DNA of 62,478 bases, filler included, from Rhabdomonas costata (lineage: Eukaryota), in the NCBI GenBank assembly GCA_019059605.1. It is 35 parts of 35 records of this genome, joined end to end, with 100 filler letters (N's around TTAATTAATTAA, not from the genome) between each part and the next. Parts side by side here need not be neighbours in the genome. Positions count along the whole stretch, not along the records: positions 32,194 to 33,881 come from JAHMHO010010644.1; 34 more parts are not named here. One strand, 5' to 3'. Below, one piece after another: positions 1 to 62,478 of this stretch. The stretch's first letter is position 1, and the number at the start of each line of letters is the position of its first letter. The notes under the pieces were generated by a model. That model made no database searches. It saw only the letters and a program-made list of their open reading frames with translations, and had not been told where the DNA came from. A program made the position numbers and the translations under genes.

Positions 1-1151
1 TCACACAAGTCATAGATGGCACGGTAAAGCCTTTTGAGACCCCGCATATCGAGGAGAGACAACAGAAGACAATACTACTGGTTTTTTTCGTTTTTTGTTG
101 GGGGAGGGGGTGCACTGCGCTGCTTCTGTGAGGCCATGGAACTGGTCACTGAATAGTTCCCCCATACCCCAGAAACCGCGCTTTTCCTTGCAAGTGGGGC
201 AGAGCGCTGGTATGCTGGCGCGATTGCTTTCTGTGTCTATGCCATGCCGGCATCCCCGCCTGTGCGTGCACGTTTGCTGGTGTCAGCGAACGAACAAACG
301 TTTTCAGGCACTCACACATCTCCCTCGTAAGGGTTTTCCCGCTTTCGGGGGCGCCGTGGGGAAGGTTCCAAGAGATGGGAAGACCATGGGGTCGCATCTG
401 TATTTGCTTGCGCGGAGGAACGTCAACCGCGAGAGTGTGTGAAACGTGGGTTTCCGCAAGGAGAGCAGTTCCATCAATGCTTTTCAGCACAGCTTGGGCC
501 TCACTGGGTGGGGCTGTGCCTTCAGAGTCACCCCTGAAGGAGGGGCCTGTCGGAGCTCGAATGGGGACCCCGGTTTAGGTCATTGCAGTGTTGCCATCTA
601 TCGCCATCTATCCGCACCCGCGACGGGGGGGGGGGCAAACGGGACAAAGGGGAAACAGTACAATGCGTTTCTTTTGCCCTCAGGGTGTCAAATTTTTTTT
701 TTGCAAGATCCCAAAATGACACATCCCGGCTGATCTGCTCTGCCTCCACCGCGGCCTAAAAATCTTATAATAAAGCAATTTTCCCGATCGATCCACAAAG
801 AAAGAAAAACCGTTTCTCATGAACTCCCTAACCCTCCGCGCCTGTGTGCCCCTGAGTCCCGCAATGGGCTGCTTCCTTCATGGGAAATGAAGGGGCACCA
901 GGGGCTCTGCACCCTGCACCTACTGCCTACTACTCCGACTCCCTTGAACACTCTTCGTTGGGTCTTTAGTTGCAACGGTGGGGTGGGGGTCCGGTTTTTG
1001 AGGAACCCTCTGAAATTGGAGGATGACTCGGGTTCGGCAGATGAGTTGGTTGCGTAGAGTCAACACTGGTTTCGGATTCCAACAGGCGCCAGATGCACCA
1101 CGGCGGTCTCGCTCTCGGGCGCGATGGTGAGGGAACCTCAGGCCCCACCAC

Positions 1152-1689
1152 CTCGTTAGATACACTAGTCATTGTCTTAACGTCTCCAGCAGTTCCGAAA
1201 CGTGACGTGATGTTGGCTAAGAAAGATCATACACAGAAAGAGAGAGACACATCCACACGAGCGTACTCGTCGGGCAACCACTGACGGTAACCGCCACTGG
1301 GCTCCCAACCACACAAGACGTGGGCGATGTCACCACCAACAGGTCAGTCCGCAGCACCATCTTCGGGTTGAACGTGTACGCTGAAAAAAAAAGGGCAGAG
1401 CACAGGGCTCTCGAGAGAGCTTCACGCCGGCAAACACAATCGCAAACAACCCCAAATGTCACACACACTGATACACACTTGACACTACGCCAGCGTGATA
1501 CACACACCGGAGGAGAGGTTAGCCACGATGAAGGAGTTAGGGTTGAGGGTAAGGGTGCTCACGAAAACGGGGTAGGAGGTCGTCAGGACATTCTGGAAGA
1601 CGATCCCGCTGGTCGAGGTCACCAGGACCCCACTCAGGGACCCCGCCGGGTAGTTTACCGTCCCCGACGCCGTGAAGGTACAAACAACA
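1152..1689 (-). CDS. Partial spliced Ser/Thr/Val-rich protein, possibly an extracellular beta-sandwich surface protein
   Basis: Three phase-compatible GT-AG exons read TFTASGTVNYPAGSLSGVLVTSTSGIVFQNVLTTSYPVFVSTLTLNPNSFIVANLSS / AYTFNPKMVLRTDLLVVTSPTSCVVGSPVAVTVSGCPT / TNITSRFGTAGDVKTMTSVSNE. The function is inferred from composition only. Confidence 0.5.
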
Positions 1690-1789
1690 NNNNNNNNNNN
1701 NNNNNNNNNNNNNNNNNNNNNNNNNNNNNNNNNTTAATTAATTAANNNNNNNNNNNNNNNNNNNNNNNNNNNNNNNNNNNNNNNNNNNN
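1690..1789. other. Artificial contig-joining spacer N44-TTAATTAATTAA-N44 (first of 34)
   Basis: Identical 100-nt blocks with stops in all six frames start at 1690, 3479, 5266, 7055, 8844, 10633, 12422, 14211, 15999, 17789, 19578, 21367, 23156, 24944, 26732, 28521, 30306, 32094, 33882, 35670, 37458, 39246, 41034, 42822, 44610, 46397, 48186, 49974, 51762, 53550, 55335, 57122, 58908 and 60692. Intervening contigs are all about 1684-1690 nt, i.e. size-sorted. Confidence 0.99.
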
Positions 1790-1891
1790 GGTTGGGTGTG
1801 AATGAGGATCCTGTGACATCTTGGGAAAAGCCACTAGCGCGGCCTTTTTTTCTTTGGTCTCTCTCCCTGAATTGTTTTGGAGGGAAGGCAG

Positions 1892-2231
1892 CCCCGTGAG
1901 CACTTATCAAAGTATCAGCGACTTTGAGAAGACCTACGAGTGCGGTGCAGGCGCCGCGGGCGGCTCTGCTGAATGCACGCTGCAGGTGAGCTACCACTCC
2001 AAGGGTGCGGTCAGCACTCGAACCGCGGATGCAATTCTTTTCCGGGCCTGGTACGCCCCCATTGTATTGGGGAAATATCCGTTGGCGCACCGCCCACCCC
2101 ACCAAAAGTGGGTGCTGATGCTCGACGAGGCTCCGTACGTGTCAGGTGCCGTCTGCGTCTGTGTACACACGTGGGGAGGTTTTGCCCAGTTCGAAGAGCA
2201 CACTTACAAGCCAGCAGCGGCGCTTCCTAGA
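1892..2231 (+). CDS. Hypothetical protein exons
   Basis: Coding-like frame VSTYQSISDFEKTYECG...ILFRAWYAPIVLGKYPLAHRPPHQKWVLMLDEAPY, then a ccag|FEEHTYKPAAALPR|gt mini-exon. No family recognised. Confidence 0.3.
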
Positions 2232-3932
2232 GTTAGAACGGTGTCAACCTTCTATTTATTTTGATTTGAAAGCTTGGAGAGCGCTGTGAAGGAGTTCCTA
2301 TAGAGATGGAGGCTCTACTCCTCTGCACTAGGGATGGCTTTTCAATGATGCTGAGATGATCACTATTGATCATCTCATTGGCATAGTCGCGAAGTGAATT
2401 AAAGGAACGGTACCTGTGGAGGCTTCGCCCACCATATCGCCCTTGGGGGGACACAGGCAGGGCTGGGAAAAATTTCAACCTGCAAAATATGCACTTTTTT
2501 CTTCATATTTTTGCACTTTTTAATTCAACACTTTTTTATTTTGCTTTATTTGCACTTTTTTGCATCGCATTGGGACCCCTTTTTGACTTCAATTTGCATT
2601 TTTTTTCTTTCGGTCCCCACGGCTGTCACCTACGTTACTTGCTGCTGAAGAATCCTCTTTAAGAATCCTTCCCGAGGCGAAAACTTGTCTTGAAATGCAC
2701 TTTTTTTTTGGCATTTTTGTGTATCGCATTTTCGGTCTCGCCAATTTGCATTTTTCCTGATGACACGATGTGCCTGTTCGGTACGGTACACCCCAACTGT
2801 GCCCCTGTGGAGCAATCGGGTGAGTGCGCAAAGTCCGCAAAAAATTACACAACAAAACTGGTGAAAAAAATTGGGTTTGAATTTTAGCAAAGAAAAAAGG
2901 CCTTCCCCTGTGCACATCTCCGCACCTCACCCTGCGATGCATGGGTTGCGCGCTGAACGCAGCTGTGCACTGCACGTCCGCGCACACAGGTCCCACTCGA
3001 TCATCCAGTTTTACCTCAGCCAGACCCACGTATGAGCCCCACCCCCACCTTTCCGTTCAAACCCACGGCCTTCTCTTCAAGCATGTGGTAACAGCACAAA
3101 TGGGAACTTTCTTGTGAGTGGGAATGCAACCAATATTATACGCTTTGGCTCGGAGGCTCCTTCGCAAGCTCTGCGAAACGGGCCATCGTTTCAAAGCCAG
3201 ATTTGCTTTCTACTCCCCTCCACGGACCACTCCGACTCTGCACGACGAAGCCCCCTCCCCCTTGCTCTCTGTGGTGGCAGTCGACCGGACGGCTCTTCTC
3301 TCTCTTCCTCTTTGGGTTACCCGTCTCCTTTCCTTTTGTGTTCCCACTCTTTGGTGGCAGTTGAGGGAGAGATATGCCGGGACAAGAAATTTATTGGACA
3401 GCTCTGCATTTCTACTCCTTTGAGGACCATTGCAAGGGAGTCGGGAAACCAGAGCGAGATGGTAGGGTGTACCATGGTNNNNNNNNNNNNNNNNNNNNNN
3501 NNNNNNNNNNNNNNNNNNNNNNTTAATTAATTAANNNNNNNNNNNNNNNNNNNNNNNNNNNNNNNNNNNNNNNNNNNNGGTTGGTGTGGGAATCAGATTT
3601 ATACATGCATGCCTCACTCTTCCATGTGCGGTTTGAGCTTTGCACGTCTTTATGTTTTTGCACTGCTGAGCGTTGAAGACCGATTTGGTTTTTTGGGTTC
3701 TTGATGCCGAGGGGTCATTGGATCTTTCTGGCCTTCAGAAAACGGCTGCTGCCCATGTCTTGTCGAATGTTACGAATGAGTCTAATCTGATTTTGTGTGC
3801 ACAATATTGTGTCACGTTTTCGCGGATATTTCTGATTCGTCCAACAATTCGTGTCGCTTCCCATCAGCTCTACCACATGTGAGTCTCCAGAGCATTCACA
3901 CTCTTATTTCCTTCTGCAACAAATCTCAATAG

Positions 3933-5073
3933 GCTAAGGAGTACTCTGCCCTGTCCGAAAAAGAAGCGGCTCTGTGTCATCTAATGGACGAGCTGTGCGT
4001 TGAAATGAAGAGGTTAGTGATCTTTTCTTGCAGTGATGGTTGCGTCAAATAGAAATGTTTATATGCTTTATTTATTCTAATTTTATGTTTCAAAAAATGG
4101 GTATTGATGCAGAACTTCCCTGAACGCTTCCATCAGCTTCTTGCCAATTCGGGACCCCTTGGCTAAATAGCTGACACCTTCCAGTAGGCACACATATGCA
4201 TTCAATTTGCTTCTGGCGATTTCCAATGAGACATCACATCTGTTCTTTTGCATTGCAGATTAGGGTTGTTTTGGGGAAAGGGTGGAAGAGGGTGGGTCTG
4301 AGGAGGAGGGTGGGCTGCGGTGCCTGGGGTGGTTGCCGGAAGACTCTGCTTCGCCCCTGGCCCCCGAGTGGTTACGGAAAATGGTTAGGCAGCGGAACAG
4401 GTCGCTCCAACACCACCTCGCCAAGAGGGGAGGTGCGGTTTTCCAAGGTCTTCAAGGCAGCGAGCCTTACAGGAGTACACCAGACAACAGCCCAGAGACT
4501 GATATGGTCTTGAACTTACAGCCGATCTGCATGCCCACAAACACACTTAGTGAAAAGGGCGTATGGTAAGAGGTTGGTGTTCGCTGCATCGTCCATCACA
4601 CCAACGGAGTTTGCCATCACGCACAATGTCAAGCGCATTTCTTCTCTTGTGAAGGGGCATGGACGAGCGCCCTCCTTTACATGTGTTCTCCACTACGAGT
4701 GCTCTGCTGCGTTGCTGCTGGGGGATGAAAAGTCTGCGCCCGCTGTGTCGCTTATACAAACACATGGACTCGCTCATTCACTCGTTCTCGCCTTCAGATT
4801 GATGCAGCGGCGTGAGGACACCGCGGCGTACTCTCAGGCCGTTCTGAGGGCCACTGTGGAAGCTCCAGTGCTGCCACTGGGAGGCGGCGGTGAGGCTGTG
4901 GAGGGGCCAGCCGGGTCCGGCTGGGAGGCCGAGGTGGCCGCCCGGGTGAACCACACTTGGAGGACCCGGGAGCTTGCCCAGGAGGTGGAGCTGAGCCGGA
5001 AGCTGGCGGAGGAAGTAGGGCAGCAAAGGCTACGCGAGCAGGAGAGGGCCTGGGAGCAGCAGCGGCAGGAAAG
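3933..5073 (+). CDS. Hypothetical coiled-coil protein, partial and spliced
   Basis: AG/GT-bounded exons AKEYSALSEKEAALCHLMDELCVEMK (from 3933) and 4798-5073 (LMQRREDTAAYSQAVL...RELAQEVELSRKLAEEVGQQRLREQERAWEQQRQE). Internal exon phases are not fully resolved. Confidence 0.45.
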
Positions 5074-8000
5074 GTGTGGGACTTGCCACACCCTCGCTCA
5101 CCTTTTCAGAATGGTCTCTCCAGTTTCCACTCAAACGCACTGGCACAATTGAGAAACATGAGGGCAGAAAGGGGACGCTGTCAGGGACCACCGTAACCAC
5201 CGTAAGTTTCTGTCGCATGTGATGTCCACGTGCGAAAAATATGCAAGCACAGGTGACCCCACAACNNNNNNNNNNNNNNNNNNNNNNNNNNNNNNNNNNN
5301 NNNNNNNNNTTAATTAATTAANNNNNNNNNNNNNNNNNNNNNNNNNNNNNNNNNNNNNNNNNNNNTGTTGGGGGTAAAACGATGGTTTTTAGGCCAAATT
5401 TGATGGAAAAAAAGCAGATTACAAGTACAAGCGGATGAGTGGGGTGGCAACGACACAAATTTACTTGGGGGTAAGCGTCGTCTTGGGGAGCAAAATTGTC
5501 TCGAATTATTGACCCCTTTTTACTGTGTGATAGGGCATTTTTTTTGTGATAGGGCAAAATCGAGCTTAGTCCTCTATCCTCTATTTCCCGGATTTTTATA
5601 CATCTTTCGATTCTTCAATTCTTCGGGAAAGCTCAATTTTAGGGAGAAGTGGTGGGGCAAAGGCGTCTATCCCACCGAGTCTCGTTATCTTAAAAACATC
5701 TGCTCCACCGAACCTCGGTGATGGGTTGGTGCGCCTTGTTCTTTTCGATCTGTCTGTGCATGTTTCGGCGCTGCTTTTCGGCGCTCTCCGAAAAGGACCG
5801 AAGTCTATCTGGGTGGCTCGGGACGCATCTCGGCCGCATCACGAGGGGGGGGTATGGTTGTATCTGTGTGCTTGCTTGCGAACGCTGCAGCCTTAGTTGA
5901 CAGTATAAGGTAATGAGGAGATGTCAACGCCGCAGCTGAGCGTCCACGAGTGCTGAAACTGCCGTGCCGGACGACGCGTGACCATGTAATAACAAAGTCA
6001 CCTTTGAAGACAAGACAGTTTTTGATCAGGACACTTCCCCAGCAATAACATCCATTCAAAACACTCTAAGTCTGACTTGCTCAGTGGCGTTCGATCGAGT
6101 GAGAGCAAGGCAAATGAAGGTGCGAAAAACTGAGCGAGGAAAAATGACTGCCATGACGACTGCCAATAAAGTTCTGGCATAAAGCTCTACACAGGGCCTT
6201 TCGATAGGAGGACCAGATCACAGGGAGGTCCAGTTCATTGCTCCCGTACATAATACCTGGGAAACAAAGCAGCAAAGCAATGTGGTAATGAAGTGGCAAT
6301 GAAGACAGGGTGGAGCTCTCCTCCATATCTTCATCCACAAATTTGACAATGGCACTGACCGAAATTATGATCCGTTACGCGTGAAAAACAAAGCGAGAAA
6401 CGAAGCAGTTATCCTACAGAGTTCCGAAGCTTCCCCAAAGCATCGCATTTACGAAAAATTTCACCCACTGCGGCGAGTTGCACATTCAGCAAAAAAGGCT
6501 GGCAGGCCGTCCTTGCACCCCTGAGGTGGTGCAGCGATGACTGGCCTTTTGGTCACTCGGCTACATGTACCACAGATGGAAGGAACGGGCATATACCAAT
6601 TTGGTACATTTTGTCCCATGCAAAAAGCGCGCACAAAAACTGAATAATTCTCTTTTAAAATTTTAATTTATATATTTCAAAACATCTACCGTACATCTGT
6701 TCAGTTAAGCAGTGACAGACTGAGCAAGAACGCGAATCGCGGTGCACACAAAAGTCACATCATTCAGCCTCCGTAAACTTCCATGTACCACAAAATACCA
6801 CAGCAGACCTTACAGCGCCATCCAAAGCTCGCGATTCGCCACCGACATGGGAGAGATAAAGGGGACCCTCGCTCACTCGTTCCGCGGTCACCACAGGACG
6901 GACACTGCACAACACATTGGCACACTGAGGCACCACATGCTGCAGGAGTGTCCAGGCTGAATTCTTCTATCACAGCAAAGATTCCGCCCATCAAACAAAC
7001 ATTAGCGAAACCAAGATAAACATATGATTCCACAATTAATGCAATCTCTAGGGANNNNNNNNNNNNNNNNNNNNNNNNNNNNNNNNNNNNNNNNNNNNTT
7101 AATTAATTAANNNNNNNNNNNNNNNNNNNNNNNNNNNNNNNNNNNNNNNNNNNNGTTGGTGGTGCGCATACACTCGCTCAGGGCCAGGGTGCTCACCTCC
7201 AGAGCCTTCTTTGATGGGGGCGAAACTTCGACGGGTCTCTGGAGCTAGCCCCACATGGGTCTTTGGCTCGCCCGTGACCAGTTACCCTGATGCGCTGGAT
7301 TTGTTTTGGCTCGGTGCTGGTTCCCCTGCCACTGCTTTGGCAACTGCTGTTGTTGTCTGCGGCACCATTGTCACCTTCTCTGAGGCGCGATGCTATTGGG
7401 ACCCTGAGGGGCCGTCCCTAGCGAAAAGCCAGCGTTTACGTGTACGTGTGTGTTCAACGTAATATTGTTGAGCCCTCACTGTCTCAATGAGCGTGTCTTT
7501 GTGAAAAACGAAGAATCACCGTAATAATTTGGCGACGATTCTCGTTAAACATAATGCGTCCTCAGTTGCCTTGGATCACCCTGGCAGACGCTTGGCATTC
7601 CGCGGGCCCTTTCTCCGGGTCAGCAGCCGGACCTAAACACTTACATACATCCCACCATACCATCTACCTTGTGTTCGTTGACTTCACAATACAGTGCAGG
7701 TGAAACAAGTTGCCCATGAGCCGACCCACCTTGCTTGAAGGCCGAGCTAACCTCATTCAGCACAGAGTTATCAGGTAGTCCCTCTTTTCGGCACTCTGTC
7801 CCCTTCAACCAAAACCGTACCGCAAAGAACCGAAACTAACAGAGCAAAGACCAGGTATCAAGTCGAAGTCAGAGCAAGCAAGGGCAATGATCGCACCTCA
7901 CTGTCAGTGACCTCTCCGTGGCCTCTAAATGGTTTTCGTATCGCTCGTGGTGGGAGATTCGCCCATCACGGTCCGTCTGCCCAATGACACACACGCAAAT

Positions 8001-9179
8001 TTGCATGCTGGATGCAAACGCGGTAAACAAGATGACTCTGAAAGGCAGGGTGAGGGGTGAAACATGTGGGAGTCTGAAGGAAGGTTCTCAGGCAGTTTCA
8101 CACGTGAACTCATGGGCTACATGGCTGCAAAGTAAAATTAGCGAAGCAAAGAAATACGGCCATACGATGAGAAAATGAGCAGCATTCGCGCGTTTGAATG
8201 TGAGAGCAAAAACAACAGAGAAAGTCGCACTGGGTACTTTCCTGAATGCATCTGGCCGAGCACATAAAACAAGGCTGGAATGTGCATGTGTGTGGGCGTG
8301 ATTGCAGGTGAACAGGTGTGGGGCAGAGGATCCACAACGAGATCCTCTCAGTATATTTCACACATATGGAAAATGGCACTGGGGATGGTCATCGCATATC
8401 CAAACACCGGCTGCCGCAACTCAGTGTGGACAGCCCCGAAGAGTAGAGAAAAAGATAAAGAAAGGGGTGCGCGGGAAGGCAGACGGACGGACTGAGGAAG
8501 GCGCGGCTTGCAAGACGGGCAGTGAAAAAGAGTACCTTGAAAATATGTAAAAAAAAAACTATGCGGTATGTAGGGCAACCATGCTAGGCCTGACATCTAC
8601 CACGTCCGAGTGTGAAGGAATTATCTGGCCCCCAGTGTGCCGTCGAACAAATGTCGACACCGAAGAGACCAAAGACGGGCGACCAGAGCGGCCGTCACAG
8701 ACATCGTAATTACAAGCCCGCTTCAAGTTGGACGCCCCAACATTGGTCTCATCGCACTTTGGACAGCTCAGTGGCATCTGGCAGCGGTCGCAGACCAGAT
8801 CCTTCGGAGGCGGGAAGGTCCGCCCCGACAGCTCCACAGGAAGNNNNNNNNNNNNNNNNNNNNNNNNNNNNNNNNNNNNNNNNNNNNTTAATTAATTAAN
8901 NNNNNNNNNNNNNNNNNNNNNNNNNNNNNNNNNNNNNNNNNNNGGGTGGGTTTGAATGCCACGCCTCCTTTCCACCGAAAACTCACCCAATGGATCCATG
9001 GATCAATTTCTTGTTCTGGAGCTTCCTAATCGTCTCCTCCTATTTTTTCAGTTTGACTGGTTTTGGCGGGATAGGCAGATCCTCTCCAAATGCCACTCTC
9101 CAGTCACTCAGATCGTCCTCAGGCTTGTGTGGCACCCACTCTTGGTTTTCTTTGTCGAACATCACTAATCGACCACTTT

Positions 9180-10420
9180 CTCGAACACTGTCTTTTATTA
9201 ACACGCATCTGGTTCGTCTTAATATTCTTTCTCTAGGCTACTTCTCAACAACAAACTCGGCTACCATTCAGAAACTCCTAACGTTCGACACGGCTGACCT
9301 GAACTCTCATCAATATCCTCTAAATCTGTGGGTTCAACTTCCGGTTCTCTGGGAAGGAACTCTCTGCCATCCGCAGCTTCTGTTTCCACACGTGAGAACT
9401 CTTCCTCTTCCGCTAGCACGGGTCCACATGGGATCCCTGCAAGCACCAACAAATCTGGCCACTTCGCCCCTGGCCTTATCAGCAGCAACGTTGAAGGTCT
9501 GGTTCGTCCTCTCTGTCTGTATGTTGATCTGTGGGTGATACGTAAACGATCTGAGCTGTGCGTCTATAAATCTCATCATTTCTTTCCAAAACAACGAGAT
9601 GAACACCGAGTCCAGATCACTCACAATGGACCTTGGCAAACCTGCGCTGCGTTCATGGTACTTTGACACGGAATCAACACAACCATTTTTGTAGCTGGGT
9701 CATTTGCCGTCAGCATCTTGTACATATCTTGCTTTGTCATCGTAAATGTGCTCGATGGTAACGAGACAAAGTACACTGACACTGACTGCCACATCCGCAC
9801 ATGGATTTCCAAGTTCTGAAAGTGTCACCTCGGCAAGTGATGGTATACCTTTTCTCTCTGGCAGATATCACAAGTCCGAACGTACGCAATCACATTCCGC
9901 TTCATGTTCCTGAAGGTAAACATCCTATTCAGCGTCACTGCTGTACTGGACACTCCCCAATGGCCAGCGGCTGGGGAATAGTGATACCTCAAAATAACCT
10001 CAGTCTCTCAGGTCCTGGTCACCACATCTTTCTCTATGATCACAAATCCGACCATGGTGACACAGCTCTGGGATCTTTCTTACAGGAGTCGAAGTATTTT
10101 TACTAATCTCTGGGTCTAAATTAGCATTCCTCCCACCAATCTTCCGGAGGTGTCACTTTCAATGGTACGCACAGCGGACCGTGACATTACAACCTCACTG
10201 ACTCAGCCTAATCTCTCTTCAGCGTTTTCTTCCCTCTCCGTCCTCTATTTCCACAACATCTACGACTGCAAACTCTGCCGCATTTCCACCCACCACACTC
10301 TCATGAACATGATCTGCTGGTTTGCGTGAAAGGGCATCGGCGTCCACATTCTGTCGCCACGGGATGTGTGAAACCTTCAACTTGTACCGCTGCAACATGT
10401 CCATCCACCTTACTTGTCTG
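9180..10420 (-). mobile_element. Degenerate Ty3/Gypsy LTR-retrotransposon pol (RNase H end, HHCC zinc finger, integrase core)
   Basis: WMDMLQRYKLKVSHIPWRQNVDADALSR (RNase H end); YHYSPAAGHWG...YVRTCDICQREK (integrase HHCC); GLPRSIVSDLDSVFISLFW...YHPQINIQTERTN (rve core). The RH-before-INT order is Ty3/Gypsy. Stops and frameshifts are present. Confidence 0.9.
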
Positions 10421-10986
10421 GGTGATTGTCTCGGGTTCTTCTACATGCAACCCAGCGCTGAGTTATCAGTATGAACCTGAATTTCTGCACCAATCAAGTA
10501 ATGCCTACACTTTTCCAAAGTGCCCACCAGTGATAGCATCTATTTTTCGTGCACTTGGTATTTTTCTTCTGCATTCGACAACTTTCGCAAACTACATGCC
10601 ACCAACCTCATATTTCCGTCCTCACACAACACNNNNNNNNNNNNNNNNNNNNNNNNNNNNNNNNNNNNNNNNNNNNTTAATTAATTAANNNNNNNNNNNN
10701 NNNNNNNNNNNNNNNNNNNNNNNNNNNNNNNNGGTGTGTGTTCAAACACGTTTTTCAGCACCGGGCCAAAGATATCTCTCCCAAATTCTCGCTACGCCTT
10801 CGGATCCATCGGAGGCCCGAAAACGGATACTTGCTGAAAGACCAGCTCTTTTCACCGGAAAACAATCATCAGATTCCAGGTGCGGTTTGTGCTTTGGAAA
10901 TCCGAACATAAGGCATTTCCCCAATACTAAATGCACGGAAGCAAAAGTATGCTTGCTGATACGGTACAGCATTGCCGTGCCCAGGT

Positions 10987-12063
10987 TCACCGCCCAGAAG
11001 TGTTTTTTGCAACACAGGGGTTGCACAGCAAGTTCAGGAATAACATGGTGGCCATCCGACACACCCCACCGTACCTGAAAAGAAGCCAACCGCAGCCAGA
11101 ACTTGTCAGAAAAAACAACATGAGTTAGCGGTAGCTAACCTGTAACCTGGAGTCGAAGAGACCCCTGCACATTACCTGCTGCAGCTGTGAACATGTTTCA
11201 TTTTCCAAAAGCACGGGCTGTATCCGAAAAGGGCACCTGAAAAACAGCTGTTCACTGCCAAATTAACAAAAAGCATGCTTCGGCTCAGTAATACGATAAT
11301 ACGATAAAATGCGTAAATTTGGTGCTGTGTGTGTGTGTTGATTTTCTTCCACTTATCTCCTTAGTACAAGAGCAGATGCCACGGCAAAGCCCCCCCCCCC
11401 ACGCAAAATAAGCGTGATACCAGTCCCGCGTAGGCCCACTAGGCCAATACAGCTGATAGTGCATCCCATCCCAGGTGGCATCCCAACGCGCCTCCGTCAT
11501 TGAGTACAGGTCCAAAGTGATGAAGCTGTGGTTCCCGTGGTTTCGTGCCAGAGTAGTCAGCTTCTAATAACGAGAGAGCGCAGCCAATGACAAGTAGTGA
11601 CCACAACCGTACATTACGACGATCTTATAATTTATGTTAATCAATGAAGAAGACGCTTCATTGGTCTTTGTATGTCACATAATCATCGATATGCGTATCT
11701 CTCAAAACGGGTGCGAGATAACCTACCCCTTTCGAGCCATTTTGTTCCAGAACCTTTAGCCTTAACACCACGACAGGGGACGAAGGAGGACAGAGCACGA
11801 GTGACACCGCATAAAGACAGGATGCTGGCGAAAGAAAAAAAGCGGTTTCCCGCGGAAAGCGGAAAGACGGTGCAGGAATGGGAGGGGTCTGCCTCTTTGA
11901 TTATTTTGACTGACTTCGTGACGGTGTCGTCCCGGACGGACCGCAGGGCCTTCTGGATAGCGTTGTACCGGCCATCAGGGAACATGCTGGCGGCGCGAAC
12001 CCTCCAGTCCTCCCGGTGGACCACAGAGTTCAGCATCACAATGCAGCGCCCAGGGGGAAGCAT
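10987..12063 (-). CDS. SGNH-hydrolase-like (PC-esterase/NXPE-type) C-terminal domain, 3' exons
   Basis: Exons 12063-11893, 11753-11727, 11563-11421 and 11074-10987 give ...FITLDLYSMTEARWDATWDGMHYQLYW...WYGGVCRMATMLFLNLLCNPCVAKNTSGR*. The DGxHY (DxxH) and terminal LNxxC motifs fit this family. Confidence 0.55.
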
Positions 12064-13085
12064 CTGAGGGAATAGTGCACGCATCCCCAAGTCGCCTACC
12101 AGCTCACGTATCATTCACACGGAGGACTTCCGTGGAGATTGGGCCAAGCGAGGCATGAGAGTGAGCATGAGCATGCCCCGTCCACAAGCCAAGAAAGGCG
12201 ACGAAAGCCCCTCCCCCTTTAATACCATACAACCTAGCAACAGATGTGTTCTTACCAGAGGAACAGGAAATCGACGATGTTTAGGGGTTCAGGTGGTGAT
12301 GCGCGTATCCCCTTGGATTCCAATAGAAGAGTTGCAGGGAGTTAGATGGTGGTACAAGTCCTTGGAATTCGATAGTTTGTGGTAGCTTTCTAGAGTTTTC
12401 CGAGGACTTGTAACACCCACCNNNNNNNNNNNNNNNNNNNNNNNNNNNNNNNNNNNNNNNNNNNNTTAATTAATTAANNNNNNNNNNNNNNNNNNNNNNN
12501 NNNNNNNNNNNNNNNNNNNNNTTTGTGGTGTATCGTCGTCTGACTGAGCTGTCCGACTTGCGATTATTTTGCAAGAACTGCTGGCTGGCATGCCTTCCGC
12601 CTGGCTTCGTGTCGGTTTTCAGCAACGACTTTCTTTTTAACTTTTGGCTTTTGCATTTCACAGGCTGCCAAAGAAGACTACCGCCGCGTTCGCGAATTCA
12701 GGAGGACGCTTTTTGATTCTTATCGCGCGGATTCCATGCCGGAGAAGTGCGTTCGTGCGCACTTGCTCGCAGATAGATTTTGTCAGCGCAGTTGTCGTGA
12801 CGCTTTTTTTGCTCGCTTCTGCTCTGCTTCGCTTGCTGGAGAGCGCAATTCGAACTGTGAGTTGATTTGTAATGCGATTGGAACCTTTCCGGTCAGGACT
12901 CAGATGAAGTACGAGGAGGCAATTTGAGGCGTCTTGGGCGGAGCAGAGGGTGGGACAATAGAATGACAAAAGATCCCCCCAGGCGAACTCTGCACTTCCT
13001 TCTTGGCCACAACCTCAGCTCGAAATGCCCGAGTAGTACCGGTCCTTCCCGCTCTTCGCTGCAACGGTTGTGTGCATCACCACAG

Positions 13086-13342
13086 GCCCCCCGTGAAGTG
13101 CGCACACTTCGGGTGCGTGGCCCTGGCGGCGAGCTACCTTTTGCACGGCAGCTCTGCCCAGCCCCCCTCAGCGCGGGTCACCCCGGAGGACGTCTTCTTC
13201 CACGCCCGCCTGCCCCTGCATTACGCCAACAACTCCGCGATTACGTTGGACGAGCTCCATGATGTCGTCCTGCAGTCGCTGCTTAGGAACTGCAGGACGA
13301 CATCATGGAGCTCGTCCTGCAGTTCCTAAGCAGCGACTGCAG
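13086..13342 (+). CDS. Exon of a putative phytochelatin-synthase/papain-like protein, interrupted by an inverted duplication
   Basis: cag|PPVKCAHFGCVALAASYLLHG...VTPEDVFFHARLPLHYANNSAITLDELHDVVLQ[FLSSDC]|gt. ITLDEL resembles the PCS GxTLxE motif; the family call is weak. Confidence 0.35.
13248..13342. repeat. Nested inverted duplication (28-29 bp perfect stem plus an inverted copy of the loop)
   Basis: 13248-13275 is the exact reverse complement of 13290-13317, and 13276-13289 is the reverse complement of 13323-13336. Confidence 0.95.
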
Positions 13343-14310
13343 GTGTGGTGATCGGGGTGCGATTGACGGGGTGCACGACGCTTACCATTGACCCATGCAT
13401 TGCATGGCTTCATTAAAGACCCCCCCCCAGGCCACCTTCCTGTGCTAGCTGCCCGCTCCGGCGCCCGTGTATATCCGCCGAAATCCCAGCCTTGGGCCTC
13501 TTGGTCTCGTTGTTCTCCACCGTGGAGGTCAAGGCAGTGGCTGGCAGGCCTGGGGGCTCCAGCGGCTGGGGATGCCGCCCGGCGGAGGTGTTTTGTGATC
13601 GCAGGGGCCTTTGGGGCCCAGGGGCCGCGAGCCTTGGGCAATTCCATAACCAGCAATAAATTTGAGGTGCTCGCAAAAATACTCGTGCAAGGGGCGCCCG
13701 CGTAATCTACCTGCTTTTTCGCTCGAAATCGCTTCGAGGGTGATCTTTTCAAATAAAAATAGGAATTTGTGGCATTTTTTGTCCCAACTGGTATTGTCCT
13801 CCCACCCCTCAGCGTTAAATGGGCTGTGCAATGGTGAACTTTTAACTTCAACATGACCGTAGTTTGCCACTCCAACTGCATTTGCACCCCCGCAGATTGG
13901 GGCCACCGTTGGGGGCTTGATCGCGGGTGCTAACACCACGTGACAGACAGATAGAGCTCTGGTCAATCACCTGTTGGGAAACGCCGGGCATTCTCGAGTG
14001 AGGGAAATTCTTGCAGCTCTGACAACCGCCACTGCACCAATGCTTGGTCGATAAGAAATGCTGGATAAAAAGCTTTTCCATGGTGGGCGACGGCGTTCGT
14101 TGCCACCCTTAGCCGTTAGCTGGAGCACTGTTTTGTACACCGGGCAACTGGTGGCAGGATGGCCGGGACGACGGTCTCCGCGGTGCACTTCGACACCATC
14201 CCCAGCGGGGNNNNNNNNNNNNNNNNNNNNNNNNNNNNNNNNNNNNNNNNNNNNTTAATTAATTAANNNNNNNNNNNNNNNNNNNNNNNNNNNNNNNNNN
14301 NNNNNNNNNN

Positions 14311-14349
14311 TTGTTTTGCCTTTTCAGCAGCTTGCTTTTGTGAACCAAA
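14311..14349 (+). promoter_or_regulatory. Polypyrimidine tract + AG just upstream of the adk ATG (candidate trans-splice or 5'UTR acceptor)
   Basis: ttgttttgccttttcag(cag) lies about 20 nt before ATG 14350. The same architecture precedes three other start codons in the window. Confidence 0.45.
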
Positions 14350-15996
<1,647 letters not shown>

Positions 15997-16098
15997 AANN
16001 NNNNNNNNNNNNNNNNNNNNNNNNNNNNNNNNNNNNNNNNNNTTAATTAATTAANNNNNNNNNNNNNNNNNNNNNNNNNNNNNNNNNNNNNNNNNNNN

Positions 16099-16197
16099 TG
16101 TTTTCTAAGTCTCGTTCTTCTTTTCCTCCACTCTCGTATTTTATCTAGCAAATGCACCACGATTGTGGAGGAAAAGAAGAACGAGACTTAGGAAACA
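16099..16197. repeat. Foldback inverted repeat at contig start (33-bp arms, 1 mismatch)
   Basis: 16099-16131 versus the reverse complement of 16165-16197. Confidence 0.92.
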
Positions 16198-17937
16198 CCA
16201 GACCAAAAGCTGAAGTTTGCATTTAATTTTGTTTACCCACTGCCATGGGCATTTTTGGTGGTATCTTCCGTTGTTTTGGAGCCTTCTAATGGTAATTTTG
16301 TGTTCTTGCGCATAGCCTTTTTGATTATGTGTGGATTGGTGTGTGCCTTGAAGTGTTTCATAAACTTTGTGGTTTGGTTGTTCTTTCGTTCAGTCGCTCC
16401 CAACTAAATTTTCTAATAGGAGGTTTCATTTTCCAGGCTGGAAAATCACAGGTCACACATATGCTGCCTATGCCCATCCAGCTTTGCCGGTGTTCACTGT
16501 TTTCCAAACTTTGCAATGCAAGGACATGTTGCGGAAGCGGAGTAAGACCACTTTCCATCTATGCAAGGAGCCGTTTGCTAAGATAATGATGCAACCAAGG
16601 TTGCCTCGTGTCCATTGCCAAGCCACCCTTGTGACTAGATCTTTGAGTGTAATCAATAAGCACAGTGAATAGCCATTCCTGGTTTCGGATTACGTTTGTT
16701 TGGACGGCGGACGCTTGTTTCATATGGGGCTTCGTCCGGGACATCTTTCATGAACAACTTTTAGAATATGCATGGCTGGGCCAATAAATACCACTTTGAC
16801 CCACACCACACCACCTCAATATACATTTTAGCGGGTGATGAATGGGCGCCTTTTTTGCCCATCTTTGCTTAGGCATGCGTCCGGCACTATTGTGGTGAAA
16901 TAGTGGTGTTCAATCCAGTTTTGCAAAACGTTGTCTTGATTTTTATTTTTCAGGTGGTTTTTAAGCATCACACGCACAATAAATTGACTTAACGGCACTA
17001 ATTTATGAGTTTTTCGAGAAAGGTGTGGCTTTCTAATGCAAACGGGCGATTTTTAACGACGTTCATACCGCAGCAAAAGCGCGTTTATCTCAAAACTGCC
17101 ACAAAAGGCTGGGTGAACCAAACGACAAGTAATTCTGCACCGATGGAGCGGAAAAAGCACAGGAAAAAACGCGCGCTGCAAGACAATACACAACCGTTTA
17201 ACAGCAAAAACAGTCTAATTCTGTCCACAAACGGCCGAGCGGCGGGGTGCCAGGGTTTTTTCCATCTCAGAATGCTGTATTAAACTGCCGTTTCACATGA
17301 AACAGCAATGATAACCAAAGTCAATGCTCGCTTACCAGAGGACTCCAGAAAAACAGCAGAAAGACAGGACAGTTTGCCACAAATGACGAAGTACTGAGTC
17401 CAAAAGGCCTCCAACAAGCCTTTTTTGTAGCCACAAAATAGGAGTAAACCGAATAAGAAACTCACACGGGCACAAAAAATAACTTGCTTTGTATTCATCC
17501 CAAAAGATCTTAATTTTCGCTTGATGGTGGCTGCGCATCGTACATGAATCTTTCATGATGACAACATGAAGCACATGATTTCAGCAAATCATTATGGAAA
17601 CCTTTACTTGTAGGTGCCATCGTGCGTCATCATGGGCGCTTTTGGTGTCATAAAAAAGATTCATGTACAATTTCGCTGTCATCAAGGACCCAAAATCATC
17701 TCCATGCGAAAACAGGAGGAATCGCAACAAATTTTCCGCGAAAGGGTTCCGTTTGTGCACCACAACAATGTTTTCAGGTACAAAGATGNNNNNNNNNNNN
17801 NNNNNNNNNNNNNNNNNNNNNNNNNNNNNNNNTTAATTAATTAANNNNNNNNNNNNNNNNNNNNNNNNNNNNNNNNNNNNNNNNNNNNAGCACTCCTGTG
17901 CTGTCTCAGCGGCCCCCGCCCGGGCTGAAGCACACGC

Positions 17938-18846
17938 AGTACTCGTTGAAGGTCAGCCACCGCAGCTCCTTCCCCGTGCGGAGGCTGAACACAGCCACCC
18001 GGTCGATCGGGAGCCTTCAAAACACCAACACTGCCAAAGAAGAACCTCTCGGATCTTGCAGCTGGGGAGAGCTCTAACATTAGCTCATCAGCAGTGCTCA
18101 TCGGGCAAGTCCGAGATGCTGAAGCAGCTGCTTCCCTGCCATGGATTACGCCTTACCAAGGCCATGGATGACAAGCTGCAACACGGAAAGCGATGGGCAC
18201 GGAATCCACACAGCACACAGTTGAAAGACCAAGACCATACAACCCAGGGGTAAAGGTATCATCCTCTGGAACGTGAACGTCAGCAAAAACCACACGAAGC
18301 GCACTGGACAGGAGAGAGAAGCAATGGAGGGCACTCATCCGGTGCTTGTCATACTGCTGGGCGAGGTCGCGCAGCCCCACAGCGGGCCCAATCGCGCAAG
18401 CGCCCCAGGGCAAGGCCGCGACCTAAGCCCTTCCACCACGGCGGCCCCCATCCACACAGGCACTCCGGCCCTGCGCTCTTTGGGGTGCAGGCGGATGAGC
18501 AACGCGCCCCACAGGTCGGCGGGGAGCCCAGCAACAGGTCCCTCCCCAGACATCATCCCAAAGGCTGCCCTCTGCTCTTCCTTCTCGTTGAAACGGCCGG
18601 CAGAGCGACACACACACAATACACAAAAAATTCGGTGGGAAGAAAGCGTAAGTAGCTGCAAAGTGGAAATGCCTGAGCAGCGGACAATATAATTCCCCAC
18701 ACAGCCCATTTGGTGCTTGCGGGGTTTGGTAGTGCTTGCAAGAGCTCATAGATGAGAAACATCCTTCGTACGCTGGTCTCGTCACGGTTGGTTGCGAAAT
18801 GTCTTCTTCTCTCCCACCACAACAGAGCCCGGAGCAACATCTCCAT
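17938..18846 (-). CDS. Hypothetical multi-exon protein, 5' part
   Basis: Coding-like segments MEMLLRALLWWERRRHF...LRFLPTEFF / KEEQRAAFGMMSGEG...LLIRLHPKE / YDKHRMSALHCFSLL / LRTGKELRWLTFNEY with short GT-AG introns. No family recognised. Confidence 0.4.
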
Positions 18847-19413
18847 GATGCCATGCAGACCTGTCCTGCGGCTCATTGTTGCAATGCCGGCTGGAGAAGC
18901 CGAACTCTTCCTGAAAGTTTAGGATTCAATGGGTTCCATGTGGCAGGAGGCACCCAGAATCTCCTGGGAAAACGGGGAAGCCTACGGCAGGGCTGCGAAA
19001 TGTCGCGTGTACAAGGGCGAGTCTGTTTCTCGGTGGATTGCACAGCCAATTTGCGGTTCGCGATTAAGCCTGCGAAGATGATGTATCAGTATTTCTTACA
19101 GGGAAAATACCACCACTACCCTTTTGCAGCAGCACGCATCACACTTGGAATGCAACGTTTCCACCCAAAAACCAGCGCCACCGAAAATACTTAGCTACTG
19201 CCAACTACTAAATCATTAACGTGCTCAGAACTGCATATGAAGAATTGCATATGAACAGATTACCCTTACAGAAGGAAGTGATTAGCTCGCTCAGGTTGCG
19301 GCCAACTGGACAGAAACGACAGGCAGGTAATGTAACAATGCAAGCACTGGTTTCAGGTTCCCACAGGCAACCCCAGGCCCGGGCATCCCCCCCCCTTTGT
19401 TACTGGTACAAGC

Positions 19414-19552
19414 CTACTGCATCTGCGTGGCCAGCAGGCCCATAATCTCGTCCTTCAGTTCCGTGCTGAGGCCCCGCAGGGAGGGCTGCAGCGCCTTGAA
19501 GTGGGCCACGACAAACTGCAGGCATGCCACCAGCACCTCCGCCAGGTGCAAG
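19414..19552 (-). CDS. Last exon of a BTB/BACK-type protein
   Basis: cag|LHLAEVLVACLQFVVAHFKALQPSLRGLSTELKDEIMGLLATQMQ* matches the post-BTB helix pattern LxxxCxxFxxxxF...LsxELxxEI. Confidence 0.6.
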
Positions 19553-21619
19553 CTGCGTCCATTTTTTCAGAGCAAAGNNNNNNNNNNNNNNNNNNNNNNN
19601 NNNNNNNNNNNNNNNNNNNNNTTAATTAATTAANNNNNNNNNNNNNNNNNNNNNNNNNNNNNNNNNNNNNNNNNNNNGGGGGTGTGCCCCGCCCCGGGCG
19701 ACGTCCCCGCCCACCCGCAGGTGTGTGCTTTTTCCGGTGGGCCCAGGCTCACTGGCACTGCCCAGTTCCGTTACTAACACTTCAACAAAATGGGGCAAGT
19801 TTTTCTGAAAGGGTTTTTTGTTTTCCCGCGCCTGTGCTCACGCGCTGGAGCGGAAGCACACAAATGCGCGGTCAAGCAGTCGGTGAATTGTGTCAATGTG
19901 GCTACAGAAGGAGTTTTATGCAGCCAAATTGTATGGTAGGGTGGGCGGGTACTGGCAGTATGCCATGTGAGGCCAGAAGAGGACGGCCGCTGTGCGCAAC
20001 CATTGCCGTGGAATGTGTTCCACGGTTCTACGAGAAAAAAGACTTTTCTGAAAGCAACTAACCTTTTCAACTTTTTAACTAACCCTCTCCCACCTTTCAA
20101 AGTTCAAAGTTCTAAGGCAACGCAAAAGAGGCGGGCAGGAGGGCTGCAAAAACAACAGTTCCAGTGTTATAGATGCGTTGTGTCCTCCACAGTTTGTATC
20201 CTAGCTGACCTCTATTCCCAAATTTTACATCGTTAATATGATGACATTTCCCTTATCCTCCCCTCATTTCTATCCTCTCTTCTCGCTCTTTCCATTTTTG
20301 CCTGTCATTGTTTGTCTTGGATTCGTTTACATCGGTTTAGTTCCATATGGTCACTGTGCTTGATCTGGAAGCTGGACGTACCTCAAGCCGTTCCTATCAT
20401 TTTAACCAACCAATGGGTTTCCGCCCCGTCTTCACTTGCTTCACTTGCTTCGCATAGCCGCATAGCGTTGCGCGCTCGGCGCTACATTTTCGATGCTTCG
20501 AAGTTTCGGACACTCTAGTTCTTTGTGTGGGCTCACAGGTGTCATGGCTGCCGTTCGACGGAGCCTTCTTCAGGTGTTTATAAAGGCTTTTTTGTTGTTC
20601 TTTGAAGCAAGAAATTGTGCTCCGTGGCCATAGCACGCTTGCGATCGGTTCTTCTGCGGCATTTTTGACTCTGTTCCATTGAATTTATGCAACGAACCCA
20701 ATATTTTTCAGGATAAACTTTGGTCCTGAGGTGCGTACACGGGGTTGGTTATGTTTTCTGTTAGGTCTTTGGGACTTCGTGCAATGCGCAATGGTGAAAA
20801 TTAAGCCTCTCTCAGGCGACTTTTGGAATCGTCACCCAGCGAATAAGATGACGAGTTCAGTCACCAAGCGTCAGTTCACTCCCACTTGCGTCATCCCCTG
20901 AAGCCTGATGCAGGTCGGATGCCGACCGATAAGAATAAATGGGGACTGCTAGAAGATCCTCCCCTTCCGTCACGACAGAAAGAAGAATTCATACACACCT
21001 AGGATAAACTCCCCTCACCTTTTTACTCCCAATGCTGTGAGCTTGCGACAACTTTTCCTGAACCTGTCGCTTTTCAGGCACGTGCTGCTCCCACGGGGTC
21101 TCGCCTCCACGAGGATGCTCCCGTTCCGGTGTCACCGGTGCCCCACTTTTGCCTACCTCACGGTCGTCTCGGGCGCTGTTTAGCTCGCCCGCTCGCTCGC
21201 CCCGCCGCCGTCTCCTGCGCTCCGCCTTACCAAGCTCCCACTCTATGGGCTCCCTGCTGCGGCCTGCCTTCTCTGCTGATGATCTGGACACCGCCGACGA
21301 TACTCCGCAGGCCACCGCCTTGCCGGCTTGCTCCCCGACCTCTCTTTACAAGGCTCCGTCTATGCCNNNNNNNNNNNNNNNNNNNNNNNNNNNNNNNNNN
21401 NNNNNNNNNNTTAATTAATTAANNNNNNNNNNNNNNNNNNNNNNNNNNNNNNNNNNNNNNNNNNNNGTGGGTTGTGGGGAAGCACAAGAGTGAGGCCTTG
21501 AGGAGAGATTGGTCGTCAGAGAACCGTTGGTTCTCTTCCTCCCGAGCAGGGGAGGGTGTCACGGCCTAGCTCACTTAGGTGTGACAAAAGAGAGAGAAGT
21601 CATATAGGTGTTGCTAGAG

Positions 21620-21895
21620 AAGGATGGAGCAGTCCAGAAGAGAAAAAGAGAGGCAATGTGATCAGAGAAGGGAATCGACGGATGGAAGCAAGCAGGAGTG
21701 CAGCGAGGGAAGGCGTGGATTCAAGAGCGGATGAGACCAAGAGAAGACAGCGGATGAGATCAAGAGGTGGGGTGCATCAAAGCATTCCATCGAGCGAGGT
21801 TCGAGAGGAGAGTTTTGTCCGAGTTTGTTTTCAGCAGGATTCGAAGGAGAACGACGGCAGGCCAGCGAGACGAAGAAGTCCATCAAGAACAAGGC
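21620..21895 (-). mobile_element. Possible decayed DIRS-type retroelement methyltransferase (Dam-like) domain
   Basis: Frameshifted fragments MDFFVS (cf. DLFAS) and L*CTPPLDLIRCLL (cf. WxNPPFxLI) occur in the expected order in a contig lacking clear exon-intron structure. Confidence 0.25.
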
Positions 21896-23982
21896 CGCCG
21901 ACAGTCAAGGAGATCAAGCAAGCGAAGAGAGGAGCGAGGAAGGAAAACCCGACCGACGAAAAAAGAGTGAGCGCAAGGAATCCAAGAGGTTACTCCATTT
22001 TTCTTATATTACAGAAGTGCAGGTGGATTTGGTGTGTTTCTGCGGGGGGGGTTTCGGACAATTTGTGGACGTGTGTGGTTGTGATTGTGGTTGTGCCGCC
22101 GCTCCCTTCGGAGGCCAAAGAGGAAGGAGGTAAGAGGGCAATTTGGAGGTAGAGTAGCATTGGAATTTCTACTGGCCCGTAGGCGGCCCATCTCATCCCA
22201 ATTCCCACCTCCGAGTTTGGCGAAGCGAGGCGGTGAGGCAGAGACCCCCTCCCCCGACGAATTAGTCCCAGCAAGCGGCGGAGTCCGCATGAGAAATGTA
22301 AAGCGCCAGGTGCGCGGGCAAGTGATGTTGTTAAGGGGAGGACGGTTTAGTTCCCTTCCGCGTGTTTGGGGTTGGCGCGAAGGCGGTCAAGTCCCCTTCG
22401 AGGTGAGGCGCGGCGCGGGTTAGTCGGGAGTTGGTGTATGAAGACCAGTTGCGTAGCGAAGGTGGTTAGGTACCCTTTGAAGGAGTTTGAGAAGCGACCG
22501 AGAGGGTGTGACGGAGTGGCCGGTTGCGACCGAGAGGCGTCAACCAAGAGCCCACAGGCTTGGGCAGCTGCGCGGCTGCGTGGTTGCGGCCAGGCTCTAC
22601 CCGGCCCGCGGCGAAAGCGAGGCCAACCCGGTGGAAAGAAAGTCTCCTCACCGGGGGGAGTTGAAAGCGCTCACAAAGAGAAAGCTTTGTCGTGAAGGAA
22701 AGGGAATACGATCGAGTGGGCTACGCGGGGAAGTCGCAAGAGCCACGGAACTGGTCCGAGACCGCCGGGCCGTCGGACTGTGACCCGATTTTAAAACGCA
22801 CAGATGGAGCGTGGTTCAGCAGACAATTCTTCCGGCACGGCTGGTTCGAGGGTCAAGAGTGGGTGGATATCTGTCTGGGCCATAACGGTGGCGACAACCG
22901 TTCAGGAGGGAAAAGGCTGCTGCGGTCGACCGGGTGCTTCCTCATGTGCTACCTAAATGCTTTCCATTCTCCGGTTGTTTTTTATTCGACCTCCACGAAA
23001 CTCAAAACCTGCCGTCAAGGTTGCCGTCAAGGTAAGGCATGGTTGACCCGGTTTATTGTTTTTCGAAACGCTTTGCGAGCGATTGCTATTCTACCATGCA
23101 TCAGAAGCGACAACACAATCCTGATAGCCACTCATCTGACGAATACAGAAAAACANNNNNNNNNNNNNNNNNNNNNNNNNNNNNNNNNNNNNNNNNNNNT
23201 TAATTAATTAANNNNNNNNNNNNNNNNNNNNNNNNNNNNNNNNNNNNNNNNNNNNTGTTGTTGTGTAATGTTCTCAAATCTGATTTCCATTCTTTTCTTG
23301 TTCTGATGGTCGCTTCCATGATTATATCTTGGAGATGGACAGCTTTCTTGTGGGGGTCGTTTCGTTATGATGGGAGGAGGGGGTGAAATGTAAGAATTGC
23401 ATGTCGGTGCACAGTTCTGTTTGTGCTGCACTCCAACAACGAGCTCTCTCGGGCCTTGACTTGGGTGGTGGTGGGCGTGCTGGGACCCGCCTTGCTGGCT
23501 GGAGGATCCTCCCCCCACAGCTTGCACGCCAAGGCCGAGGAGGCGCTCACATCGGAGGAGGTTTTGCCCCAGCCCATTGGTTAAGGTCGCCGTGGTTAGT
23601 TTGGCAGCGATGATCCCCATGTTGCGCAGATTCCATCGCAGTATTTAAGCACAGAACTGCGGAATCAGGAAACATTTCCCCGAATGAGTGAGAGGGTTGG
23701 GGTGGAGTGAAAGAAGTTTCTTTAGGGAGCAGGTTGAAGTCAATCCCGGTCGCACTGGTCTTCGCTACTCGTGAGAAATTGCATGGTTACGGCAAAACGT
23801 CGCTTATATTTGTTTAACACCTCGAGACTCGAGAACGTCACGACGGTGGTGCGAGTTATCAATGACCCAAACCAGCCGGGAGATATCGGCGCTGCTCAGA
23901 ACAAAAGATGAGAGACCCCAGGAGAACCAGCATACGTGAATCAGCATGCACTCACTCATCAAGTGTGGACGGACACGTGCAG

Positions 23983-24416
23983 ATTACGGAGGTGGAGCGC
24001 AGTGCAGTGTTGGGCGCCATCGTGGAGGTCAGCAAGGTGGATCCCACGGCCTTCTCCCCGTTGTTCACCGTTATAACAGAGAGAATTCAGGTCTTTTTCG
24101 TGCGCCTCTTCATTTAGTTTTCTTTTTTTTTCCTTTACAGCTTCTCGATTCCTTTTTCCTTTTCAAGCTCTGTTTGTTCACCCAAGCGTTTTGGATAACT
24201 GCGCTTGCATATTGTATGGGCGTGTTTTGCTGTGATGAAATGGGAAAACGCAGCATCATGTGAATTTTTATGACTTTTTCCAGTGGTACGGTCACCGTTT
24301 TCTACGTTCCTCTCCTGTGTTTTAGGAGTGTTCACTTGCTTTCTGGACAGGACCCTACCGTGAGTATGCCCACCAAGCTGCAGCTTTTGCAGAGCCTGCA
24401 TTCCATTGAACCTGAG
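23983..24416 (+). CDS. Hypothetical helical protein exons (weak CID-domain resemblance)
   Basis: Phase-0 exons 23983-24110 (ITEVERSAVLGAIVEVSKVDPTAFSPLFTVITERIQ) and 24351-24416 (DPTVSMPTKLQLLQSLHSIEPE) with GT-AG ends. Confidence 0.4.
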
Positions 24417-25043
24417 GTATGGGCCGGGGGTGGGGGGCTGTGCGACGATGAAGATGCGGTTGATTGGAATCAGCTTCAGAATATTGATATACTGTTACCC
24501 AAAAATTGTGCCCTATTCAACCTGAACCTGGATATATGAGCCCAAGCATAAGGGCGGGTGACCCTGGGCCGGGTGGAGGCGAAAGAGAGAGAGTCCTGGT
24601 GCAGGTACTTACACTGCCTGCCCCGCACCTTGAGAGAGCATTCATCAGCCTCTGGCGGTGCCTCATCTTTCGTGACGTTTGCAATTGTGAGAACGGCGTG
24701 CTTGCTGGAGCACTCGCTCGCACGTCATCTCTCCCATTTCCCTTTTTTCCGCAGCGCTTCGGACTATAGCAGACAGGCTGCATTTGCTCTTTAGCCACGA
24801 GTATTACTTCTGCCCGCGCACTCAAACCAAAGGTTGGCCGAGAGTGCTCACCCTTCCGCAGCCTGGTGGGTATTCTCGCCGCGCACCCCACCGCGGAAGT
24901 GGTGTGCGGGGCAGTGCAGTTGTTCAGCCACGGCCTCCACAGTNNNNNNNNNNNNNNNNNNNNNNNNNNNNNNNNNNNNNNNNNNNNTTAATTAATTAAN
25001 NNNNNNNNNNNNNNNNNNNNNNNNNNNNNNNNNNNNNNNNNNN

Positions 25044-25824
25044 TTGTGGGGGTCTGTGCTCTTTTCGGACGAGGTCGATTTTAACGTAAACGGGCAAGTC
25101 CACAAGCACAACTGCTGGCTATAGGGAGACGAGAATCGCCACGCCCTCGTGGAGCAAGACAGGTAATCACCTCAAGTTACCGTGTGGTACGAAGAATACT
25201 AGGAATACATGCTCTTGCTTTTTCCAGTCCCCGGCCGAAGGGCTGTAACTATGACTGGACCTCGGTACAAGGGGATGCCTGATGGTTTCATTTCGGCTTT
25301 CCTTCCGGCTTAACGCCGCCTTCACATTCCCCAACGCCGGGTCTGGTTCCAACAAGATAGCGCCAGTCCCCACGCAATTCGTGAGGTATCGGCCCGCCCT
25401 CGCAGCCTTTCCATGGGAAACTGATTTCCAAACGGGCATCTCGCTACCTCGGTCATCGGGTCTCTGGCCCCTGGACTTCCTGTGGTGCCACGTAAAGACC
25501 TGTCTGCACTCAGCCTGTCCGGTAGCTCCGGCAGCTGCGGGCGAGGATATCCTCCGCCTTTTGTGGCATTTCGGTCGCCACTCTACGCAAGGTAGGGGTC
25601 GTTCTTTCCGGGCTGGTAGAGGTCGTTCGTTAGTTCGTTCGTTCGCTCCCCTTCGCGTTTTTATTACCACTCCTGACCTCAAGCTTGCCACGCGGCCGAG
25701 GACACACCAGACAAAATGGCAGTGGCGCACCATCCAACTCCACCACAACCTAAGACCCCAGGTGCAAGGTCCGGTGTTTTATTCGAAAAATCAAATTGGG
25801 GCATTTTATATGGGACACCTGGTA
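25044..25824 (+). mobile_element. Degenerate Tc1/mariner DNA transposon, DD41D-like (rosa/Visitor), with 3' terminal inverted repeat and TA target site
   Basis: VLFSDEVDFNVNGQVHKHNCWL*GDEN...VTVW, VWFQQDSASPH and PRSSGLWPLDFLWCHVK (cf. FSDE...WFQQDGA...WPPRSPDLxPLDFxLWG). About 40-41 residues lie between the 2nd and 3rd Asp after frameshift repair. 25804-25824 is the reverse complement of TA+CCAGGTGTCCCATATAAAA, a mariner-type end. Confidence 0.88.
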
Positions 25825-26008
25825 TCTTTCTTACCCCCAAAAACTGATGTAAAAATTGTCGCAATTTTGGCACAGCTTTTCACACATTCCCAGTTATCCA
25901 AAAAAGCGTGGACGGCCTCAGCGAAATGACTCGTTAGCTCTGCCTCCTGCATTGGGTTCATGTATAACTTGTACCTTTGCTGAACACCGCTCTCCGGCGC
26001 TGCCACAG

Positions 26009-26179
26009 GGCCTTGGACACTTCGGCTCGGGAAACCTGGAGGAAGCCACAAGGTGGTTTGAAAATGCTCAGCGCACGGTGGCCGAGGATGGCCCCACTCA
26101 GGTTCTGCTGCAGCTGTGCCGGGCGGGGCGGACCCCAGGCACGACTTGGGACGGGGTGATCCGGTTTGAGCAGAAGTGA
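26009..26179 (+). CDS. Last exon of a class III adenylate/guanylate cyclase-type protein
   Basis: cag|GLGHFGSGNLEEATRWFENAQRTVAEDGPTQVLLQLCRAGRTPGTTWDGVIRFEQK*. The DGP...WDGV...K* tail is typical of the region after class III cyclase domains; the catalytic domain is not in this contig. Confidence 0.65.
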   Translation, partial: GLGHFGSGNLEEATRWFENAQRTVAEDGPTQVLLQLCRAGRTPGTTWDGVIRFEQK

Positions 26180-29100
26180 GTCCTTGGGCCTGGGACTTGA
26201 TAAGGGGGATTGCCTGCTCGTTCTGAATACTGCCTGCTCCACACGCGTCCTCACCTTCCCTTGCATAGCAATTTCCAGCGAAGCCCTCGGATCACCAAAA
26301 AAACCTTTATTCAGATACTCGTCTCTATTTTCTTGCTCCCCGGGCCCGTTCTGCAGTTTGTTGCAATCGGCACATGGTCGGCTCCTTCCATATTCATCTC
26401 TGTGCAGTACAGAACTGAGCCCACTGTTGTGTTTGAGTTGCCCATTGTCATATGCACGTGGTCGTTTTGTGGTTCCAGTGGAAAGGTCAGCTTTCAGCGT
26501 GGGTTCACTTTGCCTCCGTTTCTTTTCTGGGATCGTAGGATTCTTTTCCTGCCTTTTTGTTTCTTTGCCAATTGGTTCCGGTTTTGATGTACAGTCCGTG
26601 CTTATCTCATCTTCTTGCCTCCAATGCGACCAATGGGGGAGGTTGCCATCCTCGGCAACAGCCGAATAAGCCGCTGTTTTGCCTTTTTGAGGTGGTCCCC
26701 TCCTTTCTATGCATATTCTGGTGCACCGGACNNNNNNNNNNNNNNNNNNNNNNNNNNNNNNNNNNNNNNNNNNNNTTAATTAATTAANNNNNNNNNNNNN
26801 NNNNNNNNNNNNNNNNNNNNNNNNNNNNNNNAGGGGGGGTTAAACGATTTAACGTTGCTAAACGGTGTGTTACAATCAGGGGTGGAGATTTTGTATTAGG
26901 GAACCTTCCCTCGGTATTTCTGGTGTGTCGGAGGCTCCCTCCCGTGAATTTGTCCGGGAGGGGCGATCAACAGTCAGGAGATGCCGCACAAAACGGAAAG
27001 AATTATTTAGCCAGCGCCGCGGCGCGGCCGGAGCGGGCGGCTGAGACGGAACCTTATCTGGGGAGAGCGGGGAGGCCGAGCCTACCAGCATAGTTCTCTG
27101 CCTGTAGTTCACTGTGTCATGTGTGGACGCAGCCGCAAAGGAATGCGTTTCCGTGAAATTTGCGCCAACTTCTCACAGTGCTAAATGGTATAATGGCCTC
27201 TAACGTGGTCAAACCGTTTAACACCTCCCTCCCCCCAATGCATCAGACCCCAGTGATTTCACTTCAGTTCAGACCAAGCTGTCGTTCGCTTGAAGATGGA
27301 CATAAGTTTTGTGCTACAGCACACCCGACGGAAGTATCTCTGCAAGTATATCCTCTGGAAAGTCGTGCCTGGAATTTGCATCAGAAGGAGTGCTCCCTGC
27401 TTAACTCGCTTTGTAATGTGCAACAATAACACAGTAACGCATTCGTGCACCATCAAAAGCTCCAAAGTTGCCCACCAAGTATTCTCACGGATCTGTCAGT
27501 CTCCATCAGTGTCGTCGGCTTTTCCGGTCTGCCTGAACCTCAACTGCAGTCAACTGATCATCAATGATGCAACCCCACGGACGAAACCAATAAAACAGTC
27601 TTCCCCTTCGCCAAAATTCTGGTTGGAATTCAGCCGTCGCCGTTCAGGGCCAAACCCTGCGAGCTACTGTCCGCGTTTCCAAACGGAAAAGTCAGCGTGC
27701 CGAGCAGAAACAGCGCCACCGCTTCAACAAGCCAGCTGCAACCACCGCACGGCGAAGCGCAGACAGTACTGGAGTGTCCCGGTGCTCTGCACCTGCAGCA
27801 GAGATTTCCCTCTGAAAGGGAAAATGCACACGGGTGCCCCCCGTCCGCATTCCGAGGTGAAGCGTGGATTAATTCATGTATTTGAGGAACAGAAGAGGCC
27901 GGACAGGGAAACTAAACGCATTATTACGGTGGTTGGTGTGAAATGAATGCATCGGTCTTGGTGGTCCTTTAGCTTTCTGCACTGGTGAGCTGCACAGCTG
28001 CCCGGAGGTGCAGGCCGTGCTAGTGTATGTCAACCGACTCTCACTCATCCTGCCTTCCTTCCAACTTTTTCCCTTCTTTTGTTTGGCTGTATGCTTTCGC
28101 AAGCAAGATGTGGCTAGACTCGATCGAAAAGGGGGCCATCACTCTGGAAAAAAGGACAATAATGTACCCTCACGTGTGCAAACGCTTGCCAGGGCCTGTT
28201 TCCTCCCAATAATGATTGGATTCCATGAAGTGTTTCTTCCACTTCCACCGACAATACCGCCTGGTCCATATTTTGGGCACAGCACCGTTCGCTCCAACGG
28301 CACCTCTCGCGGACCCGTGGCCAACAGCGCGTGAGCCAGTCAGCCCTCAGTCACAGTGGTCACCAACAGTCAACCAGGCAACAGCCAGAGTGCAGTGCGC
28401 CCAACAAACATCTTGGTTTCCTGCAAGCTTGAAGGGACAACGACCTGTGAGCACACATCCTCCATCTGGTGTGGTGACTCGGTTAAACTGACCCCCACCC
28501 TCCGAAAGGAACCAAAACCCNNNNNNNNNNNNNNNNNNNNNNNNNNNNNNNNNNNNNNNNNNNNTTAATTAATTAANNNNNNNNNNNNNNNNNNNNNNNN
28601 NNNNNNNNNNNNNNNNNNNNCTCGGGGTAAGTCTGCGGCAACAAGAGGTGTGCTGCGATTAAAAGGATGGGGTTGGTGGAGGGGGGACGGAATTAAGAAA
28701 GGCCAATAGTACCTGAGGAGGAGGGTATCGGTCCAGGGAATCGCACCACGAGCCGCCACGGCAGGCCGTTCTGGTACTTCCGGGGTTGCTGGGAAGATGA
28801 GCCTCACGCGTCCATTGTGAGTGGATGTGTATATTTAGCCTCCTGGCTGCCGCGGTGAGCGTAACTGTCCCACCGGAGAGCCTACCGCTCGAACCTATGG
28901 CCGCTGGAACTTAAATTCAACTTGACCCCAGGGAGAGATCAAGAAACAACTTTGGGGAAGAGGAGGGGACAAAAATCAGCAAGGTACCGGATGCGTCATC
29001 GGGAGCGTTCTTTTTTTTGCATTACAAGAGGAAGTGGAACGTCCTGGTGTTCTGCGATATTCTCTGTAATGCAGACGTTGGTGTCGTGGATGGGTTGTCT

Positions 29101-30092
29101 CACAGACCAAAGAGTGAGCGGCTTCTCCAAGAGCCTATCCCGGGCAAGCCTCACAGCGCCTCTGAGTCTGGCAAGCCTTCGGAGCCAGTCTCGTGCTGCA
29201 AGTAGGCTCTACCGTGGACGGGACTCTTAGTTGGTTTAGCAATACAGTTATGCGCCTTGGTGTGAGAATGCTGCGGCAGATTTGATCTCTCTTGTCGCGG
29301 CTCTCATTGGTGCACCGTGTGGGCCCGCGGAAAAAGAAAGCGAGAGAGGTTGACAAGGTTCCCTTTCTTAGGGTTTTCGGGGGGTCGATTTGGGCCTGCA
29401 CCCATTGCCGCGGCCTTTTGTGCATTGGCCTCCCCTTGGGGGACGCTTCTCAGTGAGAGAGAGTTTGTGGTCAGCGAGGTGGACCCTGGTCCTATGTGGG
29501 CCACGGAGTGCATGTTCGTGTGTTTTTGCTGCCTTTTTTTGTGCTGCTACTGCTGATTTTTGCATTGTCAGGCGAGTTTCGGAACGGGTGATATGTTATA
29601 CCCTTGTTTCCCAGGGTACCGTAGATGGGTGCGCGGCTCAAGTAACCCACATTCAAAAAGGTATTTCTCCCGACGAGCAAAGTAGGCTTGGAAAAACGCA
29701 TTCGAAATAATTGGAAGTGCTGTTCGGAGCGTTCATGGTTCTGGTGTTTATCATGGAGAGAGAGTGCCGTGTGCGCGTGAATTTCTCAAGGACTTCTTCT
29801 GCCCAGCAGAGGAGTTGGACGATCTACCTCGCCTTGTGACCGTGAAATTATTTGTGTGTGTGTGACGGCGAATGCCTTGCACGAAGTAAGACGGCAGTGG
29901 CACTTTCTTCGCCTGAAGACCGGGATTTGCTTTGCCGGTGGGATTCTCCGCTCTTCGCCATCTTTCAAGGGTGCTTCCGAGCCCTTTCGGTGATTGTCCA
30001 ACATCATTGCAGTGACCCCCATCGCACCTTCGCGCCGTTCCCCCATCGGTGCATTTCGTTTTTGCCCCTCACCGCCGAAGCCACACACAACT

Positions 30093-30305
30093 ATGGCTCT
30101 GCCGTGCCAGAAATTTGCGGATCCGGACCTGCGGTACCTGTGCCGGAGGGAAGTCCCGAGGTTCGTTGATGACCTCGTGCGCAGCATCTTGGAGGCCAAG
30201 CCCGACAGCATTGAGGAGCACGTCGCGCGGTTCGCCCTGTCCCGGCTCTCCCCGGAGGCCCGCGCCCGCGTCCTCGCAGCGCCGCCCCTGGTGGTCCCCC
30301 CACCC
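30093..30305 (+). CDS. N-terminal exon with an RIIa/Dpy-30-like dimerization/docking domain
   Basis: MALPCQKFADPDLRYLCRREVPRFVDDLVRSILEAKPDSIEEHVARFALS fits YLxxxxVPxxxxxLxxxLLxxKPxx. High GC3, and a pyrimidine tract+AG at 30079-30080 precedes the ATG. Confidence 0.7.
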
Positions 30306-30924
30306 NNNNNNNNNNNNNNNNNNNNNNNNNNNNNNNNNNNNNNNNNNNNTTAATTAATTAANNNNNNNNNNNNNNNNNNNNNNNNNNNNNNNNNNNNNNN
30401 NNNNNGGTGGTTGTTGAGGAGAAATTCGGTGCATGATCAACAAGTTGTGAGAATGCAAAATCGAGCCCTGCAGAATGGCGTTTGATCCCGCGACACAAAA
30501 ACCAGCGGAGGGCATGCCCACTATACTAGCACGGCAGGTGGAAAGTAAAGCAAGAAAAAGGAATTATATCGCCTGGATGTCCCTTTATCTGTATATTGGC
30601 TTGGTCTAGTCTATGTGCTAGATCTGGTGCTGGCTTAGTGGTCATGGCCTATTGCTCGCAGGTGTAAGTCCGCCGGTTCAAACCCCAGTACAGTGCACCC
30701 CTTGGTTGCGCCCCCCTAGTTTTCACGGCCTTAAGTCTGGACGGTCCAAAAGTGGTGCTCCAGACGAATCCAAGCTGCCCGGCAGTCTGCATTCCTCTTG
30801 GCTGCTTCGTTTGGTTTTTTGGATTCCCACGTTGTCAGATGAGGAAACTTACAGCACAATACCACCACAGCACATCACCTTTGGTACACAAAAAAAGCGT
30901 ACTCCCCAAACCCATCGACTCAAG

Positions 30925-31909
30925 TTACAGCGACAGCGAATGGTATTCCGGAGGCGATAGTAACTGAGTGTGTGCGATGTCCGGAGGAGTCATCGGGCCA
31001 GTGGGACCCTGCGCACGAAAGATCAGCACTGCGGCCATTACAGCCGCAAGCAGGAAAAGCACCGCAACTTTGATAACGGCCCGAGCCACTGCCCAAAAGC
31101 CTCTGGAACCACAGCTGCACGGCTGCTCCATGGCGGGTAGGGAATTTCGTTTGGCAGCCGTCTCCAAAATCGGTTTGGAGTCACCCTGTTCCACAGCTGC
31201 AGGAGGTGAAAGCGGAGGAACAGGTACCGGAGATGGTGGTTGCGGTCCGGGCTTGCGGTCCGGCTCGAGCTCTGCCCGAAGTTTGGCCAGCTCCTCCTGC
31301 AGCGCGGCATTCTTCTGCTGCAGAGCCATGGCTTTGGCACGCCACTGGGGCGGCTGAAGTTGCTCCGGTGGCTGTGGCGATGGCGTTGGTGCAGGGGGCT
31401 TCTCAACCGCAGAAACCTCTGGTGTGGTACCATGAGAGAATAGCGCCGCAAAGGCTTGCTGGAAGTCCTTTTCATACGCCACCTCACGAACCTGAACAAA
31501 AGGGGGGCACATCCTGGTAGAAACAATTCAGGGCAAATAAGGAGATTGCATAGAGGTCTTGCCCGTACGCAGTTTGTGTTGGTCTCACGGAAGGCTGCCA
31601 CGGCTTTTAGTGGGTCAGAACTCTCATCCCATGCGGTCGGGGCGCAACTCTTCGTCGGGGCTAAAATAAAAACTCAAAGCCCGAAATAATATGTAAAAGG
31701 AAACCCCGCAAGAGCATAGGTCCCTTCCGAACAAGACACTGCCGCCGGCGCAGACCTTCCATGTTTCCATGGTGTGCACGGGGGCTGACTCAGTGAAAAA
31801 ATCTCATGTGAGGGCTGGGGAGAGTTGGGGCGGATAGCGGCCCAGTCAGGCGAGGAAAATACGCACCGCTGCAAAGATCGCAGCTTCCAGCTCCACCGGG
31901 TCTTCCATG
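30925..31909 (-). CDS. Coiled-coil, Pro-rich protein with a C-terminal transmembrane helix (tail-anchored-like)
   Basis: An exon ending at 31867 (MEDPVELEAAIFAA|gt) splices in phase 0 to 31491-30925 (VREVAYEKDFQQAF...LQQKNAALQEELAKLRAEL...VIKVAVLFLLAAVMAAVLIF...SLSL*). Confidence 0.6.
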
Positions 31910-32255
31910 GGCGCTCTTGGGCTGAACTCCATCCGCCATCCCGAACCCAACGTCGGCCACTGCACAGCTGAATGTCCCCCGCAACTGCCGAGGGTGAGCG
32001 CCCCGGTGAGCGTCCTGTTGGCCGTCGTGGAATCTACTGTCACTAGCTCTGCGAAAGACGAAGGAGAGCACTTCGCCTCATTCACCCCAACCCNNNNNNN
32101 NNNNNNNNNNNNNNNNNNNNNNNNNNNNNNNNNNNNNTTAATTAATTAANNNNNNNNNNNNNNNNNNNNNNNNNNNNNNNNNNNNNNNNNNNNTGTTGTT
32201 TGTTCTTTACGGCGTGATGTATGAGATCAGCTTTTGCTCCTCCAACTTTGCGCAG

Positions 32256-32925
32256 TTTTCTGCCCCACGGGTGCCATTGTGGAAAAGGACCACATTCAGG
32301 ACGTCCTGAAGGCCCAGAAGGTCTTTTTTTGGCGAGGCTTTCTTGCTGCCGATTTTTCTTTCCTGTTCCCTAATCGAACGGTTTGTTTTTGGTTACAGGC
32401 TGAGAAGATTATGATTCTCCAGAGTGCCCCTGCAACCCGCGTCGCCATTGCCGAGCTGTTTGGGGCCCCCCCAGGCACCATCGCGACAGGGAAGCTGGTG
32501 GGCGCGGCCCATGCCGCGGGATTCTCGCACGTCTTCGACACGAACTTCGCCGCGGACTTGGTTTGCTTCTTTTCCCCACATTACCTTTTTTCTTTTCCCT
32601 TGCCCTTGCGAGGTGCCATGTTTTTTTCTGTCCTTTGTTCCCAGACCATCATGGAAGAGGGCACGGAGTTTCTGAAGCGCCTGAAGAATGGTGGGCCCTT
32701 CCCCATGTTTACGTCTTGGTATGGAACTTACTGTTGCTGTCTTGTATGTGGTTCCAGCCTTGAGGTATTTGGCCTCGCATTGTTCCGCCTTTTGTGTCAG
32801 CTGCCCGGCCTGGATTAACCTGGTTGAGAAGAGGTATCCCGAGTTCATTCCCAACCTCTCGACTTGCCGCTCGCCCCAGATGATGATGGGTTCCACCATC
32901 AAGTCGTACTGGGCGCAGAAGCTCG
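32256..32925 (+). CDS. hydA: [FeFe]-hydrogenase (group A), internal exons: end of the ferredoxin-like F-domain and first half of the H-domain
   Basis: Exons 32256-32320, 32399-32560, 32645-32718 and 32801-32925 with GT-AG introns of 78, 84 and 82 nt: FCPTGAIVEKDHIQDVLKAQKAEKIMILQSAPATRVAIAELFGAPPGTIATGKLVGAAHAAGFSHVFDTNFAADLTIMEEGTEFLKRLKNGGPFPMFTSCCPAWINLVEKRYPEFIPNLSTCRSPQMMMGSTIKSYWAQKL. The P1 motif TSCCPxW, ADLTIMEE and STCRSPQ are intact. Confidence 0.96.
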
Positions 32926-35802
32926 GTGAGTTCTTTGCACTAACGTGCCCTTTGTTTCAGCGGGGGGGGGGGGATTCATTTTTTTGCATTGGTCCGGTTC
33001 CGGGTTGTCTGAAAGCGCGCATGAAAACGCATCTGGCATTGTGCGTTATAAATTCCGAATATTTGGTGGGATTAGTTGAACGACGAACAGGGCATACCCC
33101 TACAAACGCGTTACCAAGGGTTCAGGTGAAAAGCAAATAAATTACACGCGGACACAAAGATCAACGAGAAGCTGCAAAGTAGAAGGGGATGAAGATGGGA
33201 TAGGAGTTGAAGAGGTAGGGAGGTGGAGATGTCGGCAAAGAACACTTTGGATGAGGGGGATATCAAAAAGTTGTGCACTCTCTCACACACTGTGGGAGAT
33301 GAGCTCGCACGCATTTGGGACGCCCACACCAACCTGTAATGGAACCAGGAGAGACGTGGGGAAGTCAGCCTGGTGGCACAAAAGAGCCTTCCCGACAACT
33401 CGCGGGGCGAAGTGTCTCTCCCACGGCGAATACCACCACTTGCCTTTCCAAGACCAATGAGACACCCAGAAGGGAGCGAGGGTCAGGGGGTCATTAGGCG
33501 CCCATTAGCAAGAAGGTTGACGACCTTGGTGACAGCAAGAAAACCTGAACAGCGGAAGGCCCGCACTGCAGGAGTTCCCGTTGGTGGGCGAAGACCGGAC
33601 GGTACGGCCGAGAATCCGGGGGTAAACGAGAGCGCAGCCTCCCCAACCTCGGAGGTGGTCAGGTCCAAGACGGGTTCTGCAGGTTGGGCTGGATGAAGCA
33701 TTTGGCATTCGGCCTGTGGGGCCGATTCGCTGAACGCTGCTGTCGCTGAGGATGCACTCAAAGAAATGCACTCGGGGAGAGGGAGCGGCAAGGGGCAGGA
33801 CCATGCATTCGGACCGTTGGGAGGCACGTGTGCAGGAGAGAGAGGAAGGGACATCGAGAGCAACAGCAACAACACAAACACNNNNNNNNNNNNNNNNNNN
33901 NNNNNNNNNNNNNNNNNNNNNNNNNTTAATTAATTAANNNNNNNNNNNNNNNNNNNNNNNNNNNNNNNNNNNNNNNNNNNNTTGTTTTCCTGGAGGTACT
34001 CATCTTGGGTTCCCCTTGGCTTCTTCAGTGCTGCCGTGTTCCGCTTGCGTGCCTTCCTTTTGTGGTGTGTACCTGCCCGTGTGGTTTTGAGGGGCGGTTG
34101 TCCAGGCCCCTCTTTGTGTGCTTCTAGCTCTGTTTGTTGTCATCGAATCCAATACTGTTGTGCAAAAGTGCTTTTTTTTGCCGTGTGCTGTGGTCTCCAT
34201 GCGGAGGGTTTGGCTAAATTTTGGGGAGGGGTGATTCAGCTTGCCATGTGTCTTGTATCAACTGATAGTTTAGAATGATTTTTTGTTATCATTGACTTGT
34301 CAGCGAAGACACGACACAACGTTTCGCCGTATATGCGTATATATCCCCCAACACCGGTATGCGGGGTGTGGAGTAGAGTAGAAGGAAAACGCGATTCCCT
34401 ATCCTGCGCTACTCCGTCCTGTACGGAAAGCGAATGCAAAGACAACAAAGGAGAGGAAGGCTGATCTTTGCTTAAATTCGCCGCCTTTTTCACGACTTCC
34501 GTTCAACCGGTGCATTTCTGCACACATATGCGCAGAGGCGGTTTTTCCAAATATTCCAAATATTTGTCAAGCGTCGGAGCCTTGTGTTTGAGCTCGACTG
34601 TCTGCGTGTGGAACTGGGTCTCTCATCTGGTGGGATAAATTGATGGCCTCCTCGAGTTCGTGCTCCCTGTACATTGAAGACTTCGCCGAAATCCCGGGGA
34701 CCCACGATGAACAGGGCCAATGCCGCACCTTGAGATGCCCATGGGGAAGCGTGGGGCTGCATCCCCGCCGTCCCCCAACGTCTGACGAAAGACCTCTGGG
34801 GCTAGCAGCGGTGATCCAGGTGGTGCCTCCTCACTCACGTTACATGTCCTCTGTTGTTGTACGTCCCTTTTTTTTTTTCTGTTTTTCCATATGCAGATAT
34901 GCAGGTGTGGAACAAAAGGAATCTGGGAAATTTGCAGCGCATCTCCTCTCTTTTCAATGTGCTGGACTTTCCCAGGGAGCTATAACATCTTGGAACCCTC
35001 CTCCCTCCCACCTTTTCTCCTTTTGCTCCTGGGAAGTGTTATGGGTTACCCGCACATTGCTGAGTATGGCGAACACATTTCATTGATTGTCTCATCTTAG
35101 GTGATTTTTCTTTGTGTGTGTGTGTGGGGGGGGAGGAACTCCTAAATTCTCCTTTTCCATCCATTGATTGTCTAGCTCTGCAGAGCCATCTTTCTTCACG
35201 CTGGGGTCTGTATATCCGAAGATCTGCATGATCTGTGGGCACCGGTACGGTTTTGCTTAAAAAAAGCAATGGTCCGTTTTGTGGCCGGTGTACCTCAAGT
35301 CCGTCTTGAAGTGTCATGGGTAATGGAAGGTGCTTGCGGTTGGTTTGGTAATGCAATGCCCTGCTCTGTCCCCATCTTGGGTGCCTGTTTCCTTGGCAGC
35401 GTCAAGACGAGGCGATCGCCATGCTTTCGGCCGAAGTGCAGCAACTACGCGAGGAGTTTGGTCAGGTGCGTCCCCTCCCCCGCTCTTTACTTTGGAAACA
35501 ACTTGTGAAGTTAGAGGGGATTATCGAGTATTGACGAAAAAGAGCTTTCCAGTGGCCTGTTTTCAAGCGCTCATTGGCCCGAACTGAAGATGTTCGTCGA
35601 AAGCTTTTCCTTTGCAGCGAGGCGTGGGATTGTGCTTTTCCTTTGTTACACAGGAAAAGCACAAACCCANNNNNNNNNNNNNNNNNNNNNNNNNNNNNNN
35701 NNNNNNNNNNNNNTTAATTAATTAANNNNNNNNNNNNNNNNNNNNNNNNNNNNNNNNNNNNNNNNNNNNGGGGTTTTTTTTGGGGGGGGGCAAGAAGCAC
35801 AC

Positions 35803-37457
35803 CTGGTGTGCAGTGGTAGTGAGCACGATGCGGTCGTGGTCCAGATTACCGTGGATTCCAGCCTGGGGGGAGTGCAACAGTGGGGGGAGCTCCTCGAAGG
35901 ATGACAGGGGGACGCCCAGGAGGGCAGACAACACGGCCAGAATGTTGCGCAGGCTGGGGTACACCTGCGGGAGAACATTTCCATCCTTCACAATGGTTCC
36001 ACTTCACAGTGTCCCCCCGTTTGCGGGAGAAGGCTTGCTACCTCACTCCACTCGTACGACTAGATCCCCAAAAAAAAGGAGCACGCACATACACACACAC
36101 GTTTATGCGTTAACGTTCCCTCCCCAAAATACAATGGTCTTCAGGTCTCCACAACTGCATCGACGGCAATCGCTGTGCTGGAACCACAATACCGCAATAC
36201 TTTTGATGACACCCGTCACCACCTCACCGGATCCCACTGACATCACCTTTTCCGTGGCATTGCCCTGGAAGGCTGGATTTCCGGAATGGAGAAACAAGAT
36301 CACAGACGGATGAGGGTACATTATCACTATTTTGGGCTCGCATTCTTCCGGAGGCTGGTGAGGGGGTGCAGACTAAACGGGAAGTAATACCGCTCCGATT
36401 TTAGACGGAACAGCACATCGAACGTGTACACAGCCCGAGCCACACACCTCATAGAGTTTTTCAGGTTCTCCGCTGAGGTAGCGGACTCCAGGCAGGTTGC
36501 TGCACAAGTCCATCCAAGCCTGCAGACAGAAATGGAGAGGTTCTTCAGAAGTCATCAGCGACGTTGCAGAATATTCGAGAGTGCACATATCTCCCCAAGA
36601 GCAGTCATGACAATACAAAACCTGCGGCAAGAGCAAACCGTGAAAGAGGAATGGGCAGGTGACTTGCACAAGCACACTCACATGCGCACATTGCTCTCGG
36701 GTGGAGTGGCCTGATGGGCGGGCAGTTTGGCGGTAATCGCCTCGGCGTAGAACTCCTTCAGAGCGGCAGTGCAGGTCGCCGGCAGGCGCTCTGGCCTCAG
36801 AGTGCCAGTGGTATGGTCCCACAGCAGATGCTCCAGAACCTCTCGAACTACAATCTGAACAGAGTGAACTCAAGCACGGTGTAAAAACCTCTCAGTGAAG
36901 GAAAAAGGGAGGGTAGGTTTTACCTGGCGCTGAACTAAAATCGCCGCTGAGGTATTCGTCTTCGCGAATGTCCCGCAATAATCGGGTGTGCGGAAGAAAG
37001 CGGGCATTCTTTTCACTTGTAACCATACACTACACAAGTAAACAACCGCTGACCCACCAATCGTCCGCTCGATGTGCCAAGCTCGTTCTTGTCAAACCGA
37101 TTTGATCACCCCCTCGCGATGCACGGCACGCAGTGAACGTACACACATAATTCCTTAGAATCGCGTCACATCACATCAGATGTGCGCCTTTCTGTTCGTC
37201 ACATCACCGTTTATATTGCTTTGAAGTGGGGGTTGTTCCTGTGGGGTGACTATGCACACCTCGGCGCAGTCCCCTTTCTTGGGTTGCCCAGCGAAGCCGT
37301 ATTTCCCCTCCTTCAGAGCCGGCCGAGTGTCCATCAAGGAACTCAACGCGAAAACGGCGCTCTCGTAGGCCTCCGCACGCTCACTCAGGCCCGCCCCGGG
37401 CTGAGCCAGAAGCATCCCTGCTGCCTCTGCGACGGAGTCGGGTACAACCCCAAAACC
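35803..37457 (-). CDS. Uncharacterised protein (DCxE...RE...LLWD...W...Y...YE motif pattern), 4 exons, partial
   Basis: Phase-0 exons 37457-37260, 36854-36690, 36519-36448 and 35964-35803: ...GKYGFAGQPKKGDCAE/IVVREVLEHLLWDHTTGTLRPERLPATCTAALKEFY.../AWMDLCSNLPGVRYLSGEPEKLYE/VYPSLRNILAVLSALLG. The three complete exons are multiples of 3 with GT-AG ends. Confidence 0.8.
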
Positions 37458-37751
37458 NNNNNNNNNNNNNNNNNNNNNNNNNNNNNNNNNNNNNNNNNNN
37501 NTTAATTAATTAANNNNNNNNNNNNNNNNNNNNNNNNNNNNNNNNNNNNNNNNNNNNGGTGTTTGGGGCAAAACGTGTGCATCAAAAAGTGGGTGTCCAT
37601 GGCGATATTTCCGTGATTGTGTGCTCCTTCATGCAACGTGCCTTACGCGCTTGCCCGAGGTTACTCGGGCCCCAGTTCGCTGAGATGTGGAAAGTGTAGG
37701 TCTTGGCCGTCTCGCTCTCTCGGGAACGGGTGTGTGGTCTTTCCCGGGTAG

Positions 37752-39225
37752 GATGAGATGCTTCAGCTGAAGAAGAAGTACGAGGAGGCCGTGGAGGACC
37801 GCAACTTCACGGGCATCCAGCTGATCGACCGGTTGCGTGTCCCTTATCCCCTCTCAACTTTCAACTGTAGTGTGATGCACGTTGTTCTCTTAGCTTTTTT
37901 CTGTTTTCTTATGCTCTGGTGTTTGCACAGCTCTGCCTAAATGCAACGGGTTTCCTTTCCAATTGTTGTTTTGTAGGTGGAACGTTCGGTGTCGCTGAGT
38001 GGGGTACGCCTCTTTCTCTTTCTTACAGGAACGATGAGCTGTGCATTCTCTATGAGAAGTTTAACATCCAGGAGAACATCCTGAAGGCGGGGCAGATGGA
38101 GCTCAGCACCAGGGAAGCCGAGGTCCGGGCCATGGCCCTGCAGCTAACGTACGCCTGCCCCCCACCCCACTTTCGTGTGAGGTGTTTGAATTTCTTGACC
38201 TGCTTAAATGAGGATGTTATCACTGAATTGTCTCAAAAAGATGCGACACTCATGGGAGGGGTGAGGGCGTTGACAACCGCTGGTCAGGGGGTTGCGGTGG
38301 GGTGTAGGTAGCATTGTACTTGCCACACCCCTCGTTGCAGACAAAATAAACAATGACCGTACCCAGCCGCCCCCTCCCCTCCTGGGGCTCGTCATTGTTC
38401 GTAAAAGTGCTGGCATTCATCCCGAAACACAATTTGCGGCAGCAAGCGATGCGGCCGCAACCGGTCGCAATCGGTCACACACAGGTACGAACGCTATGGT
38501 ATGGTATGTTTGCGTGGTGCAGTGACCTGCAGCGGGAGATCGACGTGTGCCAGAAGCAGCTCCCCAAGGTGAAGGAGCACGAGGAGGAGTTGGCATCGCT
38601 GACGGAGCAGCTTGAGGACGAGAAGTGGCGGGTGACACTCCTGGAGGAGGACCTGGTGGACCCTAAGAATGACTCCCGGTGGCGAAAGCTCGGCCCCGTG
38701 AAGAAGGGCGTGGGTGTGTGCACACTTGCGTTGCCCCCTCCCCTTGTGGGTTGGGCTGAGGGGTGCCGCGTCTGTCTTTGTGGACGTGTTTATTATTATG
38801 GTTTTGAACACAACAACACATGTGAGTTCACATGGTTCGAAATGGGAGGGAGGGAGGGAGGATTTGTAATCATTATTAAAAATCCGAACGTTTTCACCAC
38901 CTGGGTGTACGATGGGCTGTACCCCGTGCTTCCTTTTCCCTTTCCAAGCAGCAGCGAAGATTCGCGTATTCAAGGAAGAATGCTACGTTACCGTAAGAGG
39001 GGTAAGAAAAAATGGTGGTCACGCATGGTCCTGTGCTTCTGTGGTTATGTGGGGATGGGGGTGACTCAGAGGGGGAGAACCCCGAGGACCCGGCCGCCTT
39101 GCAGGCCCGGGAGCAGGAACTGGAGCAGAAGCTCTACCGCGAGCACGAGAAGTTGATGGAGAAGGAGCTCATCCTGGAGGAGGTCACGGAGCTCAGCGAC
39201 CGCCTACGGAAGCAGGCTGTCAATG
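37752..39225 (+). CDS. CCDC146: Flagellar coiled-coil protein CCDC146/MBO2 family, internal exons
   Basis: Exons 37752-37831, 38029-38148, 38523-38713 and 39070-39225: [33 protein letters not shown]...DPKNDSRWRKLG...KLMEKELILEEVTELSDRLRKQA. Confidence 0.9.
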
Positions 39226-40126
39226 GTGCAACTCAACCCCAACCCNNNNNNNNNNNNNNNNNNNNNNNNNNNNNNNNNNNNNNNNNNNNTTAATTAATTA
39301 ANNNNNNNNNNNNNNNNNNNNNNNNNNNNNNNNNNNNNNNNNNNNTTTGTTTTTGGAGAAATCTCGAAAGAGACACCGACAGATCGAGCACATCGAAAGG
39401 AATCGATCCCTCAACTAGTTTGGGAAACAAGTTTTCGAAAGGAAAGAAAACTCGTTAGAATCAAGATTTCTCCAAAAAAAAAACAGTTTGGCGCGAGAAG
39501 CAAATTTGCCGATGCTCCCTTTGTTTCTGAGCGAATTGAGCGGTGGCAACCTTGAGTGAGGAAGTGGAGGGAACGTAGTTGCCGTGGAGACAATTGGGGT
39601 TAACGACAATAAGGACTTGAGCGAGTAGCGAGTAGCGTAACGACCTGAAAATGTCGCAGAAAGGATAGCCCAAGTAGGCCATCCTAGCTCTGTTGGGGTA
39701 ACTCCATTACACCTGCGGAAACCTCGACCTTGCGCGGTGGGGAAGCGTACAGCCACAAAAACTTCCACGATGACTGACTGAACGTTACCACTTACTTGCG
39801 CTCGAATTGTAGCAAATTAACCGACACTGGACTGGTGCCGGGGAATCCGAACACTACGACATAGGGAGGTGTGGGTAATCAGACAACAGCAGCCCATGTG
39901 AAAAACTATGAAGGCGGCACGGCAAATACTGAGCATCAAAAGTTCACATCGGCTCACATCAGTCTGGACAAGATATCACTCTGGACTTACACTTTGGGCG
40001 AAGACGTATCCTTCGGACTAGAACACCTTTACACTCACCAAGACAGAAGAGAATGTGGAACGGAAATGGGAAGAGAGACGACACGAAAACAGCGGTCTCC
40101 TTTCTCCGTCTCACCTGGACCTCAAC

Positions 40127-40876
40127 TTATCGCACTTCATCAACCCCAGACTTAATCTTCCGCTGGAGCAGAAGAAGCGCGTAGACCAGGGCTTCCGCAG
40201 TGGGAGGGCATCCAGGAACGTAGATATCGCAGGGCACAACGCGGTTGGTGCCACGAAGGACGGCATAGCTGAAGTGGTAGTATCCTCCCCCATTGGCACA
40301 GCTTCCCATGCTAATGACGTACCTCGGAGGAGCGGTCTGTTCCCACAGTCGGCGAATGAGCGGGGCCATCTTGTGGGTGACCGTGCCGGAAACAATGATG
40401 AGGTCTGCTTGGCGGGGAGTAGCTTTAGGGATGATCCCGAAACGATCCAAGTCGTACCTGTGATGAAGAAGCGAATCCCCATCTGCAATGCAAGGGACCA
40501 GATTTCAAACAAAATAAAAGCGAAACACGGCTTGTACCTTGAAGCGTACGCTTGCATCATTTCCACGGCACAGCACGCTGTACCGAACGTAAGAGGCCAG
40601 AGGGAGTACGCGGCCCCATCGGAGGAGGCTGTTCACGCTGGTCGCCACGAAGCTGCCCAAGACGTCTCCAGGCTTCATGGTGAGCTGTCCAGGGGTGAGC
40701 TGTTCAGTCCCCAGGACGGACATATCTTCGCCAAACTGCTGCTGAACTGACTTGTCAAATGGACGTCCAGAAAACCCAGGGGCGGGAAAAGCGTCAAATT
40801 TTCCCGAATTCTGCCCTGTAGCGAATAGAGCAGCCCCCTGCCGAAGCAGGGAGGGTTTCATGGACAAACGCATCAT
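40127..40876 (-). CDS. NDUFS7: Mitochondrial complex I subunit NDUFS7/PSST (NuoB); one intron; frameshifted as assembled
   Basis: Exon 1 40876-40538 and exon 2 40457-40127 (80-nt GT-AG intron). Basic presequence [14 protein letters not shown]; motifs [50 protein letters not shown] and [14 protein letters not shown]. The frame breaks at about 40610. Confidence 0.95.
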
Positions 40877-42929
40877 AGAATAGTGAGTATCTTCAAGCTC
40901 AAATGTAGTGTGACAAAAATCTGCAAAAGAAGACAAGGTTCGTAATGTTTTGAAAAAATTGCGAATCACACCATCCTCGCACGAATTAGAAGCAACGCCG
41001 ATCCTCCTCCAGCAGCAGGGGATCCAAAACCACNNNNNNNNNNNNNNNNNNNNNNNNNNNNNNNNNNNNNNNNNNNNTTAATTAATTAANNNNNNNNNNN
41101 NNNNNNNNNNNNNNNNNNNNNNNNNNNNNNNNNGGGGTGGGGGAAGGTGACCTTGGCCGGGGGGCTGCTGTGGCTGAGGTCGCCCGAAATATCCAGAAAA
41201 AAGCGAAGGGTATGCACAAAAGACCAGCCGTGTCTGTGAGCTGACGCCCTGTTTACTGAACCCGAATTTCTTGCCGACGTGCGTCTCGGAGCCGGGTTAC
41301 TGCCAGGTAAGGAACCGGCAAAGGTCGCATACTGAGCACGATAGTTACAGAGAGCAACCATCTCTGCAACTACATGCAATTCTCGCTGTTAAAATTATTT
41401 CCACGGAAAGGACCAGAAGACCCAGGTCAAATTCCCAACAAAAACACACAGACGTCTGTCTTCCATCACAAGGAAGTAGGTCTGGTTACATGAATGCGGC
41501 ACCTTCAATTGAAGAAGCAGTTTGCAAAGATAAGCCGCAGAAGGTTGTGAGACGCACGACAGATTCAGAAGCTCCAACACAGTACATCCAATCTCAACCT
41601 CCAAAGAAGAACATGCAATTGCAACTTCCGTGCCCCGGAACTCAAGTTACTGTCATGCACCCCGCTACACACAGAAACACGCAACGTAAGAATACAAACC
41701 AGCACGAAATTTCCTTCCCCAGAGAGTTCGCGAAGGCTCCCTCGTGGATGCCTTCCACCAGCGTGCCGCTCGCGATGAACCGCACACGGGGAGTAGCCGC
41801 GGAGGACTGATGGGTCAGCTTGTTGCCGGAGGACCTGGACAGCAATCTGGAGGAAGGCTTGAGGATACCGCGCACAGAGGAGGGGCTGCTGCTGCTTCTG
41901 CTGCTGCTGAAGCAGCCAGCGGCGGGCAGTGGAGGGAGCGTGGTCCTGTCCTGGAGGAGCCCCACCAGCAAACAAACAACCAATCAACCAACGAAAAAGG
42001 TGTGAGGGGCGGACGGAGCGTCCTGCAGCCACAAGGGTAGGAAGCCAGTGTTACTAACAGACCGCATCACACAAAAAGCGGAAGAGCCAGCCAAAGCAAG
42101 CCAAGTTCTCAAGGATACACGCAACTATTCACTGCGTACCGACGCTGAGGTGCTATGGGTGCCCATTGATCATGGTTTTTGAATAAACGGAAGATACCTC
42201 ATAGAACCCTTACCACTGGGTGCACGGAGAAACACACGCGCGCCGTAATCTTCTCGTTTTTTATGGAATACAATCAAAACGCAAATACACACCCACGCCA
42301 CCCACCCACCCACACGCACAAACCCAGGTTAGAAATCGGTTGAGCGAGAGCGGGTTGGACACCCTCCGAATTCGGGGCGTCGAGGCGACGGCAGAGGCCG
42401 TCGGGAAGTCGAACCACAGCACCACCGGGCTGAGCCCGGCGCAGGCCCTGTCCTCGCCCACTTTGCACAGCGTGGGGGAGGCCAGATTCCCCAGTACAGG
42501 GGCCTGAGTGGGAACTAGACGACCCAATGAGACCGGAACGTCGTGGATGTCCGCCAGCAGCTGAGCCTCGGTATGGAGCTTCGCCTGCAGGTGGTGCATG
42601 GCCATCTCCTCCAGCACGTCCGCAATTCTCTCGCCCTGGTTGGAGGTGACAATCCAGCTGGACGAAGGCCCCTTCGCCCCAGAAAAAGTGGCGAACGGCG
42701 TTTCCTCAAAAAAGCTTCCAAGTCTTACCAGCTCAGCGTTTTTCAAAAAGCAAGAAGAAGAGAAAGAAAAGAAAAAAGAAGCACAACTCAGCATGCCCCA
42801 TGTGAGTGGTGACAAAACAACNNNNNNNNNNNNNNNNNNNNNNNNNNNNNNNNNNNNNNNNNNNNTTAATTAATTAANNNNNNNNNNNNNNNNNNNNNNN
42901 NNNNNNNNNNNNNNNNNNNNNTGTTGTTG

Positions 42930-44371
42930 TTCTTCCGCAGGCCCTCCACCATCTTCGGCAGCTCGGAGGGCTGCAGGGGCTCCACCGCGATTTTCACCAC
43001 AGAGAGCGTGCTGAAGCTCAGCGGGCGGAAGATGCTGCACCCCTCCACGTTGACCCCAACCTGTGGGAGGACACACACAGAGAGAGAGCGCCACGTGTGC
43101 CACGTGCCAAGGCAGTGCTGCAGGGTGTAGTGTTGCCGGCTTTTCCGGAACAGCTTGATGAACAGCTGGATGTTCGCTTGGTGCCTTAGCACAGGGGAAG
43201 AAGAAGTTCAGCTGTTGTTGCCAAGAGGGGAAGACAGGGGAGGGGCGCAACTAAGACAGGGACACACCGCGGGCTAGTTTCATGCGTTTTCATCTACAAG
43301 CCACATATTTCCTTGATCACAGCAATGGCAAGGAGGGCAGGATGCAGGCTCCTGTACACTGCCTGAGCTGGGACTGCCAAGGAGGGGGGGGGGTGCAAGA
43401 AGGGTTAATCCTGAACAATGAAGGCAAAACTCACGGCAGCACAGCACGAAAAAAACACCGCAAAATACGCAAAAACAAACCAAACAGGCCGACTTGGGGA
43501 GGAACCGAAGAGGCAGGGAGCAATAGAACTAAAAAAGAGAAATATGAAAAAGAAGTCTACTGAGCTACCAAGAGTAATTATGGATGTGTGTATTTGGAAA
43601 GGCGGCTGGGACAGGCACCACGGTGGCGGTCTTCAGGATGGGCTGCTCAATGCCCTCGATCAGCACCCAGTTCCCAGCCACGGCCTGACGCAGCGGCAGC
43701 TTGTCGCGGCCCAGCGGAATGAACAGCCCGCTGACGTCCTTCACGCACATGTCCTCCTCGTCGTCTGTGGTGTAGGCCTCGCCCAGGACTTTCACCTTGG
43801 AGTCGCTGCGGATGGTGCCGCTCATCACGCGGCCCCACGCCAGGAAGGAGGAGGCGTCTGGGGTGTGGAACAGCTTCGTCACGTGGACCTGCGCGGCAAA
43901 GCCCACACTCTGCTTAGCCCCCCCCCCTACCACATCAATTAAACTTACAGTACCAGAGGGTATATAGGGAAAAAAAGCACCCAGAAAGGAAAAACCGCTC
44001 CAACTGAAACCAAAATATGTTCGCCTTTTTTTGAAATGTTTTTGAAAGATAGCACGCACGACAGGGAAGGGGCGCAACCAATGCAAACACCCCAGAAAAT
44101 CTTGCGAGGAAGCGTTCCGAGGGAGTTCTGACCTTGGCCAGTGAGGCTGGGTAGTGAGCATTCGTCCGATGTTTACGGTGTATTTCCCGCATTTTCAGAC
44201 GACAAGTGCTAACCGCGAAACGTTTGGCCCAATTTCGGCCATCCCCCACAAACAGAATTGGGCGGGGGGCGCCACAGCTCTCCCGCGAACCACAAGAGGG
44301 GTGTCCCTCTGGCACTCGATCATGTCCTCGACGATCCTGTCCTCCATGCTACCCGTGTACAGGTGTCTCAC
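42930..44371 (-). CDS. EFTUD2: U5 snRNP 116-kDa GTPase Snu114/EFTUD2, internal exons
   Basis: Exons 44371-44291, 43888-~43613 and 43060-contig end: VRHLYTG...PLV/VHVTKLF...[12 protein letters not shown]...[16 protein letters not shown]...[20 protein letters not shown]/...[46 protein letters not shown] and PSELPKM distinguish it from eEF2. Confidence 0.95.
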
Positions 44372-44713
44372 CTGCGCGCCAGCCCAAAGTTCAGAGCTCT
44401 CCAGAAAGGAAAAGTGAACGACATAGCATCAAGCAGAAAGACCCGCAGTCGGGACCGTTAACCCGAGATTGCTGGCCAATTTATCCCGCGTTCTTAATGG
44501 GCTTCCCTCCTCGACCTTGCCGGAACTTTTCGATTAGCTTAGGGAATGCGGTCCCCGTCCTCTGCTCTTGAGCATAAAGCTACATGAAAAAAAGATTACC
44601 CCACAAACCNNNNNNNNNNNNNNNNNNNNNNNNNNNNNNNNNNNNNNNNNNNNTTAATTAATTAANNNNNNNNNNNNNNNNNNNNNNNNNNNNNNNNNNN
44701 NNNNNNNNNGGGG

Positions 44714-44811
44714 TTTGTTTACGTAATTATGCCACATGTTTCACACAGTCAGGAACCAAGAGTGAACTTCCTTTGTGCCCGTTAAACTTTTGGCATAATT
44801 ACGTAAACAAA
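44714..44811. repeat. Foldback inverted repeat at contig start (21-bp perfect arms)
   Basis: 44714-44734 tttgtttacgtaattatgcca versus 44791-44811 tggcataattacgtaaacaaa. Confidence 0.9.
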
Positions 44812-44885
44812 ACGCAAACAAGCACAGATGTCCCTGTGAAAAATATACACTATTTGCGACAGCCTCCCCAACCTGCGTCATGCAC

Positions 44886-46137
44886 CTGAACATCAAGCGC
44901 CACGGGGCCGTAGCTGTGCAGCAGGCGATCTGTGGAGCTCTCATGGGATAATGACTGGTTCTCCCACTGCGCGCACTGCGCAGCGGGAACAGTAACCTTC
45001 AAAAGGCCGTCGCACGAGCTCGGGTGGTAGCATAGGTGAGCCTCGGCAGAGGGCAGCGGGGATGCCGAGGCGCAGCGCGCTTCGTGAGACAACGTTGAGG
45101 AGGCGTTTGCGAGGCGACTTGCAGCCAGCCTGCCGCAAAGAATGAACATGATGACGTACCCGTCCCTTTCATTCGCGTTTAATGTTTTTCGGAGGTCAAG
45201 AAAGGAACCAGAATCTGGCCACTGCTCACCTATTGCATTTCAGCTGATCGTGGACAGTGGACAGGTACTTTGCTTGCAGGGAGAGCCCCGAGAGCTGCTT
45301 CGAGGCTAGCTCCAGCGACAAGTTCGCCACAGAACCCTCATCCAACAGCCCAGGTGAGGCCTGTGAAGACGGTCACGGTTGCCCACTGGAAACCGAGTGT
45401 CCCACAACGTGCACCACAAAAGAAAACGCAAAAAAAACTCGCAACCAAGCAGAGTCAGTGAATAAGCAAGCTGCTTTTTCGGGGGAATTTTTGCTGTTTC
45501 AAATTCCCTCCGAAAAGGCAAAAACTGAAAAAAAAAATCGTTCCCACTACAAAATTCGGGCAAAAAATAATATATACAAAATAGCAAAATTGCGCAAAAA
45601 AAAATATTCCTTTTCTGCTCGGTCCACCCAAAAAAAAAAGAAAAGCGAGAGAAGAAGAAGAAGAAGAAGAAGCAAAAATATATGTAAAATAATAATAAAA
45701 ATATATATAGATTTGCATTTTGCGCCCCCCCATTAAGGGACCCTAGGTAGGGGGAGACCTTCATCTAATATTTCCCGGACGAGGATGTGCGCTTCAAGAA
45801 AGAACACTTACTGCGCATGTACCTTTTCTTGTGCACGCAGCAGGGCATCCCCCTCAGAAATAAGCGTCTGCAACTGCGAAGCAAGGCGTTTCAGCTGTTG
45901 TGCAAAGGAAAGTTTTTGTTCAGCGGACTCGTTCGGATGACTGGGCGACTGCGACTGAGGCTGCGGCTGAGGCTCCAGCTGCAGCTTCAACTGCGGCTGG
46001 GCATCACAAGTGGTCTGTCCCGGCCTTGTTCCATCCCCGGGTTCCACCATGGACGACCACGAGATCCGGGCAACCGAGAGCGCGGATAAAACAGCCAAAA
46101 TGAGAACCAGACGACACACCCCACTCCATCCTCGCAT
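44886..46137 (-). CDS. Type II membrane or secreted protein, 5' exons (signal anchor, Gln/Pro stem, Cys-containing domain)
   Basis: ATG 46137: MRGWSGVCRLVLILAVLSALSVARISW...QPQLKLQLEPQPQPQ...LLRAQEK|gt (45823); ASPGLLDEGSVANLSLELASKQLSGLSLQAK; LAASRL...HLCYHPSSCDGLLKV...YGPVALDVQ|gt (44886). Phases are compatible. Confidence 0.6.
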
Positions 46138-46580
46138 CTTGGTCAAACATCTAAATCACTTGCGGCACGAAGAGAGTGCCAACTGTAGAGCATACACAAG
46201 ACATCGCACAACCACAAGAAACAGCAAAACCTTCCCCATCCGAATCTGCTTTGTTGGCACCATTTAGGAAGCCACACTTGCAAACATCAAAATTATCCAT
46301 GACTCCAGTTGTCAGAGCACAAGTGTTTTGCAGCAGAGCTTGCTTCAACTCTTTTGGTACTTGCTTCAACTCTTTTGAGACGCTTTCTTCTTTGCANNNN
46401 NNNNNNNNNNNNNNNNNNNNNNNNNNNNNNNNNNNNNNNNTTAATTAATTAANNNNNNNNNNNNNNNNNNNNNNNNNNNNNNNNNNNNNNNNNNNNTTTT
46501 CTCATAATAATTTTATCTGTACTCATTTTTTATTTTTCTAATTCGGATACCACACGGGTGATCGTCTTGGCGTTGGTCAG

Positions 46581-48040
46581 GTCTTTGAAGGGATTGATCT
46601 CCTGGTGTCACTGGTTCGGCCCCGCCGGCTTCTGATGCTCTCCATGGATGGGGTTACTCCACCTGTAAAAATGAACCAGAAGCGCGGCAGAAGGTTTCGC
46701 AGTGCGCGAGACCGCCGCTTCTTTCAGGTTCCTGCAATGCAGCCTTCTTTCTGCCTCTCAACCATTCATGTGACCTGCCAAATCTCTCCTTGTAGTCTGT
46801 GCCCATTAAAGTTTTCGTGCATTTTGAGGGATAATGTGTCACCAATGCACTGACGTTGCGCCTCTAGCTATTTTTCGGCACAAGTTTTATCGTCTCAATA
46901 AGTTCAGTCATTTAAGGAGGATGTACAAAATTTACAAAACTGAAAATCTTTGATACATGTCTTTCCATCCTTAATCAACCGTTTGCTATTTCTTTGTACT
47001 AATATCTTCTACGCCGACCATCACTATTCCACTTTGGCACACATAAGGCGCTCTAATGTTGTCGTCAGTCACCAGAAATTTTCTCCGCACGGCGCTGAAT
47101 GCATCTGGATATAACCTGATCAAATTCCATCTGAGCTCTGCTACCCGAGGCTGGGCTGACACACCCTCCCCCAGGTCCAGCAGCGTGGGACCACAATGTC
47201 ATCACCCCAGGCTCAGAGATAATAGAGAAATTGATGGAAAGGCTGCTGTTGTACATCCACAAAAGAGTCACCGAAGATGTACTAACTACCATTCGCCGCA
47301 GTGACTTTGCTTGTTCCTGGAATTCACCGGAGTCTGGGTTTGCTCCCGGCTACTTGCCTTTTCGGGCATTAGGTTTGCTGTTGTGTGGCTCTGAACGCTT
47401 TGACGTTGGTTTTATGTTTCGGTGCATTGCCGTTTGACAGTACCTTTTTTGTGTACATTTTACTTTTGTCGGATTGCTGCAGCCGGCGTATTTCCGTCCT
47501 GGCTTGCAGCATGGTTTTTCATTTTGCATTTTCTGTTGTTGCACATAACAGAGGCAACCAATGCTATTTTCTTTGCTTTCATCGCGCTTTCCTCGCTTTT
47601 CTCTTTTATGCTGGTGTTCTCTGAACTCGCAAATCATCTCTTAGTCTGAATGGGTACTATGGATTCCCAGGCCTACTGGCGGGATTAACTGAGATCCTGT
47701 CCGGCTTGGAAGTCCCCGGAGAAGGCGAGCACAAGATTATGGAGTTCTTCCGTCAGCAAAGGCTGCACCCAGCCTACTGTGCCGACACCTCCCACTTCCT
47801 ATGTGGGTTTTACGAATTTTTAATTTTGCTGGTGCCTCCACCTCCCTCGCTTTCAAGGCTGTGTTTGGCCTGTACACAGTACCTTGTGGACGAGCTTCAA
47901 GAGTGGTTTCTGATTGACTTCGACAATTGCGGCTTCTGTGGCTGGAACAAAAAATGCTTTCCACTCAAATGAAATAGGCACTGGCAACACATGAGCCTCG
48001 GTTTACGATTATTCGGGACCACGTGGAGCTGGAGACTTGT
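46581..48040 (+). pseudogene. XRN: Degenerate XRN1/XRN2-family 5'-3' exoribonuclease fragment
   Basis: Exons 46581-46727 ([38 protein letters not shown]), 47150-47278 (WDHNVITPGSEII), 47671-47806 (ILSGLEVPGEGEHKIMEFFRQQR) and 47978 onward (ALATHEPRFTIIRD). Invariant motifs are altered, there is an apparent 1-nt frameshift near 47680, and no DADL motif is visible. Confidence 0.75.
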
Positions 48041-50333
48041 ACATCACCTGCCAAGCATTGATATGGCCCGTTTCATCTCAAAAGTGAGAGTTTCCCACAC
48101 AAACATCAAACTGTCAGAACTCCGAGGAAAGATGCACACCAAAATGAATAGTTTCCTTCAGTTGCCTTAAAGCGACCACCGTCAGNNNNNNNNNNNNNNN
48201 NNNNNNNNNNNNNNNNNNNNNNNNNNNNNTTAATTAATTAANNNNNNNNNNNNNNNNNNNNNNNNNNNNNNNNNNNNNNNNNNNNTGTGGGGGGGAGATG
48301 TTCTCCGAAATGAAATAAGAAATTTCTCGTGGAACTACTCTGATCTGTGCTCGGGGTAGGGCTCGCACCTGGGGGTCCGCACGCCCTTCCTGGCCGTCAT
48401 TGCGCCGTACGCTCAACGGGCACTGCAGCAGCGGTGGGTGGGGTGCCCACTGTCCCTCTCTCCGGACCCCGCTTCTTCCCCGGCGAGTGCCCTGGAAGGC
48501 ATGGCTCTCCCTTGAAGGCGACCAGAGCCCCCCAAATTCTCTCCGCCGAACTGACCTCTTGCCTCGCCTTCACCAAACCTTGTGGGTTTTTTTCTGGTGG
48601 CGCATCTCATCTTCCCTCCACTATCGCAGTTAAATCCAAACTCCATATTTTGTCAATTACGTCATTCCGATGATCTACTTTGCTCGAACAAGAGCATGAT
48701 TTGAACAAGAGTTAAGATTTTCCCCAACCTACCTAATGGGTTGCCTTCTTGATGTCTTCTGGTCTTGTATGGTATGGCTCTTCCGCCGCACTTGATATCC
48801 TGCTCAGTGGTGGTTTGAACTGATTTTAAGGATGTTCACAACCCGATCTTCAGTATATTTTTGGGCCCCAGGATCCAGTGATTGGAGGCGCTTTTCCAAG
48901 GTTTCCAAGGTTATTGGGCACTCAACTTCCGAAAGCTCTCATTATGAAATGGTCTCACCGCTGGTCCCACTTTCCACCTAACCTCAGCTCAAGCTCGCGA
49001 GCTCCTCTGCTCTCTGCTTGCTCGAGGCGAGCTTCACGGGGGGTGCCAGCTGTGCGTATACTGGGAGGACCGCAAGGTGGTGGATCTAGCGGTAGGCTGC
49101 CGCGGATCCGTTGACCCCCGGCCGCTGCGCCCGGAGTGTCTGCTTCCCGGGCTGCACCTCACCCAGGTCCTGCTGGCCACGGTGCTGCATGTTCTCGTGC
49201 AAAACGGGGAGATGGGCTATGACACCAGGTCTTGCCCCCACCCCCACCCCTCCGAAAAGAAAAAAAGAAGTCTGATTGTTGATCACAGTACTTTCGGTTG
49301 CTTGCTGAGGCCTGGGTTTCGGAAATTTAGAGTTTGCCTTGGCAGGTTCACTCGCTGCCTGTCACTGGCATCGTGTGAGGGGTTGGTCACTGCTCACCTC
49401 AGGACTGGCAAATGCTGTGTGTGTTTGTCTGTGCCGGGCAGGAAAGCGGGTCCAAGCACGGATTTGGAGAGGGATTGGGGTTGAGGGCCGAAGGGCAGCG
49501 TACAATTGGGGAAGGTTGGATTCCTATAAAGAGGTCTACAAATCCACCAGTCCACCAGTTGGGGTTCCCAATGCGCCGCGTTAACTGTGGATCGGGAGTC
49601 ACAAGGGTCAAGTCAACCTTGCCTGACAAGAGAGAGGGACATGGCATTGTGGACCGTCAAGGATGTGAGACCATATGGACCCATACTCCACCGAAAGCTG
49701 GAGAGCCCACGGGGGAAGTGTATTTCGAATCCTTCACAGAAAATATTCACTCTTGCTAAGCCTATGTGTGTTTGTGTTTGTTTATGTGCAGGTAACCGCC
49801 AGCATTCGCTTTCATCTACCGGAGCTGTAGGCGCAGTACATTAGACGCCCCCCCCTACACACAGTTACGACTGGACCTTGTCGCAGCGGAGCAGCCCAAG
49901 ATATCCAGGACAAGAAGTTGTAACGTTCTGTTGGAATTCTAGGGTAGAGATGCTTCACCCTTGTACCCCACCTNNNNNNNNNNNNNNNNNNNNNNNNNNN
50001 NNNNNNNNNNNNNNNNNTTAATTAATTAANNNNNNNNNNNNNNNNNNNNNNNNNNNNNNNNNNNNNNNNNNNNGTGGTGTGGTGAAAATAAAGGGGGCGG
50101 TTCGTGGCCAGGTGGAGGATGCCAATGGTTTGGCAATGGTGGTGGGCTCGAGTTATGCCTCTGCAACCTCTCTGGTTCGGTTCTTTCTGATCCTCAACGC
50201 GTGTCCTCAACGTGTCCTCAACGCACGGCGCTGTGTTTTTGGGCCTTCGTGAAGAGCCACATTTCTTTGCTGAAACAAAACCACCACACTCTGGGCTTGG
50301 GGCATCTCTCTGATTCGTGTACATCTTTGTCAG

Positions 50334-51473
50334 GAAATGAATGGTTTCGATTACCGCGGGCACAAACTCCTGGTGCAGTCCGCAATCAGCGCCGGGGTGA
50401 CCTCGGACTCTCGGGTGGTGCTATTCGTCGGAAACCTACCCGTGGCCACCACGGAGCAGCAGTTGTGGGAACTCTTCGACGGCTACACCTCGCTGTGCTA
50501 CAGCTGGATCCACGTCCCCACACTGGACGCCCTGGTGGAGTTCCGCAAGCCCACCGCCGCTAAGAAGGCCTTGCAGGAGCTTTCCTCTGCAGAGTTCTTG
50601 GGCTCCACTCTGGTGCTGGAGCTGACGTCGGAGACCGTGGAGCAGAGCGAGGTCGACGAGGAGGAGGGCGGGGATAGCTCTTCATCAGACGGGAAGGCAG
50701 CGGGCGCCAAGAAGAGGAAGCGTAGGAAATCTAAGCAGAGCGCTAAGGAGAAGGCCACGGCGAAGCGCAGTCGGAAGGCAGGCGGAGCCGCGGCGGCGGT
50801 GAAGCCCAGGGCCAAACTCACGAGGTCTGGGAAGGTTCGAAAGGCCGCGACGGCAGACTCGTCGTCATCGTCCTCCTCTTCCTCTTCTTCTGACAGTGAC
50901 TCCGCTGATAATGATGACGATGACGGGGACAGCAGTTCGGAGACCTCGTCGTCCTCTGAGTCCGATTCCACGTCCGACGCCCCGTCCTCCCACGGCCGGA
51001 GGAAAGCTGGGAAGCCTACCCCCAAGCCGCCGACCCAGAAGCCCAAGACAGCGAATAAGGCTGTCCCTCTGAAGAAGCCCCGGCTGAAGGAAGTGGCTGC
51101 GGGTGCTCCAGGGGCCCAGTCTTCCTCAAAGTCAAAGTCTAATGTTAAGGCCAAGGCTGGCGCTGGGGCAAAGCCAACCTCCCCTAAGATGGGCTCCGAC
51201 GGACCTCGTGGTGGGTCGACTAAGCCTGGCTCAAAGCCTGCGGACACGGGCAAGACCGCCCACAACCACCGGCCCAAAAGTGGGGGACACAGCGAGGATA
51301 AGGGGGGCTTGGTGAGGCCCTCCACCTCGGGCACGGAGAAGATGGCGAAGGAGGTGCGAAACCCTACCAAGAAGCCTGCCTCACCCAGCGCTGGTGGGGC
51401 TCGCGACGCCGTTGCGGATGGAGAAACGGGGGCAAAGAACAGGCAGGAAGACAACGCGGGGAAGGCGACCTGA
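50334..51473 (+). CDS. RRM RNA-binding protein with a long Lys/Ser/Asp low-complexity tail, last exon
   Basis: cag|EMNGFDYRGHKLLVQ (end of one RRM), then VLFVGNLPVATTEQQLWELF...ALVEFRKPTAAKKALQELSSAEFLGSTLVLE. NLS-like KKRKRRK and a poly-S/D tract follow; stop at 51473. Confidence 0.88.
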   Translation, partial: EMNGFDYRGHKLLVQSAISAGVTSDSRVVLFVGNLPVATTEQQLWELFDGYTSLCYSWIHVPTLDALVEFRKPTAAKKALQELSSAEFLGSTLVLELTSETVEQSEVDEEEGGDSSSSDGKAAGAKKRKRRKSKQSAKEKATAKRSRKAGGAAAAVKPRAKLTRSGKVRKAATADSSSSSSSSSSSDSDSADNDDDDGDSSSETSSSSESDSTSDAPSSHGRRKAGKPTPKPPTQKPKTANKAVPLKKPRLKEVAAGAPGAQSSSKSKSNVKAKAGAGAKPTSPKMGSDGPRGGSTKPGSKPADTGKTAHNHRPKSGGHSEDKGGLVRPSTSGTEKMAKEVRNPTKKPASPSAGGARDAVADGETGAKNRQEDNAGKAT

Positions 51474-52180
51474 CACTTGGATGTTCACGCACATTTGGCT
51501 GGTGTTCTTAGTATGGTTCGCTCTTGGTGAATCTGAGTTCTGGTGGTGCTCTTTCCTACCTGCGCCCAACAGTTTTTGACCGCCTCCAGTAGAGCCAAAC
51601 AGGCTCCAAGTCCATGAGCGTGTGACTGCACGGCGGCCAACTCCATTGGATTCGGCGGGGGATTCCCTTTCAAAAGAATTTCTTCTTACTAAAATCCGGT
51701 GGTGGAAAAGCGGTAGCAATAAAACAAAACCTTCAAAAGAAAACCTTTTCTTCCAAAGTCGNNNNNNNNNNNNNNNNNNNNNNNNNNNNNNNNNNNNNNN
51801 NNNNNTTAATTAATTAANNNNNNNNNNNNNNNNNNNNNNNNNNNNNNNNNNNNNNNNNNNNTGTGTGGTGGTGACACCGGGAGAAAATATATTGGCGCAG
51901 CGTTCACTGTGAGGTTGATGAATTGCGTCCTAATCTCCTACGAGATCAAATATGATGGGAAAATGGGTCTTTTCAACCTGTGCAAATACTCACCCCAGGA
52001 AACGCATGCACGATCCCCTCTCCCCCTCCCTCCCTGAGTCAGATGAACCGCAGACGCTGCGTCAAAGAGAGCACCGTGAATCTCCCATTGCTCTCCTGCA
52101 ATCCACACTTCCGCAAAAGCGGAATCGAGCACCATGACTCTGTGTGTGTTCGCGCGCGAATATGCATTTCGGAGAGAAAC

Positions 52181-52939
52181 CTGCGCCCTCGAAAAGAAGG
52201 TGGAATTCCACCACGGCAGGGTTGAGCAGGTTGGTACGCAGAGCCGCCCACAGCTCCTCACGCCGCGCCACAATGGGCTCCTCATAGAACGACGACAGCA
52301 GCGCCAGAGGCAGCGAGCGAGTGGCCACAGGGGAGATAGCGCAGGCTGCCGGAAGCCTGCCCTCCTGGGAGCCTGCAGCGGGCTGAGCAGTGAAGCTTCT
52401 GAGGGTTGCCACCACTGGGCCAGAGTGGGTGCTCTCTGACAACGCGTGGGAAAAACAACCACCATTCATCCATTTCGCACCCCCAGGCAACAAAGAAATC
52501 AAGAGCCACCCAACCACCATACAACCCACCAGGCGATGATGGCGTCCAAAAAAGAGATGGGTTCCCTTCCAAAAGAGGAACATGTAAAGATGGTATTGGT
52601 GCATCTTGAGTTTGCGCACAGCAGTCTGGAATGCCCACATGAAATCTACAGATCGTGCCAAATTTCAAGAGTGCTTGCAATCGGGAGCAGGGAACTTTGT
52701 GCGGCCGTCACACTCCTCTCATGGAGGCAGCAGCTCCCAATGCAGACGCGCAGTTCGCCCGAAAAGAGGTCCACGGGGTGCCTCTGTGATACCCCAGTGT
52801 ACCTATGCGGACGAAAGGGGCTGCGAATACCGGGATTTGGGGCCCTGACAGTGGTGCCCAGCATAGCAGAGGATCTCGCGAGAAAAGCCACGCAGAAAAC
52901 ACCCAGCATGGCGAGCGTCACTCCAGCGCACTTCAGCAT
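52181..52939 (-). CDS. Putative type II membrane glycosyltransferase-like protein, 5' part
   Basis: N-terminal hydrophobic segment (VTLAMLGVFCVAFLA) and a downstream exon LALLSSFYEEPIVARREELWAALRTNLLNPAVVEFHLLFE, resembling the R..EL...L..NL.NP.I..IHLL.E start of a GT-A-like family. Intron boundaries are not fixed. Confidence 0.5.
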
Positions 52940-53653
52940 TGTAGAGCAGCAGCCTGCACTCTCGCCTGCCCGTCACCTTTCATTCCACTCGCCCGACCCG
53001 AAATAGGAGAACCCCCAAGCATCCACCATGCTCAGAAGGCGCGTTCAACAACTGCATTCTTCTTCAACAACGGCGTTCCAAAACGAACAAAAGGAAGAAG
53101 GAAAAGCCTCAACAGAGCCTTTGCAGTTCTCCAAAGTCCACTAAATTAGAGCACCGAGAATCGAAAGGCGACACAATTATTGTGAATAAAACTCGCGGTA
53201 ATGCAAGCCGACAGGTGAAGGCATTGAGAAGTGTTTGATCCGTATGGAAAAATCAAGTTTCAGTGAGATTTCAGTACGCAGTGGGACGAGGCCCCACAAG
53301 GCATTGGGAACCCTCTCTTTTCCCCAATTCCGAGTTCCGAGAGTGCCGCGCAGAGAGGCTGTCTGTGTATGTGCTGGGATTGGCACTGGGCAAGGACTGC
53401 AAAGCCGGTGGGATGAGTCCTGTATTGAGTAGTGTGTGGCCTGCCGCCACTGGAAGTGAAGCGATGCCGTGATGGCTTACAAATGTGAGATCAAACAGCA
53501 AAAAAGAGCACTTCAGCCCCGAGAGAATTTTTTTGCTGCATACAAAAACNNNNNNNNNNNNNNNNNNNNNNNNNNNNNNNNNNNNNNNNNNNNTTAATTA
53601 ATTAANNNNNNNNNNNNNNNNNNNNNNNNNNNNNNNNNNNNNNNNNNNNGGTT

Positions 53654-53799
53654 GTGGGTCAAAAAGATATTTGGGAGAAGAAAAAGAAAATAGGAACAAA
53701 ATGGGAACGGAGGCCTGCTGTATGCACAAAATCCCCAGGCCTCCGTTCCCATTTTGTTCCCATTTTCTTTTTCTTCTCCCAAATATCTTTTTGACCCAC
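53654..53799. repeat. Long foldback inverted repeat (64-bp arms, 1 mismatch, 18-nt loop)
   Basis: 53654-53717 versus the reverse complement of 53736-53799; it lies about 30 nt upstream of a pescadillo splice acceptor. Confidence 0.95.
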
Positions 53800-53829
53800 T
53801 TGCTCAGAACTCATCGTATTTCCTCACAG

Positions 53830-55023
53830 GTACCCCACCTTCATCCAGGCACTGAATGACCTCGACGACGCTCTCTGTATGCTGTCGTTTGTGCATTTTT
53901 ACACTGTGCACTATTTGATTTTTTTGAATGGCGAACCCATCATTGGGGTGGCATCTCTGTCGCTTTATTCATCTTTGTCGGCACTTTGCATTTTTTAGCA
54001 CTCTTTTTTCACCCTGTGCCCCCCCCCCTTTTTTTTAGGTGTTTGTGTAGTAAAAGTTGCCCCTTCCTAATGGGGAAACGCTTGTCTCCCCTTGAGGTCG
54101 CCGAGGAAGTGCTCACGTGACTTTTTCCCTGACGGTTCTGCTTGTGACGCGACTGCCTGCCATGTTCTGCACATTTAGTTTTAGACCCACGGGCTCCGGG
54201 TTGACATTGCACACCGAGCGAGTGCAATGAATATCGGGCGAAACGCCGCTCAATATGGGTAGAAGGTGCTAGATGGCTGTCTTGTCTGGGGTCGGATTGG
54301 GCTCGTTGGCGTCAGACATGAGGCCCAGTTTCAGCTTGCCTGCAACAAAATTCGGCTTCTGTTGCTTTTTTTTTTGCAATATTTTGCCCTATTTTGCTTT
54401 GCATTTTGCCCCGGCCCCCTCTGCATCCGACAAACAAAGGGAAGCTGGTAACTAGGTACCAGACCCTACATAAGTCAATTCATCGAGTTGAAGGGAGCGT
54501 CAGGACAGCTGCACCAGCTGTCACACTCTATTCCCGCCTGCCCTCCACCGCCCGACACGTTGGAGCATACATGCAAACCTTCAGGTGTTTTTGGCCGCGT
54601 TTTTTTTTTCAGGCCACGTCTTCCTGTACGCCCAGCTGACGGCACTGTACCTGGACGAGGGGACAAATAACATTCAGGGGATCCCCGACCTGACTACGGG
54701 GCTGCAGCAGAAGGCTCAGCAGCTGGCCACGCGGTTCAACGAGTACGTGGTCAAAACGAAGTGCCTGCGGAAAAGCTTCGTCTCCATAAAAGACTACTAC
54801 TACGAGGCGGTGCGCTGTTTGGTTTTGTGGGCCCGTCCTCCCTTGTATGGCGTATTTAGTGTTGCGTTGCGATACCTCGCTTACACGAGCGATCCAGCGA
54901 GCATTTCGGTGTCGCGATTCGAAATTCGCCATCCTTTGTTTCTGAAAGTGGGGCTGATTTTTTTTACAGGATATCAAGGGAGTCTCCGTGGTTTGGCTTG
55001 TGCCCCACTTCTTCTCGATCGCG
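53830..55023 (+). CDS. PES1: Pescadillo/Nop7 N-terminal domain, internal exons
   Basis: Exons 53830-53876 (YPTFIQALNDLDDAL), 54613-54809 (HVFLYAQL...LRKSFVSIKDYYYEA) and 54970-55023 (DIKGVSVVWLVPHFF), matching RYPTFxDALxDLDDAL, LRKxFxSIKGxYY and WxxPxxF. Confidence 0.92.
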
Positions 55024-55787
55024 GTGTGCTGCTGTGGCCTTCTTTGGAGCTGGGGGCTTCGAGTGATAGGGCCTCACCGTGTCATCTCTTTCCGGACTTG
55101 GGTTGAGCTCCAAAATTGATATTCCTGCCGGTGCCACCCACCGAAATCCACCTAAATTCAGTTGTGTCATTTTGAAGCAGCTCGGTGAAATGCTGGTGTC
55201 TACCCACCAAAACGGGTCAGTCAAACGTGATGTCGCATTATCCGTTCCCCAAAGATGGCAAAGGCCCCTCTCTTAATTGGCAATTCCCCCATCTGTACCA
55301 CTGCCGGCACCACAACCCCCAACACACCAACACCNNNNNNNNNNNNNNNNNNNNNNNNNNNNNNNNNNNNNNNNNNNNTTAATTAATTAANNNNNNNNNN
55401 NNNNNNNNNNNNNNNNNNNNNNNNNNNNNNNNNNTCCGAGGGTTTTTTGGGGACGTCGGCACAGAGTTCACCCCATCCCGCCCACAGCGAGCCTGCAGTG
55501 ATGACCAGAGCAGAGGGAAAGGAAGGATCTGGCCCAGGCTATTAATTAACCACATCACAAGGCAAGTGGAAAAAGAGGTCGCCAAAAGGCGACCCTGACT
55601 TGGCGGCACAAAGAGGGGGATCGGAAAATAAATACACTCAAAAATGTTAGCGATGTAGCATTGCAAAATTTCTGACTTGTGTGTGTTTGCGCACTGACAA
55701 GACCTTGAGACATTTCAACTTCAACCAAGAGATATTGTTTCACGTTTCAATTCTCCTTTTGGTGCACTGCAGGGCTTTCTATTTGAA

Positions 55788-56704
55788 ATGAAGGCACTTT
55801 CCAGAGTCGTACGAGCGTGCAGCTTGCGGTGCCCTAGATATTCTACATACACCTATCATGGCCACACTCCTGAGGTTGGCCCCAACTGCTACGTCGCCCC
55901 GAATGCTTCGGTCATTGGTATCCCCCGTCTTGTTGCTAAGTTGGGTGCTTTTTTGCTGCCCAGGTGAGCGCCGCGGCTCAGTCTTCATCTACGTTAGATT
56001 ATCAGCAGTGCAATAGAATTCCAGCACACTCAATGCACGCCAAACCCACCCGTAGAAAAGCTTCTGGATCCACACCACGAAGTCAACTGAGAAAGAGAAC
56101 AACTGGTCCCCAAAAAAAGGCCAGTTCCAGGTTTTTGGATTCTCCTCAATGGTTCGTTCCTGTTTGGGTTTCTTCATGCTTGCACGTTTGCACGCTGGTG
56201 CCGTTGGGCGTTTTGAGATAATTGACTGGGCAAATTTGTCTGTTGGCCTTCCTTTGACCATGGCTTTGATTCTGAACATCCAATTCTTCGCTTTCAGGTC
56301 AGGTTAAGATGGCTGCGAACTCCAGTGTGTGGTTTGGTGCTGTTGTTCGGGGTGATAACAGCCTAATTAGCATTGGTGAGGACACCAACGTCCAGGACAA
56401 CGCCGTTCTGCACTCAGATCCGGGCTTTCCGCTCACCATCGGTTTGTTTTCTTTTCATGAATTTTCATTAAATGCATGCAACTTATGACCACCTGACGTC
56501 GAAAACGAGATAATATTCCGTTTAATTCCCATCCGTGACGTTGCTTTGGTGTCCTTGAGGAACGCTGGTTTGACGTTCTGATACTTCTTATTTTTTTTTC
56601 GCTTTCTTCAGGGAAGCGCGGGGTGGTTGGGCACAACTGCACTGTGCACGGGTGCACCATCGGCGATGACTGCCTTGTTGGCATTGGCTCAGTGGTGCTC
56701 AATG
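55788..56704 (+). CDS. Gamma-class carbonic anhydrase family protein with a predicted mitochondrial presequence, first 3 exons
   Basis: Exons 55788-55917, 56298-56441 and 56612-56704: MKALSRVVRACSLRCPRYSTYTYHGHTPEVGPNCYVAPNASVIGQVKMAANSSVWFGAVVRGDNSLISIGEDTNVQDNAVLHSDPGFPLTIGKRGVVGHNCTVHGCTIGDDCLVGIGSVVLN. Hexapeptide repeats, RGD, NVQD and three Zn-ligand His are present. The ORF track misses it. Confidence 0.94.
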
Positions 56705-56756
56705 GTGTGACGGCGCTATTCTGCTGTGGTGCTCAATACCTTCTCAAATTCAGCGT

Positions 56757-56840
56757 CAGCTTTTGCCGTATTAACTCGATTTATCAGCTTTTGCCGTATT
56801 AACTCGATTTATCAGCTTTAGCCGTATTAACTCGATTTAT
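56757..56840. repeat. Intronic tandem repeat, 3 x 28 bp
   Basis: cagcttttgccgtattaactcgatttat repeated three times head-to-tail, with one substitution in copy 3. Confidence 0.95.
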
Positions 56841-57093
56841 TACCAAAAAGTCTGAAAGGCTCAACATGAAAGTGAACGTGGATAGCGCTTTCTGAAGTGA
56901 TTGCTTTCAAGTTTCCGCACACGCAAGCGCGCGCGAAGAGAACAAATCCAAAGGGGGACTTCTTCAGCGAAACAAAAACCTGCACATGACAGCAACAGTG
57001 AAGAGCGTCAGGCGCAGTCGGTTTCTGTCCCCATTCCACACAAGAACTATACAAAATTAGGTAACCCTTTTCCCCCGCCCGACCTCCTCACTG

Positions 57094-57121
57094 AAACCAA
57101 CACACCAAACACACCCACCAC
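57094..57121 (-). other. Whole-genome-amplification primer remnant
   Basis: 57105-57117 ccaaacacaccca is the reverse complement of TGGGTGTGTTTGG (3' part of the GenomePlex universal adapter as I recall it, TGTGTTGGGTGTGTTTGG). It is preceded by 11 A/C-only bases, the complement of a K-degenerate tail. Confidence 0.75.
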
Positions 57122-57788
57122 NNNNNNNNNNNNNNNNNNNNNNNNNNNNNNNNNNNNNNNNNNNNTTAATTAATTAANNNNNNNNNNNNNNNNNNNNNNN
57201 NNNNNNNNNNNNNNNNNNNNNGCTGTCTCACATCCCACGTGTTTACAATGGGCGAGCCCACTGAGCAACGTGCAATGGTTCGACCACTTGAAGTGCAAGG
57301 AGGACGCATAAGCACCACAGTTTTACGCCCTCACCTCAGAATGGCAGAGAGAGAATTATGGGTTTCGGACGGCTGCCGGGATGGGCTCATAGAACGAGAT
57401 GCACCACTTCGTTTTGACCTTCTGAATGGCCATGTCGGCCAATCGCCGCTTGTGCCAATACACCCTGCAAACAGTGACATTATGAATAGAGAACAACATA
57501 CACCATAGTAAGTGAGACTGTAAGCAAAAAGATGAAACGCTCCTATCTCGCTGCCTGATGGGGAGGTGCAACAACAGGAATTCCCCTTTTACCAGGCCAA
57601 TCTCAACGTATAAGACAACAAAATGCCAGAAAATGACCCCTAACAGGCATTTGGGATAGCTATAAACAGGTGCAAGCATGAAGTCCTCCAACGCTAGTCG
57701 AGCACATATGTCTTCATTCCAAAGAGGTCGGCGTCTGCGCGAACATGTGCGCACAAGTGCCTCGTGTGGAGAGTGTGTCCTGCCACAC

Positions 57789-58570
57789 CTTCGCTCCCCG
57801 TAGGTTGCATTGGACGCTATCGGAGGGGGTAAGCTCCAGATCCAGAACAGCAGATCATTGAGCACCTTGTAGGGCAAAGAACGTCGAAAGGTGCAGTGGC
57901 AAGGCTTTGGTCGCAAAGACCAACCATTTGCTGCTGCTCTGCTCACTTTTCTGGTGACACATTCACCGTCACTTGACTTTTTACGCGCCAGTTGTGTGCA
58001 CACAGAAGGCCCCCCGCCGGTCCTTGGGCTCTATTACAGGACTATTACAAAAAACTCCGGCAACTGGCTCTTGGCCACCTGAAACTCACACTTGACTTTA
58101 ACCGTTCCTCGACGCAATATTGCTCAAGACAACATGCTTACTGCCGAGGACCTTCATTTTTTTTTTGCGAAAAATGATCACCATCGCAACAGCAAACAAT
58201 TGTTCACTGACCAGCGATCACGCGGCACAAAGAAACGTGAAGCTAATCGGGATGAAGGAGAAAAGTGTTAAAAGTGTTCGAAACAATTTCAACAGAAGTG
58301 TTGATAGGTCAGCGTTTAGGCCAATTCGTGGTAAACTGAATCAAACGACAACAATATAAGAAGTACCAAGAGAAAAAGGAATACCTTCTCTGATATCCGC
58401 TCTGTCAGCTGGATGGTCATCTCGGTGCAACTCAGCGCGACAGCCTCAAGCTGCCAGCCCGTCAGCTTGGCAGAGCTCGGGGCGTTAGCCGAGAGAGGCT
58501 CCAAGGAATACCGCTTTGAGGTTGGATCTTGAGTGAGGCTCCAGCGCGCTCCTTCCAGGATCTTCGGGTC
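57789..58570 (-). CDS. Hypothetical protein, two internal exons
   Basis: 58570-58385 (62 codons, DPKILEGARWSL...WQLEAVALSCTEMTIQLTERISEK) splices in phase 0 to 57865-57789 (VLNDLLFWIWSLPPP). Confidence 0.55.
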
Positions 58571-59420
58571 CTGTAAGAGGGTACAATCTGATGCATGCAG
58601 GTTCATACAGTGAGGTGTGCGTATTGGTTCTTGGCCAGGTCAAAAATGATGCGGATTGAGGGGCTTACGCACGGGCAACCGCGAGACTGCGGGTGCGGCG
58701 AGCGCGGCGAGCGCTGCAATGTGGATGGGAAATGGGCAGCTTCCAGCAGCAAGTGATGTGATGTGCTGCACAATTCAGTGAAATGCATGCCACGTTGATG
58801 CCGCGCTCATGTTCCTGTCCTCTGTAATGCAGGTGTTCTGCATCCGCGACAGAGCAGATGCGGGAATTCGCGACTCTCCCGCACACTCACGACTCTCCCA
58901 CCCCACCNNNNNNNNNNNNNNNNNNNNNNNNNNNNNNNNNNNNNNNNNNNNTTAATTAATTAANNNNNNNNNNNNNNNNNNNNNNNNNNNNNNNNNNNNN
59001 NNNNNNNTTGGGTGTGTTGGGTATGCTTAGCTACGGCTGAATTCTAGGTGTCAGCACGCAGGCCCAACACCTACCCAAGCGCATTTGAATTTTTAAGAGT
59101 CCTTTGGAGGACTCAGAGAAGGGGGTTAACCAAATCAGCTGAAAGAACTATCTGAGTGCTGTGGAGAATTCCGAGTGATGGAACAGAGGGCGACCAACCT
59201 CCGAGAATTTTACCGACGACGGAAGACCACAGTCAATTTTTTATTCACCTCATCCTTTGGCTAATGATTCCGGAAGTCTTCCCATCGAAGACAGTATCCG
59301 AGGTTTTGTGCAGGGACACTCACACGCTCTCTCCTTGTGCAATCTGTGGGAGCAAAACGGTGCCTGACAAGGAATGTAAAAATCGAGTGGCAACCCATTG
59401 CAGCTGAAAAGGCGGCATAC

Positions 59421-60536
59421 CTCCCGCTCCGGACGTCCCAGAGCTTGCTCGTGTGGTCAAAGGAGCCTGTGATGATCAGATCGCCCCCAGTGTTAAAGTT
59501 CAGAGAGACGATCTCCGCAGTGTGCCCCTTGGTTTGGACAAGACACAGTGGCCCCTCCCCCCACAATAAATGGGAACCATAAGGCCGTCCACCTTTACGT
59601 CTTTACATCTTTGATAGCGGAGTGGAGTGTGCCAAGTGGAAAAAACCGTTCAGTTCTCAGCCCATGACCGTAGGATACCCAGCAACGCAGGCGAACAGCG
59701 CAGAAACCTGACAAGAAAAAACAACAGGCGCACCAGAAGAGTATGAAGCTCCTGGCCGGTGTTGACATCCCACAGCTTGGCGGTGTTATCCATGCTTCCG
59801 GTGGCAATGGTAGTACTTTGGGGATTGAAGCACAGGCACACGATCTCCGTGAGATGTCCACGGAGGGTGTGCAGGCAGTCACCCGACTCGGCATCCCACA
59901 CCTTGCAGGTCTTGTCAAAGGAGCCCGTGATGATCCGATTCCTGAAGAGAGAGCAGCTCCTTTCTTTCCAAAGGTAATTCTGGCGTGATTTGTGATTTCC
60001 AAACTGCAGCTGTGAGCAACAGCACACCACATAGTGCAACAAGAACATACCCAAAGGGATTGTTGAAGGCAATAGCGTACACCACATTTTTGTGCCCTTC
60101 CAGAGAAAGCAGCTCGTCACCTGTACAAGCACACAGACAACTTCGCATGCAAAAGCACCAACCCATGCAACAGCTCCTGTGCAGAACACAAACAAACCGG
60201 TCATCGTATCCCAGACCTTGCAGGTCCGGTCATAGGACCCGGTGATGAATCTGCAGAGCACAGTCAACAACGTACGAGTCCCAGCAACAACAGGGGGACC
60301 AAGAACTATAACTAAAACACAAGTGCACATACTTGTCACCCGACTTGTTGAAGGCACAATTGGTGAGAGGAAGAATGTGCGCCCGAAGCATCTTGAACAG
60401 GTAGAACAACTGTTTCCTGTCGCAAGACATCCGCTCAACAAGCTTCTCCAAAAGCTTCCGCACTTGCGGCTTCCGAGCTTCAGAGATCAAGGGCTCGCTG
60501 CTGACAATTTCATTAGTCGCAGCGTCCAGGTCGGTG
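59421..60536 (-). CDS. DAW1: Dynein assembly factor with WD repeats DAW1/ODA16/WDR69, 5 internal exons
   Basis: [12 protein letters not shown]...[70 protein letters not shown]...[63 protein letters not shown]. Confidence 0.97.
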
Positions 60537-61293
60537 CTGCAAAAAGAAGAAAAGAAGCAGAAGCAGAAGCAAGTTCACATCGGGTGGAGTGTTGGGAACT
60601 TGCCAGGTTGCCCTTCTGCGGCGCCGTCGGGTCGAGCCCCCCTGTCTTCTTCAGGCAGCTCTCAGGAACCCTCAACTCAGGTCCAGCCCGGNNNNNNNNN
60701 NNNNNNNNNNNNNNNNNNNNNNNNNNNNNNNNNNNTTAATTAATTAANNNNNNNNNNNNNNNNNNNNNNNNNNNNNNNNNNNNNNNNNNNNGTGCACTTC
60801 CCGAAGACGACACCGTGCTGCCACTGCTCGCTACAGAATAGTTGCATGAGGTGGAGTTAGAAGAGGTGAGCTGAGCGATTAGTGACGAGGACAAGCTCTC
60901 ATGAAGAGTTCAATACACTCAAGAAAGGTATACTCTGTGCGATGCACTGAGCGTAGATGAATAGATTGAAGCATCTATCCATCTACTGTTAGTGCAGCAA
61001 GCTTTGCGCAGCAAAGATACTCCAGAAACGGACATCTGACCAAGAGCCTAATTGCACCTTTTTTCCACTCAATAGAGAACTCTGGCATTACTTTTGTTTT
61101 AAAGTGGAGTAAAGAGAAGAAAGAGACCCGAGGGAGGGGCAGTCACGTCCACCGAACACTCATTATATCGGCTGCAGTTCGGCTAGAGATTCATGAGTTC
61201 CTTGTGCCAAAAATAGCAGCCTATGCGATATCGCATGTCGGGATGGAAAAGAAAAAAGAAATGGTGCCCGCGGGGTTCTTGTGGAGTGAGAAC

Positions 61294-62143
61294 CTGCGGC
61301 ATTCCCTTCCGCTGCATGTGGGGGGTGGTTGTCGTCGGACTTCCTTCCGAAAGGAAGCCAGCTGGTCACTCCACGGGAGGCCTTCTGTGGGCACAGAACC
61401 CATGAGAAAGTAGACGCCAAAGAGTGTGCGGCACTGGCCGTGATCATCGCGCCCTTTGAGGTGTTTTGGTCCAACCTTTGCAGCTCCTGTTGCTAGAAAA
61501 ACGGCCGTTCGCCACACCAGCGATCCCGCACCCTGGAATGTGCGGGACCGAAGCATGGTTTGTGTGTCATTTGGCTTAATGCTTCATTTGGCGTACCCGA
61601 GACAAGCCACTGAAGCACCCAAAAAATCAAAGTCTCTAACCTCGCCACACACAAAATGAAGAACAACACTATCGCATAATATCGGGTGACCAGAAATCAA
61701 ATCGAAAATCGCCAGCATGAGAAAACGGTGATAGAAAAGCAGCAAGGAAAACACAGGTTCCCACACAGGTCCCCCATTCCCCAGGATCCCCCATACCTTT
61801 TCAACGGCGTCCGTGGCCCCCGCAGTGGTCAGCCGCTTGTGGCTGTGCAGCAGAAGCTCCACCAGCAAAGGCACTGCAGAGAGCACCCAAAACGACATGT
61901 TAATCAAAGACTCACCAAGTGCAAGCATCCAGCTTCGCCCATTTCTGTAGAAGAGCTACCTCAAAGTGATCAGAGAGAACACTCTCACACTAACGCAAGC
62001 AAATACAAGCCCACGCGCGCATCGAGAGAACGCACCTTTCTCCTTGGAGGAGTTCAGCTTCTGCTGCGCAGCCACCACGAAGTGCAGCGCGCGGTTGAGG
62101 TGCCCCAGCTCCGCGAGAAGGAGGGCGAAGGCGACCTTGTACG
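61294..62143 (-). CDS. Sec16-like protein (end of the central conserved domain), internal exons
   Basis: YKVAFALLLAELGHLNRALHFV (cf. Sec16 YKLxYAxxLAExGxxxxAxxY), followed by phase-compatible exons PLLVELLLHSHKRL... and KASRGVTSWLPFG. Confidence 0.5.
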
Positions 62144-62478
62144 CTAGAAGGAGAGAGAACGAGGGGTGGAGAAGAACATTCTAATCAGAGGCGGTGGAAG
62201 CGACGCTACCAAAACTTAAAGCTTTTAATCTGGGTTGACAGCTTCTGACCGAAAATCTCTACAGGGCAAAAAAGAAACTTACCAAAAACGAACCCAGGTC
62301 GTGAGCCTCGCTTCAGGTGATATGAACACCATACAAGTTCCACACTGGGAAACACAAGTCAAAAGAAGCAAACGGAGTTTACGGGAAAAAAGAAGACTGG
62401 CAGTCTCGGGACCTGCACCAACGTGGATACTGGACACAATGGGACGAAATCTTGGTGAAATGGAAGCTACAAACAAAA

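Follow-up and report, generated by a model that had tools for sequence, protein, structure and literature searches.

The window, by which we mean the whole stretch of 62,478 nucleotides that was analysed, contains part of a gene, and the best explanation is that this gene belongs to the nuclear genome of Rhabdomonas costata and encodes a group A [FeFe]-hydrogenase fused to a reductase. We hold this reading, including the mechanism proposed below, to be quite probable. The window consists of 35 unrelated contigs of 1684-1690 bp each (GC range 43-58.5%), with 34 spacers of 100 bases between them, so that no gene neighbourhood can be read from it; the gene piece lies on the contig at 32194-33881. 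The protein with which the gene is compared throughout is P0001 (EukProt RCo029411), a sequence of 1175 aa that was predicted from the transcriptome of R. costata.

An earlier note on this DNA had described four exons joined by three GT-AG introns at 32256-32925, and our coordinates agree exactly. All features are located on the plus strand, and the contig codes for residues 209-351 of P0001. The contig starts inside an intron, of which the 3' end (32194..32255) closes with TTTGCGCAG and has its acceptor AG at 32254-32255. The last seven nucleotides of this intron, TGCGCAG (32249-32255), also read in frame as C-A-(V) and match P0001 residues 207-209, so that the upstream exon would be needed to place the boundary of exon A exactly. 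Exon A (32256-32320) opens with the second and third base of the V209 codon, continues with FCPTGAIVEKDHIQDVLKAQK and encodes a linker and the end of the second 4Fe-4S motif (PF00037, Fer4, P0001 residues 199-216). The stretch CPTGAI, which had been taken to carry the last cysteine of an F-cluster-type ferredoxin domain, indeed falls in this motif. Intron 1 (32321-32398; 78 nt, GTCTTT..TTACAG, phase 0, 47% T) is missing from the transcript-derived P0001. It is followed by exon B (32399-32560), in whose 54 codons the H-domain begins (AEKIMILQSAPATRVA ... DTNFAADL; PF02906 profile positions 1-53). Intron 2 (32561-32644; 84 nt, GTTTGC..TCCCAG, phase 0, 49% T) interrupts the sequence ADL/TIMEE. 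Exon C (32645-32718) carries TIMEEGTEFLKRLKNGGPFPMFTS and then the TG of the first cysteine of P1, and intron 3 (32719-32800; 82 nt, GTATGG..TGTCAG, phase 2) separates these two bases from the C of the same codon. As had been foreseen, P1 (TSCCPAW) is formed only after splicing and is completed in exon D (32801-32925), which continues with INLVEKRYPEFIPNLSTCRSPQMMMGSTIKSYWAQKL and the first base of A351 and covers PF02906 positions 72-116. The products of exons B and D are each 100% identical to P0001. The T content of the three introns is 40-49%. The codons at the two ends of the piece are split as well: V209 as G/TT at the upstream acceptor and A351 as G/CN at the downstream donor GTGAGT.

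The remainder of the contig (32926-33881, plus strand) opens with this donor and extends over at least 956 nt, up to the contig end. No further hydrogenase exon was found in it with tblastn of P0001, it is not repeated elsewhere in the window, and none of the five ORFs that lie within it has a match to a Pfam family. It represents either a long intron or else a junction that arose during assembly or genome amplification. No exon occurs within these 956 nt, where the other introns measure about 80 nt, and the contig may be chimeric in its 3' part as a result of genome amplification. One further ORF, which runs antisense to the exons, gives a match to DUF7872 that stays under the family cut-off (E 0.0033). 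The search for RNA genes in the window, with Rfam at gathering thresholds and with ARAGORN, yielded none.

The spliced exons give 141 residues, and all of them are identical to those of RCo029411 (141/141, P0001 residues 210-350). A tblastn search of P0001 against the whole window gave 13 HSPs, of which two were significant, both at 32234-32924. In view of the 141/141 identity, P0001 is very likely the product of the window gene, with a close paralogue as the possible alternative. The proteins of R. costata were reported to have been predicted from Trinity transcripts, the genome being unfit for gene prediction, and are named by RCo identifiers (PMC8219788), which bears out the suspected source, a flagellated euglenid. 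Since P0001 derives from the transcriptome, there is RNA-level support for the three junctions. The window holds 142 of the 1175 codons; P2, P3 and the reductase module are known from P0001 alone. The sequence of P0001 was already public (EukProt), and what is new is its recognition and the structure of the gene.

Judged by its sequence, the gene encodes a group A [FeFe]-hydrogenase, as had been proposed. The unspliced window ORFs match PF02906 (E 4.4e-16 and 7.5e-16; 59.7 and 58.9 bits versus a cut-off of 22.1) and in the PDB they match 43 distinct sequences, each of which is a hydrogenase (8a6t_A being the best, E 2.2e-16). Such a match is far beyond chance. P0001 covers the complete PF02906 profile (307.6 bits, positions 1-245 of 245) and passes NCBIfam TIGR02512, the curated model of group A [FeFe]-hydrogenases, with 501.3 bits versus a cut-off of 405.95; the two window fragments by themselves stay under it (96.2 and 63.7 bits), which is expected for pieces. 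In addition, the three motifs are all intact in P0001: P1 (TSCCPAW) at residue 307, P2 (MPCVAKKDE) at residue 363 and P3 (EMMACPSGCIGGGGQ) at residue 506. The exons for P2 and P3, which the earlier note had wanted to see traced, are absent from the window (tblastn of P0001 against its whole length), both motifs being present at the protein level. Of the H-cluster motifs, the window itself contains P1 and the TIMEE/GTE/LKR stretch, the latter of which aligns with the proton-path region of bacterial enzymes. The curated cut-offs of two further models, A6 (668 versus 765) and clostridial (517 versus 900), are not reached by P0001.

From its N-terminus, P0001 consists of a 2Fe-2S domain, two 4Fe-4S motifs, the H-domain, a small-subunit-like tail and a flavodoxin (FMN)/FAD/NAD(P)H reductase. 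The Pfam matches comprise Fe_hyd_lg_C (8.7e-92), Fe_hyd_SSU (6.2e-20), Fer2_4 and Fer4, and for the reductase part Flavodoxin_1 (1.4e-30; PF00258, residues 606-745), FAD_binding_1 (8.6e-39; PF00667, residues 790-994) and NAD_binding_1 (7.7e-06; PF00175, residues 1027-1131). More specifically, residues 24-583 match HydA1 (8a6t_A, E 3.8e-146), and residues 587-1173 match structures of NADPH-cytochrome P450 reductase in the PDB at about 1e-58. The match of P0001 to TIGR01931 (cysJ; E 3.3e-69) is under the equivalog cut-off. The C-terminal reductase is of the CysJ/cytochrome P450 reductase type and is seen in P0001 only, outside the window. A comparison was made with bacterial group A enzymes, namely CpI of Clostridium pasteurianum and HydA1 of electron-bifurcating complexes (PDB 8a6t, 7q4v and 4xdc). 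Their H-domain, small-subunit-like tail, two 4Fe-4S motifs and 2Fe-2S domain align with P0001 residues 24-583 (4xdc_A, E 7e-117). Unlike P0001, however, these enzymes are without a C-terminal flavoprotein module, and they keep an extra, His/Cys-ligated 4Fe-4S cluster (PF10588), whereas the corresponding stretch of P0001 has no cysteines. Since the hydrogenase carries a CysJ-like NADPH reductase as its fusion partner, the expected electron donor would be NADPH rather than PFO plus ferredoxin.

The tree of the hydrogenase part was made in a quick search from 66 hand-picked rows out of 232 proteins fetched. It brings about the comparison with eukaryotic HydA that the earlier note had suggested: P0001 falls within a clade of 17 rows (SH-aLRT 98), the named members of which are all eukaryotes (Stygiella, Pelomyxa, Nitzschia and Amphora). 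No named bacterium is found in this clade, and most of its members are fused in the same way. P0001, P0002 and P0003 together form a clade with an SH-aLRT of 100, and the latter two, which share the fusion, are nearest to P0001 among the matches listed (65% and 60% identity, respectively, over the hydrogenase half). The contig that encodes P0002 (L001) has a coding GC3 of 46.5%, versus 80% in the window exons, and therefore comes from a different organism than the window gene. The sequence CTTTTTTCG, 20 nt 5' of the ATG in L001, was considered as a spliced leader, and thereby as evidence for a euglenid origin, and was rejected: such a match occurs in 165 of 200 shuffles, the sequence is preceded by 266 nt, and its alignment with the R. 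costata leader goes no further than the T-run. The N-terminus of P0003 is extended by about 45 residues, rich in Arg, which, judged by eye, have the look of a mitochondrial presequence.

CysJ-fused hydrogenases have been reported for Trichomonas, Pygsuia, Stygiella, Pelomyxa, Trimastix and Paratrimastix (PMC4989108; PMC10703272). The CysJ-fused Fe-hydrogenase 2 of Stygiella incarcerata (P0009) has the domain order of P0001 and aligns with it from end to end (47% identity over 1159 columns), the N-terminus of P0001 being 18 residues longer. P0009 is a member of the same 17-row clade, in which the two were not resolved as specific sisters. PF10588 does not appear in the precomputed Pfam lists of P0009, P0001 and P0002. 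Stygiella is reported to be an anaerobe with hydrogenosomes and to have, besides the fused protein, MRO-targeted unfused hydrogenases (PMC4989108), whereas R. costata is described as having a respiring, facultatively anaerobic mitochondrion (PMC8219788). A second R. costata hydrogenase was not present in two lists of 120 best matches.

The data show the structure of the gene, its identity with the transcript-derived protein, the order of the domains, the intact motifs and the position in the tree; from these we infer the electron donor, the direction of the reaction, the location in the cell and the activity in vivo. The likely function would be NADPH-dependent formation of H2 downstream of PNO. 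NADPH would reduce FAD and then FMN in the fused reductase, from where the electrons would travel by way of the accessory Fe-S clusters, and the H-cluster would use them to reduce protons to H2. A point against this is that NADPH-driven formation of H2 runs uphill under standard conditions. Euglenid PNO has a catalytic N-terminal part that corresponds to PFO, not to hydrogenase, and its electrons go towards NADP+. The enzyme is present in R. costata and is the only pyruvate-oxidising enzyme reported from this organism (PMC8219788), so that the hydrogenase could act as a downstream vent for NADPH. The fused form would make this vent independent of ferredoxin and could operate at low oxygen, beside rhodoquinone-dependent fumarate reduction and wax-ester synthesis. 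The protein is probably cytosolic, by analogy with the fused forms of other protists, which have been predicted to be cytosolic and hypothesised to form H2 from NAD(P)H (PMC4989108; PMC10703272). No enzyme assay of a CysJ-fused hydrogenase is reported in the literature consulted.

The presence of the gene alone is no proof of an H2-producing life style, since diatoms, which are aerobic phototrophs, share the 17-row clade. It is conceivable, albeit unlikely, that we are dealing with a real euglenid gene that yields no H2 in vivo: without dedicated maturases the 2Fe subcluster would be lacking, and the protein might then serve in NADPH-linked Fe-S/flavin electron transfer or in H2 uptake, or be a little-used relic. 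The close relatives in Nitzschia and Amphora are in line with this possibility. Moreover, Thalassiosira is reported to have HydA and to form barely detectable H2, HYDEF and HYDG not being found in the survey cited there (PMC10407231), and the formation of H2 from NAD(P)H by fused enzymes is called a hypothesis (PMC10703272). What argues for a working hydrogenase is that the H-cluster motifs are all intact, with P1 and the TIMEE/GTE/LKR stretch lying within the window itself, that conservation is strong (65% identity to P0002 over 1161 columns) and that a transcript exists (P0001).

In clostridial hydrogenases the N-terminal 2Fe-2S and 4Fe-4S domains accept electrons from ferredoxin. P0001 has such domains as well, and could on that basis be regarded as a classical HydA fed by PFO via ferredoxin, as in hydrogenosomes; a stand-alone, ferredoxin-type enzyme was also the implicit model of the earlier note. 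That model does not stand, for the protein is fused to a CysJ-like reductase and thus has its own FMN/FAD/NADPH module. A ferredoxin-dependent route is further made improbable by PNO being the sole pyruvate-oxidising enzyme reported and by ferredoxin going unmentioned in the main text of the R. costata paper (PMC8219788), while no short, unfused RCo hydrogenase occurs among the two lists of 120 best matches (346-2000 and 646-2057 aa).

The hydrogenase contig almost certainly comes from the draft genome of the euglenid R. costata, an osmotroph. One of the contigs of the window carries, at 15225-15238, 14 nt that agree in full with the 3' end of the spliced leader published for R. costata, a match that was seen in none of 100 shuffles. 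The assembly of this organism is described as having an N50 of 1194, a GC content of 51.63% and 36,105 contigs that are 1 kb or longer, and in six of its genes that were mapped by hand all 29 complete introns are GT/AG (PMC8219788). The contigs of the window, with their length of about 1.7 kb and their GC range, are consistent with these assembly figures. For an ORF on another contig of the window (50274-51470, an RRM protein) the protein search gave no homologue at E <= 1e-5. The origin of contig and transcript from another eukaryote in the culture is an explanation to which we give slightly less weight still than to the ferredoxin-dependent enzyme. It could draw on the uncharacterised bacterial mix in the culture and the whole-genome amplification of the DNA (PMC8219788), as well as on the reported lack of HydA in Euglena gracilis (PMC10407231). 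On the other hand, the culture is called monoeukaryotic and the lineage presumably clonal, and the GC content of the exons (59.4%) fits that of the R. costata transcriptome (58.25%; PMC8219788). Furthermore, the identical sequence was obtained from separate DNA and RNA preparations, the hydrogenase contig is typical of the window in composition (rank 14 of 35 by trinucleotide distance), and its introns are GT/AG as in the other mapped genes. A bacterial contaminant, which the earlier note had excluded on account of the introns, is likewise rejected here, given the spliceosomal-type GT..AG introns and the placement in the tree.

Every eukaryote is expected to have a Nar1/NARF protein, and these proteins have degenerate H-cluster motifs without the catalytic signature. 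That the gene encodes such a cytosolic Fe-S assembly protein instead of a hydrogenase can be dismissed as next to impossible, in agreement with the earlier note and even though the only hydrogenase-like sequence reported from E. gracilis is NAR-type (PMC10407231), for P1-P3 are intact, P0001 exceeds the cut-off of TIGR02512 and has a small-subunit-like domain, and the best matches of P0001 (among the 120 best listed) are catalytic hydrogenases with 45-65% identity.

An intron-bearing, transcribed and motif-complete hydrogenase in a primary osmotroph shows that euglenids are equipped more broadly than one would gather from the model species. The usual teaching on euglenids without oxygen is a combination of PNO, rhodoquinone and wax esters. 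E. gracilis reportedly lacks HydA and forms barely detectable H2 (PMC10407231). The main text of the R. costata paper contains no mention of hydrogenase, HydA, FeFe or ferredoxin, although its Table S8 could list the protein (PMC8219788), and no euglenid HydA was found reported in the literature searched. With hydrogenase absent from that main text and only a NAR-type protein reported for E. gracilis, it was fair to call the pathway little described in euglenids. P0001 provides a concrete candidate for a link from NADPH to H2 that is connected to PNO, and the short list of organisms that host a fused hydrogenase gains a facultative anaerobe with a respiring mitochondrion. More tentatively, and with the balance of probability against it, some heterotrophic euglenids may have kept a working NADPH-driven hydrogenase that, with PNO, would make up a two-enzyme, ferredoxin-free route from pyruvate to H2, whereas the photosynthetic lineage of Euglena would have lost it. 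On this reading the fused form could date back to an early discobid, as it also occurs in the jakobid Stygiella, like R. costata a member of Discoba. If this is true, H2 would be a third anaerobic electron sink of these organisms, beside fumarate reduction and wax esters.

The intron-containing [FeFe]-hydrogenase gene that the earlier note had described is real, and the core of that reading stands, given the three GT..AG introns, the identity to a predicted R. costata protein and the Pfam and PDB matches. On the contig at 32194-33881, sequence reading and coordinate mapping place the exons A to D at 32256-32320, 32399-32560, 32645-32718 and 32801-32925. These exons have a GC content of 59.4% (80% at third codon positions); the introns between them are 78, 84 and 82 nt long, all GT..AG and T-rich (40-49% T). 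As had been read by eye, the codon of the first cysteine of P1 (P1, P2 and P3 being the H-cluster motifs) is split into TG and C, by the third intron. The unspliced genomic ORFs match the Pfam family Fe_hyd_lg_C (E-values of 4.4e-16 and 7.5e-16), as well as 43 distinct PDB sequences, every one of which is an [FeFe]-hydrogenase.

When proteins 346-2000 residues long were searched, the top match was P0001 (eukprot:RCo029411), a protein of 1175 aa. The spliced peptide of 141 residues is identical to its residues 210-350, and the flanking split codons agree with V209 and A351. RCo identifiers denote Rhabdomonas costata transcripts: according to the R. costata paper, the fragmentation of the genome precluded gene prediction, and for that reason the protein set was derived from Trinity transcripts (PMC8219788). 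P0001 therefore constitutes RNA-level evidence for all three junctions. When P0001 was compared with the whole window by tblastn, only two of the 13 HSPs were significant, both on the hydrogenase contig (the other 11 had E-values of at least 0.33), so the rest of the gene lies elsewhere in the assembly.

The hydrogenase contig begins within an upstream intron, which ends in GCGCAG, and the donor GTGAGT directly follows exon D. The final 7 nt of this intron, TGCGCAG (32249-32255), translate in frame to Cys-Ala-(Val), equal to residues 207-209 of P0001. Since those residues are expected from the missing upstream exon, the likeness is either coincidental or stems from a short direct repeat at the exon/intron ends; the latter, if real, leaves this boundary ambiguous. 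Past exon D there are at least 956 nt (32926-33881), versus 78-84 nt in the three complete introns. This stretch, which contains no hydrogenase exon, no Pfam match and no repeat found elsewhere in the window, either belongs to a long intron or is a chimera, joined during whole-genome amplification or assembly.

The Pfam domains of P0001 are, from the N-terminus on, 2Fe-2S, 4Fe-4S motifs, Fe_hyd_lg_C (8.7e-92, full profile), Fe_hyd_SSU, Flavodoxin_1, FAD_binding_1 and NAD_binding_1. The PDB hydrogenases align with residues 24-583 (E-value 3.8e-146) and NADPH-cytochrome P450 reductases from the PDB with residues 587-1173 (about 1e-58). This architecture is directly apparent, as is the integrity of the H-cluster motifs (P1 at residue 307, P2 at 363 and P3 at 506). 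P0001 passes the NCBI curated group A model TIGR02512 with 501.3 bits (cut-off 405.95) and stays under the cut-offs of the A6 and clostridial hydrogenase models. The intact motifs and the TIGR02512 score speak strongly against P0001 being a NARF and bear out the earlier assignment to the catalytic group A. Judged by its motifs and domain order, P0001 is a catalytic-type hydrogenase of the CysJ-fused type, with a C-terminal flavodoxin/FAD/NADPH reductase module. Bacterial HydA has an extra, His/Cys-ligated 4Fe-4S cluster, whereas the counterpart in P0001 (residues 100-135) lacks cysteines and PF10588 is unmatched. The latter family is also missing from the precomputed Pfam lists of P0002, one of the nearest relatives, and of P0009, the Fe-hydrogenase 2 of Stygiella incarcerata.

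With the hydrogenase half of P0001 as query, 5154 of 8000 candidate proteins matched at E <= 1e-30. Among the best 120 of these, P0001 itself is followed by P0002 (65% identity), P0003 (60%) and the Stygiella protein (55%), and farther on by proteins of Paratrimastix, Pelomyxa, Carpediemonas, Anaeramoeba, parabasalids, diatoms and others; none of the 120 carries the name Euglena. The Stygiella protein aligns with P0001 over its full length (47% identity over 1159 columns), and thus the fusion itself is common to both. A quick, unrooted IQ-TREE analysis without bootstraps was made of 66 rows hand-picked from 232 fetched proteins, comprising most named eukaryotes, a sample of named bacteria and some rows without organism name. 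The 166 rows left out were mostly nameless or bacterial, and included the PFO-fused Blastocystis protein P0143 and a second Anaeramoeba ignava protein, P0183. In this tree P0001, P0002 and P0003 group together (SH-aLRT 100) within a 17-row clade (SH-aLRT 98) that has Stygiella, Pelomyxa, Nitzschia and Amphora but no named bacterium; Stygiella did not resolve as the specific sister of P0001. The coding GC3 of L001, the contig encoding P0002, is 46.5%, so this contig comes from another organism. The first 284 nt of L001 (1-284), upstream of the match, contain loosely repetitive GTAG/CGGT-rich units, and CTTTTTTCG stands 20 nt ahead of the ATG; this T-run with CG, so close to the start codon, has no statistical significance. 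P0003 starts with an arginine-rich, acid-poor extension (residues 1-45, MRRTLKGS...) that by eye looks like a mitochondrial presequence. The N-terminal extension of P0001 has 18 Ala/Ser/Val-rich residues, whereas the Stygiella protein has none.

Work on Stygiella and on Preaxostyla has described such fused hydrogenases in Trichomonas, Pygsuia, Stygiella, Pelomyxa, Trimastix and Paratrimastix; they are predicted there to be cytosolic, and NAD(P)H-dependent H2 formation is put forward as a hypothesis (PMC4989108; PMC10703272). For R. costata, parts of the genome paper report pyruvate oxidation by PNO (pyruvate:NADP+ oxidoreductase) only, absence of PDH and alternative oxidase, and presence of rhodoquinone and wax-ester enzymes (PMC8219788). 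In the most economical model, NADPH would reduce the FAD/FMN module of P0001, electrons would pass via the Fe-S chain to the H-cluster, and the release of H2 would vent reducing power when oxygen is scarce, with H2 kept low by accompanying bacteria. Electron donor, direction of the reaction, location and activity are what we infer here. NADPH-driven H2 formation is thermodynamically uphill under standard conditions and relatives of P0001 are present in aerobic diatoms; the probability of a role other than H2 formation is therefore put at roughly one in four.

The window consists of 35 contigs of 1684-1690 bp and 34 identical 100-base spacers (44 N, TTAATTAATTAA, 44 N), and is not one locus; its pieces are length-sorted contigs from a highly fragmented assembly. 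Synteny across the spacers is therefore meaningless, and adjacent pieces say nothing on the neighbourhood of the hydrogenase gene. Four of the 20 longest stop-to-stop ORFs on the other pieces had Pfam matches, all to ordinary eukaryotic genes or domains: RRM_1 (50274-51470, + strand), WD40 (59653-60486, - strand), GTP_EFTU_D2 (43568-44194, - strand) and Pescadillo_N (54492-55103, + strand). The RRM ORF, of 399 residues, was compared with proteins 219-699 residues long as a possible further link to R. costata, but nothing matched at E <= 1e-5. The whole window contained no Rfam matches or tRNA genes. The strongest composition outlier, the contig at 16099-17788 (GC 42.9%, rank 35/35 in trinucleotide distance), may be organellar or foreign DNA, or rich in repeats.

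The hydrogenase contig fits R. costata as its source on several counts. Besides the identity with the RCo protein, the reported assembly statistics fit (N50 1194, 51.63% GC), and GT/AG borders were found in 29 of 29 complete introns hand-mapped in six R. costata genes, according to sections of the same paper (PMC8219788). On a second contig, 14 nt (15225-15238) exactly match the 3' end of the spliced leader published for R. costata, which happened in none of 100 shuffles. The composition of the hydrogenase contig is ordinary (rank 14/35), and the culture is described in part of the paper as monoeukaryotic, the lineage used being presumably clonal (PMC8219788). That contig and transcript stem from a contaminating eukaryote is very improbable. 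The 27 nt at 15212-15238 (+ strand) equal the published leader, ungapped, at 21 positions, including the last 14. They are followed by ACCTAC and not GT, so this is no obvious SL-RNA gene; the stretch may be a variant of the leader, a degenerate copy of an SL-RNA gene or the 5' end of a retro-copied mRNA.

The sequence of P0001 was already public in EukProt. The terms hydrogenase, HydA, FeFe and ferredoxin do not occur in the main text on R. costata, where a passage on sulphate reduction states that CysJ is absent from the data set (PMC8219788); the protein may be listed in a supplementary table. We found no paper that combines Rhabdomonas costata with hydrogenase, and literature searches pairing euglenid, Euglenozoa, Symbiontida and Euglenida with hydrogenase terms gave no report of a euglenid HydA. 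For E. gracilis a 2023 study described only a NAR-type protein, no HydA, and barely detectable H2 (PMC10407231). The enzyme type is known, and the euglenid lineage appears to be a new host for the CysJ-fused hydrogenase.
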